A DNA stretch of 64,000 nt, taken from positions 6,944,001 to 7,008,000 of the forward strand of contig CP075493.1 in NCBI GenBank assembly GCA_021613535.1. The letters are read 5' to 3'. The translations under genes and the position numbers were made by a program. Position 1 is the first letter of the stretch, and the number at the start of each line of letters is the position of its first letter. Origin of the DNA: Adineta vaga (taxonomy: Eukaryota > Animalia > Rotifera). Shown here piece after piece: positions 1 through 64,000 of the stretch. A model generated the notes under the pieces. That model saw nothing but the letters and a program-made list of their open reading frames with translations, did not search any database and had not been told where the DNA came from.

Positions 1-1879
1 GAGGAACATCGGGCCACCCACTGATATAGTTAGCATTGATATATGATGAAATTGGATCACCGGATAGTTCAGATAATTTCACTCGAGAATGTTCATCTTC
101 AAAAAGACAATAGAAAGTCGAATTTTGATTGAAATATGATAGTCATATATGAAGTTTTTACTTGCAATGATTGTACCATAACGATTTTTTATACCAGCAC
201 CATAGATACGAAGTTTTTCTAGATGATTCGTTGGTGTTGACTAAAGAAATAACAGATTTAATAAGACGAAATCATTTTCTTTTTCATTCAACATACCCAA
301 AATTCTTGATAAAGTGCTCGTGTATCTTGTGCATGTTGATAGAGTTCGTTAATAGTTAATTTTCGCGTTGCTGTCTGTAGATATTCATCTGATGGACTAC
401 TAAAGAAAAGGATTATATTTCTTATAAAAATACATCAATTATTTTCTTACCAATCCACTGGTGGACTATTTAACCGAAGTTGTATTGGAGTAACGGATAT
501 TGTCAGTGAATTGTTCGACCCTCTCCTACGAAAAACAAAGCAACTTTCTATATTCGATCAATAATATTATGAAATTTGACAATAAATCTATTCTGATTTC
601 TATCTTTCTAAGATAGGACTACTAATAGATAGACAATTACCTTCGTTTGAATAAAAGTGACGTTGATGTAGTCCAAAACTTATAACTCAAAAGTGGAACA
701 TCGGCATCCATCTTGCTGATATGGATACGTAATAAAATTCTATTGAACTTGTCAAAATGTCATCTAATTGATGATAGAATACTTTGATAAAGATATTTAA
801 ACTATCAAATTACACTTGAATTTAATAACGAGAAGAAAAGTGATATCACTTTGCAATAATCTAAGTATATGTACAGTAATAATACAAAGGAGAAAATAAC
901 ACACACATCTTCAATCAATGTTTCTATTAAAATATTTGTCACATGTATATGTGTACACACGAATTTTTCTAATTGTTCACTCAACCGTAGTGTCATTTTT
1001 CAAAGTATAAAAAAGAGACCTTATCACTATCAAATGTTTTTTTTTCACGACTATCAGTCAAAACCACCTACACAAATTTTATTTTCACACGTAACAGATA
1101 AATAAATTACCTTTGTAACAGATTTTTCTTCCGAATCGGTTTCACTGTTTCACGTTCGGATGATGAATATGAATCTTCAGTAATATCTATTGGAAATTTC
1201 GATGCCACTGGATACAAAATCATTTCTTTTGATTTCGTTCTTTTTTGCTGCATGGATGAAAAAGGTGTCGATTCAGATGGTTCAATTTGAAGTTTTTTTG
1301 ATAATCGTTGTTGTCTCGAACACCAATATATCTAATACAAATCACGAAAGAAACATTGGTGTATATACAAAACATGAAAATTCTTTACCACTCCAATAAC
1401 AGTGATTAATGCGAATAAGACAATTGTACCAATGGATAAAACGAGAATATTTTCTGTCCATAATAAAACCGAATTTGTTCTATCCTTCTTATTCAACTAG
1501 AGAAAAGTAAATAGATAAGAATTAATTTAATCATCTTTCTATCTATTGTATTAGTTCAGTTCAATTAGTACTATGTCAAAAACTAGCGTTTGAAAAATAG
1601 ACAAGTTCAAGTATAATTATATGAATAATATAAGATCACTGAATAAAAATGAGCTTAAAGACATCCGTTTTGACTTCGAAATATCGTCTTCAAGTGTTAT
1701 TAGCATGAATATTAATTTCCGTCATAGCTATTAAAAAGAATGAAGAGGTGGATAAGAAAAGATGCTAATAGATACGTATGAAAGTCGAAGAGAGTATAAT
1801 TAATAGGCTATATAAAATGAAATCTTACCGTTTGCAGTTGATCATCCCAAGCAAATACTTGTGTTGTTTCCCTGATCAT
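1..1879 (-). CDS. KIM-containing protein tyrosine phosphatase (PTPRR/PTPN5/PTPN7 family), 5' part; runs off the window start
   Basis: Spliced exons give MIRETTQVFAW, a TM segment (ILVLSIGTIVLFALITVIG), a KIM-like LLQRRGSNNSLTISV, EYLQTATRKLT...LYQEFW, KNRYGTIIANEHSRVKL and SYINANYISG (PTP motifs 1-4). Confidence 0.85.
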
Positions 1880-2418
1880 GATTATTGATTGAATTTAATA
1901 AACATGTTTCTGAACGATTTAAATGCGTGTTTTAACAAGAAAGAAAATGATAAATGATATCTAATGAGAAAGAAAAGAAAGAGACATTTTATAGTAAAGG
2001 AACATAGTTGAAATTTCACACCTACTCGTTGTCAATGCATTCGATTTAGATTGCCTTTTTCTTCTTCTATAAAAATCTGAAACAAACTGAACACACACAC
2101 ATATATATATATAAGCATAAGAAGAAGAAAGATACGTTTGTTATATTTAGTTAAAGACGACTAGATCGAAATTGGAAAAAGAATATGATAAACAAAATGA
2201 AACTATTATCGAATGAAATAAAAAATATACAACTGGAATGATAAAGACAGAAGAAAAAAAACTGTTGATAATTAAGATGATGTTTCTGGTTGAGAAGTTG
2301 GCTGAGCCATCGAAGAGGATTCATTTGCCATAGACTAAAATATAATAATTTGAGATACTTCATTCCAAATAGGATTAGGGGATAGCATGAAGATCCGATC
2401 ACAAGACTAAGGCTTTTC

Positions 2419-3965
2419 TTATTGTTCCTGTCTAATCTAGGAATTCAGTGAAAAATACAAAAAACTCTTTTCATCCTATAAACAAAATAAAGTACATTAA
2501 TGTAAAAGTTACTAAGAGGAAAAAACATTTATTTATAAGAGAGAATATTTTTAATTTTCTTTTTAAAATGACTCGAAATAATTTAAAATATCATGCCAAT
2601 AAACTATCAAGGTATGATCGAAGTGTTTGTTATGAAAAATTTTTTTCTCACAAGTTATATAAAAGTGCCTGAACCAAAAGAACAATTTAATTTACATCAT
2701 TTTCAACAAAATGATACGATGAAAACACATTTTCACATTATTAAAATTACACGAACACTATCCAAATAGAGCCGTAACAATAAATCATTCGTCTAATGAT
2801 GTTGAAAACTAATTATATGGAATTAGCTTTCTCGTCTAATAGAATAGTCATTTATTTACAGCGTCTTACTCATTTCAGATGAATGAGTAGATTAAGGCTA
2901 ATTATGTTGATGAAGGCAATGGGAAATGTACTTAAAAAATGTCTGAATAGTTCTTTCATAGAAAACCTATTCAATAGTTACCTCAGTTGTAATATTAGAT
3001 AATTGTTTTTCTTTATGCATATTTTCATGTACAGCAAGTATTTCTTTTAAACCACGATTTTCAAGTACTAATGCTTTGATACGTTCTTCTTGTGTTGCAC
3101 TATTTGTATCATCAATAGTAATTGCACGTTGCATAATTGATGCCATTTCTTGAATCTTCGATGTTTTTTCTTGAATTTCCTAAATAGAATCGAAGCACAA
3201 GCATAAATAATTCGTCTATCCTTATTGCTAAGATCTAAATATAGATTGGATTCTATTCATTTTCTGATCGATTAAATACGTCTGTTGATCGATATGACTT
3301 TGCTAACGGCTAATCTTGACAAATCACGCTATATGATAATATTGTCACATGAGAAAGAAAATCTGTTGCTTTTTATAGATGCCACCTTTATAATGAGTGA
3401 AGGTTATGATCTTTAATACGAAGTATTAATTACTTAGTACCTGTGCTAATCCAGTATTGAATAATTGCACAGCCATTTTTTCTTTTTCTTCCATCAATTG
3501 AAGTTGTTGAACATGTTGTCGATATTTAAACATGATTTTTTCTAATACACTTCGATGTTCTGTTACTAATTGTTTAAGTTCTTCATTCTCTTTTTGTAAT
3601 TGTCTAATTAGAAAATTCAAATTCGTTAAACTTTGCTTTGTCTTTAATGAAAACAAATCAAACTAACTTTATCAGACGATTTTCTTTTTGAATACTATAG
3701 AGTATAGCTTGTTTTGGGCGATGTGTACTGATATCATTCAATTCAGCAAGATCATCACCATACTTGATACAAAAGAATGGAAAATAATCTCATTTAGAAA
3801 AGAAGAAAACATGTAATAACAAACGCTTACCTGTTTCATGCTTAATATCTTTTCTTGAACATATTGAGCTTGACTTACAGCTGTATCTGCAGTGGCATCA
3901 TCACGACGTAATCGTGAAACAAGTTCACGTGCATTAGTTAAAATTGTATCGAGAGATAAATTCAT
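2419..3965 (-). CDS. FGFR1OP2: FGFR1OP2/SIKE family coiled-coil protein (STRIPAK)
   Basis: MNLSLDTILTNARELVSRLRRDD..., QKENRLIRQLQKENEELK...EHRSVLEKIMFKYRQH, KIQEMASIMQRAITIDD...LENRGLKEIL. The last short exon (2419-2436) is uncertain. Confidence 0.85.
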
Positions 3966-6401
3966 GTTCAGCACATTAGAAAAAGACAAGACAAGACACG
4001 AAAAAAACAATTTGTTTGTTTTGGTGCAAATTGTCAACCAATCAATTAGACAAATTTTGTAGTTCAATTTTTATGTCCAATTGAAGATGATTAAAAAAAA
4101 ACGTTTTTATTTGAGATATTCAACATTATTGAATATCAAGAAAAGATGTACTGCTATTTTTAACTATTCAGATGTCGCTAATGCTATGACATGTCTATAG
4201 ATACTTATTACTGACTGTCTATCTATTGCAAAATTCATCGTTCGTACTTTGTTCTGTTAAATCATGAATACGTCAGCAAACAAGAAAAAACACTACACAC
4301 TATACTATTTTTTCCTTTCGTACTGATTTTTTTAATGGTAAACACTTACTGCAGCAGTTGTGATTATATCATATATGATTGCTTCAGATTTAGATGAATA
4401 TGATAGAGATACTCGTTTTTTCTCGAGTTGAAGTAAGATTTTGACGAAATAAATTCATTTACATGCTTGTTATTGTATGGTGTTGATTAATTTTCCGTTT
4501 TGTTTAGCGGAAATATATGTCAGCAAACATCATATGCTGTAACACTCTAGAACATGAATCTGTTACACAAAAAAATAGGAGTAAATGACAAGGAAAGAGT
4601 GTGGGTGTCAGTAATTTTGCATTGTGTTATTTTATAATTACATGTATATTGAGAAAAACAGACTTTGAAGAAAGCAACAAAAAAATGAGAAAATAAGAAA
4701 TAATGTTTTAAACATCTGTCATAAACAGCTATGAGGCAAACACAGTACAAAGGCATTAATTTAAAAAAACGCCTTTACAGTTCTGTTGCCATAGTATTTA
4801 GATTGGTATGATCCCTTTTCATTTATTATAATACTTATGAAAACTCGATTGAGGGTTGTATATTTATGTAGAGAGCGAATATTATCTTGATGAATCAGTG
4901 TACAATTTTATGGAATCAAATAAGCGAGACAGTCTTGCGTGATATGAATTAACTGAAGTTTATTCGTGATCATTTTCATATATGTATAGAAACTTGACAC
5001 TACTATGATATTAACATTTAAGCCATGATGAAGTTGTTCATTGTTTATTTATATAATATAATAGTAAATTGCTAAAATACACAACATTCAACTGATTAAT
5101 TGCAGATAGAAATAGGCAGTGATGACTAGATTCTTGATTTTAATCATTGAATGATCAATTATCATTCTGATTTAGATTTACATTTACAGGAAGTGTCATT
5201 TTTACTACTCGTGGCATACCATAGATAATTGAACTTACCACGCAGTGTTCTTTGAAATGACCAAACATCAGAAGAGGTATCAGTCGCAAGTAAGCAATCT
5301 CGACTGTAACTAATGCCTATCATCCCATCTATATCATTTATAAATAGTGAAATTACAACATACATAATTCTGTTCTTCTGTATATCAGTAAAAGTTATCC
5401 ACTTCATCTATCGCACGATCTGCTGTTGTCTCTTAAATCTTATTCTCTATCTTTGTATTTGCCAGATAGGACTTATGCATTAACTTTTGAACAAAAGAAA
5501 AACGTTCAATGAGATAGCGTATTTATTCCATTTTATGTGTTTTTGAGGACTATTGAAGATGATTATGATTCTTCTGAAATCGAAGATTCGTGCAAATATC
5601 ATTAATCGATTGATAGTGTGAATGAGCTGTAAATGAAATCATTCTAGAATAAAGGGGAAAAATATGTATATGCTAGTAGCGACAAAAAAGTACTCATAGT
5701 GACAGTTTATGAGACGTTTTAGATATAAATAGGATTTTCAAATGGAACATCAGTAGGAATAGCAACATTTTTTGCTACTATCTGTTGTAGATAGTAAGCC
5801 GCGTCACAGCCACGATAATTACCTAATACTTTTTGCTTCATTATATTTTCAATGATTTTCATATGGGATTACATCCTTCTTTAGGAACCTATGCTTTTCA
5901 AGAAATAATAGAAGAATCAATTGTAAATGTTGATATCTAAAATATATAATTGAAATGAAAGCGTATAAAGACGGATTTTTCAAATTCCTATATAATAAAA
6001 GAAAGACTGATCGAATCGAAGGAAGTTATAATTGATAAATCTTTTTGGCAATAGAAATTTTTTTCTTAGGAGATTGATCACTATTAAATATAGTACCATT
6101 TACAATTATATAAATTTACATAGTAAAACGAATAGTATTGTTAAATGTTCATTTAAATACTGGACTTTAGTGTCAAGCACAAGTGAAAATCTTATTTCCA
6201 AAACCTGCATCACGTTCTAATGACAAAATGAAATCGATTGCTTTTTTTCATGCTTGATTCAAATGAATAAATTCTTTTTATTCAATATATAAACTCAATT
6301 TAAACACGATAGTTACAGAAAAATAGAATTATCACTCTTTTATTTTTCTCCTATGAAAAACATAATAGAAAGCTTTAAAAAGAAAAAGAAATAACGATGT
6401 T

Positions 6402-9400
6402 TTATTTGTTTTCATTTACAATTGATTCATCGTTTGTTTGTTCATCACTTTCAGCATCTACGTTTTCATTAATAAGACTAGGATTGCAAAGAAAAGGGCT
6501 ATGTGTCTAAAAGAAAACAAAGATTTCAGTCTTTAGAAGTTTTCTTTTCAATGTATTTACTCGATCACTGTTTGGTGATAGAATTTGAATGCTAGTATTT
6601 TCTAGAAGAAAAGGTTGTTCAAGAGGATTCACCGGATGTTCTTGCCATTCACATAAAGTTTTTGTTGCTCGTATTAGTTGTGTACTACCTATTTTAATTT
6701 AAAGAGAAAACAAAAGATCTGATTTTAGAAGAGAAAGTTTATATTGTTGCATAAACCTCGTCGTGACTTATCATGTTTGTCAGAGAGAGATGTTCGACGA
6801 CTTGATGACGGTGTTGATGATCCACTTCCTGCATATGACGATTGATCTGAATGAACACGTGATAGTGAATAACTACGAATATGATCAACATTGCTAAAAG
6901 TTGGAGATGATGTAGATGAGATATTTGAAGCAAGTGGACGATTCATTATTGGGACATTTTTACTAATTGATGGACGTTTTGGACCAGAAACTAATGCTGC
7001 ACGACCTAAAATGAAATGTCAACCATTTGCAAAAATGAGCGGTCATCCAGCATCTATTAACATACCTGGATGATTTGGTAATGCTGATACATTAAATCCT
7101 ATAATTAAGAAAAAAAACACATTCTTAATGTGTTAATATGTAATCGATACTCGTCTTCATCTTTTCAATACATAACAAAAATGATATCATTCTTTTTTTT
7201 CTTTTTATAGACGAGCTTATTCTGTAAGATGATAGTTACCCTATATCGTCTGTCGATATTAGTAGTGGTTATTCTATTAAAATATCATCTCGTTGGTCAC
7301 ACTTATAGTAATAATGTATAATGATAGTGGATGTGAGACGTGTGCGTGAGTAAATGTGTACATATATGTACATATGTATGATACAGATTAATCAATCGCT
7401 GAATGATGGTGAGAGATAGAGAAGAGACAGTAAATGTCTGTCCTACACTTGATGACAAATCAGTTGAATGATACAAGAATCAATATCAATGCGAAGTTTT
7501 CTATTTATCTTAATAAATCTATTTTTTTCAAAATGTTATTCGTCGAATTTATCTTGTATACCATGTACATCTACTTCTTATCGATCATGTTACAATTGTT
7601 TAAATCAATTTCCAATTGATCGTTCACATGTAGAAAAAGTGGATATTATTTGTAATGATACATATAATATTTTTAGTGAACAAGAACGTTTCTATTCAAT
7701 TATTAAAACTTATATTACACGAAATTGTACGATGAAAACATTTTATTTTGATCAATATTCATTATGGAATTATCTTGAATCAATGTCAGTTACTCATGCA
7801 CATCTAACACGTTTATCACCTGTCATATTTAATCGATCGTTATCAGAATCTCCAATTCTATACAGTATTAAAACATTGAATTTTTCACATAATTCTCTTC
7901 GATTATTGAACAAAAATTTCTCATATTACTTTCCATCATTAGAAAAACTTGATTTAAGTTATAATCATTTGATTCTTATTCGAAAAAAGACATTTATTAA
8001 TTTAATTCATTTGAAAGAACTTTATTTGAATAATAATTATTTAAAACAAATCTTATCAACAAGTTTTCCACAACAATCATTACATTTCATTAACTTAAAT
8101 CATAATCGTTGGCATTGTTCCTGTCGAAATGTTCTAACTCTATCGATTAGTCGACCTATACCAATCTGTCAAACACCAATTCAATATAAAAATCAAAATG
8201 CTGGAGATATTGCTAAACAATGTTTTCTTCGACGAAAAGCAAACATTTTAATTACAATAAATCTTAATAAACAAGAGAATTTAACCTGTGCATTATCATC
8301 TATTATTGATATATGGAAGAATAAAATAAATAAAAATATTACTCTACTATCTGCTTGGAATAGTGAACAACATCGACCAATTACTATCGAATATCTTTAT
8401 ACATTTAGTAAAAATACCGAAAAATATCTTATCTGTTTTAATCTTACATCGTTTCCAACGGAAACAATCTATACAATTATTCCTCTCGTATTTAACACTA
8501 CTTTGTCAAATGATATCTCTCAAATGAATACTACATTGTTATTATCTGTTGTAAAACCTTCGACAAAACTTACACCATTTCTTCGTTGGATACTAAATAC
8601 AAGTAAAAATTTACTTCCATCATATTTTCGAACAACTGATAAGCAAGTTTTAATATTTTGGTTAACTCTGTTAACTACATTATTCATTATATTTTCATTT
8701 CTTACATATTTTATCTATTATCAACGAACGAAAAAAGCGGATTATCAAGTTCATTCATTTTCTAATCGATTCATTAGTTTAGAGAATAAACCTGATCATA
8801 CTCGAACAATATTTAATATGAAAATTAATTGTAAAAATCACAAATGTTTATGTCAATATCGTCGAAATGATCATTCATTAATCTATTCAACAAAAACAGA
8901 TGATGATATCAATATTCGACCTCTATTAATCCAACCAGCAGAATTACGTTATGCAAAAATTAAACAAATATCATCAACGAAAGATCTAGATTTGGATAAT
9001 TCTACCGGACATTTTCGAACAATAGTTAAATTGAAAAACTCTACCTGATTGATTTGTTGTATTTATTGGTGTGGTTTCTAATCCAAGTATTAAAGCGATT
9101 TTTGATAGTTTTATTTGACGTGCTCTACAGAAACAAAGAAAAATAAAATCAATGTCAAGATTGTAATGATTTGATTAGAAAAATATATATATATATATAT
9201 ATATGTATACCTTTGACGACCTTCAATTAGATTTTGTTTAGCAGTCATACAATGAATATGATTATCAAATGTAAATTTAGCATTGAGAATAGGTGGACTC
9301 GTTTTAACATAAATATTTGTAACCGGTTTATGGATTGTAATATGAAGAGAATGACTATCTTCTTTATCATTTAGTACGTCAACATCCTATAATGAAAAGA

Positions 9401-12400
9401 AAACGTAGATTATAGTAAAAGTTATTCTCATTGTATATTTTGGAATTATTCAAAAAGTGTATTAAAGGTCAAGCTATGACAATAGTAGTTTCGTCTCAAC
9501 ATGCTAGACGTCTTTGACTATGTTGTTTTAGTTACGGTTCGTAATTGTGACCGTGACCTTAATTCGTGGTCATGGTTAATATCTACACATATTCAATCGA
9601 TTTTTTTTATCACAATCATAATATGAAAATATGTTTAGTAGAATATAACGAAAATTCATATATCAAAATTTGATACTAACTTGCATTAGATCAGAAAATT
9701 TGACAAAGCCCCAACCAACTTTTTTAATATCTGGCTCAATAAGTATGAATTGCATTTGATCAATAACAAGAAAACGACGATCTTTTCTACATTAATTCAA
9801 TAACAATAATAATAATAATAATAACAAAACAACCAATTTATTTTGTTATAGCCTACTTGTCTTGCATATGAATGGTACATGCAATTAAATCTCTGTTATC
9901 TTTAAAGAAAAAGAAGAATATAGAAAACTTAATCCTTCAATGGAATAGTTTGTTTTTACTTACTTAGATCAAGTCTGTCATTTTCTTGGAATAAATTCTC
10001 TGGTTTTGTTAATGGTAATTCTGTTTCTGATGTCGAATTCAATTCCAAAAATAATGCTCGAATAAGAAAAAAGACTCGAATTGACTAAAATATAAAGTAT
10101 AGAATTCTCTTCGAAAATGTCTCTATTCAATTTGAATTACTCGTCTTGTTCTTTCAATATCACCCGATGGTAAGCGTTTCATAAATTCAACTCCACTTAA
10201 TGGTGTTGTTGTTGTTGGAAGTAACATACATGAATCTTTCAATAAATATTCAGTTCGAACTGGATTCAATTGCATTTGCCGATATTCATCTTCGAACATA
10301 TCAACTGATAATCCTTGTTGCTAGAAGAATTTTTAAATAGAAATATGAAATACAAAGATTTCTATTACTGAAAAATATCGTCGTAAAGCTTCGGTAGCCT
10401 GTTTAAGAGCATGATCAATTTGAGAAGAATGTTCTTCGGATAAATATGACGTATGATTATCTTCATCATAGACGAGTTTTTTCAATAGTAATATTGCTAA
10501 ACTCAAAGTAGCAATGCGAATACTAGAATCTAAATGAACGAAATGATTTCGAAAGAAAAAAGAAAGTTGTAGATGAATACCTGGCGTCGTAGCTAATTGT
10601 AGTATGTGGCAAAGTTTATCGACAAGTACTGTATTGTAGAAACTTTTGTCCTAAAATTTGCCAAAAGAATATATAGATAAACAAATTAGAATGAAATAAA
10701 TTTACTGATGATTTAGTTGTTAAACAAACTGATTCGATAATCACACTATCTACCGCTAAAAAATCCGAAAAAAAATGATCGATCTATGCACTGAAGTTAT
10801 TAATAAGCTTACATGGATTTGTAGTCATTGTTAATAAGACACTCAATGCATAGAAGCATGATTGATCATTTTCATCACATTGAAGTGCATGTATCAATGT
10901 TCCGAAATAAGGTCTAAATCGAATAAATACTTCTCTTGTAGCAAAAAAAAGATTGTCTATCTGAATCATTACCTATCAGCTAACTGAGTATTATTCAATC
11001 GCATTGGATCTTTACTACGCCGTGATTTTTCATCATCTGTCCAATTTGAAACATACAAAGACGTTGGTATTGATGTTGTGTCAACTATTTTCTTATTCAG
11101 AGATAATGATGACGGAGAATGTATGCGTGAATGTTCACCTTCATATCGACGTCGTTCATCTTCATCATTGATATCCACAACTTTCAATGAAACATCTAAT
11201 TAACAAAGAATTTTCTAAAAATATCAGTAGAAAGATGATTACTTGAATCATTTGTATCCTCATCACTTTCTCCATTGGATTCATTGTTAGCAAAACAAAC
11301 TTCAAGAGCAGTTGGCGGTAAACTATATGAAACCTGAAAGATGTAATTGTAAGAATTGATAATTTGTAGTCTTCGTAAAATAAAACTCTTTTTCTACCTG
11401 TTGCCCGTAACGCAATTGAATAGCTTCGACAGTTTCAATATCTGCTGAAATGATAAGATCAGCTAATTCTTCGACTACAGGTCGATAATCAATAACAAGA
11501 AAGATCTAAAGAATCAAAATTAGAAAGCTTTCCAAATAAACTTGAAGATTTTTACTTCAGCAAGAAGAAATAAAGTTGTCAATTGATCAAGCATTACTCG
11601 TGAATCCTGAAGAAAACGAAAAATATGATCATAAAATAACATTCTTATTCATTTTCAAACTTTCACTCGAGAAAATTTATCTCGTTTTATCAATGAAAAC
11701 ACATAAACCGGTATCAATAATCGATTCATTAATTGTTCTTTCAATACATTATTCAAACTATGAACATTCAATAAAAATATATCTTGAATATAATGTATAT
11801 GATCCAAATATTCTTCTAAACTCGATGTTAATTGACCACGATTATTAATTCTAAAATCATCAATTCAATGATTAACATTATTTTTCTATATTTCACTTTC
11901 ATACTCTCGATTATTTCGTACTAAATGATCGAAATCTAGAACATGATTTCGAACAAACCAAACAAGATTAGAAAAATATTCAGTTGCTGTACAATCCAAT
12001 ATGAATCGATGCATAGCTGGATCAGGTACTACAAGTAAAAAACAAAACAAAAGACTTTGATTCAACTGATATCTCAAAATAACATATCAAACCTTTATAC
12101 ACATTGAGAGTTAACGTTCGTACAGCAATGCGAACCATTGTCTCTGGATGATTAAAAAATTTTATTGCTTCAACATATAATGGAAAATCCGAATTTCGCT
12201 AAAGATAGAATTCACTATAGAAATGACAGAAAACGATGTTGTAAAACAAATCATACCTCATTGTAGAAGAAATGAATCGAATGTTTATTTAATTTTAATG
12301 AAAGTGTTTTTAAAAATGATATATAATATGCAGTTATTTCTTCATCACTAAAATCAAATTTATGTAAAATAATACTATCTACATGATTATTTGACAGAAG

Positions 12401-12910
12401 ATAATCTATAGAAAACAAAAGAATGAAAATTTATTCGAAAATAGATATTCTTACATAATGATGTTTCATTACGAATATTTTCAAATAGAATATTCAATGT
12501 TTGTAAGATTTGTACACAGATATAACGTCCATTTTTTTGACGCATATAATTAAGAAAATAGATTAATGTACCATTTTCAAGAAAATAACTAGAATTCGAA
12601 GTTTAATTTGTTATACATGTGAGTTTTAAAGACCTACTCAAATACAGAACTATCATGTTGGTCGCCCCATATCAAAATTTCTGAAATACTCCGTAATGTT
12701 TCAATTAATAGATCACGATTAACATCAGAAACAGTTGGATTTCGATGTAAAACACCATATAAATATCTGAATAGAGAGAGAGAGAGAGAAATAGCACGTC
12801 ATTAGAACTGTCTCTTTGATAATATCTTACTTGAGATTTTCAATTGAATGAGGATTTCTTGGTTGAGTTGCTCCGAACAATGTATTTCTCGCTCTTGTAA
12901 ATAAATCCAT
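6402..12910 (-). CDS. CLEC16A: CLEC16A/gop-1/Ema (FPL domain), multi-exon
   Basis: [113 protein letters not shown]; Ser-rich tail exons at 6402-7100. Confidence 0.92.
7468..9048 (+). CDS. Intronless extracellular LRR single-pass membrane protein nested in a CLEC16A intron
   Basis: 526-aa ORF: signal-like N-terminus, LxxLxLSxNxL repeats ([22 protein letters not shown]), LRRCT ([10 protein letters not shown]), TM segment [25 protein letters not shown]. Confidence 0.85.
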   Translation: MIQESISMRSFLFILINLFFSKCYSSNLSCIPCTSTSYRSCYNCLNQFPIDRSHVEKVDIICNDTYNIFSEQERFYSIIKTYITRNCTMKTFYFDQYSLWNYLESMSVTHAHLTRLSPVIFNRSLSESPILYSIKTLNFSHNSLRLLNKNFSYYFPSLEKLDLSYNHLILIRKKTFINLIHLKELYLNNNYLKQILSTSFPQQSLHFINLNHNRWHCSCRNVLTLSISRPIPICQTPIQYKNQNAGDIAKQCFLRRKANILITINLNKQENLTCALSSIIDIWKNKINKNITLLSAWNSEQHRPITIEYLYTFSKNTEKYLICFNLTSFPTETIYTIIPLVFNTTLSNDISQMNTTLLLSVVKPSTKLTPFLRWILNTSKNLLPSYFRTTDKQVLIFWLTLLTTLFIIFSFLTYFIYYQRTKKADYQVHSFSNRFISLENKPDHTRTIFNMKINCKNHKCLCQYRRNDHSLIYSTKTDDDINIRPLLIQPAELRYAKIKQISSTKDLDLDNSTGHFRTIVKLKNST

Positions 12911-13164
12911 CAATACAAAAGAACGAAATTTAAGTTATATCTACAAGTGTCTGCAGATGAAAATCTATGATGATATTAGTTTTTCTCTTATCTCAAAAAC
13001 AGAAAAAGATATGTTTATTTCTATCCGTCGATGGATTGATTTATGTTTTATTTAAAAGAAACAAGAAAAAAATATACTGTTTCTCATCAAAACAACGGAT
13101 GTTCCTGTTAATTTTTGTTATCCTTCTTTTGTTTTTGTGTTCATTGATGTTACAAATAAACTGT

Positions 13165-13799
13165 TTATTCTCTATTCATCATCTTTTGTCGTTTAAGTTT
13201 CTTTTTCGATTCTTTCTTCTTCGCTGATGGTTCATCTTCAATGGCACCACCAGTACGTGTTAAGATGTTTTCTTTTTCACTTAAGATTAATTCAATATGA
13301 CATGGCGATGATTGATATGGATTGATACGACCATGAGCACGATATGTTCGACGACGAATTTTTGGTGCACGATTGACTTGAATATGATCAATAACAAGAT
13401 GATCAACATCAAGACCTTTAACATCGGCATTTGATTCGGCATTCTTTAATAAGTCTAAAAGAATTTCAGCAGATTTCTTTGGCCATCGTCCTTGAGAGAC
13501 TTTGAAAACTTTAGCTTGAGCCTTTCGACTAACACCACCATTATATCGTTTGAATGGAACGATTTCTTTTTTGTTGATAACATTTTTTAAATAACGTGTG
13601 GCACGTCGTACAGGCATGCGTCGAAGTGCATTTGCTGTTTCACGTGTATTTTTAAAATGAACACGTAAGTAAGCACCTCGAGCTTTACAAGATTTGGTAG
13701 GATTTTCGACAGCACCTAGATATAAATTTGAATAGAAAACGGATCTTTTTTTTCGATTTTAAAGAGAAAATAATGAAACTTACGTGAATATCGAACCAT
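13165..13799 (-). CDS. RPL17: 60S ribosomal protein L17 (uL22)
   Basis: MVRYS|..[21 protein letters not shown]...[10 protein letters not shown]...[25 protein letters not shown]. Confidence 0.98.
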
Positions 13800-15315
13800 G
13801 ATGTTAATTTCTTGTTCGTTGAGATACGATCGAGAATATAGAGAACAAGATCTAGAAAATAAAATTTGAATTAGTTTCATAAATCATAGAAGAGAACTAT
13901 CTTAAAAATCGAAGAAATGTTTGTTTGCAAGTTAGTAGATCCACTAGTAAACAAGATGAAATGTTGATAACCAATCAGAAAAGTGATGCATTGTACCATC
14001 ATCGGATTGTGCGTATGAAAATGAGTTTTTTTAGAAAAATCTCATAGTAACAAAGTCAAAAAAGATATAAGATACATTTCCTAAGCATAAGACACCGAAA
14101 TATTCTAACATTGAAGATATAGATGGCATTAGTATACTTTATATCTTGCAATACAATATTTGTGCTAATGAGTATAAAGAATCGTAACTGAACTGAATTT
14201 CTAGTTGTTTATTAGATCCTTATTGTTTCAAGTTCAGTTGTTAGACACTACGTTTACGCATGCTTGTTATCTGAACTGGAACTGTTGATAATTTGCTTCT
14301 TAGTTACAAGATACTCGAAAAACAAAGTCTACTGAAATGAAAATTATTTATTTTTCTTTTTTATTATAGTTATAAGTGTGGATTTGAACAATTCATATGT
14401 AAAATAATATTTCAATCTTTTTTTTATTCACTATTAACTATAGAGTTAGTTGTTAATGAAATAATGAATTCAATTCAATGCAAACTCGTTGATTTCGATA
14501 TCTTATTTCTGTCAGAGTAGAACTGTTTGATTTATTTATGTTGTTCTACATAGTATAATATCAAGACATTTATATCTCTTAATATTCAATAATTAAAAAG
14601 ATTATTTTAGAATATTTTGGTTTGGTTTGGATGGAAGTATGTAGTTTTTCCTATTGGATAAATTCGATTATCCAATCATTGCTAATGACAGCGCTACATT
14701 CGTCGTCAAAATTGAACTATTGAGCATCGATTCTTATTATTGAATGATTTGTACACGATCTAGCAATAAAATTGTCTGTACATATGAAAATAAATAATAA
14801 TTTTAGAATAAAATAAATTTGTTTTTTCTAATTTTTTCTTGATGATTCTTTGTAGAGTATTTGAACATAATTGAACGCACAGTGCATAAAAGGAACGATT
14901 TATGTAGAGGACGAAGAGCCGGACAAATGTTTCTCTTCCAAGGTTAATAACATTCAACGAAACGACGGCAGCAGCCGACTGTCTGTTTGTTCAAGGCAAT
15001 TGAGAAAGAGAAAAAAGAAGGAAAGGGCCTCCCTTACATATTTCTACATACAGGGTCGATTATGATGAACGTAAATGGATCTGTTACATTTTTTTTCTTT
15101 CACTGTTATACATATTGATAGGATGAATAGAAGAAGGGATGTTCAGTTCGGAAGCGACCTTGGTCTAGAAGGTCATTGAAGGTCGTGACAAGGTTGCTGA
15201 TAGTAGAATACAGCAATCAACGTGGATGTGTGCATACGATAGCGATGCAGTAAAAATCAATTAAACCTTGTGTTGTCGTTCAACCTATTTCTATTCTTTC
15301 TTCTTTTTTTTGTAG

Positions 15316-15822
15316 ATGTTTGCCCTTAAAACACTTGGCAATTTATGTACTACTCAATCAAGTAAATATATTTATATCTCAATTGAAAATTCATTTTATT
15401 TCATTCTTCTAGTTCTGCAACAATCAATACGTACGGCTAAAGTTTTTAAACCCAATTTACTTCTAGCGAAATATCGAAATATAAAAGTTCAAGATGGTCA
15501 ATGGGTAGAAAAAGATACTGTTTTAACATTACAAAACAATCTTGTCTTATATCCCGGTGAAAATGTAAATTAAAAGAAATCTTTCTTTTGAAAATCAATT
15601 TTTCATTGTACATTTCTTGTTCATTAGACATCCGTCGCCTATGATTATACGATTCGAGCAAGTGTACCCGGTTTTGTTGTCCTAACAACCGAATCAGTTA
15701 AACCATATCCACATAGTCCACTATATCGTTATGTTAATAGTGGTAATGATGTTAAACGGAATTTTATTCATATTATACCACCAAGACGTCAAGCAAATTT
15801 TCGTTTAGTAGATCAATTGTAG
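15316..15822 (+). CDS. MRPL27: Mitochondrial ribosomal protein L27 (bL27m), 3 exons
   Basis: IKVQDGQWVEKDTVLTLQNNLVLYPGEN|TSVAYDYTIRASVPGFVVLTTE...FIHIIPP...FRLVDQL*. Confidence 0.8.
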
Positions 15823-16105
15823 TCTTAATATAAAAGAAATGATTTTCTCCAGAGGGTAGGATAAAAAAAATATATAAAAATCACCGTTGTTTCGTTTTGT
15901 TTCTTGTTGATTATATATATATATATTTAAGTATAGCTTGTTGTAAACGTCTTTGATATTATGTGTCAATGTTGTATTTGTAGATTGTTGTCTCATAGAT
16001 ATACGAAAGAAGATTTTTTTAGTCTTGATGAATTTAATTTAAACCAGTATGATATTCTTGATCTATGTGAACAGTATTCGTTGTTAAGATTCAAATTCAT
16101 TTATC

Positions 16106-18979
16106 ATGACTGTTGTTGTTCAAACACGTGATCGTTGTCGTCTATGTTTTTCATTACTGTTACGTGATCGTTCGATTTGTTGTCAAAAATCCTTTCATTT
16201 ATTTAAGCAAATTGAACGTCGAAGAATTCCATTGAAAAAACTTAATTCGTATCAAATTAAATTACGAAATCAAACCGTATGCTTTCGAGATTTAATTCTG
16301 CGTTATTTACATACTCAACTTCATCAAACAGAAAATTTATCAAATTTCATTTGTTATGATTGTTCATTAGTTTTATTGGACATTGAACAATGTGCAAAAT
16401 ATTTACGAAAAACAATCAATCAATTGAAGATTAAATTTAATAAAACTAGTCGTCTTCGAACAGCATCTCTGTCTGCAACATTTCAAAAGAAAAGACAACA
16501 ACAACAACAAAATACTACTGTCAAAGATGAACAACTGCCAATTGGTCACTCTGATTCCGAAGAAGAATTTGACGATATTGATGATGATGATGAAGAGGTT
16601 TGTATATAGGATATTTCTTATCATAAATGAAAAACAAACTTGATTATATCATCTATTTTAGGAATTCGATGAAGAGCAAGATAGTTTGAATAAACCAACT
16701 ATATCTACTAATGTACAAGTTTCAAACCAATCGAAATCTCTTCTTTTAATCCCATCATCATCTTCTCGAGGTGTTTCTTCATCAAATTTATTAACATCAA
16801 AAGTTCATGCAAATAATAATCGTTCGTGCAATGAGGATGAAGATGAAGATGATGATGATGAAGAAGAAAATCATTTAATAGAAAATTCCTCGGAAAAATC
16901 TCAACAACAAAATTTCAATGAATTTTTTCAACGTCTGCAAGCAAATTCTATGAATGCTCTATCCGGTTCAAATGGTCTCATAACAACAGGCAATGCAATG
17001 AATTTATTAGAAGAAACAAATCCAAATCTTCTTCAATTACGTCTTGCACACATGTTGGCAGGTATTCCAACAAATCCAGTTCAAAATTTAAATCATCACC
17101 ATCATCATCATCATCATAATAATAATAATAACAAAGCTGTTGATCCAACGATGAATACTTTTGCTAATATACAAAGAAGTTTATTCTTACAGTTTTTAAA
17201 TGATCCAATAACAGCTGCTCAAGCAGCACAAGCTGCAGCTGCGGCAGTTTCAGCTACACAGATCAAGGCTAATCTAACACCCATGTCATTAATGACATCG
17301 AATATGAAACAAATTGGAAGTGGTCGAAAAAGAAAATCAACACCAGAAAAACGTGTTGTAACAAATCAGCAATCGATAAATAATAATGGTGATGTATGTA
17401 TCTAATAATCATTGTTTTATAGTATATTGTTGACAATAATTTAATCGTTTAGATATCACCAAAAGCTGATCAGGAATTTCTTGATACTAATAATAGTATC
17501 AATGATTTAGCTAATCACCCATTGGAATTAACTTTGAAAAGTTTTCATCAATCAAATCGAATATTATCATCACCAGCAAAATCAACAATAGATGCTCAAA
17601 ATCTTGCGGTATGTACATAACGGAATCTTGTATCAAATAGCATCAATCACTTCTATTTAGATGAATTCCAAATTGGAAAATGGTAGTCCATCTTATTCTC
17701 ATAACTATCTCAATGCATATCAATCTATCGATGAAGGTAAACAAATATCTTGAAAAAAAGAATTTCAATTAAGTCTATTCTTTCTTGTTCTTTCTATTTA
17801 GATCGTCGAGAGAGTACGGCACCGAATGATTCGTCGTTATCTCTTTCTCCGTCATTACTTCCTCGAAATACATCTTCTAAACGACGAAAACTTTCCACAC
17901 CAACAGGTCAATATGATTATCCAAATGAATCAAAAGGTCATTTATCTCAAACATCAGCAACAGATTTACTTTCACCCAATCATCAAACAACATCTCATGA
18001 TGATCTGAATGGAAATAATCACCAAAAACAACAACGTAAATTAGATCCACGATCATGTGCAGAGTGTGGTAAAACTTTGTTCAGTGACAAAACACATTTA
18101 CTTCATTGTCAAACACATGCAAAAAATGAAAAACAATGTTGGATATGTGGAGTTAATGATGATGATATTAAAAAACATATTATTAATGAACATGGCAATC
18201 AAAAATTTACAAATACTGGTTTTAAAGTAAGATCTAATGTATTAATACTTTTTCTTTTCTATCTCGAAAAATGAATTTTGTAGTGTCAACATTGTGAAAA
18301 AGTTTTTCCTGTTTATGCTGATCTTGAAATACATACACGAGAACATAGCAAGAGAAAAGTAAGTTTTAGTTGTATAAAGAGAGACATATGTATACACAGA
18401 GAATAAACCTTTTTATGTCGTTATTTTACAGCCATTTGAATGTCCAATTTGTAATAAACGATTTGGTCAACAAGGAAATTTAAGTTGTCATCTACGAATA
18501 CATAGTGGTGTCAAGGTATGTAATGTTTCTAAATATTAAAAAAATGTACATTCTAGTCAATGTATCAATGATTTCTTCGATTGAAATGAACTAAGATTAC
18601 TATAATATGTTCTTTTTAGCCATTTACTTGTACAAATTGTGGTAAAGCATTTCGTCACTCGAATAGTTTACGACGTCATGCACGTACAGTTCATTCAGCA
18701 TCTCGTGGTTTATCGATGAGTCCCGGTTTGGGCTCTACATCAACAACAGTAACACCATCGTCACTTCTTCTTACTACTGCTACATCTAGTAATTCAATGG
18801 TATCAATGGCAAATGATGTACATCGTTTAAGTACAAGTGAAACATATGATGATGCCAATTCAGGATTGATGATTCCATCGGATGATGCTGAATCATTACA
18901 AGGTCCACCTTCAACATCAACAGCTGGTGCACCATCACCTTCAGTATCCAATGCACAAATCGATGAAGATTCCCAATAA
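16106..18979 (+). CDS. C2H2 zinc-finger transcription factor with N-terminal ZAD-like domain
   Basis: N-terminal CRLC...CYDC; fingers CAEC..HCQTH, CWIC..HIINEH, CQHC..HTREH, CPIC..HLRIHSGVKPF, CTNC..HARTVH; acidic, poly-His/Asn and poly-Ala tracts; PLELT motif. Confidence 0.88.
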
Positions 18980-20961
18980 ATTATTTGGGTGATATTGATC
19001 TGTGTTTACATAATACATATATTTTTTTCAATTCGTGTGCATTATAACAAGGTTCAATCTCTTGCTTTATGATCATTCATTCATTGGCAATACGAATTTT
19101 TGTGTTTGGGCTCCATTTCTACATGTACACTGAGAATTGATCTCAGCTGTACGTCTTTGTATAGTTTATTCTGATGTATTAGCGAACAGTATTTCTTATG
19201 TAGAATGGCCTTCTTCTCTTTTTCTTTTTCTATATGTTTGTATTATGTATGTGTCCGCGTGTTTTGAGAACAGTGAACCCCTTTCGTCTCTCTCTCTCTC
19301 TCCCCCCTGTTTAGTTATGTTCTTGTTGTTGTTATGATGATTATTTTTTTGTTCTGATCTTCAACAGTATTTTCCATCTGATTATTCTTTTTAGTCAATA
19401 AGATCATTATCGCTAGCGTTTCTGTATTTCATGCCGGTGAATATTAAACATCAGAAGAAAACTACACTGAGCATATATTGTTTTTTCGAACAGTGATTAT
19501 GTATGTATGTGTGCAGTTCCGGTGTGTGTCGTGAGTGAAAAAGAAAACAAACAAACAAACAAACACAAAAGAAATACACATATATCTCTATAAAAAAAGA
19601 ATAAATAACATCACCGGCGTGTTTTTCCTTCCCTCTATTCATTTTCTTTTTTCTATTTTCCCGGTCCTGTTGATTGTTTTCATCAGTTTCGTCTATTCGA
19701 TCTAGTCTCGATATTTTTCTAACTGTTTCATTGTGTATACCTATATACTCTTCGTGTTGGTAAAGGGTTGTTTCTATGCAACTTGTCATATGTATGTGTG
19801 TATGTGTATTGTGGGATAATCATGTAATTTTCATGTGACTAATTTTCTTTTGGTTCTGTTTATTATAGTTGATATTACTTTCTTTTTTCTTTTTGAGAAA
19901 CTAGGACGTTGCCTTTTCTTTTTTCTTTTGCAACACTAGAGATCTTAGTGGTGCTGATTCTTTTCGTTTGTTGGTTGTTTTTTTTCTACTGTTCTTTTCT
20001 CCCCTTTAGAGATTTTTGTGCGCATACTGCGTACAAATTTTCACGTTTTTTGTTTGTTCTTCCGATTATATTACTCCTACATTACAGTGTATCTCGTTTT
20101 CTTCCAGTTCTTCTTCTACGTTTTCATTTTCGTTTATCTTACTTACTATAACTATCACAGCTTCTTGAGAATATTTATGTGAAAAAAACGAGATCGTGTG
20201 CTACTATTACTATTACTGTTGGTTCGAATAAATTCTAAATTGGAATATATATAGAAGGAAAAAAAACGATGAAAATTTCTGTCTTTTTGTGAATGATTTG
20301 TTGCTTGGATGGAATATCAATGATCGATTAGATCATCTTCAAAAAAAAACAGAGAACTGTATTTTTAGATTAAAAACTTGGGAAAAACTGAAAAAGTGTC
20401 AGTTGAGTCAGAGACTCTTTCTCTCTTCTTGTTATCAGAGATTACTATGAAGTTCTATGTTCAACTACGGTCGTATTCAAAATTCGTTGAATAATTCAAT
20501 ATTAAATAAAGTTTTCGCCTTCTATTATCTGTGAAACAGTAGAGCAGTCAGTTCTGATTTGTTTTAGATAACTGTACGCATATGTTTTATTTCAATCGAT
20601 GAAAATCTATTATCAGTGAAGCGAGAGAACATGAACAAGTATGTAATTCTTTTTATTAAATATATGTTGAGTTTATATTGTAGGATTATTGAGTGATGAT
20701 AAAGAACAAATGTCTTCATCTCTATTCGAGTATGAGCAGTTCAGTCAGTCATATGATTGAAAAGTATTTAATTATTCTTTCTTTCTCTGTCTCTCTCTCT
20801 TATTATGTTGTTTTATGAAATAAAATAAACAATGAAAATAGTTCGATACGAGATTTAATTCAATCACAAAACAAAAAAAGAAATTTCTGTTTCTTTTACT
20901 ATTAGATAAAACTTGATTTCTTCTATTGTAGAATTCTAAACTTCTATTTTATTCTGAAATA

Positions 20962-22210
<1,249 letters not shown>

Positions 22211-22344
22211 AATAAACCATAGATGTTTTTTTGTAAACAGATATATCATCTAAAAAAACATAACCTTCTTTTCTATACATCTCTGATTTGTTCTTATTGA
22301 TTCTGTCTGTAAATTTCTTCAAAACAAAGTAAAATTTCTTCTAG

Positions 22345-24086
22345 ATGGAAAGACGTCTTGCTGATCTGCAACAACGTTTACAATCTTCTACATCTAATCT
22401 TTGGTGTAAAACTCTTCTGAATGAAATTAATCATCTATCATCATCACTTTCCAATCATTCACCTATCTATCGATCACATTTAACTCATCAACAATTATTA
22501 TCCTCAATAAAAACCATTCAAGATTCAAATATTGATTCAACTAGTACTGAATTATATCGTCGTACCCTAGCAAATTATCTTCTTCTTCTATCTATTCATA
22601 GTCATAAACTTGTCTGCGGAATACTTCTCGATCATGTTCATCATTTAAAACATCATTTGAATTATTGGAAACATGATGAACATAGTCAATTCAAAATTGT
22701 TGAACAATTAAAAACAACATTTTGGTTCGATCACGATCGAGACGATATACGTACAACAGAAAAAGTCAAAGTTCTCAATAATCAAGAAGAAAAATTAGCT
22801 AATATTATCGGTCGTTTAGCATATACAATAACTAAATTAGAACAACAAGAAAAACTTGATCTTAATGAAATTATGAATTCGACAAACGAACTCTATAATA
22901 TCGTATTCGATGGAACTACAGTTGATTATAATACTCAAAGTGATCTACTCGATGTTATTGAAGTTTATTCTCAAATTTTAAATTCATTTGATGAATTTCG
23001 TTCAAAATTAATCGAAAAAATTCATTTATATGAAAGACCAACCCATTTAAAACGTTATTTACCGTATTATGTTTGTTTTACTGCTCTTGGATTTTATACC
23101 ATTTATAAAGTTTATACAAATAAAACAGGAATTATGAATTATATTTTTACAACTTATGAATCATTGAAATTTTTTCTTAATGAACATTTAATTCTACCTT
23201 TAAAAACAATTTATACATCAACATTTGAATCCAATGCATCGGAAAATGCCTATGAAAATTCACAATTGAATTACACGAATTCAAAGAAAATTTTAGAAGA
23301 AATGTTAGAAGAATATGGACGACAACATGCTAGTACATTAGCACAAGTAAATAATGTCACTGTAGAAGAATTCTTATCAACATTACATGAACATGCAAGA
23401 AATGAAGATATGAATGTTGTGATGAAAAATTATCAACAAGAACTTAATTCACCAATTAGATCTGCACTTTTAGGAGATTTAATTAAAGGTATTGTTTCTA
23501 AACATTTGATAGATTGACTTCATGTATTTGTTCAGGTATATTAATTCAAGTTCAAAAAGTTAAAGTTGATGGTGAAGGTTTAATCATTCAAATTGATCAA
23601 TTAATGAAACAAAATCAAATTAATTTTAGTTTACTTGCAACTATTCCAGCTATATTAATCATTACTTTTATGTCTATTGCAACGAAAAATATCGTTAGTG
23701 ATAGACTAATTAATCGACGAAAATTTGATTTAACAACAATTCGTGAACAAATTATTCGTAGACTTCGAGAAATTGAACATATTCTAATATTTAATAATGA
23801 AATACCAGCATTCATTTTTGATAGTAAAAATTTAATTATACCTGAATCGAATCGTCATATGAATGGTGATCAGAAAGAAATGATGAGTTATTTCACATTT
23901 GGTCGTTTTCTTTCTTTAATATATGAATTAAAATATTTTACTAAACAATTAAAATCCAAACGTATGCTTTCAAAAGAATTTAATGATGATATTAATCTAT
24001 TAAGTTATACACAATTATCAGTGAAACAAAAACTTCTAATTATTCAACAAATTCATCACTCCTATTCATTTCTTGTGCATTCGTAA
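22345..24086 (+). CDS. NCA2/DGS1-family (nuclear control of ATPase 2) mitochondrial membrane protein; one 47-nt intron 23489-23535
   Basis: RPTHLKRYLP + TM, FLNEHLILPLKTIY, YQQELNSPIRSALLGDLIKGILIQVQKVKVDGEGLIIQIDQLMKQNQINFSLLATIP match the recalled NCA2 family core. Confidence 0.8.
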
Positions 24087-25212
24087 TGAATGATTTAGTT
24101 GATTTGTTCCTTTCCCCCCAGTCGGTGCTATTTTGTTTTTCTTCATTTTTACTCCGAGTGTTTAGTGGTGATATGACATAATAAACAAAAAGAAAGATAT
24201 AGAATTTGATACACAGACATCACTTATATTAAGTGTTCATCATCACACAAGTCAGTTCTTTTGTTATATATGACTACTCAATCAAAAGTTTGTGATTTTG
24301 AGTTTTTCTAATACATATAGATTTGAATAACAATGTGAGCTTGTTCTTCTTCTTCTTCTTCTTTGAACTTGATATTATTTTGTGATATAAATGTATATTG
24401 AAATGTTGTTTTTTGTCAATCTATTTGAACTTGATTGAAAGCAATGATATGTTAAACAATTTTCTTATTAACCATATAATACATGATGACAGTCTTGTTT
24501 CATCTTTTCTTTTTATTCTTTCATTGATCATATCTACATGGATTGTTTTCTATTATTGAGAAAGATTTTACTTTTTGATACCGAATAATTGTGTTTTTTC
24601 TTCTTCTTCTTCTCTCTTTTCGTCAAGGATATATGCTCATCATCATTTAATTAGATAGAAGGAGGAGAGACATAATTGATTCAATACCTTTGAAGTTCAG
24701 TGAATCAAATAGATACTCATCGATTTGACAATAGAATAACAAACAATATTCATGTGAATGTATATTCCTAATAGACATCGATCTCACTTGCTATGTTGAC
24801 CTTTTACTCCAAATGATTTTTCGGTTGAAATTCGATCTATTATTGGTGATTAGAGAATGCGTATATACAATTGGATATAAACACAAATGAGACGTGTCTG
24901 CTATTCTATAGTTACTTGTTGTCAATATAAAATGTTGTTTAGATCATTTACATTTCACACAATATTGACACATACATATTCCATAGTCAATCGAAGATAA
25001 AGTTTTTTTTTCCTAATTAGTTTTTATTATGGAAAAACAAGAACGAAAAAAGAAAAGAAAAGAACTGTAAACATATGGGAATATAAACAGAAGATTGAGA
25101 AAATGAAACTATTATTAGAGATGACGATCGGTTTTTCTTTTTCTGTCACTGTGAATATTATTATCGTCGATGGTTCGAGATTTCATTTTTTGACTAGACT
25201 GGATATTTTTAT

Positions 25213-25977
25213 CTATGATGAACATGTTGTTGTTGCAGGAGAGATAAAATTGTACAATGAATGATGATGATGATGATGAAGAGCATTAGCAGCAGCTAAA
25301 GCTAATGGATGTTTTAATTGTAGAAAACGATATTTTTCTGTATCAGCTTCAGCAATACGTTTCTCTTTTGCTCGACGATTTTGAAACCAGATCTAAATAA
25401 TAAAAACCTTGATTTCTTTCGATTCTCTTTCAATCTATAAATCACATACTTTGACTTGCGTTTCAGTCAAATTTAACGAAGCAGAAAATTCTGCTCGTTC
25501 AGCAATAGTTAAATATTGTTTATCACGAAATTTCTTCTCTAATGCTAATAATTGTGATGTGGTGAATGGTGTACGTGGTTTGCGATTTTGTTTATGTTTA
25601 CGTAAAGAACATATTTTTGCATTGATCCTCGGCAATTCATTATTACCTAAATAATCAAAAAAAGATATCTTTGTAGATTACGATATCGCTGAGATAGATG
25701 ATTTCGAATTCTTACGTGCTTTATCAATAATTTCTGCGTCAGGTAACCAATGTGGTTGTGTGTTATTATTTGTCCATGATAATCGACTGATCATTCCACT
25801 ACCACCCGTACATGTTGATGAAGACGATGGTGAATATTGTAGACTTTCATTACTTGTTGATTTTGATGGACTTGTTGTATGCGATGAGGAATGTAGAATA
25901 TCATTCTGTGAACAATCAATTAATGAACGTATACTAAAATCAGTATTTCGTTTCGATTTCTTTAATGGTGGTTCCAT
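25213..25977 (-). CDS. Msx: Msx homeobox protein (copy A), 3 exons
   Basis: eh1-like [10 protein letters not shown] motif, [52 protein letters not shown]|[12 protein letters not shown]. Confidence 0.95.
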
Positions 25978-28073
25978 ATTTAACGATTGATCGAGAGATT
26001 TAATTCTAATTTGTGAAATGAAATTTACTCTTCTTTTTCTGCTTGCTTTTCTTCTCTTCTCCTCCTCTCTTCTCTTCTCTCATTTGGAAGAAGAAGAAAA
26101 AAAGTAAAGAAATCCGATTGGTTTATATGTTAAACTACTTGGAACAAAATGTTTTATTGGACGAAAAAGATTCTCTCTTATTCTCTTCAATCAATGTGAG
26201 AAAAAGGAAATCAACGCTTATCCTTAGAACGGAAATTACTTTTTTAGTAACTTGAAAAAAAAATAATATCATTGTGTTCATCTTTATTCAATGATTATAT
26301 ATATATATATATTGAAACAAAGTAGTCCTCACAAAAAGAAAAGAATCGAAAGGATCAATCAAAATAAAACTATCATTAATCGTATATGCAACTAATCCCA
26401 ATAATTTCATTTCGACAGGTATCCGCCTTTGACATTCGTTCAAGTCTAAAGACATTCAACGTGAGGAAAATGACAAATTCATGTTTGATTTAATGTTATT
26501 TTGCTTTTCTTTTCTTGACGAGGTTAACTCTAATAGCCAGACTCTAGGGGGTAATTAGATGATAGGTGAAGAAAGCATCTATCACTAGATACGATTGACA
26601 AGCGCAACGAATGTTAATATGCATATAGTTTTGCTTTCTCATTTGCGATTAAATTTCATGATGATGTAATAATATAAACTGATCTTCAGAATGAAAAGAA
26701 AGAGAGAGAGAGAGAGAAATGATCAATATTGTAACGGAAGTCAGTCGTTTGATCGAAATAATCGAGAGATTAACACCCAGATGCCCTATCAAGAAAACAT
26801 GGATATCGGTCTCTTTTAACAAATACAGACATATATACATTTAAATGTAATAATTAAGAAGCCAGATGAAAATTTTCTTTCTTTCCCATCTAAGAAAAAA
26901 AGATTTCATTCTTTCTCCACATCATTCACATATCATTAAACTAAATGACTATTATGATAGGCATTGAGATTCGTCGTCAGTCAAGTGTCGAACGGTTGTT
27001 GTGTGTTCATTGATCAAAATTTTGATTTTTATATGTTTTTATTTCTATAACCATGTGATTCAATGAGTTGGAACAGATTTTCTATGCGATTGTCAAAAAT
27101 GGAATGGTTCACCTGCTTTCTCTCATACAACATCTCACATTTTTGCAATTAAATAATCATTGTTTTGTCACAATCGAATTGTCGACATTTTATGGACAAA
27201 AATGACGGTGTGGTCCATTAATAAAACGAAAGCGAGAGAGAGAGAAACAGAATTTTATATGCAAATTTTTTCGTCTTTTTTTTTGCTTCTTTAAAGTAGC
27301 TGACAGATAATGCGCATGACAATTGAAAATTTATTCACTCGAATCGATGAATTTTTGACATTTGAAACATGCAAATAAACTTTTCAATTGACTTTCATTT
27401 TCTTTATCGTTTTTTTTCTGTCCTTCTTCGATCGACTATGCGTGATAATAATAGAGATGAAATTGATAATTGAGAAAAATTAATGGGGTTATCTTCCTCG
27501 TTTGTTTTGCAAAGGAACTATGTGATAAATGAGAAGAAGATAGAGACAATTAACCAAATAAATCAAATTGTACACCTTGAGTAGTATTTAACATGAATAT
27601 ATCGATCAAATGACAGATAGATATATCTAAAGAGCCCGTTCTCAAGTATAAGAAGCTTGTCGTTGGTTTAATGAATGAAGAAAGTCACAAGGTTAAGATT
27701 TTTTCATATTAATTCATTCTATTCGAACTAAAAGTAACTATTCTCTTTTAACGAACTCATATTCTAGATAATTGTATGTATGAATCTGGTATTCACTTTT
27801 AGTACAAACGATAGTGTCTATTTCATTAGTCTAATACAATAATCATCCTTTTTCTTCTCTATATCTCTATATAAACATTGGATGGCTGAGACGTGACACA
27901 ACCAGTCAATTGCTATTCCTGATCGATGCAGCTAATCGACTATAAACGAATATATAATAGGAACTTTCAATCGTCAATCAATAGACGTCGTAATATATAT
28001 ATATATAAATGTATAAACGTATAAAACAAAAATGAAGACTAGCTTTTACAAAAAAAAGAAGAAACAATTGTAT

Positions 28074-28648
28074 TTATGCAAAAGGAAAATATGTTGATGT
28101 CATTTGAAATTGTTTTGCTAATTGATCTTTAATTTGCATAAACCGATATTTTTCTAATTCAGCTTCTGATACACGTTTTTCTTTAGCACGACGATTTTGA
28201 AACCAGATCTAAATAATCGAAAGACCTGTTTTGTAAATATTCTTAACAATAGTCAAAACCTACTTTCACTTGTGTTTCAGTTAAATTTAATGATAATGAA
28301 AATTCAGCTCGTTCAGATATCGATAAATAATGTCTTTCATGAAATTTCTTCTCAAGAGCTATCAATTGTGCTGTTGTAAATGGTGTACGTGGTTTTCTAT
28401 CATGTTTATGTTTACGTAGTGGACAGATTTTCGCTTCGAATTGATCTAAAATATTATGATGGATATCAATACTGAATTGATGATAACAAATGTATTGACT
28501 TACCAGATAACCAATAATCTGAAGATATACTTGTAGAAGTTTTCATCAGTGGAATGGATGATTTGGTTGCATAAGTATGTAAATCACAATCATTTTTATC
28601 ACGTAGAAGAAATGCTACACTAAAATCTTTGTTTGTTTTCGTCATCAT
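28074..28648 (-). CDS. Msx: Msx homeobox protein (copy B), 3 exons
   Basis: [10 protein letters not shown] motif, [52 protein letters not shown]|[12 protein letters not shown]. Confidence 0.93.
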
Positions 28649-29807
28649 TGATTTGTGTTTAATGGATAATTGTCTTATGTTCGATTTGTTTCTCGTTTAA
28701 TTGAATACGAATATGTATGTATGTATATAAAATCTACAACACCAATGAAAAGAGTGATGAGTGAAGTTGTTCTTGTTATTTCATGATTGGTTGAATGTAG
28801 GAAAAGAAAAAGAAAAGAAAAAGTCATACTTCTCTTTTTACATCGTCTTAATGCGATTGTACGTAATATCAAATCAGCAAGTAACAACTATATGATGTGA
28901 TCGAGTCATTTAACAACTCATATATCATAGCAGAAATAATCGATGTTTGACGGTCTATCGTTCTCTACATAGAAAATATTCTAATTACTAATTATTTTTT
29001 TATACAAATGAAAAAAATATTAAATATGATTTTCTCTCTTTCTCTCTCTTTTTTGCTATTGATATCTATCATTTAATTAGATAACAACCTACTTTATTGA
29101 ATTAGACATTCCAAGTCTTTTCGTTTCTTTTTAATTAACTTAGTTGCAAACTTGATTTTTTTTGTCTTGATAAACGAGTTGATACATTACAACTGTCACA
29201 TAGTTTACTGTCTTTCAAACATATACACACATAAGCAATCAAGCATACCACCACCTATTTATTGCGTATACGACACGTACACATTCATAGATATATACAT
29301 ATGCATATCGATTACCTGATAATGTTGAGGCTCACACAACTCACCTTTCATGGGCAAAGCTTATTAAATAAATGATGATACGCTTTTTTTGCTATGCTAT
29401 CTAATTAATGTATAAAGAAAATGATCGAGTTATACAACGTGGTGAGATGGTTCGTTATATGCTTGTCAATAATGAAAGACGATGGATTCACGCTAATTAT
29501 AGGTTAATATCTTTGCATTAAAATGAAAGACCAATTTATTTATGTTTATCAGTAATATCAATCTTCTTCTTTTTAATTCATCTAATGACTGTAAACGAAA
29601 AAGAAAATGAAAACGATACTGGGGATAATTAATCAAATGAAATTAAAGGTTATTTCGTATGATTAATATATCGTATCATAATGTTTACATTATTTACGTA
29701 TATTTTATTTTTTTTGACATCTTTCGAGATTATTATATATAACGACAATAATGATTGGAAAACAAACAAAGATACAAAGACAATATGAATGTAAATTTAA
29801 GTTCAAT

Positions 29808-32800
29808 TTATTCAGGATGTTCAAATAAATGTGGAATACTTCCATTTGATGATCGTACACGAGAAAATCGTCGTGCAACATTGAGTGTTTGACGAATTTT
29901 TTGTGCTTTGATAAACTTTTCATGTTTACCACCACGTGTAGTATCATCACCTTCAATTTCAGTACGAATTTCCATTTTTTGAACAATTAATCGAACTAAA
30001 TCCGTAATTTTTTCCAGTTGACGTTGCATATCTTTTTGTCTAAAATGAATTAAGTAAAACAAATCCAATCTTGAAGAAATAAATCTTTTCTTCTTACCTT
30101 CGTTTTTGTTTATAAAGTTCAACAAATAATGCACTTTCATTACCACAATCTTCTTTTGTTTCTAAAACATCAGTCATATTCAAAGGTTTGGATATCCACT
30201 AAAATAAAGATAAGTTTTTCAATCTTTTTTTTTGATTTTTCGTATATTTTAATTTACTTGTTTGAATACACTCGAAGCACTATTACAGATACCTCGATTT
30301 AAATAAACAACAAATTCATTCTTTGTCCAATGTTGAACTAATTTATGAGGTAGTTTCTTTTCAACATTACTATGAATTTGAACCTAAAAGTAAAGGAGAG
30401 TGTTACGAATTCTTCTCATAGGAAGTCATTTTTCTTTTTAACAAACTTGAGTAGCAAGACGTTTTAATCGAGCATTTTGTTGGATTTGCATTAGATCACC
30501 AATGGCTAAACCAACAAGTAAATTCATCAGAAGAATTGGCATAATAATAGCGAATAGAAGTAAAATGATAAGATTAATCGTATTAAAATGTTGATCATGA
30601 GTATTTTCGAAATACGAACGTTCATAATCAAGTTCACCTAACATCATAGTTATAGTTTTTAGAAATATCATGAATAGATGTTGTGGATTGGATGGATCAA
30701 GATCCTAAATATATGTAAATTACTTTCTTAGAAACAAAATCAAGTTAAATTACCAGTGAGAATGGCCTGACAACACAAAATGTTAATGTAAATCCAAAAA
30801 TTAAAATTGAAAATAAGGATAAAACATGTAATAATGTTTTCATAATTTCTAAAAACATAATAACATAAATTCCATAAATATCAAATCGACCAAGTAAAAA
30901 CAGAAGTGCCAAATAAGCTGTAAAGATACTAATTGAACCGGCTACCCATTGAAAATGCCATGATTGATCGAATAAAAATGGTATCATAAAAATACTTGTA
31001 GTAACATATAATATCCATTGAATATAATTTTCAATATCATGAAAATATTCTCGACCATCTTGAATTAATTGAACAATTTCGAGAAAGAAATTAAAGAAAC
31101 AATATATAATAATATACCAAATACTGATTACGTGTGAAATTGTTGCCGTCTTTTTAAATGAAGTAAATTGTGCATTTAAACAGAAATGTTTCGAATGATC
31201 TGTATCGGATGAATCATGATGATTACAAGCAGGAAATGTGATAATAAAGTAAGAGAGAAGTCCAAGAAACAGAAGATAGAAACTTAAGTTTAACATATAA
31301 ATTGGAAAACCATACGAAAGCCATTTTTGACGAAGTAATGTTTCACATAAGGGATGACTTAAATGATTCGTACGACCGAATTTAACCATCATCTTTTTCA
31401 AAAAAAAGATCAAATTCTTCTTTATTTTTCAAAGCAATTTCTTCTACTTACATTCAATGGTAACATTGGATATCGATATTCTTTTCCGTCGATTTTTTTC
31501 GTATCCATCCAATTGATATAATGAAAGTCATAGACAAGCTAGAATTGAAAGAAAATGATTTGTTATGTATCAAAAATAATGAAAAGAATCTACATGAAAA
31601 TCTTTATTCTTTCGATCATCATGACTATGTGTTATACATCGATCGAATAGAATAGGTACACATTCTGGTAAATGTTCAATTAAACCAAGTAGTGGTGTTT
31701 GATATTTGAAACTTTGTAAATCTAATGCTTCTTTCCATCTAAATATTCAAACAGAAGCAAAATTATTAAATAGAAAAGAAAAAACAAAGTTCGATTACCG
31801 ATCATGAGCAATAATTGTTAAACATATATCTTTTTGTTTTTTTATTATTGCAAGATCAAAAAATGTTTCACCATCAATATTGGTTAAAAATTGTGCAGAT
31901 TTTGTCATAAGTAATTCAACACCATCGACATAACCAGCGGCAGCAGCTAAATGTAATGGTGTCATTCCTAAACGATTGACTGAATTAATCAAATGAGCAT
32001 GTGCTTGTAGGATAGTATTCATTGTTGAAACATGTCCATGAGAAGCTGCTTCATGTAATGGAGAATTTCCTTCATAACTTTTTGTAAATTGTGCTCCTTT
32101 ATGTAACAATAATTGAACAACACGTGTATGTCCATTCTGGCAACATAAATGTAATGGAGTGTGACCTGATTGATCAGGTTCATTAAGAATACGTTTAAAA
32201 CCAGGAGTATCTAATAATTGGCGACATGTATTATATCGACCGTATCTAGAAACAAATGAATAAGATGATTCTTTTTGTTTTTTCGAATATGATCACTTAC
32301 TCAGCAGCAAAATGTAATGATGATTGTCTTTGATTTGTTTTTTTATTTATTTCTGCACCATGTTGTATCAATGTTGTTAACACATTGACTTGTCCTTCTC
32401 GTGATGCATAATGTATTGGATAGAATCCATCCGTATCACGTTGATCGAATAATAAACGAAAATTTTCACGAGTAAATAAGATATTTCCAATAGTGTCAAT
32501 CGGTAGATTTTGTATGATAGTAAAATGTAATAGATTTCGATCAGCATCATCTCGATAAGTTAACGAAGCATTTTGTTTTAAAAGAAAACAAACAGCTTGT
32601 ACAGATGATTTCAAAGCAGCAACTAAAACTGGTGTTCGTTTGGATGTGTCTCGTGCATCAATATCAGCTCCCTATGTTTAACAAAAACATCATGAATTAA
32701 TTCTACTCATAGAAACTCTTACCACTTCGAGTAAATATTCAATGACATCAACATGATCACCCATTGCTGCCCTTAAATAAGCATAGTTTCAATTTAAAAA

Positions 32801-34643
32801 ACGAAAAATGAGAAGAGAAAAAAGTCAACTTTACTTATGTAATGGTGTCATGCCTTCTACATCCGTCATACGTAGGACTTTTCCTTTCAATTCAGATTGA
32901 GCATTGAACATCAGTTTAAGAATTTCAATCGAACCTTGAGATGATGCTAGATGCACTGGTGTTGATAGATCGTCTTGTTGATCATCAATTCGTCCTCCAC
33001 TACGCAAACAAATCTCTACTGCTTCAATATTTCCTCCTATATTTTTACAGAAAAAAATCAATCATCATTATCATCTAGAGAACAAAATTAAACCTACCAA
33101 TAACAGATGAATGTAACGGTCGATGATTTTCTGCGTCACAAAAATTCAATAAATTTTCAGTTTCATATCCCAAGGATTTCGCTAAAAATAATGATAATAT
33201 TCAACAAAAATATGTTTCAGAAAAATATTACCTATTTCAAATAAATGATGAAATACACGATTACTACTATTTAATGCAGCTACATGAATAGCATAAGTTC
33301 CAACATCACATTTTTGACAAAGACGAGCATTATTGTCAGTCTAAAGAAGTCCATTTTTAATAATAGAACGGATGACTTTTTTTGAAACTACATACAAGGA
33401 TTTTTGCGGCATCAACATTGTCAATAAGAGCAGCATAATGTAATGGGGCTTTACCCCTTTCACCGCCAAGATTAGCTTGCTCCGGTCGTTTGGATAATAG
33501 GAACTAAATGGAGAAAAATAATTTCAATTAGAATACAAGAAATACATAATTCATTGTATTATCAAGTTCTTTCAGTAAAATAGTTTTTATATCTATATGA
33601 TTTCGTGGAAACAAAGTATGTCAATGAATGAGCTCACCAAGGTCATAATTTCTAACATGATTCATAAATAATAATTATTGTCAGTGTCAAAAACATCGTG
33701 TCAATTCTGACAACAACGTCATTCAATATCTTCAAGGTGAAAAAAGACAATGCACTTCATCTGAATCTTGTTGATTCAATTATCTTGTCTATTATTATCT
33801 AGTATTAAAAGGGTGATTCATCTACAAAATTCAAACATACTTGAAGAGCTTTCAATTGATTATGTATAACAGCCAGATGAACTGGTGCTTCATATTGTTT
33901 TGTTAATCGACTATCATCAGCGCCATTATCCAAAAGAAACTCAATGGCTTTCAATGCATTATTCCGTACAGCATGATGTAACGGTGTCCAACCAAGTTTA
34001 TCTTCAATATTCAAATCTACAAATAATCTCATTACAAGTACATATCTCTTATGCATGTCAATGTTCTCCAAACCTCCATTGTATTGTGCAATTAATGCCA
34101 ATATAGCAACACGATCTCGAGCAGCAGCAGTATGAGCGGCAAAGAGACCTGCTGGATTTGCAACTTTTAGTTTATTTGGATCATTACGAATGATTCTTTC
34201 GAACTCATCAACATTTCCACTGCCAGCAATCTAAAATAATCAAAATTTTTCAACTAATAAATATTTATTGATGAATTCAACATACTCGAACAATATAATG
34301 TGGACTTTCGGAAAATAAACATAAGTCTTCACTGTGTGAACGAGTAGAAATATTGACTAATGTTTCTGTAGTTTCGTTTGGTATAATTAATGTTTTAGAT
34401 AAAGTACTCATTTCTTTTTCTCCTTGTAAAGTATTAGTTTTTCGTGATCGACCAAATATGTCACGAAATATTTTGGAATAATCAGAACGGGATGTTTGAT
34501 GATCACTTGATAAAGATGTATTCATTCTATGCAAAATATCAACGAAAACTATTATGAAAATTTTTCCTTATTTTGTAAACTTACCTTGATATGGGTGTAG
34601 AGTTTTGTGAAGTCGTAGTTGAAAACAGCGAATGTGTAATCAT
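29808..34643 (-). CDS. TRPA1: TRPA1 ankyrin-repeat cation channel, multi-exon
   Basis: Many TPLH ankyrin repeats; LSHPLCETLLRQKW, GIYVIMFLEIMKTLL, KTITMMLGELDY, MPILLMNLLVGLAIGD...NARLKRLATQV, RLIVQKMEIRTE. Start at 34643 inferred from an in-frame upstream exon. Confidence 0.95.
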
Positions 34644-36756
34644 ACCTGTTGATGAAAACGGAGAAGTTTTAGAAATGACATTATCAAAACTTCTTTTTCT
34701 ACTTATTAATATATCTATTTCTCATCAGTATGACTATGCAAAAAAAAACAGAAGAAAAATAAATTAGTTTGATTTTGTTAATGACATGACAAAAGAATGT
34801 TGTAGAACACATACAAATTTATAATGGAGTAATAGTTGAAGTATGTTGTTGACTGGAAATGTTTTGTAATGACGAGAAAGGATATATAAAAGTTTTATTA
34901 ATGTCAAATTAGCTGTAGTAAATATAAATATAAAGTTATTTCCGGTATTAAACTGGCCTTAATTGAACTGAGGAATGTAGAGAAATATTTTGAGATAACG
35001 GAAAGAATGTTTTTCTTTACTCTGAATAGCGTTTGTTAAATATGAAAATATCATTATTATTCATAGTTATTAGAAGGCATTGTCAATAAATCAGAATCGA
35101 CTACGACACGTAATAGATATCAAAGAAAAATCATCGATATTTCTAGTCTTAAGAACTAGTAAGAAATACGTTTTCTTTTCGATTGTGAATATCTCACAAC
35201 TACTCGATGTGATACAATTGATATCGAAGCCATTACTTACTGCTATGTTTTTATCAATACGATTTCCTGCTGTCTATAGTTTTTTTTTTCAAAATGTACG
35301 AAGTGTGAAGAGAAACCTTTGTCTATTTATGTAAGAAGAAAAAATGACGCATTCCTTAGTTTCACACAACACAAAATCTGTCACAAAAAGAAAATATGTT
35401 TCTGACACTTTCAAAATCAAATTCTATTTTAGTTCAATGGTAATAGGTTCACAAGCTTGATTATCATACAATTCTGAATAGTGACTTTTTACTTCTTATT
35501 CAATACTTTGATGATTACGAAACAAACTATAGTAGTTATTAGTTATTATCAAAATGCTAATAGGAATAAATATCCTCATCAATAAAAGCAATAACTTTCT
35601 CGAAAATATTTAATTCAATGTAAACTTACGCGATGATTATTCCGCAACAACAATGAAGATTTCCGGAAGATTTGCATCATATTTGCATTGAAGTCATATT
35701 GAGTGAAGTATCACATCAGTGAAATCTACAATAGAATTGCTATTTTTCTGTCATTATTATTTATGATCGATAGAGATGATAAGAGCAAATATAATAAGAA
35801 AATTCCATTGTTGTTTGTATTTAGAGAAAATATTGTTTCTCAATTTGATATAATATTCATGTCAAATAGACATCTGTTTTACCTGTGTCATACTGTCGAA
35901 AACTTTCTTACACTATTATTATGTTATTTGATGTTTGATGAATAGTGTAGAAAACAGGACTGCATTATTTTCAATAGAAAGAGAGAGAAAAAAACTAATT
36001 GACAAGCTCTATCGATTTATGATCAAGATATAGTATTATTTATTAGTAAGTCAAAACCATGTCGCTTGCTTCAATTAACATTATTTCCAGATGTTTTACT
36101 ACATCATCATTTTCATACTCAAAGCTAAATCGACATCTAACAAATCTTCATTTTTCCGTACTTTTATTCTGAATATATATATATATAGAACTAAATAATG
36201 ATATCTATATTTTTGTTCTTTTCATACAAATACAATAAATGTTAAACTTCATAGGTCGAATAGTCTGCAAAGGTGCATTCGTAGTACAGTGAAAAAAACG
36301 TTATGTACATCGAATTTCATAATGAAATATCCTAGTTATTCTGTGAATGTCAATTCTGACAGACTAATGTACATATAACAAATCATTTTTTATTTTTTTA
36401 ATGACGTCAATTATCCACTAAATTCGACGTAAATATCAAATGTGCATTTACACAAACAATGTACTATTTACATTATGACTATATGTTTTTTTACTAAAAT
36501 CACTCAATATATGTGTATCATGAGTAGAATAAAGAACACCATCTATCGAAGAATAACTATTACCTTGATAAGGATTGGCCAATTGGTAATTAAATCTTCA
36601 ATGAAACATCAAGAGTCTTTTAAAAGTTGAGTTAACTGTAATAAACGCGATGTAATATAATATCAAATATTCAACATACTTGTTCATATTATCAATAATT
36701 TGAGATCAGAAAATAGATTATGTTTCCAAAATCGATGATAACCTAATTATTGACCA

Positions 36757-38429
36757 ATGTCGAAAGATAGATTAAAAGACTTGCAAAAAACTGTAAGTTA
36801 TCACAAATAGAAAAACTCAGTTCTTTTCAATCAATTTCATATTATATTTTTCTTTTTATTTGAAGAGTCCATGGTCACGTGTAACCTATCGAAGATTATC
36901 ACGACAAGTATAAATATCTTTAATTATCCACAAAAAAAGGAATTGCTTAGAATTTAGATAGAAGAATAAACTAAACTACTAAATCAGAGGGCGAGTTATA
37001 TAATGTTGTGTTGCTATTGTTGTTTTGTTTTGTTTTGTTTTGTTTTGTTTTGTTATTGAGCATGTTTAACTTTAGTTACATTTGATTTGAAAATAATATC
37101 AATCATTATTTTTCTTTTTTAATAATAGCTTCGAACTTCTGACTTACCAAATGCTACCAACGATGGTGGTGGTCAATTCATTTCCATTGAAATGGAGAAG
37201 GAAGGCAATGTAGCGGAATTTTTAGCTCAGGTAAACATGATATTGTTACTTTCGTTTGCCATATATATATATATATAGAGCGATTGAAATTATCATTTAG
37301 ATTGATTTAATTCGTTTACTTATCGATAAAATCGAAGAAGATGCTGGAGAAATCTGTCAAATCCATAAAAAAATACTTGAACCTTTGCCCGATCCAAGTA
37401 AAAATATCATTCGAAAACGAAAAAGACAATATTATTATATTCATTTTTTGTAGAACTTTCAGAAAATCTGGATAATAAAACAGCTGATATAAAAAAATTA
37501 GCATATGATGTTCAAACAAAACTTAAAAGTATCCAGATCTCGATCTTTTATTGAAATTTGATTAAAAGATGATTCTTAACTGTTTAGAACTGGAGCAAAT
37601 ACAAATCGATCAAACTGATGCCGATAAAGCAAGTGCTGTGTGGCGTATTAAAGAAACGCAGATATTTAATCTTACGTACCGTTTTCGTCAAGTTATGCAA
37701 AAACATAATCAAGAGTTCGTTTCACACCGGGAACGATGTAAAAAAGTTATTAGCAGTGAACTTGAAATAAGTATGTAACGATCGATTATTGAAAATTGAA
37801 ATCATTTCACTTTTTCAATAGCTGGTATTCGAAGAACTGATGAAGAATTAGAAGAAATGATTGAAAACGGATTTCCAGGAACATACAATTTCTCTGTAAA
37901 TTTTATCTATTTATTTTTCTCTCTACATTCGCACTTTTTCTTCTCATGTAGATTATGATAGATGTTGAGAAAGCTAAACAATCCCTCAACGAAATTGAAG
38001 CTCGTCATCGTGACATAACGAAACTTGAAACTTCATTAAAAGAATTACATGCGATGTTTCTTGATTTAGCTGTGCTCGTAGCAACTCAGGTATTCATCAA
38101 TTGTCTTTCAACATATCGATTGATAAAATCATTTCATTTGTTCATATGAAAAAAGGGTGAAATGATTGATAATATTGAACATAATGTTTCAAAAGCTGTC
38201 GACTTTGTGGGACTTGCAGCTGAACAGGTCTATAGCGCAAAAGAATCGCATGAATCAGCTGTAAAAGTAAAGAAAAATTATGATTGATGAAAACACATTT
38301 CTATCTTCTTTTTTTTTGTCGAAATAGAAAAGGCTCGTTGTATACATCATTATAATTGCAATTGTTTGTATTCTTATTCTGATCCTCGCTGCCTATTTTA
38401 CAACTCAAAAGAAATTATTAGGAAGATAA
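36757..38429 (+). CDS. Plasma-membrane (Qa) syntaxin paralog, divergent, ~10 exons
   Basis: [10 protein letters not shown]-peptide, Habc helices, [78 protein letters not shown]. Confidence 0.9.
37017..37054. repeat. (TTTTG)n microsatellite in a syntaxin intron
   Basis: About six tandem TTTTG units read directly. Confidence 0.9.
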
Positions 38430-39799
38430 AAATATCATGATAGATATTTTTCATTCAATGACGTATTGATTTTTTTTTAATTTGTCGCTAAAAATATTAT
38501 CGTTGTATTTTTATTCAGTTTTGTCTTTTCAATAAATCAAGTTTTTTTTTGCTTTTTTTCCTCGAACTAGATCTATTTAGATTCTCAAATTTGAATGTGT
38601 CAAGCATAACAGGTAAGGGAAAGATTAGCTTTCAAACTATGACTATCGCTGTAAAATTCATGTTTCTCTCTTACATAATTTTAAAAAATTAATTTCTTTG
38701 AAGATTTTATTTGATTATGAGATTAAATCTAAATGTACATTTCCGTAGTTGAATTATTAAATTCTATACAAATTTCAATGTCATACATTTATGTCAGCTT
38801 AAAGTAGGTTTTCAATAGATTAGTTAATGAAACTAAAGCTCTTTGAAAGAAACATTTCTTCTTGTTCATTCTTGTTGAAATAATCAAGCTTATCATATCG
38901 TAGACATTTATGAACAAAAGCTGTGCATGACTTTTTAATGTTTTCAGAATTACTAAGATGAAGAACACTGTGTATTGTTCGCTTTTGTTTTTCAAAAAAA
39001 GTCTAAAGCAGATTAATTTTCCATAAAGAAAATTCTAATCAAGTTGTACTTCTATTTATCTTCGAAATAGCAGCGAGCTGAATGATGAAGACTATCCGAA
39101 GTTCAATTACTTTATCTACCAATAACAACAACTTCAAAAGAATTTTCTTTCGTAAAACTGTTTAAACTCATTGACATCAGGTATATATATATATGATCGT
39201 ATTTATGCATGGTTGAATATTTTTAATGATACTAAGCTAAATTTAGAAGAGTCTCATCATTTATAATACGGTGATGAGTAAAAAATACAGTGCAATTACT
39301 GTTATCATAAAATGTGATCCTTTGGTTTTATTTCTTTTCTGATCTTGATTGAAAGAATCGATTTATTTATGATGTCTTTAATATAATAAGTACATTATTT
39401 CACCCACGTATATTCAATGGCAACGAATTCATGTCATGACTCATAGATCGTTTCTGATTGGTCGAAAGATTTTATTAACAGTGCACAAATGATTTGTTTA
39501 TGTATGCATTGAAGAAAAGAAAAAACTGATGCTGTCTTCAATGGCATCTTATTACGAGTAATCTTGCTATACTGTGATTTTTCGCTTTACATCAAATAAT
39601 GATTCATCGATGTTTCTTTTTCTGTATAAAATGAATTGAGTGGAAGAGATTTTTGTCGTCAAATGTTTTGATTCAATTTTTCAATGAAAATAGTGTCACC
39701 TATTGAATTTTGTTATTGTTGTTGTTGTTGTTTTTTTGGTTTCTTTTTTAGATTTTCAAACAAATGTCTAATAGTTTGAATCAATAATATTCCTATTCC

Positions 39800-42700
39800 A
39801 TGACAAAAGATCGATTGCCCGCTTTACGGGCTGTAAGTTTTTCAAACGAAATATTTATGTTTTTATTTTCTCGAAACTATGATTTTTTAGGCGCAAAATG
39901 CGGAAGATAGCGATCCGGATGCCGCTTATGTCGCTATTAATATGGAAGATAACAGTCGATTTATGTCCGATTTTTTTGCTCATGTCGATTCATTACGAAC
40001 GAATATCGATAAAATAAGCGAATTGGTAGATGAAGTTAAACGTCTTCATTCAACAATTCTTGCTGCACCACAAGCAGATGATCGAACAAAAGAAGAACTT
40101 GAAGAGAAAATGGCCGATATTAAAAAATTAGCTAATGGTGTTCGACAAAAATTGAAAGGTAAGTGAAAAACAAACAAACAAAGAAAAACTTAACAAATCT
40201 CTGTATACATTTCCTTATAAAATACTTTTGTCAAAAACTAACTTTAGCAATGGAAACTGAATTAGAACAAGAAGGAAATGAAAATGCATGGCGTACAGCC
40301 GATATACGCATACGAAAAACTCAGGTTTTCTATCTATCTGTAGTCAGTTTGGGTGTTGTTTAGATATTATTTCGTTTTCTTTTTAAATTTCAATGTTGTC
40401 TTGTTTCGTCATCCTTTGTTGTTTATCCCCTTCTTCTTATTATTATTACAGAAATGGAACAACATCAAGAACAATCTCAGGCAACATCTAGCAAAACTCA
40501 AGCACAATTACGAATTGAAAAATCACAGGTAGTATAGAATAAATAAGTTGACGACACGACACGACACAATACAATTATTCATCTTCATCTTTCCCCTCGT
40601 CTTTGTTTGATGTTAAAAAAAACTTTTCGATTGAAAATACAAACAAACATGAGATAACTTTTCTATTTAGCATGCAACATTATCACGTAAATTTATTGAC
40701 GTAATGAATTCATATCGAAATGCAGAAATTGAATACCGAGAACGATGTAAAGCTCGTATTCAACGTCAACTTGAAATCAGTGAGGAATTCTAACTATTGT
40801 GTCGTGTCAAATATCTATATGCTTTTCATGTTGATCTGTCTGTCTGTCTTTTCGTCTGTCAATTTGTTTTTATTAGTTGCATAATCATTTGAAAAAATTC
40901 AATCAAATTATGATTGATTATCATCTTGCTAAAAGAAATTATCTCGAAGAAAGTAAAAAAAAATTAAAAAAACAAATAGAATTGAGTGAGTTTGAAGCTA
41001 AAATGAAATCATTTATTTTGTTCTGTGTCTTGTTTTCTGCTAAGTCTCTTTTTTTACTTCTCTATATGTATGTTTTATGCTTTTGATGTTGTTTTGCATT
41101 TATGTTGTAGTTATTTGTTTTAACACAAAAATTTCGTGATGTGATGAACGATTATAATCAAGTTCAGTTGGGTTATCGACAAAAATGCAAAGAGAGAATA
41201 CAGCGACAGCTTGAGATCAGTGAGCTTTGTTTTGCTTCTATTTATTATTATTATTATTGATGTTTACAAAATTAACGAAACACAGATTTAATCTGATCAA
41301 TTTTATGTTTTTAGCCGGACGATCAGTAACTGAAGGAGAAGTAGAAGAAATGTTAGAATCTGGTAATCCATCTGTATTTACACAAGGCGTGAGTTGAAGA
41401 ATATAAAAGTTGGAAGATAAATGTGGATGGTATCTTCTTTCTTTTGTTTTCTTGAAGATTATGGTTGAAACCGCACAAGCTAAACAATCATTAGCGGATA
41501 TTGAAGCTCGACATGGTGATATTATGAAATTAGAAAAGAGTATCAAAGAATTACATGATATGTTTATTGATATGGCTGCACTTGTTCAAACACAAGTAAA
41601 TTCTATGAAATTATATTTTTGTGAATGTATGCTTTTGTTTTTTTTCATTCAAGGGTGAAATGATTGATCGAATTGAATATAATGTTGTACAATCAGAAAA
41701 TTTTGTCAAAGCTGCAAGTACAGATACGAAAAAAGCTGTTAAATTCCAAAGTGCAGCTCGACGGGTAAGTTTTCATCCTTATCTAGTAGTTGAATGTTTT
41801 GTAATAATGCATGTTTATTGGGATCTAATACGCTTTATTCTAATACGTAAATACGCTTTTGCTTGCTTATTCACATTGCTCTCACATACACATATATATA
41901 ACGCGTTCTTCTCTTCTGATTTAAAATAACATCTACTGATCTATTATTCATGATTTTACTGATCAACTTGGATTGCTAATCATTTTTCATCAATGAACTA
42001 CATCATTAATCTTATTTAGAAAAAAATTCTGCTTATTGTATGCGCGATCATAACAGTGGTCATTGTTATACTCGTAGTTGTCATTTATTTTGTGGTTAAA
42101 AATAAGACTGAATCATCCGTAGCAGCCGCAGTAACTACAGCAGCTCCTGGAAAAAGATAGATAGATTTTATCTATGCATACGAAAACGCACTAAACATAC
42201 TAACGGCATGGCTATGAATAAGCACAAAAAATAAAACATATTACTATTCTTATTATTATTATCATTGTTATTATTATCATTTTCTATTTTGTACAAATCT
42301 TCTTCTTATTTTGTTTTCTTCTCATTTTAAAGAAATTATTTATTATTATTGGGATTATTGTGGTCGTCGTCATTGTATTGGTGATTATTTTAGCAATCGT
42401 TTTCGGTCGACAAAAATAGTTTCTCTATTTTCAATAATCTCCTTTTGATTTTTCTCTTTAAACCATATGTATAATGTATACATTTCCAAGACCGTTGATC
42501 GGCTTCTTCAATATTTTCTTTATTTGTTGTTTTTATATTTCACACGAAGGAGAAAAATATGCGAAATTTTTTCGATTTGTACAAATTTATACATTCATGG
42601 TCTTTCCAGCTCACTATTTCAAATATGCTACAGTTTTTGTTTTGTTGTGTTGTATTGTATTGTCTATGTTTGCATGAGACTTAGTATCTTATTCATTTAT

Positions 42701-43441
42701 TTCTATTTTTTTCTCATCGCTCTCTCTCTGTCTCTCTCACATCGCTTGTTAATTTGTTATGTTTATTAAATTACACACGTATTTATATAAAAAAAAAGAA
42801 ACACATCATATATTGATATTGTTTTGTAACGCAACACACAGAAAAGATACAAGTAAATCAATATATTTGTCATGTGCTTTCGTTGATTAATAAGGAATAG
42901 ATTTGTCATTATCTTGAAATCATTAAACATGATTTGTTCTTCTGTCTGTATGTCGTTCATATGTCTTCCGGTTCGCTGCCGATGAATATTGAATTATTTA
43001 TTCTCCTTCTTTTTTCCTTCTTCTTCATCATCATCGTCGTCGTCTTCTTTTCGTTATTATTGCCAAGGGACAGACTGACGTAAACACTTGAAAACCAACA
43101 AATCGTATTTTTGTCATAGAAAAAATGTTGCTTACTTACTGTCGCTGGAATCGTCTCAGCACTACTACTTCTTATCGTAACTGGTCTTGTTTTAAATGCA
43201 ATTCGATAAAAAAAAACAGAAGATCACGTATGAAAAAAGAGAATCAATTATGCAATACATATCAATCGATTTCGCTAGCATTTTGTTTGCATATTATGTT
43301 GTCTGTTTGTTGTTGAAACTATAAATGATTTGAATACTGAATCTTTGCTTTTAGAAAAAAATCATTATACTTATTTGTTTGGCTATTATTATTGTTATTC
43401 TTGGATCAATGGTAGCTGGTTGGCTTGGTATTAAAAGATAG
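39800..43441 (+). CDS. STX1: Syntaxin-1 (unc-64/Syx1A ortholog) with mutually exclusive exon clusters and four alternative terminal exons
   Basis: Exons 39800-39832, 39891-40158, [3a 40248-40324 | 3b 40452-40528], [4a 40671-40779 | 4b 40877-40985 | 4c 41111-41219], 41315-41388, 41458-41595, 41654-41764, [8a 42020-42160 | 8b 42333-42419 | 8c 43120-43209 | 8d 43355-43441]. MTKDRL; [17 protein letters not shown]; [11 protein letters not shown]. Confidence 0.95.
40549..40574 (+). promoter_or_regulatory. Putative splicing docking element TGACGACACGACACGACACAATACAA
   Basis: Complementary to 40795-40808 (14 bp perfect), 40394-40411 (16/18) and 41018-41034 (14/17), counting G-U pairs. Confidence 0.6.
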
Positions 43442-44381
43442 CGTAAGTTTAATCATTTGCTATCAACTTTTCTTCTAAATATAGAAAGTCTTAAATAAAG
43501 CTTGAGGTGTAATCTGTGAATCCATTTGAGTTATGATTAAAGAAAACATAATTTACCTTCATTTTCAAATCGTACTAGTTGATCTTTTCTTATTCGTTTA
43601 GGGCTGATTTATGTGATCGTATGATAACAATATACAACAATGTACCGATTCAAATATAAATATATATATATATATATCTTAAAATCAAATAGTTAATTCT
43701 TAGTTCTCAATTTGTCTTTTCAATATGCAAAAAGAAATGTTCTTTTTGTTCTTTTCTTTCTTTCTTTCTTTCTTTTATGTTTATGTAACAGTGCTTGTCT
43801 GTGTATTAGAATGTACTAAATGTTCAATCGGTTATACGAATTGAATACATATAGATGAAAACTTCATAGAAAAATAAATCTTTCTCTTTTTTTGTCGCTT
43901 CATGTCTACGTATGTCATGTCAGTCAAGTCAGATGAGTGGATGTTTTTGTTTCAATCCTCATGATTTGAAGATAATTCCAGTTTTATTTTATTTCGATAA
44001 TTATGCAAAAAAAAAGATTTTAAATATATATATATTATATACACATATATATCAAAACTAATCTCAATTGTCGCACTTTTATGCCTTTTCGTGTGTGCAC
44101 ATTATGCGTGCCCTTTTCTAACATGAATGTCTTCGTTTATTTCCGTGTTTGTCTGTTTTTTTTAATCACAAATGTATTACTCTCACATAGATTATTATTT
44201 TTTCCATAAGCAAAATAAAGGTCGACGATTACATCACAATTTTAGATGCATTCAAATTTCTTTGATCTTTTCGTTTTATTAAATGAAAATGTAATACAGA
44301 CTAAAAATTCATGTGAAAACAAAACAAGTTCATTCTCGTTGATGAGATTATGTCGTTTTTCTTTTGTACAAATACAAATGT

Positions 44382-45909
44382 TTACTTTGATTTTATAAAT
44401 GGTTCAAGCCATTTTTCATGTGCTGAAATTTTAGCATATACACCTGGTGCAATACTTGGAGTGACTGCTGCACCATATGATGTTATACCGAGAACAACCC
44501 ATCGGCCATCAGATTGACGAACTAATAATGGACCACCGGAATCACCACTCTAAATATATCTATATGTACATGGGATTTCTTGGAAGCTTTTGCTTACCAT
44601 AGTATCTGCTACTCGATTGTAATCACCGGCACAAACTTCTGTATTTGGATCGAAAACACTGCCATAAGAACGACGACATTGATTGTCATCAAATACACGG
44701 ACTTCAGCTGAAAAAGAAGAGATGAATGATCGAGTTTTTTTTGCAGCTTTACGAAGTAAAAAGATATTGTCCTTCTGTAAAGGGTTACAATTTGACCTTT
44801 CTTTTCTTGAGAACTATCAATTCTATAATAAATTAATGACGGAAAGTTATTGATATGAAAAGACACTTGTCAACATGATCATCAGAAACTGTTCTTCAAA
44901 GATATTTTATGTATGTAGGTGGTATTTTCTATGTACTTTTGTCATTGTTTACTTGTCAGTTCTTTTCATTTAATGTTATCAGATACTTCTCAATGTCATC
45001 TCTTTATCTTCGAACGATGAAAGACGAGACGAAAAATTGAAGGCGATTAGTGATATGATTTTTACGTTAAAATTGTTTACCTTGTTGTAATGTAAAACTT
45101 TTAAACATATTAGTTATACTATTTTGTGAACTATCACCCCATCCAATAATAATACCAGTACGATTAATAAGATCTCTTCCTTGACCGATCGTAGCATACG
45201 GCTGATATGGTAAACAGACTGAATTAATTTTTGGTCCGTAAAGTACAGATTTACTTAATTTTAGTATGGCTAAATCATTTTTACAACAATTTTCAAATTT
45301 AGGATGACGATGTATAGCACTGATCGAATAATAATTCATTGGATTTAATTTACCAAGTATTGTATGTACACCAATGATTGCTTTCATTTCATTTGCTGTT
45401 GTATGTGTTAAACAATGTGCAGCCGTCAATACTGTATTTTCATTGAGAAGTACACCGGCACAACTCCAACCATAACGAGGACTTGTAAATAATGATACCA
45501 TCCATGGCCTAACAAAATAAAAAAGAAATAAGACAAGTCAGATGAATAATACTCTTTCTTTTTTCTTCCTATACCATGTATGCCAAAGAGCATCATCACC
45601 ACCTTTAATTTTTGAAATAACAGCAGCTTGTTTATTGTAGATAGCTGGTTCATCATCTGCTGCATAACCACATCCACGTGATGTCATCGCGTGATGAGTT
45701 GATTCTGAATGTCCCATGAAAAATGCTCGAAAACGATAGAATAATTCCAAAAGATAATCTTTGATTGTTGCTGCTGTTTGAGAGATTTTATCACCTACTT
45801 TATTGAAAAATTGTCCAATATCAGACGTTGGTGCTGCCTCAATTTGAGTAATACCATTGAGAAGAAGGATGAATAGAATAAGACTCATACTGAGAATTGT
45901 ACGAGACAT
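44382..45909 (-). CDS. Secreted trypsin-like (S1A) serine protease
   Basis: Signal peptide, CG...SK-IKGG activation site, CAGVLLNENTVLTAAHC, NDLAIL, GDSGGPL, PGVY. Confidence 0.93.
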
Positions 45910-46958
45910 GATTATGAAAGATTACAATGTCTCGTTCTTTTTCTATTTATACTTATTCTTTCTTCTCTTTTTTTTCGCAGAATATACTCATTTGTCATAT
46001 TACGCATAGATGATAATCTAAACAGTTCTTTTCCTGTTATCAAAGATTACGAATATGATACATGATGAGTAATGGCGAGAGAGAAAAAAGAAGGCCTGTA
46101 CACAATGCAAAGTTCTTCGTCTAGCGTAGGCGGGACGAGATCATACATAATATAAACAGTCATTTCCTTTCTTGCGTGCTCAATCATACGACATATTAAG
46201 CATCGCATTGATATGAACGTCTGAATACGAGACCAATCTGCATAAAGTTTGAAAGATACGATAACATATTTCAGCAAAACAGCCTGTCGTTATTGACGAA
46301 TGCGCGTAGCATATTTAGAAAAGAATCTAATTAATATCCGTTCACTTTGATTTGACTCAATGATGTGAAATCTTGTTTTATTATAAACGACGCGAAATCT
46401 TTGGAATACTAATTTCATAAAAGAAGCACTGATTAATTAATCTAATAGAAGTGGTAATCATACGTATGTACTACTAAGTCATGATAAAATAAGTTATCTT
46501 ATTATATTCATGAATTCAATAGAAATTCTTATTATTTGATTTCTAATATACAAGACTTTCTTTTTCATACAGTAGTGGAAAGAAATAGAGAGTCTATTTT
46601 GATGCTTTCAAAACGAACTTTTTCTAAAATATAAAGATTATTTTCGGAAATGTCTATATTTATTTCATTCCTATGGCACAAGGCATTCTCATTTGACAAA
46701 AAAAACGAGGAAGTGAAACAATGGAGAGAACGAGAAAAACGTTAACGGCTGTAAATTACATATAATTAAAAAAGAAAACAATTGTTGTTTCGTCTTCTTC
46801 TCACCAATTGTTCAAGAAAAAAGTGAAAATCTAGACTTCTTAATGGTTTAATAGAATATATATAAATACATGTGGCTCAAATAAACAAACAAAAGTACGT
46901 TAAGTCATTCTATAGATGTTATTCAAGTTTGACTAGATCGATGTATAAAATTGAAGTT

Positions 46959-48870
46959 TTAACTAGTATGTTTAGTTGTTTCATTCGTTAATTTTTGTTG
47001 ATGTTGCTGTTGCTGCTGCTGTTGTTGTAATTGTAAATAAAATGTTTGAAACTGTTGGAATATCTCTTGTTGATTTGTTGTCGATGGATCGAAGAATGGT
47101 GAGATAGCATAGAATGGAATAAACATAGATGATGCTGCTGCTGCCGCAGCTGCAGCGGCTGCTGCAGTAGCTGTAGTACTAGTAGCAGAACTAGTTACTG
47201 ATGATGGAGTTTTATTACGTTTTGATGCTGATAAACTAATCGGTGGATGTCGTTTACGTTTTGAACATAAATTTAATGGTTGTTCGTTCGGTGGTTTTGA
47301 TGAAACAGAAAGATCTAATGGTTTAATATCATCATTGATCGATGGAAGATTTAAATTACAATGTGTTGCTGGCGGTGGAGATGGTGCTATTATTTGTTTA
47401 GTCTAATTAATAAAGAAAGCATATAAGAAAAAAGATTCTCTTTATTAAAATTTTTCAAAAACGGGCATACCGGATCTTCATTAGGCATACTGTTCGAATC
47501 ATTTTCATTATTATGCATATCTCCACTATCTGATACCATCGACTTCATCAATGAAGTTTTCGTTAAATTATGTAGGGATGGAGCAAATTTATATTTTTTT
47601 ATACAAACGTCACAACGGCAATCACCACGATGTCGAATATTCGTCGAACGAGGTGATGATGAGCTAACAGAAGATGATGAAGATGATGGAACATGATTTG
47701 TCTAAAACAAAATTTCAATTCTATCACTACAATCATCGTCTTTCTTTGATTTCTTACGTCATATTTTTGAGAATTTTCATTTTCATTATCACTACCATCA
47801 CGTGAATCGGCATCGGAATCAAGTTCTAAACAAATATATATTTCAATATCTGTCTCACTATGAAATAAATACATACCAGTTATAGTACCATCATTATTAA
47901 AAATAATTCGTCGATTACTACGAACAATTCGATTAATCGATGATACACTTGGTAATTTATCTGCTGGACAAATGCCTTCTTTTTGTAAACTTTCACGAAT
48001 TTGCCATGCGAATATTTGTGGATTATTGCCTTTATATTCGCGAATACGTCGAACAACATCCGGTGTAGCTACTTTTGGTTTCGATCCACCAATCAAGCCT
48101 GGATGAGTTGTACCAAATAAGCGATATCTATTCAAGAAATAAAACAAATATATATGAATAAATATTCGTGAAGAAGAATTTGTTTGACTGGTTTTTAATA
48201 GTATGCTATGATTAGTAACCATCACCGTGAGCTTATATTCTTACACTATATGCAAAGAAGAAGAAATAAGGGTCTATACAACATATAGAAACAACAGTAA
48301 TAACAAGACTAGTGTGACTTTTGTCTTTTTCTATCACTTACCGTTTTAATATTTTACTAACACACCCATGTGACACTTGAAGCTAGAAAAGCAAACATGG
48401 AATAAAAAGTAAAACTAAAATTTATGAGTGTTACTTGACGACTTATTTCACATGGTCGTACACCATTTTCAGCTAATGCAACTATTCGTTCTCGTGTATC
48501 GGTTGGTAATGGTCGGCCATTAATAAACTCTCCTCCAAGTTGATTCATTGATGATGAACAAAATCGATTTTTATCTAAAAAAAAGTAAACAGACAACGAA
48601 TAAATACATAATAGATCGAATAATCGTAAATTTCTTACGTCGTTTAACACCATTAGAACCATTACTTGATGTATCTTGAAAACTGTTATAAGCTAAAAAT
48701 AAAATAAATTAATTAAATTTCATGCTTTGAATATTATTTCTATTTCTCTTACAATCTTGTTTTGTTTCTTCTAAATCATTTTCGATACCATCATTTTTTT
48801 CGTCACTATTATCAGTAACGCTTATTCTGTCGTCATTATTATTCTGATCAGTCGAATGTATATCAGTCAT
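46959..48870 (-). CDS. Pax transcription factor, paired domain without a recognisable homeodomain
   Basis: [14 protein letters not shown]...[10 protein letters not shown]|[14 protein letters not shown]|[19 protein letters not shown]...IFAWQIRE...[11 protein letters not shown]; C-terminal PLDLS and PLNLC motifs, poly-Ala, poly-Gln. Confidence 0.9.
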
Positions 48871-48949
48871 TGGTGTATCAGCGATAATCAAAAAGAATCA
48901 AACGAGAAAAAGAACTAGCAATAAATGCTTGTCATGATCTAAAATGGAA

Positions 48950-51900
48950 CAAATTTAGTTAAACACGTACTGCAATCGATACTCGTTTCGTTTTCTTTCT
49001 TTTTGTACAGATCTGATTGTGCATGACTAATACATACTTATTTTGTTATTGCTTTTTTCTCTTCTTCTTCTTCTTCTACGGTACATCTACTGTTGATAGT
49101 TTGGTGCTACGATCAGGTTTTTTTCTAATACTTCGAACGAAGAGTGTGAAGCTGCTGCTTCACTGGCAACAGCCGAAAAAAAATAGAAGGACATTTTTCA
49201 AGATTATAGATGCGGCTGTCGTCGTCATCGCCCACACTCTTCTCATTAACGATCGATTTTGTTCACGCACGAGTTCTCTTCGTTGCCGTCAGTACTGCCT
49301 TTCCTTTGACTCTTTTACTCTCCTTGTGAAGCAAGCAGCCGCGTCCATATATGAAGAACAGAAATAGTAGTAAAAAAAAGAGAGAGAGAGAAGAGAAAAA
49401 AAGAAAATGCCAGACGTGCGTTCGCGTAGTGTAAAAAGGAGAGAAACAGACACGCTTCATCTACTCGAGTAATCAGCCGCCCGGCAACACATACATACAT
49501 ACATACATCGATGTCTGACTACAAACTACAGAATCAACACACTTGATGATTACCAGAATAAAAGAAAAGAAGGAAAAAATGAGAATCGAGAAGAATTCGT
49601 AGAAGCGTGACTAATCGCATGTGTAACGAAGCAAATAGCATACGATGTTGTGTGCATGTGTATGCATATGAAATGAAAGCGAGAGAAGGAGAGCAGAGTG
49701 AGAGACGAAGAAGAAAAATAAGACAGGTTGTTTCCTGTTTTTGAGTCAAGTAAATGTATTTGAGTGAAAAAAAGATGGGAAAGAAAAAAAAATGTATTGA
49801 GAATAGTGAGCTACTTATGCGTGAAAGACAATGATTTTTCTTCTTATATGCTTTTACTTATTTTTTTTTTGCATTCACCTATATTGGCACCGTGTATGTA
49901 TGTGCATGTTGGCAACGATGCGATGTAGAATGCGATCGACGAACGAACGACACGCATATGAAGCGAGAGAAGTAAAGCAAGAGAGAGAATAGCGGCGCCG
50001 TTCGTTGTTCATCATGTGGAACGAATCTTATTTCTCTTTATTTTTCTCGCTTTCTCTACTCATTGCTAATGCTGATGCGTTTGCTCTCTCTCTCTTCCTC
50101 TCTTCCAGACATATCATCAAGCAGCCGTGCCCGCCCTACTTTAACCTATGGAGAGAAAAGTGCTTACATATACACTCACATACTCACTCAAACGTTCGGT
50201 CATGCGTCGTTCCACACACAAAGACACACACACAGAAAATGACGTAAAGCTTTTCACTGCCTGTTTAAAGATTAGACATGTAGAACCTTGACACTACACA
50301 TAGAGATGATAGACAACTCAATTAGAGCGATAAATCGTTGTCATCAATCAAATGAGGTATAAAAAAAGACGAGAAAATATGAAATAAAATAAAATAAAAA
50401 AGAAGGAAAATATATGAATCAAGAAAAGAAAACATAATTAAACGTCACACATTTACTTATGATGAACGTTAGACAAGAGAATATAATGAGGTGAAGTGTA
50501 ATGCACGTTGAATTACTACGATATATATATATATATATTGGTTGCTATTTGCCGTGGACCAACAATGCGCAAAAGAGAAACGAAGAAAAATTGGTAGTGA
50601 GCGAAAAGGTGATCCGCTTTAGTCCGTCATTCATCCATCTCATTCTCTCCTACTTCTTTTTTTTTTCTATATGTATGTATTACTCGCCCTATTGGCTTTG
50701 GTTCACCATAATAGTGATGAAATCATGTATTTTGTATGTACATTCTTTACATTCACATACAAACTGTGAACATCTATACAACGATATAATCATGTAGTTC
50801 TCTGATCGGTGATGATGTGGGTGTTGCTATCGAAGAGTACTGTATGTAAACGGCATCGAGTGACACGCATCACGGTTCGATTATTCTTTGTTATTGGCGC
50901 TTTTGAATGGCACGACTATGATGAAAAGAACAAACGTGTGATATACACTCTCCTATACTGAAAAGGAACGAAGAATAAAGAACGAGAAATGATTACACTG
51001 TGTATAAATGAGTATATATGTGTGTGTGACGCATATGTAAAAACACGCGGTAGTGCCACTATACTCCTGAAGAAATGGAGAAGCGTACAATATACACCAA
51101 AGTAAAAGGGTGTATTGTTGTGTTGATGACAATAAGACAAGCTTAAACGAACGAACAAACGAACGAATTGAAGGATGACATTTAGACACCTGTATTTGTT
51201 CAAGCTGATAAGGCCATGGATAATATTCACCATCGTTGCGCTCGGAGAATTTAGTCTATTCTTACTTATTTCATTTAGAAATATATTCGTTGAATTCTTT
51301 CTTTGCTTGAATACCTTCATTCTTTCGTCGTTTTAACCAAAGTCATACTCTATGCTTACCTTCTTACCATCTTTTATTTTTATTCTTGTTTGTCTTTGTC
51401 CCTCTGCCTTCTTTTCTCTCTCTCTCTCTCTCTCTCACTTTCTTGATAGATACAAAACGGCATGCCGTGTGCACCAACACTCACGTCGCGTTGTCTCATT
51501 TCGTTTGTTCCGTTCTCGGCGCGGTTCGGTTTCGCTCTACGCGCTTTTAATCTTTTTGCCCCTTCACCGTGTACGTCTATGTGTATACACGAGTGAGTAT
51601 GTGTGTGTGTATGCTCGTTTCTCTCTTTGTGTATGTCAGCTATTGATTCTTTACAAATACACACACGCATGCGCGCTTGCATATACACTCACATACACAT
51701 AGAGACGATGATGGGAAGAGGGACACATCGAGAAGGTGGGTGGAAGAACGATTGAGAAAAAAGAGGGAAAGACAGAAGATCACCTTCTTTGTGCATATAT
51801 ATATAAATCTTGCCACACAAAATGACTGTTATGCTGTTTATTTGATATATGACTGTCGGGGGGTAAATGTAGTCTCGCATTTCGTTCCATTCCGATGACG

Positions 51901-53100
51901 CCAACGATGACGCTTGCTCGAGACATATTTCTGCGCAGTTACGGAGAGATGATTTTTTCCTTCCTATATATATCTATCGTTTATTTTTTATATTGCTTCC
52001 TTTTCTTTTTCTTATCAATACAACAACTACTCTAACTCTCATAGGTTTCTTTTGCCATCATACAAATGTATATGCATATATGCATCCATCTCCAGAGACC
52101 GTGAAAATATGCCATGCTTCACTGCTATAGAGAGTTGATCGGTCGATCTAGTGCTCGTGCATATATATATATATATATGCATGTATGGAAGTTCACCAAA
52201 GGCACCAGTTAAAGAAGAGAGAGAAGGAGAAGAAGAAGAAGAAGAAGAAGGAGGCTCATGCATGCATGAAAGCACGTCGTCGTCTTATCATCAATTCATC
52301 AATACTACTCGTGAAACTCGGTTGAGTAAGAAGAGTAGCGCAGCGGCCGATCTAATGAGCAACGTTTCTATTTCACGCTCCAAAGAAACAGATTTTAAGC
52401 ATTGTGCCCGCAAGAAATTCCATCTCGACATTGCAGCAAGCATGAAAATACTCTTCTCTTTTCCTCTCTCTCTCTCTATATATATATATATGTGAACATA
52501 TGCATATGGCATGATAGAGAAAAAAAGGTAAATCGACAATGAGAAGCAAAAGAATATAATGATGACTAGTGTAATCATTTTCACTATTCCAATGGATGAC
52601 ATGCATTTGATGAGCATCAGTCAAGTGAATGCGTGTTATATTCGTGTTCATTTCGATTAAAAGACTGAATATATGTATGTGAAGATGTTGATGATGGCGA
52701 TGACAGCCGAATCATGATTATCGTACTTCCCGAGTGACTTAATGAATGAATCAATTGTAATAGATGTGTCTCAATAAGAATGACATACACGGAAGGTATG
52801 TCGTCAAGTATTGTAATATGCCTACTACTACGTAGTTCTCTTACTTTGTTCATATGATGAATCAATTGATCGTTTAAACTATACATGAAAAGAAATATTC
52901 ATTTTTACTTTAATAGAATGCGAAAAAGAATAGTAAACTATATTATATGAATTAGAATTGAATAATACATTTCTTTTATTATTCAATCATATATCCATTT
53001 ATATTTGATAATGACTATTTCAATTAACACATTGTATTACTTCTAATTTTATAGATGTCGTCAAAAAAAAATCTAGAACAACCTATCGAATGGATACGTC
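48950..53100. promoter_or_regulatory. ~4 kb non-coding region upstream of Pax; probable cis-regulatory and 5'UTR domain
   Basis: No credible ORF; rich in GA/CT, CA/TG and AT microsatellites; unusually long for this compact window. Confidence 0.5.
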
Positions 53101-53162
53101 AAAATACCAATCGATGATAAATAGCAAAAAAGAGTCAGTCATCACGTCATTTCTTTGAAAAA

Positions 53163-54182
53163 ATGTTAAAAAACTTGTTTTCTTTGAAATCATATTATCG
53201 TTTTCATCATTGTACAGCTATATCACTAAATAATCGTGCTTTAATACAAGTTCATGGTGATGATACATCGAAATTTTTACAAGGATTGATTACAAATGAT
53301 ATTGAATTTTTAAAAACGACAAATGCTCTCTATAGTATGTTACTCAATGCTCGTGGAAGAATTTTATATGATATGATTATTTACAATCATCAAATAAATA
53401 AATCATCATATTTAATTGAAATATCTCAAAATGCTACTGCAGATTTTCTTCGTCTTTTACGTATGTATAAACTTCGTAAACAAGTCAATATTGAAGATGT
53501 CACACAAAAATATCAAATATGGTCATTATTATCATCTCGAAAAGAATTTGTTTCGACAATAGATGATTTTCGCGAAACATTGAATTTTAAAACACGACAA
53601 GGTTTAATCATTGGTCAATCAGATCCACGACATGCTAGTCTTGGTATACGTCTTATTACTGAACGTCAAACACAAGTTACTGATCTCATCGATTCATGTA
53701 CTGTATCCAATGATCTATCGGTTTATAAACGTTGGCTATATCGACATGGAATCGCTGAAGGAACTGAAGATATTCCTCCAGGTGAATGTATTCCACTTGA
53801 ATACAATATAGTGTTTTTAAATGGTGTTTCATTCAGTAAAGGATGTTATATAGGACAAGAACTAGTTGCACGAACACATCATACTGGTGTCATACGTAAA
53901 CGTTTAATGCCTGTTCAAATTGAAAATTATGAAGAATTATCCAAAAGTTTTGATACTAAAGCAAATGATTTAACAATTATTAATGAAGAAACGAAGAGAC
54001 GTGCTGGAAAATTACGTACATCTATTGAACAAGATGGCATTGCTTTAATACGTTTAAGTGAATGGAAAAATCCCTTACGCATTCAAAATGCTGACGTTTC
54101 TATTAAACCTTCGATACCTAATTGGTGGCCACCACTCGATGAAGCAACGAAACTTGAAATGAAACTAGATCATGTTAGTTAG
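53163..54182 (+). CDS. IBA57: IBA57/CAF17 Fe-S assembly factor (YgfZ/GcvT family), intronless
   Basis: RALIQVHGDDTSKFLQGLITND, LNARGRILYD, DPRH, PLEYN...GVSFSKGCYIGQELVARTHHTGVIRKRLMP, PNWWP. Confidence 0.95.
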   Translation: MLKNLFSLKSYYRFHHCTAISLNNRALIQVHGDDTSKFLQGLITNDIEFLKTTNALYSMLLNARGRILYDMIIYNHQINKSSYLIEISQNATADFLRLLRMYKLRKQVNIEDVTQKYQIWSLLSSRKEFVSTIDDFRETLNFKTRQGLIIGQSDPRHASLGIRLITERQTQVTDLIDSCTVSNDLSVYKRWLYRHGIAEGTEDIPPGECIPLEYNIVFLNGVSFSKGCYIGQELVARTHHTGVIRKRLMPVQIENYEELSKSFDTKANDLTIINEETKRRAGKLRTSIEQDGIALIRLSEWKNPLRIQNADVSIKPSIPNWWPPLDEATKLEMKLDHVS

Positions 54183-54282
54183 AAAAAAAACGAACAAATT
54201 TCATCGATATGTTTGTTCATTCACAAATGATTTTTTTTGTATTTATTTTCTTTTCTTAATAAAATGTTTTTTTTTCTCTTTA

Positions 54283-55556
54283 TTAGTCATCATGACTGAT
54301 ATTTGAATCGGACTGTTCTTGATTGATATTCCTTTCGGCATACGCATTATTTCCACGTGGTGTAGTTTTATTTGAATTTTGTTGTAAAAAATGTTTTCGA
54401 CGACCTTTCTTTCGACGAACTAACAATTCACCAGTTTTTCGTACGAGAATTTCACAATGAGCATTCATATCGAGTGTTTGACCTATTTCTTTTAGAGTTT
54501 CAATTAATGTACCTAAATTCTCTGCTATCCATGTATTTCCTAAACAATGACAAACTCATTATTGTTCTTATCTCAAGTTGATTAACTAGACCTGATTTTC
54601 GAGCATAAATGATACCACCCGATGACGAGAGTGTTTCCATTTCGGGTGTGTACACCACAGGTGTTGGAAAGCATAGAGGCGGTGGTATATCCGATTTTTG
54701 CGAACCATATCCACAACCCATTGGTACGGATGTTGCATTACATTGCGGTGTAGTTGGTTGGAAACAGCATCGTCGACCGTTATTAATCCAATATGATTGT
54801 GTAGGAAATTGATTGTTTGGTATGTTATAAGAATAACAATTTGAATTCATTGGTTTTTCACTTGATGGAAGATTTGTCATTGGTTCATTGCGATAATTAT
54901 GATTATTATTATTGTTATTATTTGAATACGATGTTGTGGATGTATTTTGAAAAAGATACGTATCTATAGGTTTGATAGATTCTTGTAACTTTGTATCGTT
55001 GATCTTCGGTGAATGAATATAGAAAATACTTGAAAATTGTATCAAACTTTCAGAAAGATAACATAATTCTTCTGATAAATTCTGATATAAAGAACGTGTT
55101 TGATCAACTCGAAGAAATTCTGCATTCTACATCATATTCAAAACAGAAGTTATTAGTTTATTTCTATCATGATACTATTACTTTCACTTGTAATAAAAGA
55201 TTATAAAAATAATTATTGATTGTACGAATATGTTTGATAATTAAATTCAAATCTTGCCATTCTAGATCATTTAATTGATCGATACAGATTTGTATCGATC
55301 GCCATATATGTACAGGATCAAGATTTATTGTTAATTGAATTGTTCGATTAGGAAGATATTCTTCAATAAGTCTATTTATTAACATATCAAAAAGAGATGC
55401 AAGTTGTTTAGCATAGTCACTACGTAAGTGAAAGAGTTCAATAAAATGTTCATTAAAATTTATATTCTTATGACAAGTAGTTTGAATATTTAGTGTTAAC
55501 TCTTGAATGTATTGTACTAATTTACTCGATACTGATTCAATCTGTTGATCGAGCAT
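54283..55556 (-). CDS. Uncharacterised protein, 3 exons
   Basis: Three ORF-track fragments join in frame through GT-AG introns at about 55127-55187 and 54540-54591; no family recognised. Confidence 0.65.
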
Positions 55557-55719
55557 GATAATGACAGGAAAAAAAAGAATTAGATTGAAATCAATTTATC
55601 GCGCTTAAGATTAATATACATTTTATTAAGTCTCCTATTTATTTGCTTCAAATCTACAAAGAAAGAAAGAAAGAAGGTAAGCAACACACATATGAAAATT
55701 ACAAAAAAGAAGAATAGAA

Positions 55720-58528
55720 CTAATCATCATCATCAGTATCAGATGAACTGTATCGTGCAGCTTTTAATGATCGAGCCGACAATTTCATTGTATCAGCAAT
55801 ATCATCATCGTCATCGTCATAATTACTAGCAACATTACGATTTTTACTTCGTGATTCATCAAAATCGGTTGAATAAATTTTTTCTCCTGTTTTTGTACTT
55901 AATAATAAATCATCGTCTTCATCATCGTCATTCTCATTGGATTCTCGTCGGAAAGACTGCTGTTGTTGCTGATGTCTTTTTGATATTGAAGAAGATGTTG
56001 AGGAATCAATATCACGATCTGAAACTTGATCGACTTCATCGTATATTGAACTTGGTTTCTTAACAATAATAGTTGGTTTCAGTATAATTCCCGGCGGTGA
56101 ATGAGTACGTGCTGATGATGATGAAGATGATCGATCTCTTGCCAATGTTCGTTGTTCAAATGCTGCTGTAGTAAAACGACCTGTACCTTCCATCGGTGAT
56201 TTTCGACGTGGTATTTTTCTATCATCTTCCGAACGAGAGATTTTACTTTCAGTATTTAGATCTTCTTCAAAACTAGAAGTATTATATTGTTCAGGTGGAG
56301 GTGAAGGTGATGATGATGATGCTTGTTTTCGACGAATCTGTTGTGGTGGATGACGATGTGGTTGAGATGGCGGTTTAATTCTTTTGTCAACATCAGCTAA
56401 TGAAATTTCATGACCAAGTAATTCATTTTCTACTAATTTCTGACTCAATTCAACAGTTAATAATTCAACTTCTTGAACGACAGTCAATAAGGCTTCATCG
56501 AGTAAAAATTCCGATAATCTAAAAGTCAAAAAAATTATCTAAATCTATCTATTCTTTGAAAAAAATAAAGATTCGAACAAACCTATTAATAACTTGACAT
56601 GGATCAAAATCTTCGTTCTTAGCTGATTCTGTTCGTTGTAAATAACTTCGATAATCTTTTCGATAACGTTCAATTTCTCGTATTTTACCAGAATTCAGAC
56701 CATACAATCGAATTTGACCTCGTGATGAAGATGACGTTGTCGTCTGTTCAAATGCTTGCTTATCTTCATTTGTTTTTGTCATAAAATCATCAATTGTGTA
56801 TTCATATAGTGGTGTATGTATCTGAACATCTTCTGATACTGTCTTTTTTGGTGAAGATTCTTTTTGAAATCGTACGGTTCGTCGAGTTGTTGTTTCATTT
56901 TCAAATCGATTTGTCTTATAATTTTGAAGACGTTGTCGAATTTGAGACATTTCATCTTCCCATGTAGATATCTGTGTTTGATAAACATCTATATTTACTC
57001 GACGAGCATGTTCTTCGGGTGTTTCAAAAACTTCAAAATTAGTTGTTGGTTGAATTTGTTGAGCTTGTCTGGGCATCAGCATTTGTAGAACACGTCCAGT
57101 GATTTCATCATCAGTTAAACGATTATCCACAAGAAACATTGGAATTAATGTACGTGCTCGTTCAATTTGTTTCGATAGTTCAACTCCAGTATAATTTGCA
57201 AGAAGTTGCGGAGCTAGTTTTACTAAAATATGATCAACAGTAAAACGTGAATGAAATGGTGTTTCAATAGACGACGCAGATTTAACAGATGGTAATGGTG
57301 AATGACTTCGTGCTCGAGTTTTCTGTTGTAAAGATATTGTTGGACGAGTAATAGAAGATGCATCTGTATGTGGTAAACGTATTGACTCAGCACTACGTGG
57401 TCGCAAAACAGATGGTATTACTCGTGGTTTTCGTTGTTTATGTTGTTTCTTTTTCATTAATTCATTGTAGATAGCTGGTAAAAGATGATTTGTAGGTTTC
57501 GATCGATTTTCAGTTGTTGGTTGTGAATTAATAGTTTTCGATGAAGGTATACGAAGATAGGATGGATCAATTTGTAATTGAGATAAACCAAGTGCATAGT
57601 TTGTATTCGTTAACGTTTCAAGAACAGAAAGAATGGCCGTGAAAAGTTGTTGAACAGGTGCATCTTGCTGTTTCATTGGAGCTTCATTAGCAAGTGTTTC
57701 AACAGCAAGTAAAATTGCTTTATAAGCATTGAGATGACGATGACTAATTCGAGGCTACGAAGAGATAGAAGATCAAATGATTTTCAAAAGTCAACATCGA
57801 ATTTTCACAATACAACATACTAGATTAGCATCTGGTTGACGAATATCATGAAGGATTTGTTTGAGTTCTTGATGTGCATTATAAATTGCTCGTGAATCAC
57901 GTTTTATTCTTTCACGTTTAAGTCGTATTCGACGTTGTTTTTCTTGTTCCGTTTCATCGATAATATTCTCTCTTGCTGGTGGATGATGTAAAATACGTAA
58001 TTGTAATAGAAGTTGATCATGTACATCAGTTACTTCATTTTGTCTCAATGGTTCTTCTGAACGAGCAAAATGAATTGGTACTGGTGTCATTTGAGATCGA
58101 TGGGATTCATTAGTATACGTTTTCTTAATAGGTACTGATCTTTTTGGAGCTGACGCTGAACGTACTGATGATTTTTGTGAACGTTGTACTGGTGGTTGTG
58201 AAGGACGAACATTTCGTTGTTGAAATGATTGTTTTGTAGAATTTTTTTCATTTAATTCTTTTTTCCATCGATCTTCTTTCAATTTTCGTTGTGCTAAAAA
58301 TTGATACATATGCAGTTTATTTGCATCAATTGATTGTAATTGAGGTAATGATGCTGATGAATAATCGATGCGAGGAATTGTTTGTTGTAGAACATGTGGA
58401 GCTCGACCGAAAGAAATCGGTGCTGGATGTGTAACATTGATAAGATTAAGAGGAGAAACAAAAGCATTCTCATGAAATTGAAGATAATTATGAGGTAAAT
58501 CACTGTTCATTTGAGTTGGTTGAAACAT
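55720..58528 (-). CDS. KIAA0753: KIAA0753/Moonraker (OFIP) centriolar-satellite protein-like
   Basis: N-terminal NYLQFHENA...NL...HPAPI and KLHMYQFLAQRKLK; C-terminal IERYRKDYRSYLQ...FDPCQVINRLSEFLLDEALLTVVQEV resemble recalled Moonraker blocks. Confidence 0.72.
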
Positions 58529-58715
58529 GTTCACTTCTTTCTGAATTAGATTTAGATGGAATGGAAAGAAAGAGATCATCAGTGTTGTCTCGACGACGAA
58601 CATTCAACATCGAATGGAAGAAAGATATGATAGAGGACGCTTTCGCTGAGAATATCGCCACAAAGCATACAACCAAGTATTGTGCTTGTCAGGCCGAATA
58701 ACGACATACATGTAC

Positions 58716-58898
58716 AACTCGAAAAGACGTTTCGAGTATTAAACTTTTGAATTCGAGTTTTAAACTTTTCAACTTGAGGGTGTGCGTTGGTGGGTGTGGG
58801 TGTGGGTGTTAGAAGGTAAGCAAGAACGTGTGGAGGTTGAAAAATTTAAAACTCGAAGCTTCGACTTCTAGATATAAGTTTAATACTCGAATCGAGTT
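58716..58898. repeat. Foldback inverted repeat enclosing a (GGGTGT)3 telomere-like core
   Basis: Arms 58716-58722/58892-58898 (7 bp), 58731-58746/58876-58891 (16 bp perfect), 58752-58773/58836-58857 (21/22). Loop has TGAGGG and (GGGTGT)3 at 58792-58809. Confidence 0.85.
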
Positions 58899-59963
58899 AA
58901 CGATTTCTACACTACTCGCTTTTTCAAACGAAGGAAAACGTTTTCAATGTTGTTTATTCAGTGATTTAGAACGAAAAAGAAGTTTGCAATAGTCTCATGG
59001 GCGATGTAGATGAATAGCTTCTCTGTTATACAATTAATTAAAAATTAGATGGTTATTAATTCAGAATGATCAGATTTTTATATTTGTCAGCTTCTCAAAT
59101 GTTTATCCATTCTATCTCATTCTTTATCATTAAATGTTTCAAAACATTTGAATGTTATAAACTGTACACAACTGATTATTATCTTAATGTAAATTTTGGT
59201 ATGAATTAGAGCGATTGATCAAATGCAGCGCATCGAAAAAAAAATGAAGGAAGGTGTAAGTAAATATCGGTGCATAGTTTAAATAACAGTAAAGATAAGT
59301 GGCCTATTGTACATTTTATTTTATTCTTGCGTTCTCCGATCATTTCTTGTGTGCTGGCTGATTGATTCAGTCATTGTTCATTACTATTAGTTTTCGCTGA
59401 AGGATCAAATATTAAATTGAACGATATCAATTTCAAGGCTTAGGATTTAGAGAAGATTCATACTGTAACCACATCCTAAAACTTATATTGTACAATACAA
59501 TCATTTCTGATGTCTACTACATATAAACTCAAAACGTTTTCCGATGAAAATACACTATTTTCATAGTATTTCACGTTCACCATATTGCTCTTTGAAATTA
59601 AAGTTGATTATACTTTTTGCGAAAAGATTTCAATTACGGCAACCATTCTTCAAATCAACATCAAGCTATGAAAACGCAAATACTTCATTTAACGTATGGT
59701 TTTAAATAAAATCGTTAATATTGTATAGATATTCATATGGAGTATCATAAAAGGCTATTTTTTTAATTTTACAGAGTTCAGCTTTGTTAAATGTCTTTGT
59801 CAAGTTAGTGAAAAGTACCTGATGTTCTATTGGTGCAGAGTAACGTATCACATGTAGCAGTATGATTCATCAATCTTGAAGAAAAACAAAACAAGGAGAA
59901 GCAGTCATTTTATTGTTACGTTACGCAGAGCAGAGTATCTGCTGAGCAATTTTTTCAAATACA

Positions 59964-60478
59964 ATGGCATCTAATTCACCATATGCTGATCTTGTTGATC
60001 GGCCACTTTTTGGTGAAACGAGATCTCGAGTAAGATATTGTTGAATTTCTATGCCTAGAATCTTAAAATTATCTTTTTATCTTTCTAGGATCGAATATCA
60101 TTTATGATTATAACAGCCGTTACAACTGTCTTTGTTCTTGTAAATAGTTTGTTTCCAATGAATAATTGAACATCGTATCATTAATTGAGGTTTTTTTTGT
60201 TTCTCTAGGCAACATTTGTTGGGATGTTTCTTTTTAAACATATCAGTGTAACTCATATCTTTTTAAATATCTGTCTTATACTTCTTCTTGGTTCACATTT
60301 GTGTCTAGTAAGTTATTTTTACAATATTTTCAATGAAACTATCTATTAATCATCATTATAGGCATTTTGGTATCGGTCAGGTGAATTAGAACCACGTTTT
60401 CGGAATATGTTATTTTTCAATACAGCAATTATTATATTACTATGCATTTGTGCTAATTTAATCATAAGTGGAAAATAA
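59964..60478 (+). CDS. TMEM243: Transmembrane protein 243, 4 exons (absent from the ORF track)
   Basis: DRPLFGETRSR|DRI..., FWYRSGELEPRFRNMLFFN...ILLCICANL. Confidence 0.9.
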
Positions 60479-61083
60479 TTTTTCTCCTAGTTCCATTGTA
60501 GATATTGACTATGTTCGATAAATGAATTAAAATAAAAAAGATTTTCGTTTGAATTAATACATCAAATGATATTATCAAATGGTGAACTACTTAAGCGAGT
60601 TAAAACCGATGAAAATACGTTGAGTACGGATTCATCACTACTATTGATCGAAATGAGACATGACAAGTCAAAGAAGTATTTTCTTATGGGTATAGTCATC
60701 CGATAAAATATGATGTTGAATAATGCGTAAAGGTATGTTCGTCATTTGAGAAACTGTTTGCATTCATTTTTTTAAAGAAAATAATCGTTGTAGTTGTAAT
60801 GAAGCATAAATAGAAAGATTATTTTCGGTTAAATATATTTCGAATTATTCAAATATTGACATATATCAAGCATTTTGTTTTCTTTTTCGTTTTTTAAAGA
60901 TTATATATTTTTTTAAATAATCATAATGCTAAGCATAACTAAAACTTTTTTCTTATTATAAAAAAAAACAATAAAAAGAAAATGTCATACTGCTACAAAT
61001 CAATGACTAAAGGTTTCTTTTTTTTAGACCGGGAGCGATGAAAGGATCAACTAAAAATAAGTTTTTATATATTGATTGATAAC

Positions 61084-62461
61084 TTAATCGGAGCTTGTTG
61101 CTTTGGTAGCATCATTTTTCTCTTCAGATAATTCTTTTTGTGTCTTCTCGAGCATTTCACGTGACCAATCATCAATTTTTAATCCTTGTACAATTGAAAT
61201 TTTACCATCTTTAATTTGTACTGGATAACTAAATACTAAACCTTTTTCAATATCGTATGAACCATCACTGATGATACCCATTGAAACCCATTCATTCTAG
61301 AATGGATACATACATTTCATATAATAAAAATGAAATAGAAGTTTTATTTTTATCTTACATCTTTTGTTCCTTGCCACCAATCACGCATATGATCGCAAAT
61401 GGCTTTAGCTGCTGACATAGCACTTGAAAGTTTACGTGCAGCAATAACAGCAGCACCACGTTTTTGTACGGTCTAATAAAAAGAAAAGAATAGCAACGAA
61501 GTGCTTTTTATTTATTATTCAGCTGTATTCTTACTGAAACGAAGTCATTCTTAATCCAATTGTCATCTTTAATAGCATCATAAGCTGGTGTATCTTTACC
61601 ATTGACATTGACTGTTGCTGAGCGAACATCGGGAAATTGTGTTGAAGAATGATTACCCCAAATGATAACATTTTTAACATTTTCAGGCGAGACTTTCAAA
61701 CGATTTGCGATTTGAGCTTTAGCACGATTATGATCTAAACGTGTTAAACAAGTAAAATTCTCTCGTGGAATTGATGGAGCATAATGAGCTAGAATATAAC
61801 AATTCGTATTGGCTGGATTACCAACAACAAGAACCTAATTGTTAAACAAAATTGAATGCTTTAAATAAATACAAAAACAAAGATAATATTTTACTTTAAC
61901 ATTTTTCTTGGCAAATTTATCAAGAGCAGTTCCTTGTGATTTAAAGATTTTTACATTAGCATTGAGTAAATCTTTACGTTCCATGCCTTCTTTACGTGGC
62001 ATAGCACCAACAAATAAAGCAACATCAACGTCTTTAAAGGCTGTTTCTTCACTATCCGTTGGTATTGCTCCTAAATAAAAAATAGTTTTATAAAATCAAA
62101 TAGATAATTTCATTCATCTATTTAATCTTACCCTTAACTAAAGGTAAACTAGTGTCTTCAATTTCCATAACGACACCTTGAAGTACGCCCATCATCGGTG
62201 TAATATCGAGTAAATGAAGAATAACACTCTAAATAAATCAAAGGATTCGTCTTCAAATGAAATCATTCTAATAGCAAAGAAAGAACTCACTTGATCTTTT
62301 CCAAAAACATCACCGTTACAAATTTGATGAATTAATGAATAAGCAATTTGACCGGCAGCTCCGGTAATAACAATACGAATTGGATCTTTAGTTTTCTATT
62401 TAAACAGATACAAGAAAATTATTGATTTTTCTTTTTCTTTGTTTCTTACTGATGAAGACAT
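61084..62461 (-). CDS. MDH1: Cytosolic malate dehydrogenase
   Basis: [83 protein letters not shown]. Confidence 0.97.
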
Positions 62462-62755
62462 AATTTGTTTCTAGTTATGTAAAAATCTAAAAGTTAAATG
62501 AATTTTAAAGTGATAGAAGAAAAAGTATATACGATGGTTATTTATAGAAGAAATGGAGTAAATATAATTCGTACCTAGAAGAAATACACAAGGCAAAAAG
62601 CGGCGAGAAAGAGAAAACGAAATTATTTTACAAATGATCTTGATTGGTTTTTGTATCAACCAATAAATGAATCTGTTGCATCGAGCACAAGCTAACTGAA
62701 ATATGTTGGTCTATCTTATTCATCGGTCTGTGTTTTTCTTACAAACAATGAACTA

Positions 62756-63367
62756 ATGATCAATGTCAATTTTATTCTCCTACTTTTCATCCAACTATTT
62801 GGTTTAATTACTAGTCAAAATCGCTTTCTTAGTCTTACTCCATGTCATCAAGTGTCAATTGAATCTGTTGATTGCACACTAACATCAGATTGTAAATATG
62901 GTGAAGAACTTTCCGCTTCATGTCGAATGTTAAATGGTTCATGTTTAAATACAAATCAAAAACCTGTTTCTTCATTTCAACGTTCATATATATGTCGATA
63001 TTGTTATCAAATCTCATTGGATGAATTAGCTTGCACACCAAATATTGCTTGTCGTCATCATCAAAATTCTAATCGTTACAAATCAAATTGTACAATTGCT
63101 GATGAAACACAACTTTGTTTAGGTTCAAGGACATTCTATAGAAATATTGAATGTAATTGGACGAGTGGTTATAAGAAATGGAATGCTTTATTATTAAGTA
63201 TTTTCGTTGGTGGCCTTGGTTTTGATCGATTCTATTTAGGACATATTAAAGAAGCTTTTGGAAAAATATTTTCATTTGGTGGTCTTGGTATTTGGACATT
63301 AATTGATTCAGTATTGATTGCTTGTGGTTATTTAACACCGGATGATGGCTCAGTCTATATCGAATAA
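62756..63367 (+). CDS. TM2D3: TM2 domain protein 3 / almondex, intronless
   Basis: Signal peptide, Cys-rich CRYCYQ...CLGSRTF...CNWTSGY, GGLGFDRFYLG...GKIFSFGGLGIWTLID...P.DGSVYI. Confidence 0.92.
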   Translation: MINVNFILLLFIQLFGLITSQNRFLSLTPCHQVSIESVDCTLTSDCKYGEELSASCRMLNGSCLNTNQKPVSSFQRSYICRYCYQISLDELACTPNIACRHHQNSNRYKSNCTIADETQLCLGSRTFYRNIECNWTSGYKKWNALLLSIFVGGLGFDRFYLGHIKEAFGKIFSFGGLGIWTLIDSVLIACGYLTPDDGSVYIE

Positions 63368-63660
63368 AATCAATGAACCTATTTTTGTTATTTGTAAATA
63401 AGTTAAAACGAACTTTTTTTTATTGTAATCTTTCTTTTCCTAAGAAATAGAGAGAATATGATAATTAGACAAAGCATACATTCGTTAATATCATTGCATT
63501 GCATCCATCTACATGTAAGTACTGATAGCAAACATCTAACAAATACACGATTTACATCGATGCTTAATAAAATGCTAAGATTATCATTTATGAATATCTA
63601 TATCAATATGGTGTTGAAAGCTTGTTTGTTTTTTTAAATTTATTATTGATTCTTTCAGAT

Positions 63661-64000
63661 ATGTCTTTAAACAATGAATCCATCCCACGTAATAAACCAT
63701 TTGCACGTGATATTGATCCTCAACGTATACGAATGCCTATCAACGATTCTCATATTCTGAATTTGCCTCCTCCACCACAACCAACAACAACCTACTCATC
63801 ATTTACTGTTCGTCCATCAGCAATACCAGGCAATTTCAATATTCCACCACCACCACCACTCTCTGTCTCAACATCTTCTATGCTTAACGATACAATGTCA
63901 ACATTTAATAAAGAACGTTTACATGATGTTTTACAACAAGGTCTCGGCACATATGTATATATTGAACATTTTGGTCTTGTTCCCAAATTAAATCATTTCT
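63661..64000 (+). CDS. Uncharacterised Pro-rich protein, 5' part; runs off the window end
   Basis: Open frame from ATG 63661 to the window end (MSLNNESIPRNKPF...PPPPQP...), preceded by the acceptor TTCTTTCAG. Confidence 0.65.
   Translation, partial: MSLNNESIPRNKPFARDIDPQRIRMPINDSHILNLPPPPQPTTTYSSFTVRPSAIPGNFNIPPPPPLSVSTSSMLNDTMSTFNKERLHDVLQQGLGTYVYIEHFGLVPKLNHF

Follow-up and report, generated by a model that had tools for sequence, protein, structure and literature searches.

Among the closest described systems is the C. elegans gene unc-32, in which UG-rich intronic elements and the protein UNC-75/CELF yield, by tissue, three of the six isoforms allowed by the 3 × 2 mutually exclusive exons 4a–c and 7a–b, a neuron-specific form included (PMC3585155). 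UNC-75 acts at (G/U)UGUUGUG sites, with upstream sites leading to repression and downstream sites to activation (PMC3627589), and it also regulates the last exons of the worm syntaxin unc-64, where exons 8a and 8b supply alternative anchors to neuronal and non-neuronal forms of syntaxin-1 (PMC4946901). Other exclusive choices are made by RNA pairing. In human ATE1, the intronic elements R1 and R4 compete for a single element, R3, in the choice between exons 7a and 7b (PMC7797038). Long-range intronic stems with bidirectional pairing and compensatory evolution loop out exons in Drosophila srp (exon 4) and Dscam (exons 4 and 9) (PMC4691838), and docking–selector pairing brings distant splice sites together in Dscam1 exon 6 and 14-3-3 (PMC6071210).

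Here we analyse a rotifer gene that shares features with each of these systems. It lies at 39800–43441 (+) of a 64,000-nucleotide stretch of Adineta vaga contig CP075493.1 (hereafter the window), taken from an assembly of six contigs and 100.8 Mb; the closest protein matches of the window are bdelloid rotifers. The gene encodes a syntaxin-1 (Qa-SNARE) with Habc domain, SNARE motif and C-terminal anchor, its orthologs carrying PF00804 and PF05739. Between constitutive exons 2 and 5 stand two clusters of real alternative exons, 3a/3b and 4a/4b/4c. The clusters of unc-32 are non-adjacent, independently tissue-regulated and explained with no RNA stem, whereas those here share a junction and a conserved stem. 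ATE1 has a single cluster, and compensatory mutants have proven both of its helices; in the present gene, comparative support extends to one helix. In srp, Dscam and 14-3-3 pairing acts within one cluster from docks in flanking introns, whereas here the 5' arm sits between two clusters. Finally, in unc-64 the anchor varies, while here the Hb–Hc part of Habc is swapped. In the searchable literature we found no description of this arrangement in bdelloids, of Habc splicing in a syntaxin, or of RNA pairing that couples two exon clusters. What is new is that the clusters adjoin at a single junction, that a stem arm lies between them and that Habc is swapped in a syntaxin.

A preliminary description of the locus had proposed one bidirectional dock between 3b and 4a, with three competing partners: (i) upstream, looping out 3b; (ii) past 4a, looping out 4a; and (iii) past 4b, looping out 4a and 4b. 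The relevant features are as follows.

39800–39832 (+): coding exon 1 of syntaxin-1 (N-peptide); joint 39832–39891 in four runs
39891–40158 (+): exon 2, constitutive (Ha/Hb helices); 96% identity to the ohnolog on contig C4
40248–40324 (+): exon 3a, alternative, 77 nt, canonical, ends RIRKTQ; 3a–4a joint in runs X1 and X3; present in every full copy examined
40354–40359 (+): motif U1, UGUUGU, downstream of the 3a donor; 15 of 16 copies including a UAUUGU variant, lost in L024
40394–40404 (+): motif U2, UGUUGUYUUGU, core of partner (i); sequence conserved but not covarying with the dock; likely a protein site, with weak pairing possible
40452–40528 (+): exon 3b, alternative, 77 nt, major form; 3b–4c joint in four runs
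40558–40571 (+): 5' arm ("dock") of the conserved stem, with a near-invariant 11-nt core at 40561–40571; 16 of 16 copies, 20–41 nt past the 3b donor
40671–40779 (+): exon 4a, alternative, 109 nt, canonical Hc helix, starts HATLSRKF; inside the predicted stem loop
40795–40808 (+): 3' arm of the stem, partner (ii); 16 of 16 copies, predicted pairing probability 0.80–1.00
40877–40985 (+): exon 4b, alternative, 109 nt, divergent; A-type copies only, conserved in 12
41018–41034 (+): partner (iii), pairing at chance level (p = 0.215); not conserved
41087–41110 (+): element D2, UGUUGU-rich, over the 4c acceptor; conserved, motif as in U2; with arm (ii) blocked, the predicted alternative partner of the dock
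41111–41219 (+): exon 4c, alternative, 109 nt, major form; joints 3b–4c and 4c–5 in four runs
41315–41388 (+): exon 5, constitutive (linker); joints in RNA contigs

The locus was compared with five A-type copies that have 4b (the window itself, A. ricciae, A. steineri and two Rotaria), five B-type copies that lack it, seven further A-type loci from metagenomes (one partial) and Didymodactylos; stem and motif counts refer to 16 Adineta/Rotaria-type copies. The ohnolog on contig C4 has an identical layout without 4b. Within each cluster the exons are homologous, equal in phase and conserved, as expected of mutually exclusive exons, and joints in RNA contigs combine a single exon 3 with a single exon 4 (4b use was not seen). 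All six combinations stay in frame (77 + 109 nt), while two exons from one cluster shift it. Exon 4a matches syntaxin-1A structures (E 2e-11), and the 3a–4a form, already read as canonical syntaxin-1 in the preliminary description, does match the syntaxin-1 of other animals.

An intact exon 4b occurs in 12 A-type copies, with 81–92% amino acid identity, and the exon is therefore maintained; that it is a decaying or chance exon can be rejected on the same count. No transcript or protein containing 4b was found among contigs of the RNA runs or bdelloid proteins, and a search for a hidden 4b in Didymodactylos found none. The exon, confined to A-type ohnologs, swaps a conserved 14-residue segment for a lysine-rich one.

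The choices at the two clusters are coupled in the data at hand, namely contigs from four runs in three studies; that the runs are RNA is probable but a guess. The 3b–4c joint occurs in all four runs and is the major form (depths 153, 108, 28 and 6.4), and the 3a–4a joint occurs in two, X1 and X3 (depths 9.2 and 14.9), a minor form at about 6–12% by contig depth, a crude measure. Neither 3a–4c nor 3b–4a nor any joint with 4b is among those listed for these runs. Were the two choices independent at these depths, each cross joint would be expected 7–17 times more often than 3a–4a, by arithmetic from the contig depths. Bdelloid proteins from short spliced contigs agree on the major form, all 17 of them being 3b–4c. 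These contigs support the coupling that the preliminary description predicted, with depletion of 3a–4b, 3a–4c and 3b–4a; the 3b–4b form that it also predicted does not appear in them. The 3a–4a mRNA is shown at its central joint only, because the 2–3a and 4a–5 joints are not listed and one 3a–4a contig retains part of the upstream intron. Since all six combinations are in frame, nonsense-mediated decay cannot create the coupling and is ruled out as its cause. Steric hindrance between 3a and 3b is also unlikely as an explanation: the 3a–3b introns, at 75–127 nt, exceed the gene's ordinary introns of 58–95 nt.

Pairing (ii) stands out from the other proposed helices. In the window it comprises 14 of 14 Watson–Crick pairs (−21.0 kcal/mol) between arms 223 nt apart, and folding of the window gives it a probability of 0.99–1.0. 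A complement of the dock core sits 17–36 nt past the 4a donor in all 16 copies, and the 11 pairs of the core show a total of one mismatch and two G–U changes. The conserved stem is 14–22 bp long, reaching 22 bp in R. sordida B, with clade-specific extensions of three pairs on one side in A-type copies and three on the opposite side in B-type copies. We counted arm pairs from a table anchored on the core, because MAFFT shifted the B-type arm off its register. At two positions of the flanks both sides have changed, from G–C to U–A and from C–G to A–U or G–U. Pairing is stronger between cognate than between permuted arms (−24.2 versus −21.2 kcal/mol; within clades p = 0.02, a permutation value that ignores the relatedness of the copies). 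A single A/B divergence accounts for much of this signal, which therefore amounts to few events. Shuffled controls agree: (ii) exceeds them in an ungapped intron-versus-intron helix search (p < 0.005), and the best dock duplex after 4a has a mean z of −4.5 over 16 copies. On this comparative evidence we regard the stem predicted to loop out 4a as real. A conserved dock with a conserved, compensating partner, the hallmark of a docking site, is thus found for (ii), and this part of the preliminary description holds, compensatory change included.

The other two partners fare differently. Their coordinates and pair counts had been given exactly, with 16 of 18 pairs including two G–U for (i) (−16.7 kcal/mol) and 14 of 17 for (iii) (−13.8 kcal/mol) in the window. 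The same ungapped search found no helix beyond shuffles in the 3a–3b or 4b–4c introns (p = 0.385 each), and the dock duplex is unremarkable in both (z −0.4 over 16 copies and −0.8 over nine copies, respectively). Folding of the window assigns (i) a probability of 0.000 and (iii) one below 0.01, even with arm (ii) untranscribed or blocked. We reject partner (iii), whose site is not conserved and whose pairing has p = 0.215. For (i), a dock-only shuffle test gives p = 0.025 in the window and 0.08 in the ohnolog. The 16/18 register needs an extra GACAC repeat in the dock, which three of the 16 copies have, and as a general feature this register is rejected. The U2 sequence itself is kept, without covariation with the dock (cognate −11.6 versus permuted −12.05, p = 0.91, in a test that mis-picked the L024 site), energy advantage or predicted formation; before arm (ii) exists, the core pairs with U2 at a probability above 0.1 in 2 of 16 copies. 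The dock has helix support for one partner, (ii), with mixed results for D2. Because the UGUUGU core of (i) recurs at further sites in a pattern suited to a CELF-type protein map, the data do not establish one bidirectional dock for which three partners compete.

That pattern resembles the layout known for CELF/UNC-75. UGUUGU occurs at 19.7 per kb in the 3a–3b intron and 23.3 per kb before 4c, compared with 0.9 per kb in the window and none in 2.3 kb of constitutive introns. The enrichment is about 20-fold downstream of 3a and upstream of 3b and 4c, a match that concerns the hexamer core only and comes from orthologs that are not independent. The motifs also occur in Didymodactylos, which is without the dock core. 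Counting against a protein reading, the bdelloid motif UGUUGUY differs from the exact worm heptamer.

Combining these observations, we propose that the stem and a UG-binding protein form a switch that sets both clusters, a reading to which we give a probability of roughly 55%. Comparative and RNA data show the stem and the coupling; we infer that a protein acts, in which tissue, and what it does to the stem. By default, the stem would form, enclosing 4a and its two splice sites in an approximately 220-nt loop, and would move the 3b donor near the downstream acceptors, favouring 3b–4c. In some cells, most likely neurons, a CELF/UNC-75-type protein would bind the UGUUGU sites, activating from its position after 3a and repressing from those before 3b and 4c. 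The same protein may also occupy the UG-rich 3' arm and hold the stem open, so that both choices would flip jointly to the canonical, neuronal-type 3a–4a syntaxin-1. A tissue-specific splicing protein probably does the rest of the switch, and on balance we favour co-regulation plus one stem over a three-way pairing contest as the origin of the coupling. This layout points to two products of a single gene, a canonical syntaxin-1 of neuronal type and a divergent general form, which differ by a swap of about 60 Habc residues.

A purely cis-acting alternative is possible, and we consider it a good deal less probable. In it, one intronic element between the adjacent clusters pairs up- or downstream and so couples both choices: U2 upstream would loop out 3b to give 3a–4a, and arm (ii) would loop out 4a to give 3b–4c, the weak upstream helix forming co-transcriptionally or with stabilisation by protein. 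Both observed joints, and no others, follow from this model, as does their rank order. UGUUGU is a wobble complement of the dock, and in one register U2 can pair with the invariant core of the dock at 10 of 11 bases. In a Rotaria B copy (L009; 3514–3618 and 3948–4044), UAUUGU stands at U1, U2 and D2 alike. No other single change would leave all pairs with the dock ACAAUA intact, and the A copy of the same assembly has not undergone it; the U2 variants of L024 and L021 give better complementarity. Against these points stand the lack of U2 covariation (p = 0.91), its ordinary energy (z −0.4) and its probability of 0.000 in the window. Didymodactylos (L012), a single genome, cuts both ways. It has a 15-bp stem enclosing 3b (5467–5481/5718–5732, −23 kcal/mol, 0 of 100 shuffles), which is the topology the preliminary description had proposed, and, from the same intron, a weaker, low-complexity 14-bp stem enclosing 4a (5650–5663/6494–6507, p = 0.03). 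However, their arms do not overlap, so the two stems are not in competition. If coupling in cis is true, Didymodactylos gets there with unrelated helices.

A dock that governs cluster 4 alone strikes us as unlikely. Here arm (ii) would hide 4a, or the dock would mask the 4c acceptor if arm (ii) is occupied, and exon 3 would be set separately by cell type. With arm (ii) blocked, the core is predicted to pair with the 30 nt directly upstream of 4c; the probability is at least 0.57 in six of the 14 copies, the window among them at 0.77, the dock preferring this element over (i) in those six, and B-type copies keep a 12/13-bp match before 4c (within-clade permutation p = 0.025, relatedness again ignored). 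Yet the probability is at most 0.2 in the remaining 8 of 14, the B-type sites are better partners for A-type docks than the A-type sites are, and the loop would also take in 4a and 4b. Least probable of all, in our judgement, is that the coupling is an artefact, with cross joints lost in contig assembly and a stem that merely tunes 4a inclusion. Rare variants do drop out of contigs, the RNA status of the runs is guessed, and several NCBI gene models join 3b–4a and one 3a–4c. All of these models are predictions, however, and some in the same series are visibly wrong, fusing 3a to 3b or reading 4a through into 4c; moreover, the rarer expected joint, 3a–4a, survived assembly in two runs, while cross joints expected to be 7–17-fold commoner are absent. 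Between our preferred combination of stem and protein and wiring in cis, the locus itself offers a handle: introns of about 100 nt, choices that meet at a single junction, and natural variants with and without 4b and in the helices place the question of cis wiring versus cell type within a 1.1-kb minigene.

The gene also has alternative last exons with different membrane anchors, as in worm unc-64, at 42019–42160, 42332–42420 and 43355–43441. The first two, which lie within the stretch covered by the RNA contig comparison, are spliced there, and the third, which lies beyond it, is found in ortholog proteins. Between the second and third, at 42642–42653, lies UUGUUGUGUUGU, described as the UNC-75 site in unc-32 and present on the + strand of the window in this sole copy. 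A divergent tandem syntaxin paralog at 37130–38430 has no intron at the exon 3/4 junction, and its exon 3/4 region scores nearer to 3b + 4c than to 3a + 4a; A. ricciae has an upstream syntaxin gene too. A further, distant syntaxin paralog (G000:C4:9721248-9721430; L003, L008) is 44% identical to exon 2.

Follow-up and report, generated by a model that had tools for sequence, protein, structure and literature searches.

The window analysed here, a 64,000-nucleotide stretch of the genome of the bdelloid rotifer Adineta vaga, contains a gene for the plasma-membrane Qa-SNARE syntaxin-1, from which a main mRNA containing exons 3b and 4c, and a minor mRNA containing exons 3a and 4a, are produced. 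These exons belong to two adjacent clusters, together encoding the end of the Hb helix, the Hb-Hc loop and the Hc helix, within an alternative-exon region of approximately 1 kb (Table 1). The explanation that best accounts for the data overall, and that we regard as likely, is a syntaxin-1 gene with two mutually exclusive clusters, coupled by an intron duplex, such that canonical and general forms of the protein are generated.

The gene was identified through both profile and sequence similarity. Exons 2, 4a and 4c matched the Pfam profile PF00804 (Syntaxin), and exon 7 matched PF05739, all above the gathering scores, with a full-length ortholog (P0191) matching both profiles. A bdelloid ortholog (P0003), located via exon 2, to which it is 93% identical, retrieved Syntaxin-1A or syntaxin of molluscs, brachiopods, arthropods and nemerteans at 56-63% identity. 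Exons 2, 5, 6 and 7 were 90-100% identical to their Adineta and Rotaria orthologs, and the C-terminal membrane anchor is encoded by four alternative hydrophobic terminal exons.

Table 1. Features of the syntaxin-1 gene, numbered from the first nucleotide of the window.
Feature	Position	Strand	Evidence and properties
Exon 1 (start codon, N-peptide)	39800..39832	+	sequence; joint 39832->39891 (GT..AG) in 4/4 RNA runs
Exon 2, constitutive (Ha-Hb)	39891..40158	+	268 nt, phase 1 at end; PF00804 44 bits
Exon 3a, canonical-type alternative	40248..40324	+	77 nt, phase 1->0
Candidate upstream partner of docking element	40393..40412	+	overlaps one UGUUGU; duplex dG -18.1 kcal/mol
Exon 3b, divergent alternative (main form)	40452..40528	+	77 nt, phase 1->0
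Putative docking element, intron 3b-4a	40558..40571	+	14 nt; perfect complement of 40795-40808
Exon 4a, canonical Hc helix	40671..40779	+	109 nt, phase 0->1; PF00804 36 bits
Putative selector element	40795..40808	+	15 nt past 4a donor; pairs with docking element, encloses 4a
Exon 4b, Lys-rich third alternative	40877..40985	+	109 nt, phase 0->1; window-type ohnolog only
Conserved GU-rich element, immediately 5' of 4c	41076..41110	+	two UGUUGU; kept in all window-type orthologs
Exon 4c, divergent alternative (main form)	41111..41219	+	109 nt, phase 0->1; PF00804 38.7 bits
Exon 5, constitutive (linker)	41315..41388	+	flanking joints, both sides, in all 4 RNA runs
Exons 6 (41458-41595) and 7 (41654-41764), SNARE motif	41458..41764	+	RNA joints; PF05739 on exon 7
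Terminal TM exons a 42020-42160, b 42333-42419, c 43120-43209, d 43355-43441	42020..43441	+	4 alternatives

An original prediction, made from the DNA alone, had proposed both clusters, and re-reading the sequence confirmed its coordinates for the five exons and the peptides it quoted. All five are flanked by an AG acceptor and a GT donor, each is open solely in the predicted frame with matching phases, and 4a, 4b and 4c each end in A directly before GTGAG. The exons within each cluster resemble one another in sequence more than would be expected by chance: both 4a and 4c match positions 95-130 of the PF00804 profile; a profile of 4b orthologs aligns with that of 4a and 4c from end to end and in register (hhalign E 2.6e-6); and 3a and 3b have 10 of 25 residues in common, in addition to equal length, phase and position. 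The exons of each cluster are homologous, arranged in tandem, and equal in both length and phase, as expected of mutually exclusive exons. No RNA contig contained two exons of one cluster, although rare forms may escape assembled contigs, and the exon lengths of 77 nt and 109 nt mean that either double inclusion or skipping within one cluster shifts the frame. The data support the view that each cluster is a set of true alternative exons within a single syntaxin-1 gene. The description of 4b as strikingly Lys-rich held in that it encodes eight lysines, but it is not more basic than 4a (K+R 9 vs 8), in which arginine takes the place of lysine.

Matched exon pairs in RNA

Splicing was assessed using spliced assembled contigs from four RNA runs (X1, X3, X5 and X6), originating from three studies. 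The GT..AG joint between 3b and 4c was present in all four runs, as was the joint between 4c and exon 5, and a single 610-nt contig in X6 spanned exons 2, 3b, 4c, 5 and 6. The joint between 3a and 4a was found at this locus in X1, and at its ohnolog in X1 and X3, meaning it was detected in two runs, at low contig depth. At the 3' end of the gene, exon 7 was joined to terminal exon a in X1 and X3, to b in all runs, and to d in X1, X3 and X5, with no joint to c in the four runs.

We infer from these joints that the exon choices of the two clusters are coupled. Alternatively, each cluster might be spliced independently, generating up to six Habc forms (24 when combined with the terminal exons), of which only the commonest survive assembly. 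Contig assembly does lose rare variants, such that the absence of mixed forms is not provable from contigs, and public annotation-derived protein models of other bdelloids include both 3b+4a (e.g. P0170, P0189, P0193 and P0212) and 3a+4c (P0187) combinations. However, no mixed joint (3a-4c or 3b-4a) was present among the contigs of the four runs; both of the exon 3 to exon 4 joints observed were matched pairs, in two gene copies; and the transcript-derived bdelloid proteins were 3b+4c in 17 of 17 cases. The mixed models, by contrast, derive from genome annotation, and several of their siblings (P0157, P0158, P0161, P0162 and P0269) are artefacts that continue past the 4a donor into the intron, and are spliced from a cryptic donor within the selector element. 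The exon combinations in the public bdelloid models of this gene form an arbitrary mix, and independent choice in the two clusters is quite improbable. The figure of 24 isoforms given in the original prediction disregards the apparent coupling, and joints were observed for only three of the four terminal exons. The same five artefactual models imply a spacing of approximately 40 nt in Rotaria, which would exclude 4a and 4c sterically from joint splicing; this idea was rejected, as the introns measure 91-111 nt in the DNA.

Age and selection of the alternative exons

The ohnolog, on contig 4, carries 3a, 3b, 4a and 4c, a 2x2 arrangement with no 4b. The same four exons are present in nine further genes from seven species, comprising Adineta ricciae, A. 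steineri, four Rotaria species and Didymodactylos. The distribution of the exons among these genomes shows that the 2x2 arrangement is older than both the bdelloid genome duplication and the split of Adineta, Rotaria and Didymodactylos. When the conservation of each exon in other rotifers, a check proposed alongside the original prediction, was assessed, dN/dS was between 0.02 and 0.21 for all five alternatives. Exon 3a was found in 11 of 11 bdelloid genes examined, with a dN/dS of 0.14; 3b, with a dN/dS of 0.19, varies in length between orthologs (68, 71, 77 and 80 nt) through whole-codon differences only; 4c has a dN/dS of 0.21; and 4a has a dN/dS of 0.02, its protein being identical in both ohnologs despite seven synonymous changes. 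Of 36 residues, 24-30 in 4a match syntaxin-1 of other phyla, compared with 18-22 in 4c and 8-11 in 4b. The closeness of 4a to other phyla, and its low dN/dS, support 3a and 4a as the canonical, ancestral-looking pair. The canonical form alone was found in the Seison protein and in unidentified transcript-derived relatives, while variation among nemertean isoforms was confined to exon 7 and the transmembrane exon.

Exon 4b has a narrower distribution, occurring solely in five genes of Adineta and Rotaria, all of them of the window-type ohnolog. Orthologs of 109 nt were found in A. ricciae, A. steineri and R. magnacalcarata, and one of 97 nt, in frame, in R. sp. Silwood1; the 733-nt intron between 4a and 4c in Didymodactylos contains no syntaxin-like open AG..GT segment. 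The exon is under purifying selection (dN/dS ~0.13; pS 0.52 vs pN 0.10; Fisher p = 1.5e-4), and is therefore probably a real coding exon, with its expression so far unseen. The comparisons between orthologs show that it arose in one ohnolog lineage, and then evolved as coding sequence. A 40-aa in-frame query, consisting of 4b and four read-through codons, retrieved four more genomic copies, as mis-called short ORFs on genomic contigs, but no transcript containing 4b; these copies are 96% identical to 4b of the window and identical to one another, while the read-through of the downstream intron differs in each.

The contrary reading is that 4b is unused as an exon, being a relic of duplication or an instance of non-coding conservation, leaving the gene with the same working 2x2 set as its ohnolog. 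No joint into or out of 4b was found among the contigs of the four runs, in which the sole RNA over the exon was one unspliced 170-nt contig (40804-40973, depth 4.5, X3), nor does 4b occur in any transcript-derived protein. The exon is also missing from the ohnolog, all five contig-4-type genes and Didymodactylos, has no Pfam match alone, and is both AT-rich and poly-A-rich. Yet several properties of 4b argue against this reading. Firstly, five genes from two families carry it with an open frame and undamaged AG and GTGAG sites. Secondly, its sole change in length is a 12-nt in-frame deletion. Thirdly, pN is five times lower than pS. Fourthly, it is unchanged in four more genomes in which the adjoining downstream intron diverges. 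Lastly, it keeps the hydrophobic core positions common to 4a and 4c. Disuse of 4b is unlikely. The original prediction envisaged its own failure as 3b, 4b and 4c never being spliced in and being degenerate in relatives; instead, 3b and 4c are spliced, as the main form, and 4b is conserved, albeit with no joint.

Complementary intron elements and GU-rich motifs

Conserved complementary sequences in the introns probably steer this choice of exons. The introns 3' of 3b and 3' of 4a contain two 11-nt islands that are exact reverse complements of each other, and this core is invariant in 9 of 10 Adineta and Rotaria genes, the tenth having two adjacent altered bases (one mismatch and one G-U), within introns that otherwise have 67-76% mean column identity and many gaps. 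The duplex in the window is a perfect 14 nt (dG -25.4 kcal/mol), and that of the ohnolog is 15 nt (dG -24.8), with neither energy being reached by any of 300 shuffles. These energies were calculated in windows around the docking element, as RNAduplex applied to whole introns sums many weak contacts, and is uninformative. The helix is present in the minimum free energy fold, the centroid fold and the alignment consensus, while the predicted fold of the 302-nt segment in its entirety is only slightly more stable than those of shuffled sequences (z = -1.55).

The extensions of the core differ by ohnolog type, at opposite ends of the helix, and are paired in each, with two single-sided changes giving G-U pairs; this comparison was anchored on the 11-nt core by a script, as a MAFFT alignment of all ten genes places the selectors of the two ohnolog types 4 nt out of register. 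No double changes occurred within one ohnolog type, nor inside the core, meaning covariation is limited to two lineage-level events. The candidate upstream partner of the docking element forms a weaker duplex (dG -18.1 kcal/mol in the window, reached by 16-18 of 300 shuffles), and across the ten genes its position was inconsistent, with energies of between -12 and -20 kcal/mol that were matched by between 3 and 90 of 300 shuffles (p 0.01 to 0.3). A selector 3' of 4b, looping out both 4a and 4b, was considered and rejected, the best duplex (-17.3 kcal/mol, 47 of 300 shuffles) not being significant. Didymodactylos lacks the docking and selector elements, and has different candidate stems only.

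In the mechanism we propose, the docking element, approximately 30 nt past the 3b donor, would pair with the selector, approximately 15 nt past the 4a donor. This duplex would loop out 4a and bring the 3b donor near the downstream acceptors, thereby favouring 3b-4c joints and, where 4b is present, 3b-4b joints; were the duplex unformed, 3a would join 4a. Duplex formation may be prevented if the docking element is engaged by its weaker partner upstream, or by a GU-rich-element protein binding the UGUUGU clusters 5' of 3b and 4c. As a 3b donor handed to the next acceptor would be expected to join 4b, rather than 4c, 4b would have to be suppressed by other means, and might represent a rare or conditional third Hc. 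The function of this arrangement would be the expression, from one gene, of a canonical and probably neuronal syntaxin-1 (3a+4a), and of a general form whose Hc surface differs (3b+4c). In the original prediction, such forms would also differ in autoinhibition.

The GU-rich motifs suggest a different view of the same exons, in which a trans-acting protein of the CELF/UNC-75 type sets exon choice via the UGUUGU clusters, and the duplex is incidental. In cells expressing such a protein, 3b and 4c would be repressed together, resulting in 3a+4a, while the complementary islands would owe their conservation to something else, for example to their being CA-rich and GU-rich sites bound by proteins. 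Across 11 genes, 49 of 56 UGUUGU motifs are in the introns directly 5' of 3b and 4c. The motif matches the core of (G/U)UGUUGUG, the element found 5' of exons repressed by neuronal CELF/UNC-75 (PMC3627589), and in C. elegans the choice of a neuronal or a non-neuronal isoform of syntaxin is made by UNC-75 (PMC4946901). Regulation of this type would also generate coupling without a second selector. However, independent protein binding sites do not predict islands that are exact 11-nt reverse complements with ohnolog-specific paired extensions, and the motifs here, in which UGUUGU is followed by U or C, fall short of the full 8-mer. This view is rather unlikely, although the two mechanisms are not mutually exclusive.

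A more specific, and more tentative, version of the duplex mechanism is that the element in the boundary intron is a coupling device. Paired downstream, it would remove the canonical Hc exon and lead to 3b with 4c (or 4b), whereas unpaired, or paired upstream, it would lead to 3a with 4a. Kept in both ohnologs, the device might enable one gene to serve as both neuronal and general syntaxin, with 4b reserved for an unsampled cell type or condition.

Relation to known systems

The Habc domain controls whether syntaxin-1 is closed, and bound by Munc18, or open for SNARE assembly, and is normally regarded as a fixed part of the protein. Tandem duplicated alternative exons give rise to tissue-specific plasma-membrane syntaxins in vertebrates, namely syntaxin-3A and -3B and the splice forms of syntaxin-2, although the known vertebrate events replace the C-terminal half, containing the SNARE motif and anchor, rather than an Habc helix. 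Several proteins are likewise produced from one syntaxin-1 gene in the case of the nemertean Lineus (isoforms X2-X9) and C. elegans unc-64 (A and B), the latter having one neuronal and one non-neuronal isoform, between which a CELF protein chooses (PMC4946901). The rotifer gene shares alternative transmembrane exons with both, but whereas their events affect the anchor and the final part of the SNARE motif, the rotifer exchanges the end of Hb and the Hc helix. The Habc region was invariant among the isoforms of Lineus, Tubulanus, Macrosteles and Mizuhopecten, and a literature search found no published description of exon swapping at the Hb end and Hc helix for any syntaxin.

Docking and selector systems have been described in Dscam and srp (PMC4691838) and in ATE1 (R1, R3 and R4; PMC7797038), with a model for their evolution (PMC6071210). 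In these, exons within an RNA loop are skipped, and competing pairings pick exons (PMC4691838, PMC7797038). The rotifer gene resembles all three in having conserved complementary intron elements, with the looped exon predicted to be skipped, and resembles ATE1 in that an element situated between exons might pair either upstream or downstream. It differs in that the docking element is at the boundary of two different clusters, with one strong selector only; the loop would remove the first exon of cluster 4 and favour the last exon of cluster 3, thereby coupling clusters rather than choosing within one. No earlier report of this mechanism in Rotifera was found in the literature. A known two-cluster gene is also similar, the rotifer gene having both two clusters and UGUUGU-type GU-rich intron elements 5' of the exons that would be repressed in neurons. 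Relative to that gene, the putative rotifer motif comprises just the core 6-mer, and its clusters adjoin each other, with a predicted RNA duplex as an additional link between them.

For research on splicing, the locus is small, deeply conserved and duplicated within one genome, and looks like a coupled choice between two clusters, involving a mutable RNA duplex and a candidate protein motif. For the biology of syntaxin, two or three versions of Hc in an otherwise identical protein constitute a natural allelic series, which could be used to address autoinhibition, the handling of Munc18 and Munc13, and cell-type-specific exocytosis. Selection has maintained each version of Hc from before Adineta and Rotaria diverged, and two of them from before the genome duplication. 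If the boundary intron element is indeed a coupling device, then an entire face of one helix in the Habc domain of syntaxin would be swapped as one block, by a device that both ohnologs would have retained while at least Adineta and Rotaria radiated.

Exon structure and use

The syntaxin-1 gene surrounding the two clusters is complete, comprising exons 1, 2, 5, 6 and 7 and four alternative terminal exons, each encoding a membrane anchor. Sequence reading and translation bore out the coordinates, lengths and phases originally predicted for 3a, 3b, 4a, 4b and 4c, all of which have an AG acceptor and are open in the coding frame only. Mapped onto the textbook domains of syntaxin-1A, exon 3 presumably spans the Hb end, the Hb-Hc loop and the beginning of Hc, and exon 4 the bulk of Hc together with the first linker residues. 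Sequence searches used either single exons or database proteins as queries.

Exons of the syntaxin-1 gene, in window positions, with pairwise Nei-Gojobori dN/dS
Exon	Position	Strand	Features and basis	dN/dS
1	39800-39832	+	Sequence read	
2	39891-40158	+	Sequence read; Pfam match, Syntaxin N-terminal domain	0.05
3a	40248-40324	+	77 nt, phase 1->0	0.14
3b	40452-40528	+	77 nt, phase 1->0	0.19
4a	40671-40779	+	109 nt, phase 0->1, end A/GTGAG (slash, exon end); Pfam match, Syntaxin N-terminal domain	0.02
4b	40877-40985	+	109 nt, phase 0->1, end A/GTGAG	0.13
4c	41111-41219	+	109 nt, phase 0->1, end A/GTGAG; Pfam match, Syntaxin N-terminal domain	0.21
5	41315-41388	+	Sequence read	0.035
6	41458-41595	+	Sequence read	
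7	41654-41764	+	Pfam match, SNARE domain	

Exon use was assessed with assembled contigs from four public RNA runs (X1, X3, X5 and X6, from three studies) aligned to 39000-44400. These contigs are spliced at GT..AG and leave the introns of the exon 3 and 4 clusters almost uncovered, and are therefore derived from RNA. The 3b-4c joint occurred in all four runs, with the highest contig depth, itself a poor measure of abundance; a single 610-nt X6 contig runs through exons 2-3b-4c-5-6. The 3a-4a joint was found for the window's own copy in X1, in a contig identical to the window, and for the second gene copy in X1 and X3, in a contig assigned to that copy by its exon 2 end and by single-base differences. 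Neither mixed joint, 3a-4c or 3b-4a, was present among the contig joints of the four runs, although contigs lose rare forms, and therefore a missing joint does not prove absence. The expectation that the alternative exons are spliced in thus held for 3b and 4c, but 4b had no joint in the contigs of the same four runs. Its RNA cover consists of one colinear X3 contig (40804-40973, 170 nt, depth 4.5), unspliced across the 4b acceptor. Among other bdelloid sequences, all 17 from transcript contigs of approximately 1 kb (Logan or JGI sources) were 3b+4c. Genome-annotation models of bdelloid syntaxin-1 mix every exon combination with obvious intron read-through artefacts, and therefore provide no evidence for or against coupling.

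At the 3' end, contig joints link exon 7 with TM exons a, b and d, but none leads to TM exon c (43120-43209) in the four runs, despite its good acceptor and open frame. A GT..AG intron (43443-43601) lies in the 3' UTR, approximately 2 nt past the stop codon of TM exon d, and is removed in X1 and X3 (joint 43442->43602). Unspliced colinear contigs of X1, X3 and X5 cross the intron that separates exon 7 from TM exon a (41735-42356) at about the depth of the spliced joint, and may represent intron retention or an alternative 3' end replacing the membrane anchor. A GAT/GTC-type low-complexity sequence at 43017-43047 attracts many unrelated contigs, giving a depth spike with loose ends on both sides; contig depth at this point does not represent the syntaxin gene. 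At 41077, in the intron before 4c, X1 and X5 contigs run upstream into up to 255 nt of unrelated sequence without an AG at that point, which may reflect a chimeric contig or a repeat.

Duplication and conservation of the clusters

A DNA search of the window's genome (100.8 Mb in six contigs) located a paralog, flanked by the same genes, on contig 4. This ohnolog has 3a (77 nt), 3b (68 nt, three codons shorter), 4a and 4c (both 109 nt), all with intact splice sites; 4b is absent from it, the 4a-4c intron being only 101 nt. The 4a peptide is identical between the copies despite seven synonymous differences, while 4c differs at approximately ten residues.

A second, tandem syntaxin gene lies directly upstream of the window gene (37600-38430, + strand, probably from ~37000). 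It has single versions of exons 4, 6 and 7 and one TM exon, and its exon 4 shares 44% identity with 4c. In Adineta ricciae, A. steineri and Rotaria, too, this paralog comes before the window-type gene; a match lying 3.3 kb upstream of the contig-4 copy points to the tandem pair being older than the genome duplication. Downstream is a trypsin-like serine protease gene (44400-45600, - strand); the same protease follows both ohnolog types in other bdelloids, and synteny is therefore conserved.

Bdelloid syntaxin-1 proteins were retrieved with exon 2, and one of these was used to query a large protein collection. Sorting the segment from exon 2 to exon 5 revealed 3a-, 3b-, 4a- and 4c-type sequences in Rotaria magnacalcarata, R. 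socialis, R. sordida, R. sp. Silwood1, R. sp. Silwood2, A. ricciae, A. steineri and Didymodactylos carnosus. Nine further genomic loci were exon-mapped. Exon 4b was present in all four window-type genes, which have the tandem paralog directly upstream (A. ricciae, A. steineri, R. sp. Silwood1 and R. magnacalcarata), and in none of the four contig-4-type genes (A. steineri, A. ricciae, R. magnacalcarata and R. sordida). The Didymodactylos locus has 3a, 3b, 4a and 4c, with no recognisable 4b. Four database "proteins" of 58-70 aa (P0332-P0335) are mis-called ORFs on genomic contigs of other bdelloids, which begin at an internal Met of 4b and run through its donor into the intron.

Exon 4b is not degenerate in these relatives, retaining both its frame and a low dN/dS. 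In 4b, the window and R. magnacalcarata differ at 52% of synonymous but 10% of non-synonymous sites (Fisher p = 1.5e-4), and the sole length change is the in-frame loss of 12 nt in R. sp. Silwood1; length changes in 3b are likewise of whole codons only. Four further public genomic copies of 4b agree fully with each other throughout the matched part, where they show 96% identity to the window's 4b, while the read-through intron following them differs in each. Alone, 4b has no Pfam match, yet a profile of its orthologs aligns end-to-end and in register with a 4a/4c profile (hhalign E 2.6e-6), and the hydrophobic positions common to 4a and 4c are kept. Given this low dN/dS, in-frame change, stability and hydrophobic pattern, 4b has probably been translated as an exon through most of the period after Adineta and Rotaria diverged, although the four RNA runs gave no joint for it. 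It is lysine-rich as described, with eight Lys, but is no more basic than 4a, where Arg serves instead. Since 4b and 4c are preceded by a common intron motif, 4b may have originated, in one ohnolog, when a segment that included 4c was duplicated.

Candidate basis of apparently coupled exon choice

The sole long, perfect, G+C-containing inverted repeat of the cluster pairs a docking element in the intron after 3b (40558-40571) with a selector 15 nt past the 4a donor (40795-40808), enclosing exon 4a. Its energy of -25.4 kcal/mol was reached by none of 300 shuffles, nor was the -24.8 kcal/mol of the 15-nt equivalent in the ohnolog (0/300). Although the introns of these two copies otherwise align poorly, both arms keep an 11-nt core. 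Among ten Adineta and Rotaria genes, nine share this core unchanged, and the tenth has a single mismatch and a single G-U pair. The helix is longer than the core on one side in all five window-type genes (by three pairs in four genes, and two in R. sp. Silwood1), and on the opposite side, by three pairs, in all five of the contig-4 type. It is recovered in the minimum-energy and centroid folds and in the alignment consensus. In Didymodactylos, which lacks the docking and selector sequences, other putative stems could form around 3b (-23 kcal/mol) and 4a (-19 kcal/mol).

Exons within the loops of such pairings are skipped, and competing pairings can determine exon choice (PMC4691838, PMC7797038). 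The duplex would loop out 4a, causing it to be skipped, which fits the dominant 3b-4c product. However, were the duplex acting alone, the 3b donor would go to the 4b acceptor, yet 4c is used. An upstream partner in the 3a-3b intron, which would loop out 3b, is a weak candidate (-12 to -20 kcal/mol, reached by 3-90 of 300 shuffles, at positions inconsistent among genes).

A second layer may involve UGUUGU, of which the introns immediately before 3b and 4c contain 49 copies and all other introns of the region seven (11 genes). The neuronal CELF protein UNC-75 of C. elegans represses exons that are marked by an upstream (G/U)UGUUGUG (PMC3627589), and it favours the neuronal over the non-neuronal syntaxin isoform (PMC4946901). 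By analogy, a CELF-like factor could repress 3b and 4c jointly, which would both couple the clusters and yield a neuronal 3a+4a form.

Relation to known syntaxin splicing

Known alternative exons of syntaxin-1 encode the C-terminal part of the protein, and database isoforms of nemerteans, insects and molluscs vary there only. In the nemertean Lineus longissimus, isoforms P0232, P0234, P0236, P0250 and P0257 have two versions of the exon 7 equivalent (the end of the SNARE motif) besides several TM exons; the two versions form a mutually exclusive pair distinct from the rotifer exon 3 and 4 clusters, albeit in the same gene family. The UniRef entry P0273, a "barley predicted protein" labelled Hordeum vulgare, is in fact an animal syntaxin-1 and probably a contaminant of the barley cDNA library; over exons 3 and 4 it is almost the same as the transcript-derived sequences P0270-P0275.

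A literature search found no alternative Habc exons in any syntaxin, nor any bdelloid gene with mutually exclusive splicing. Docking-selector pairing and the control of exon clusters by CELF proteins are both well-established mechanisms, their causal role here being predicted from sequence. What appears to be new is the protein region affected, Habc, and the phylum; the predicted position of a docking element between two different clusters, through which their choices could be coupled; and the natural duplicate of the whole device within one genome.
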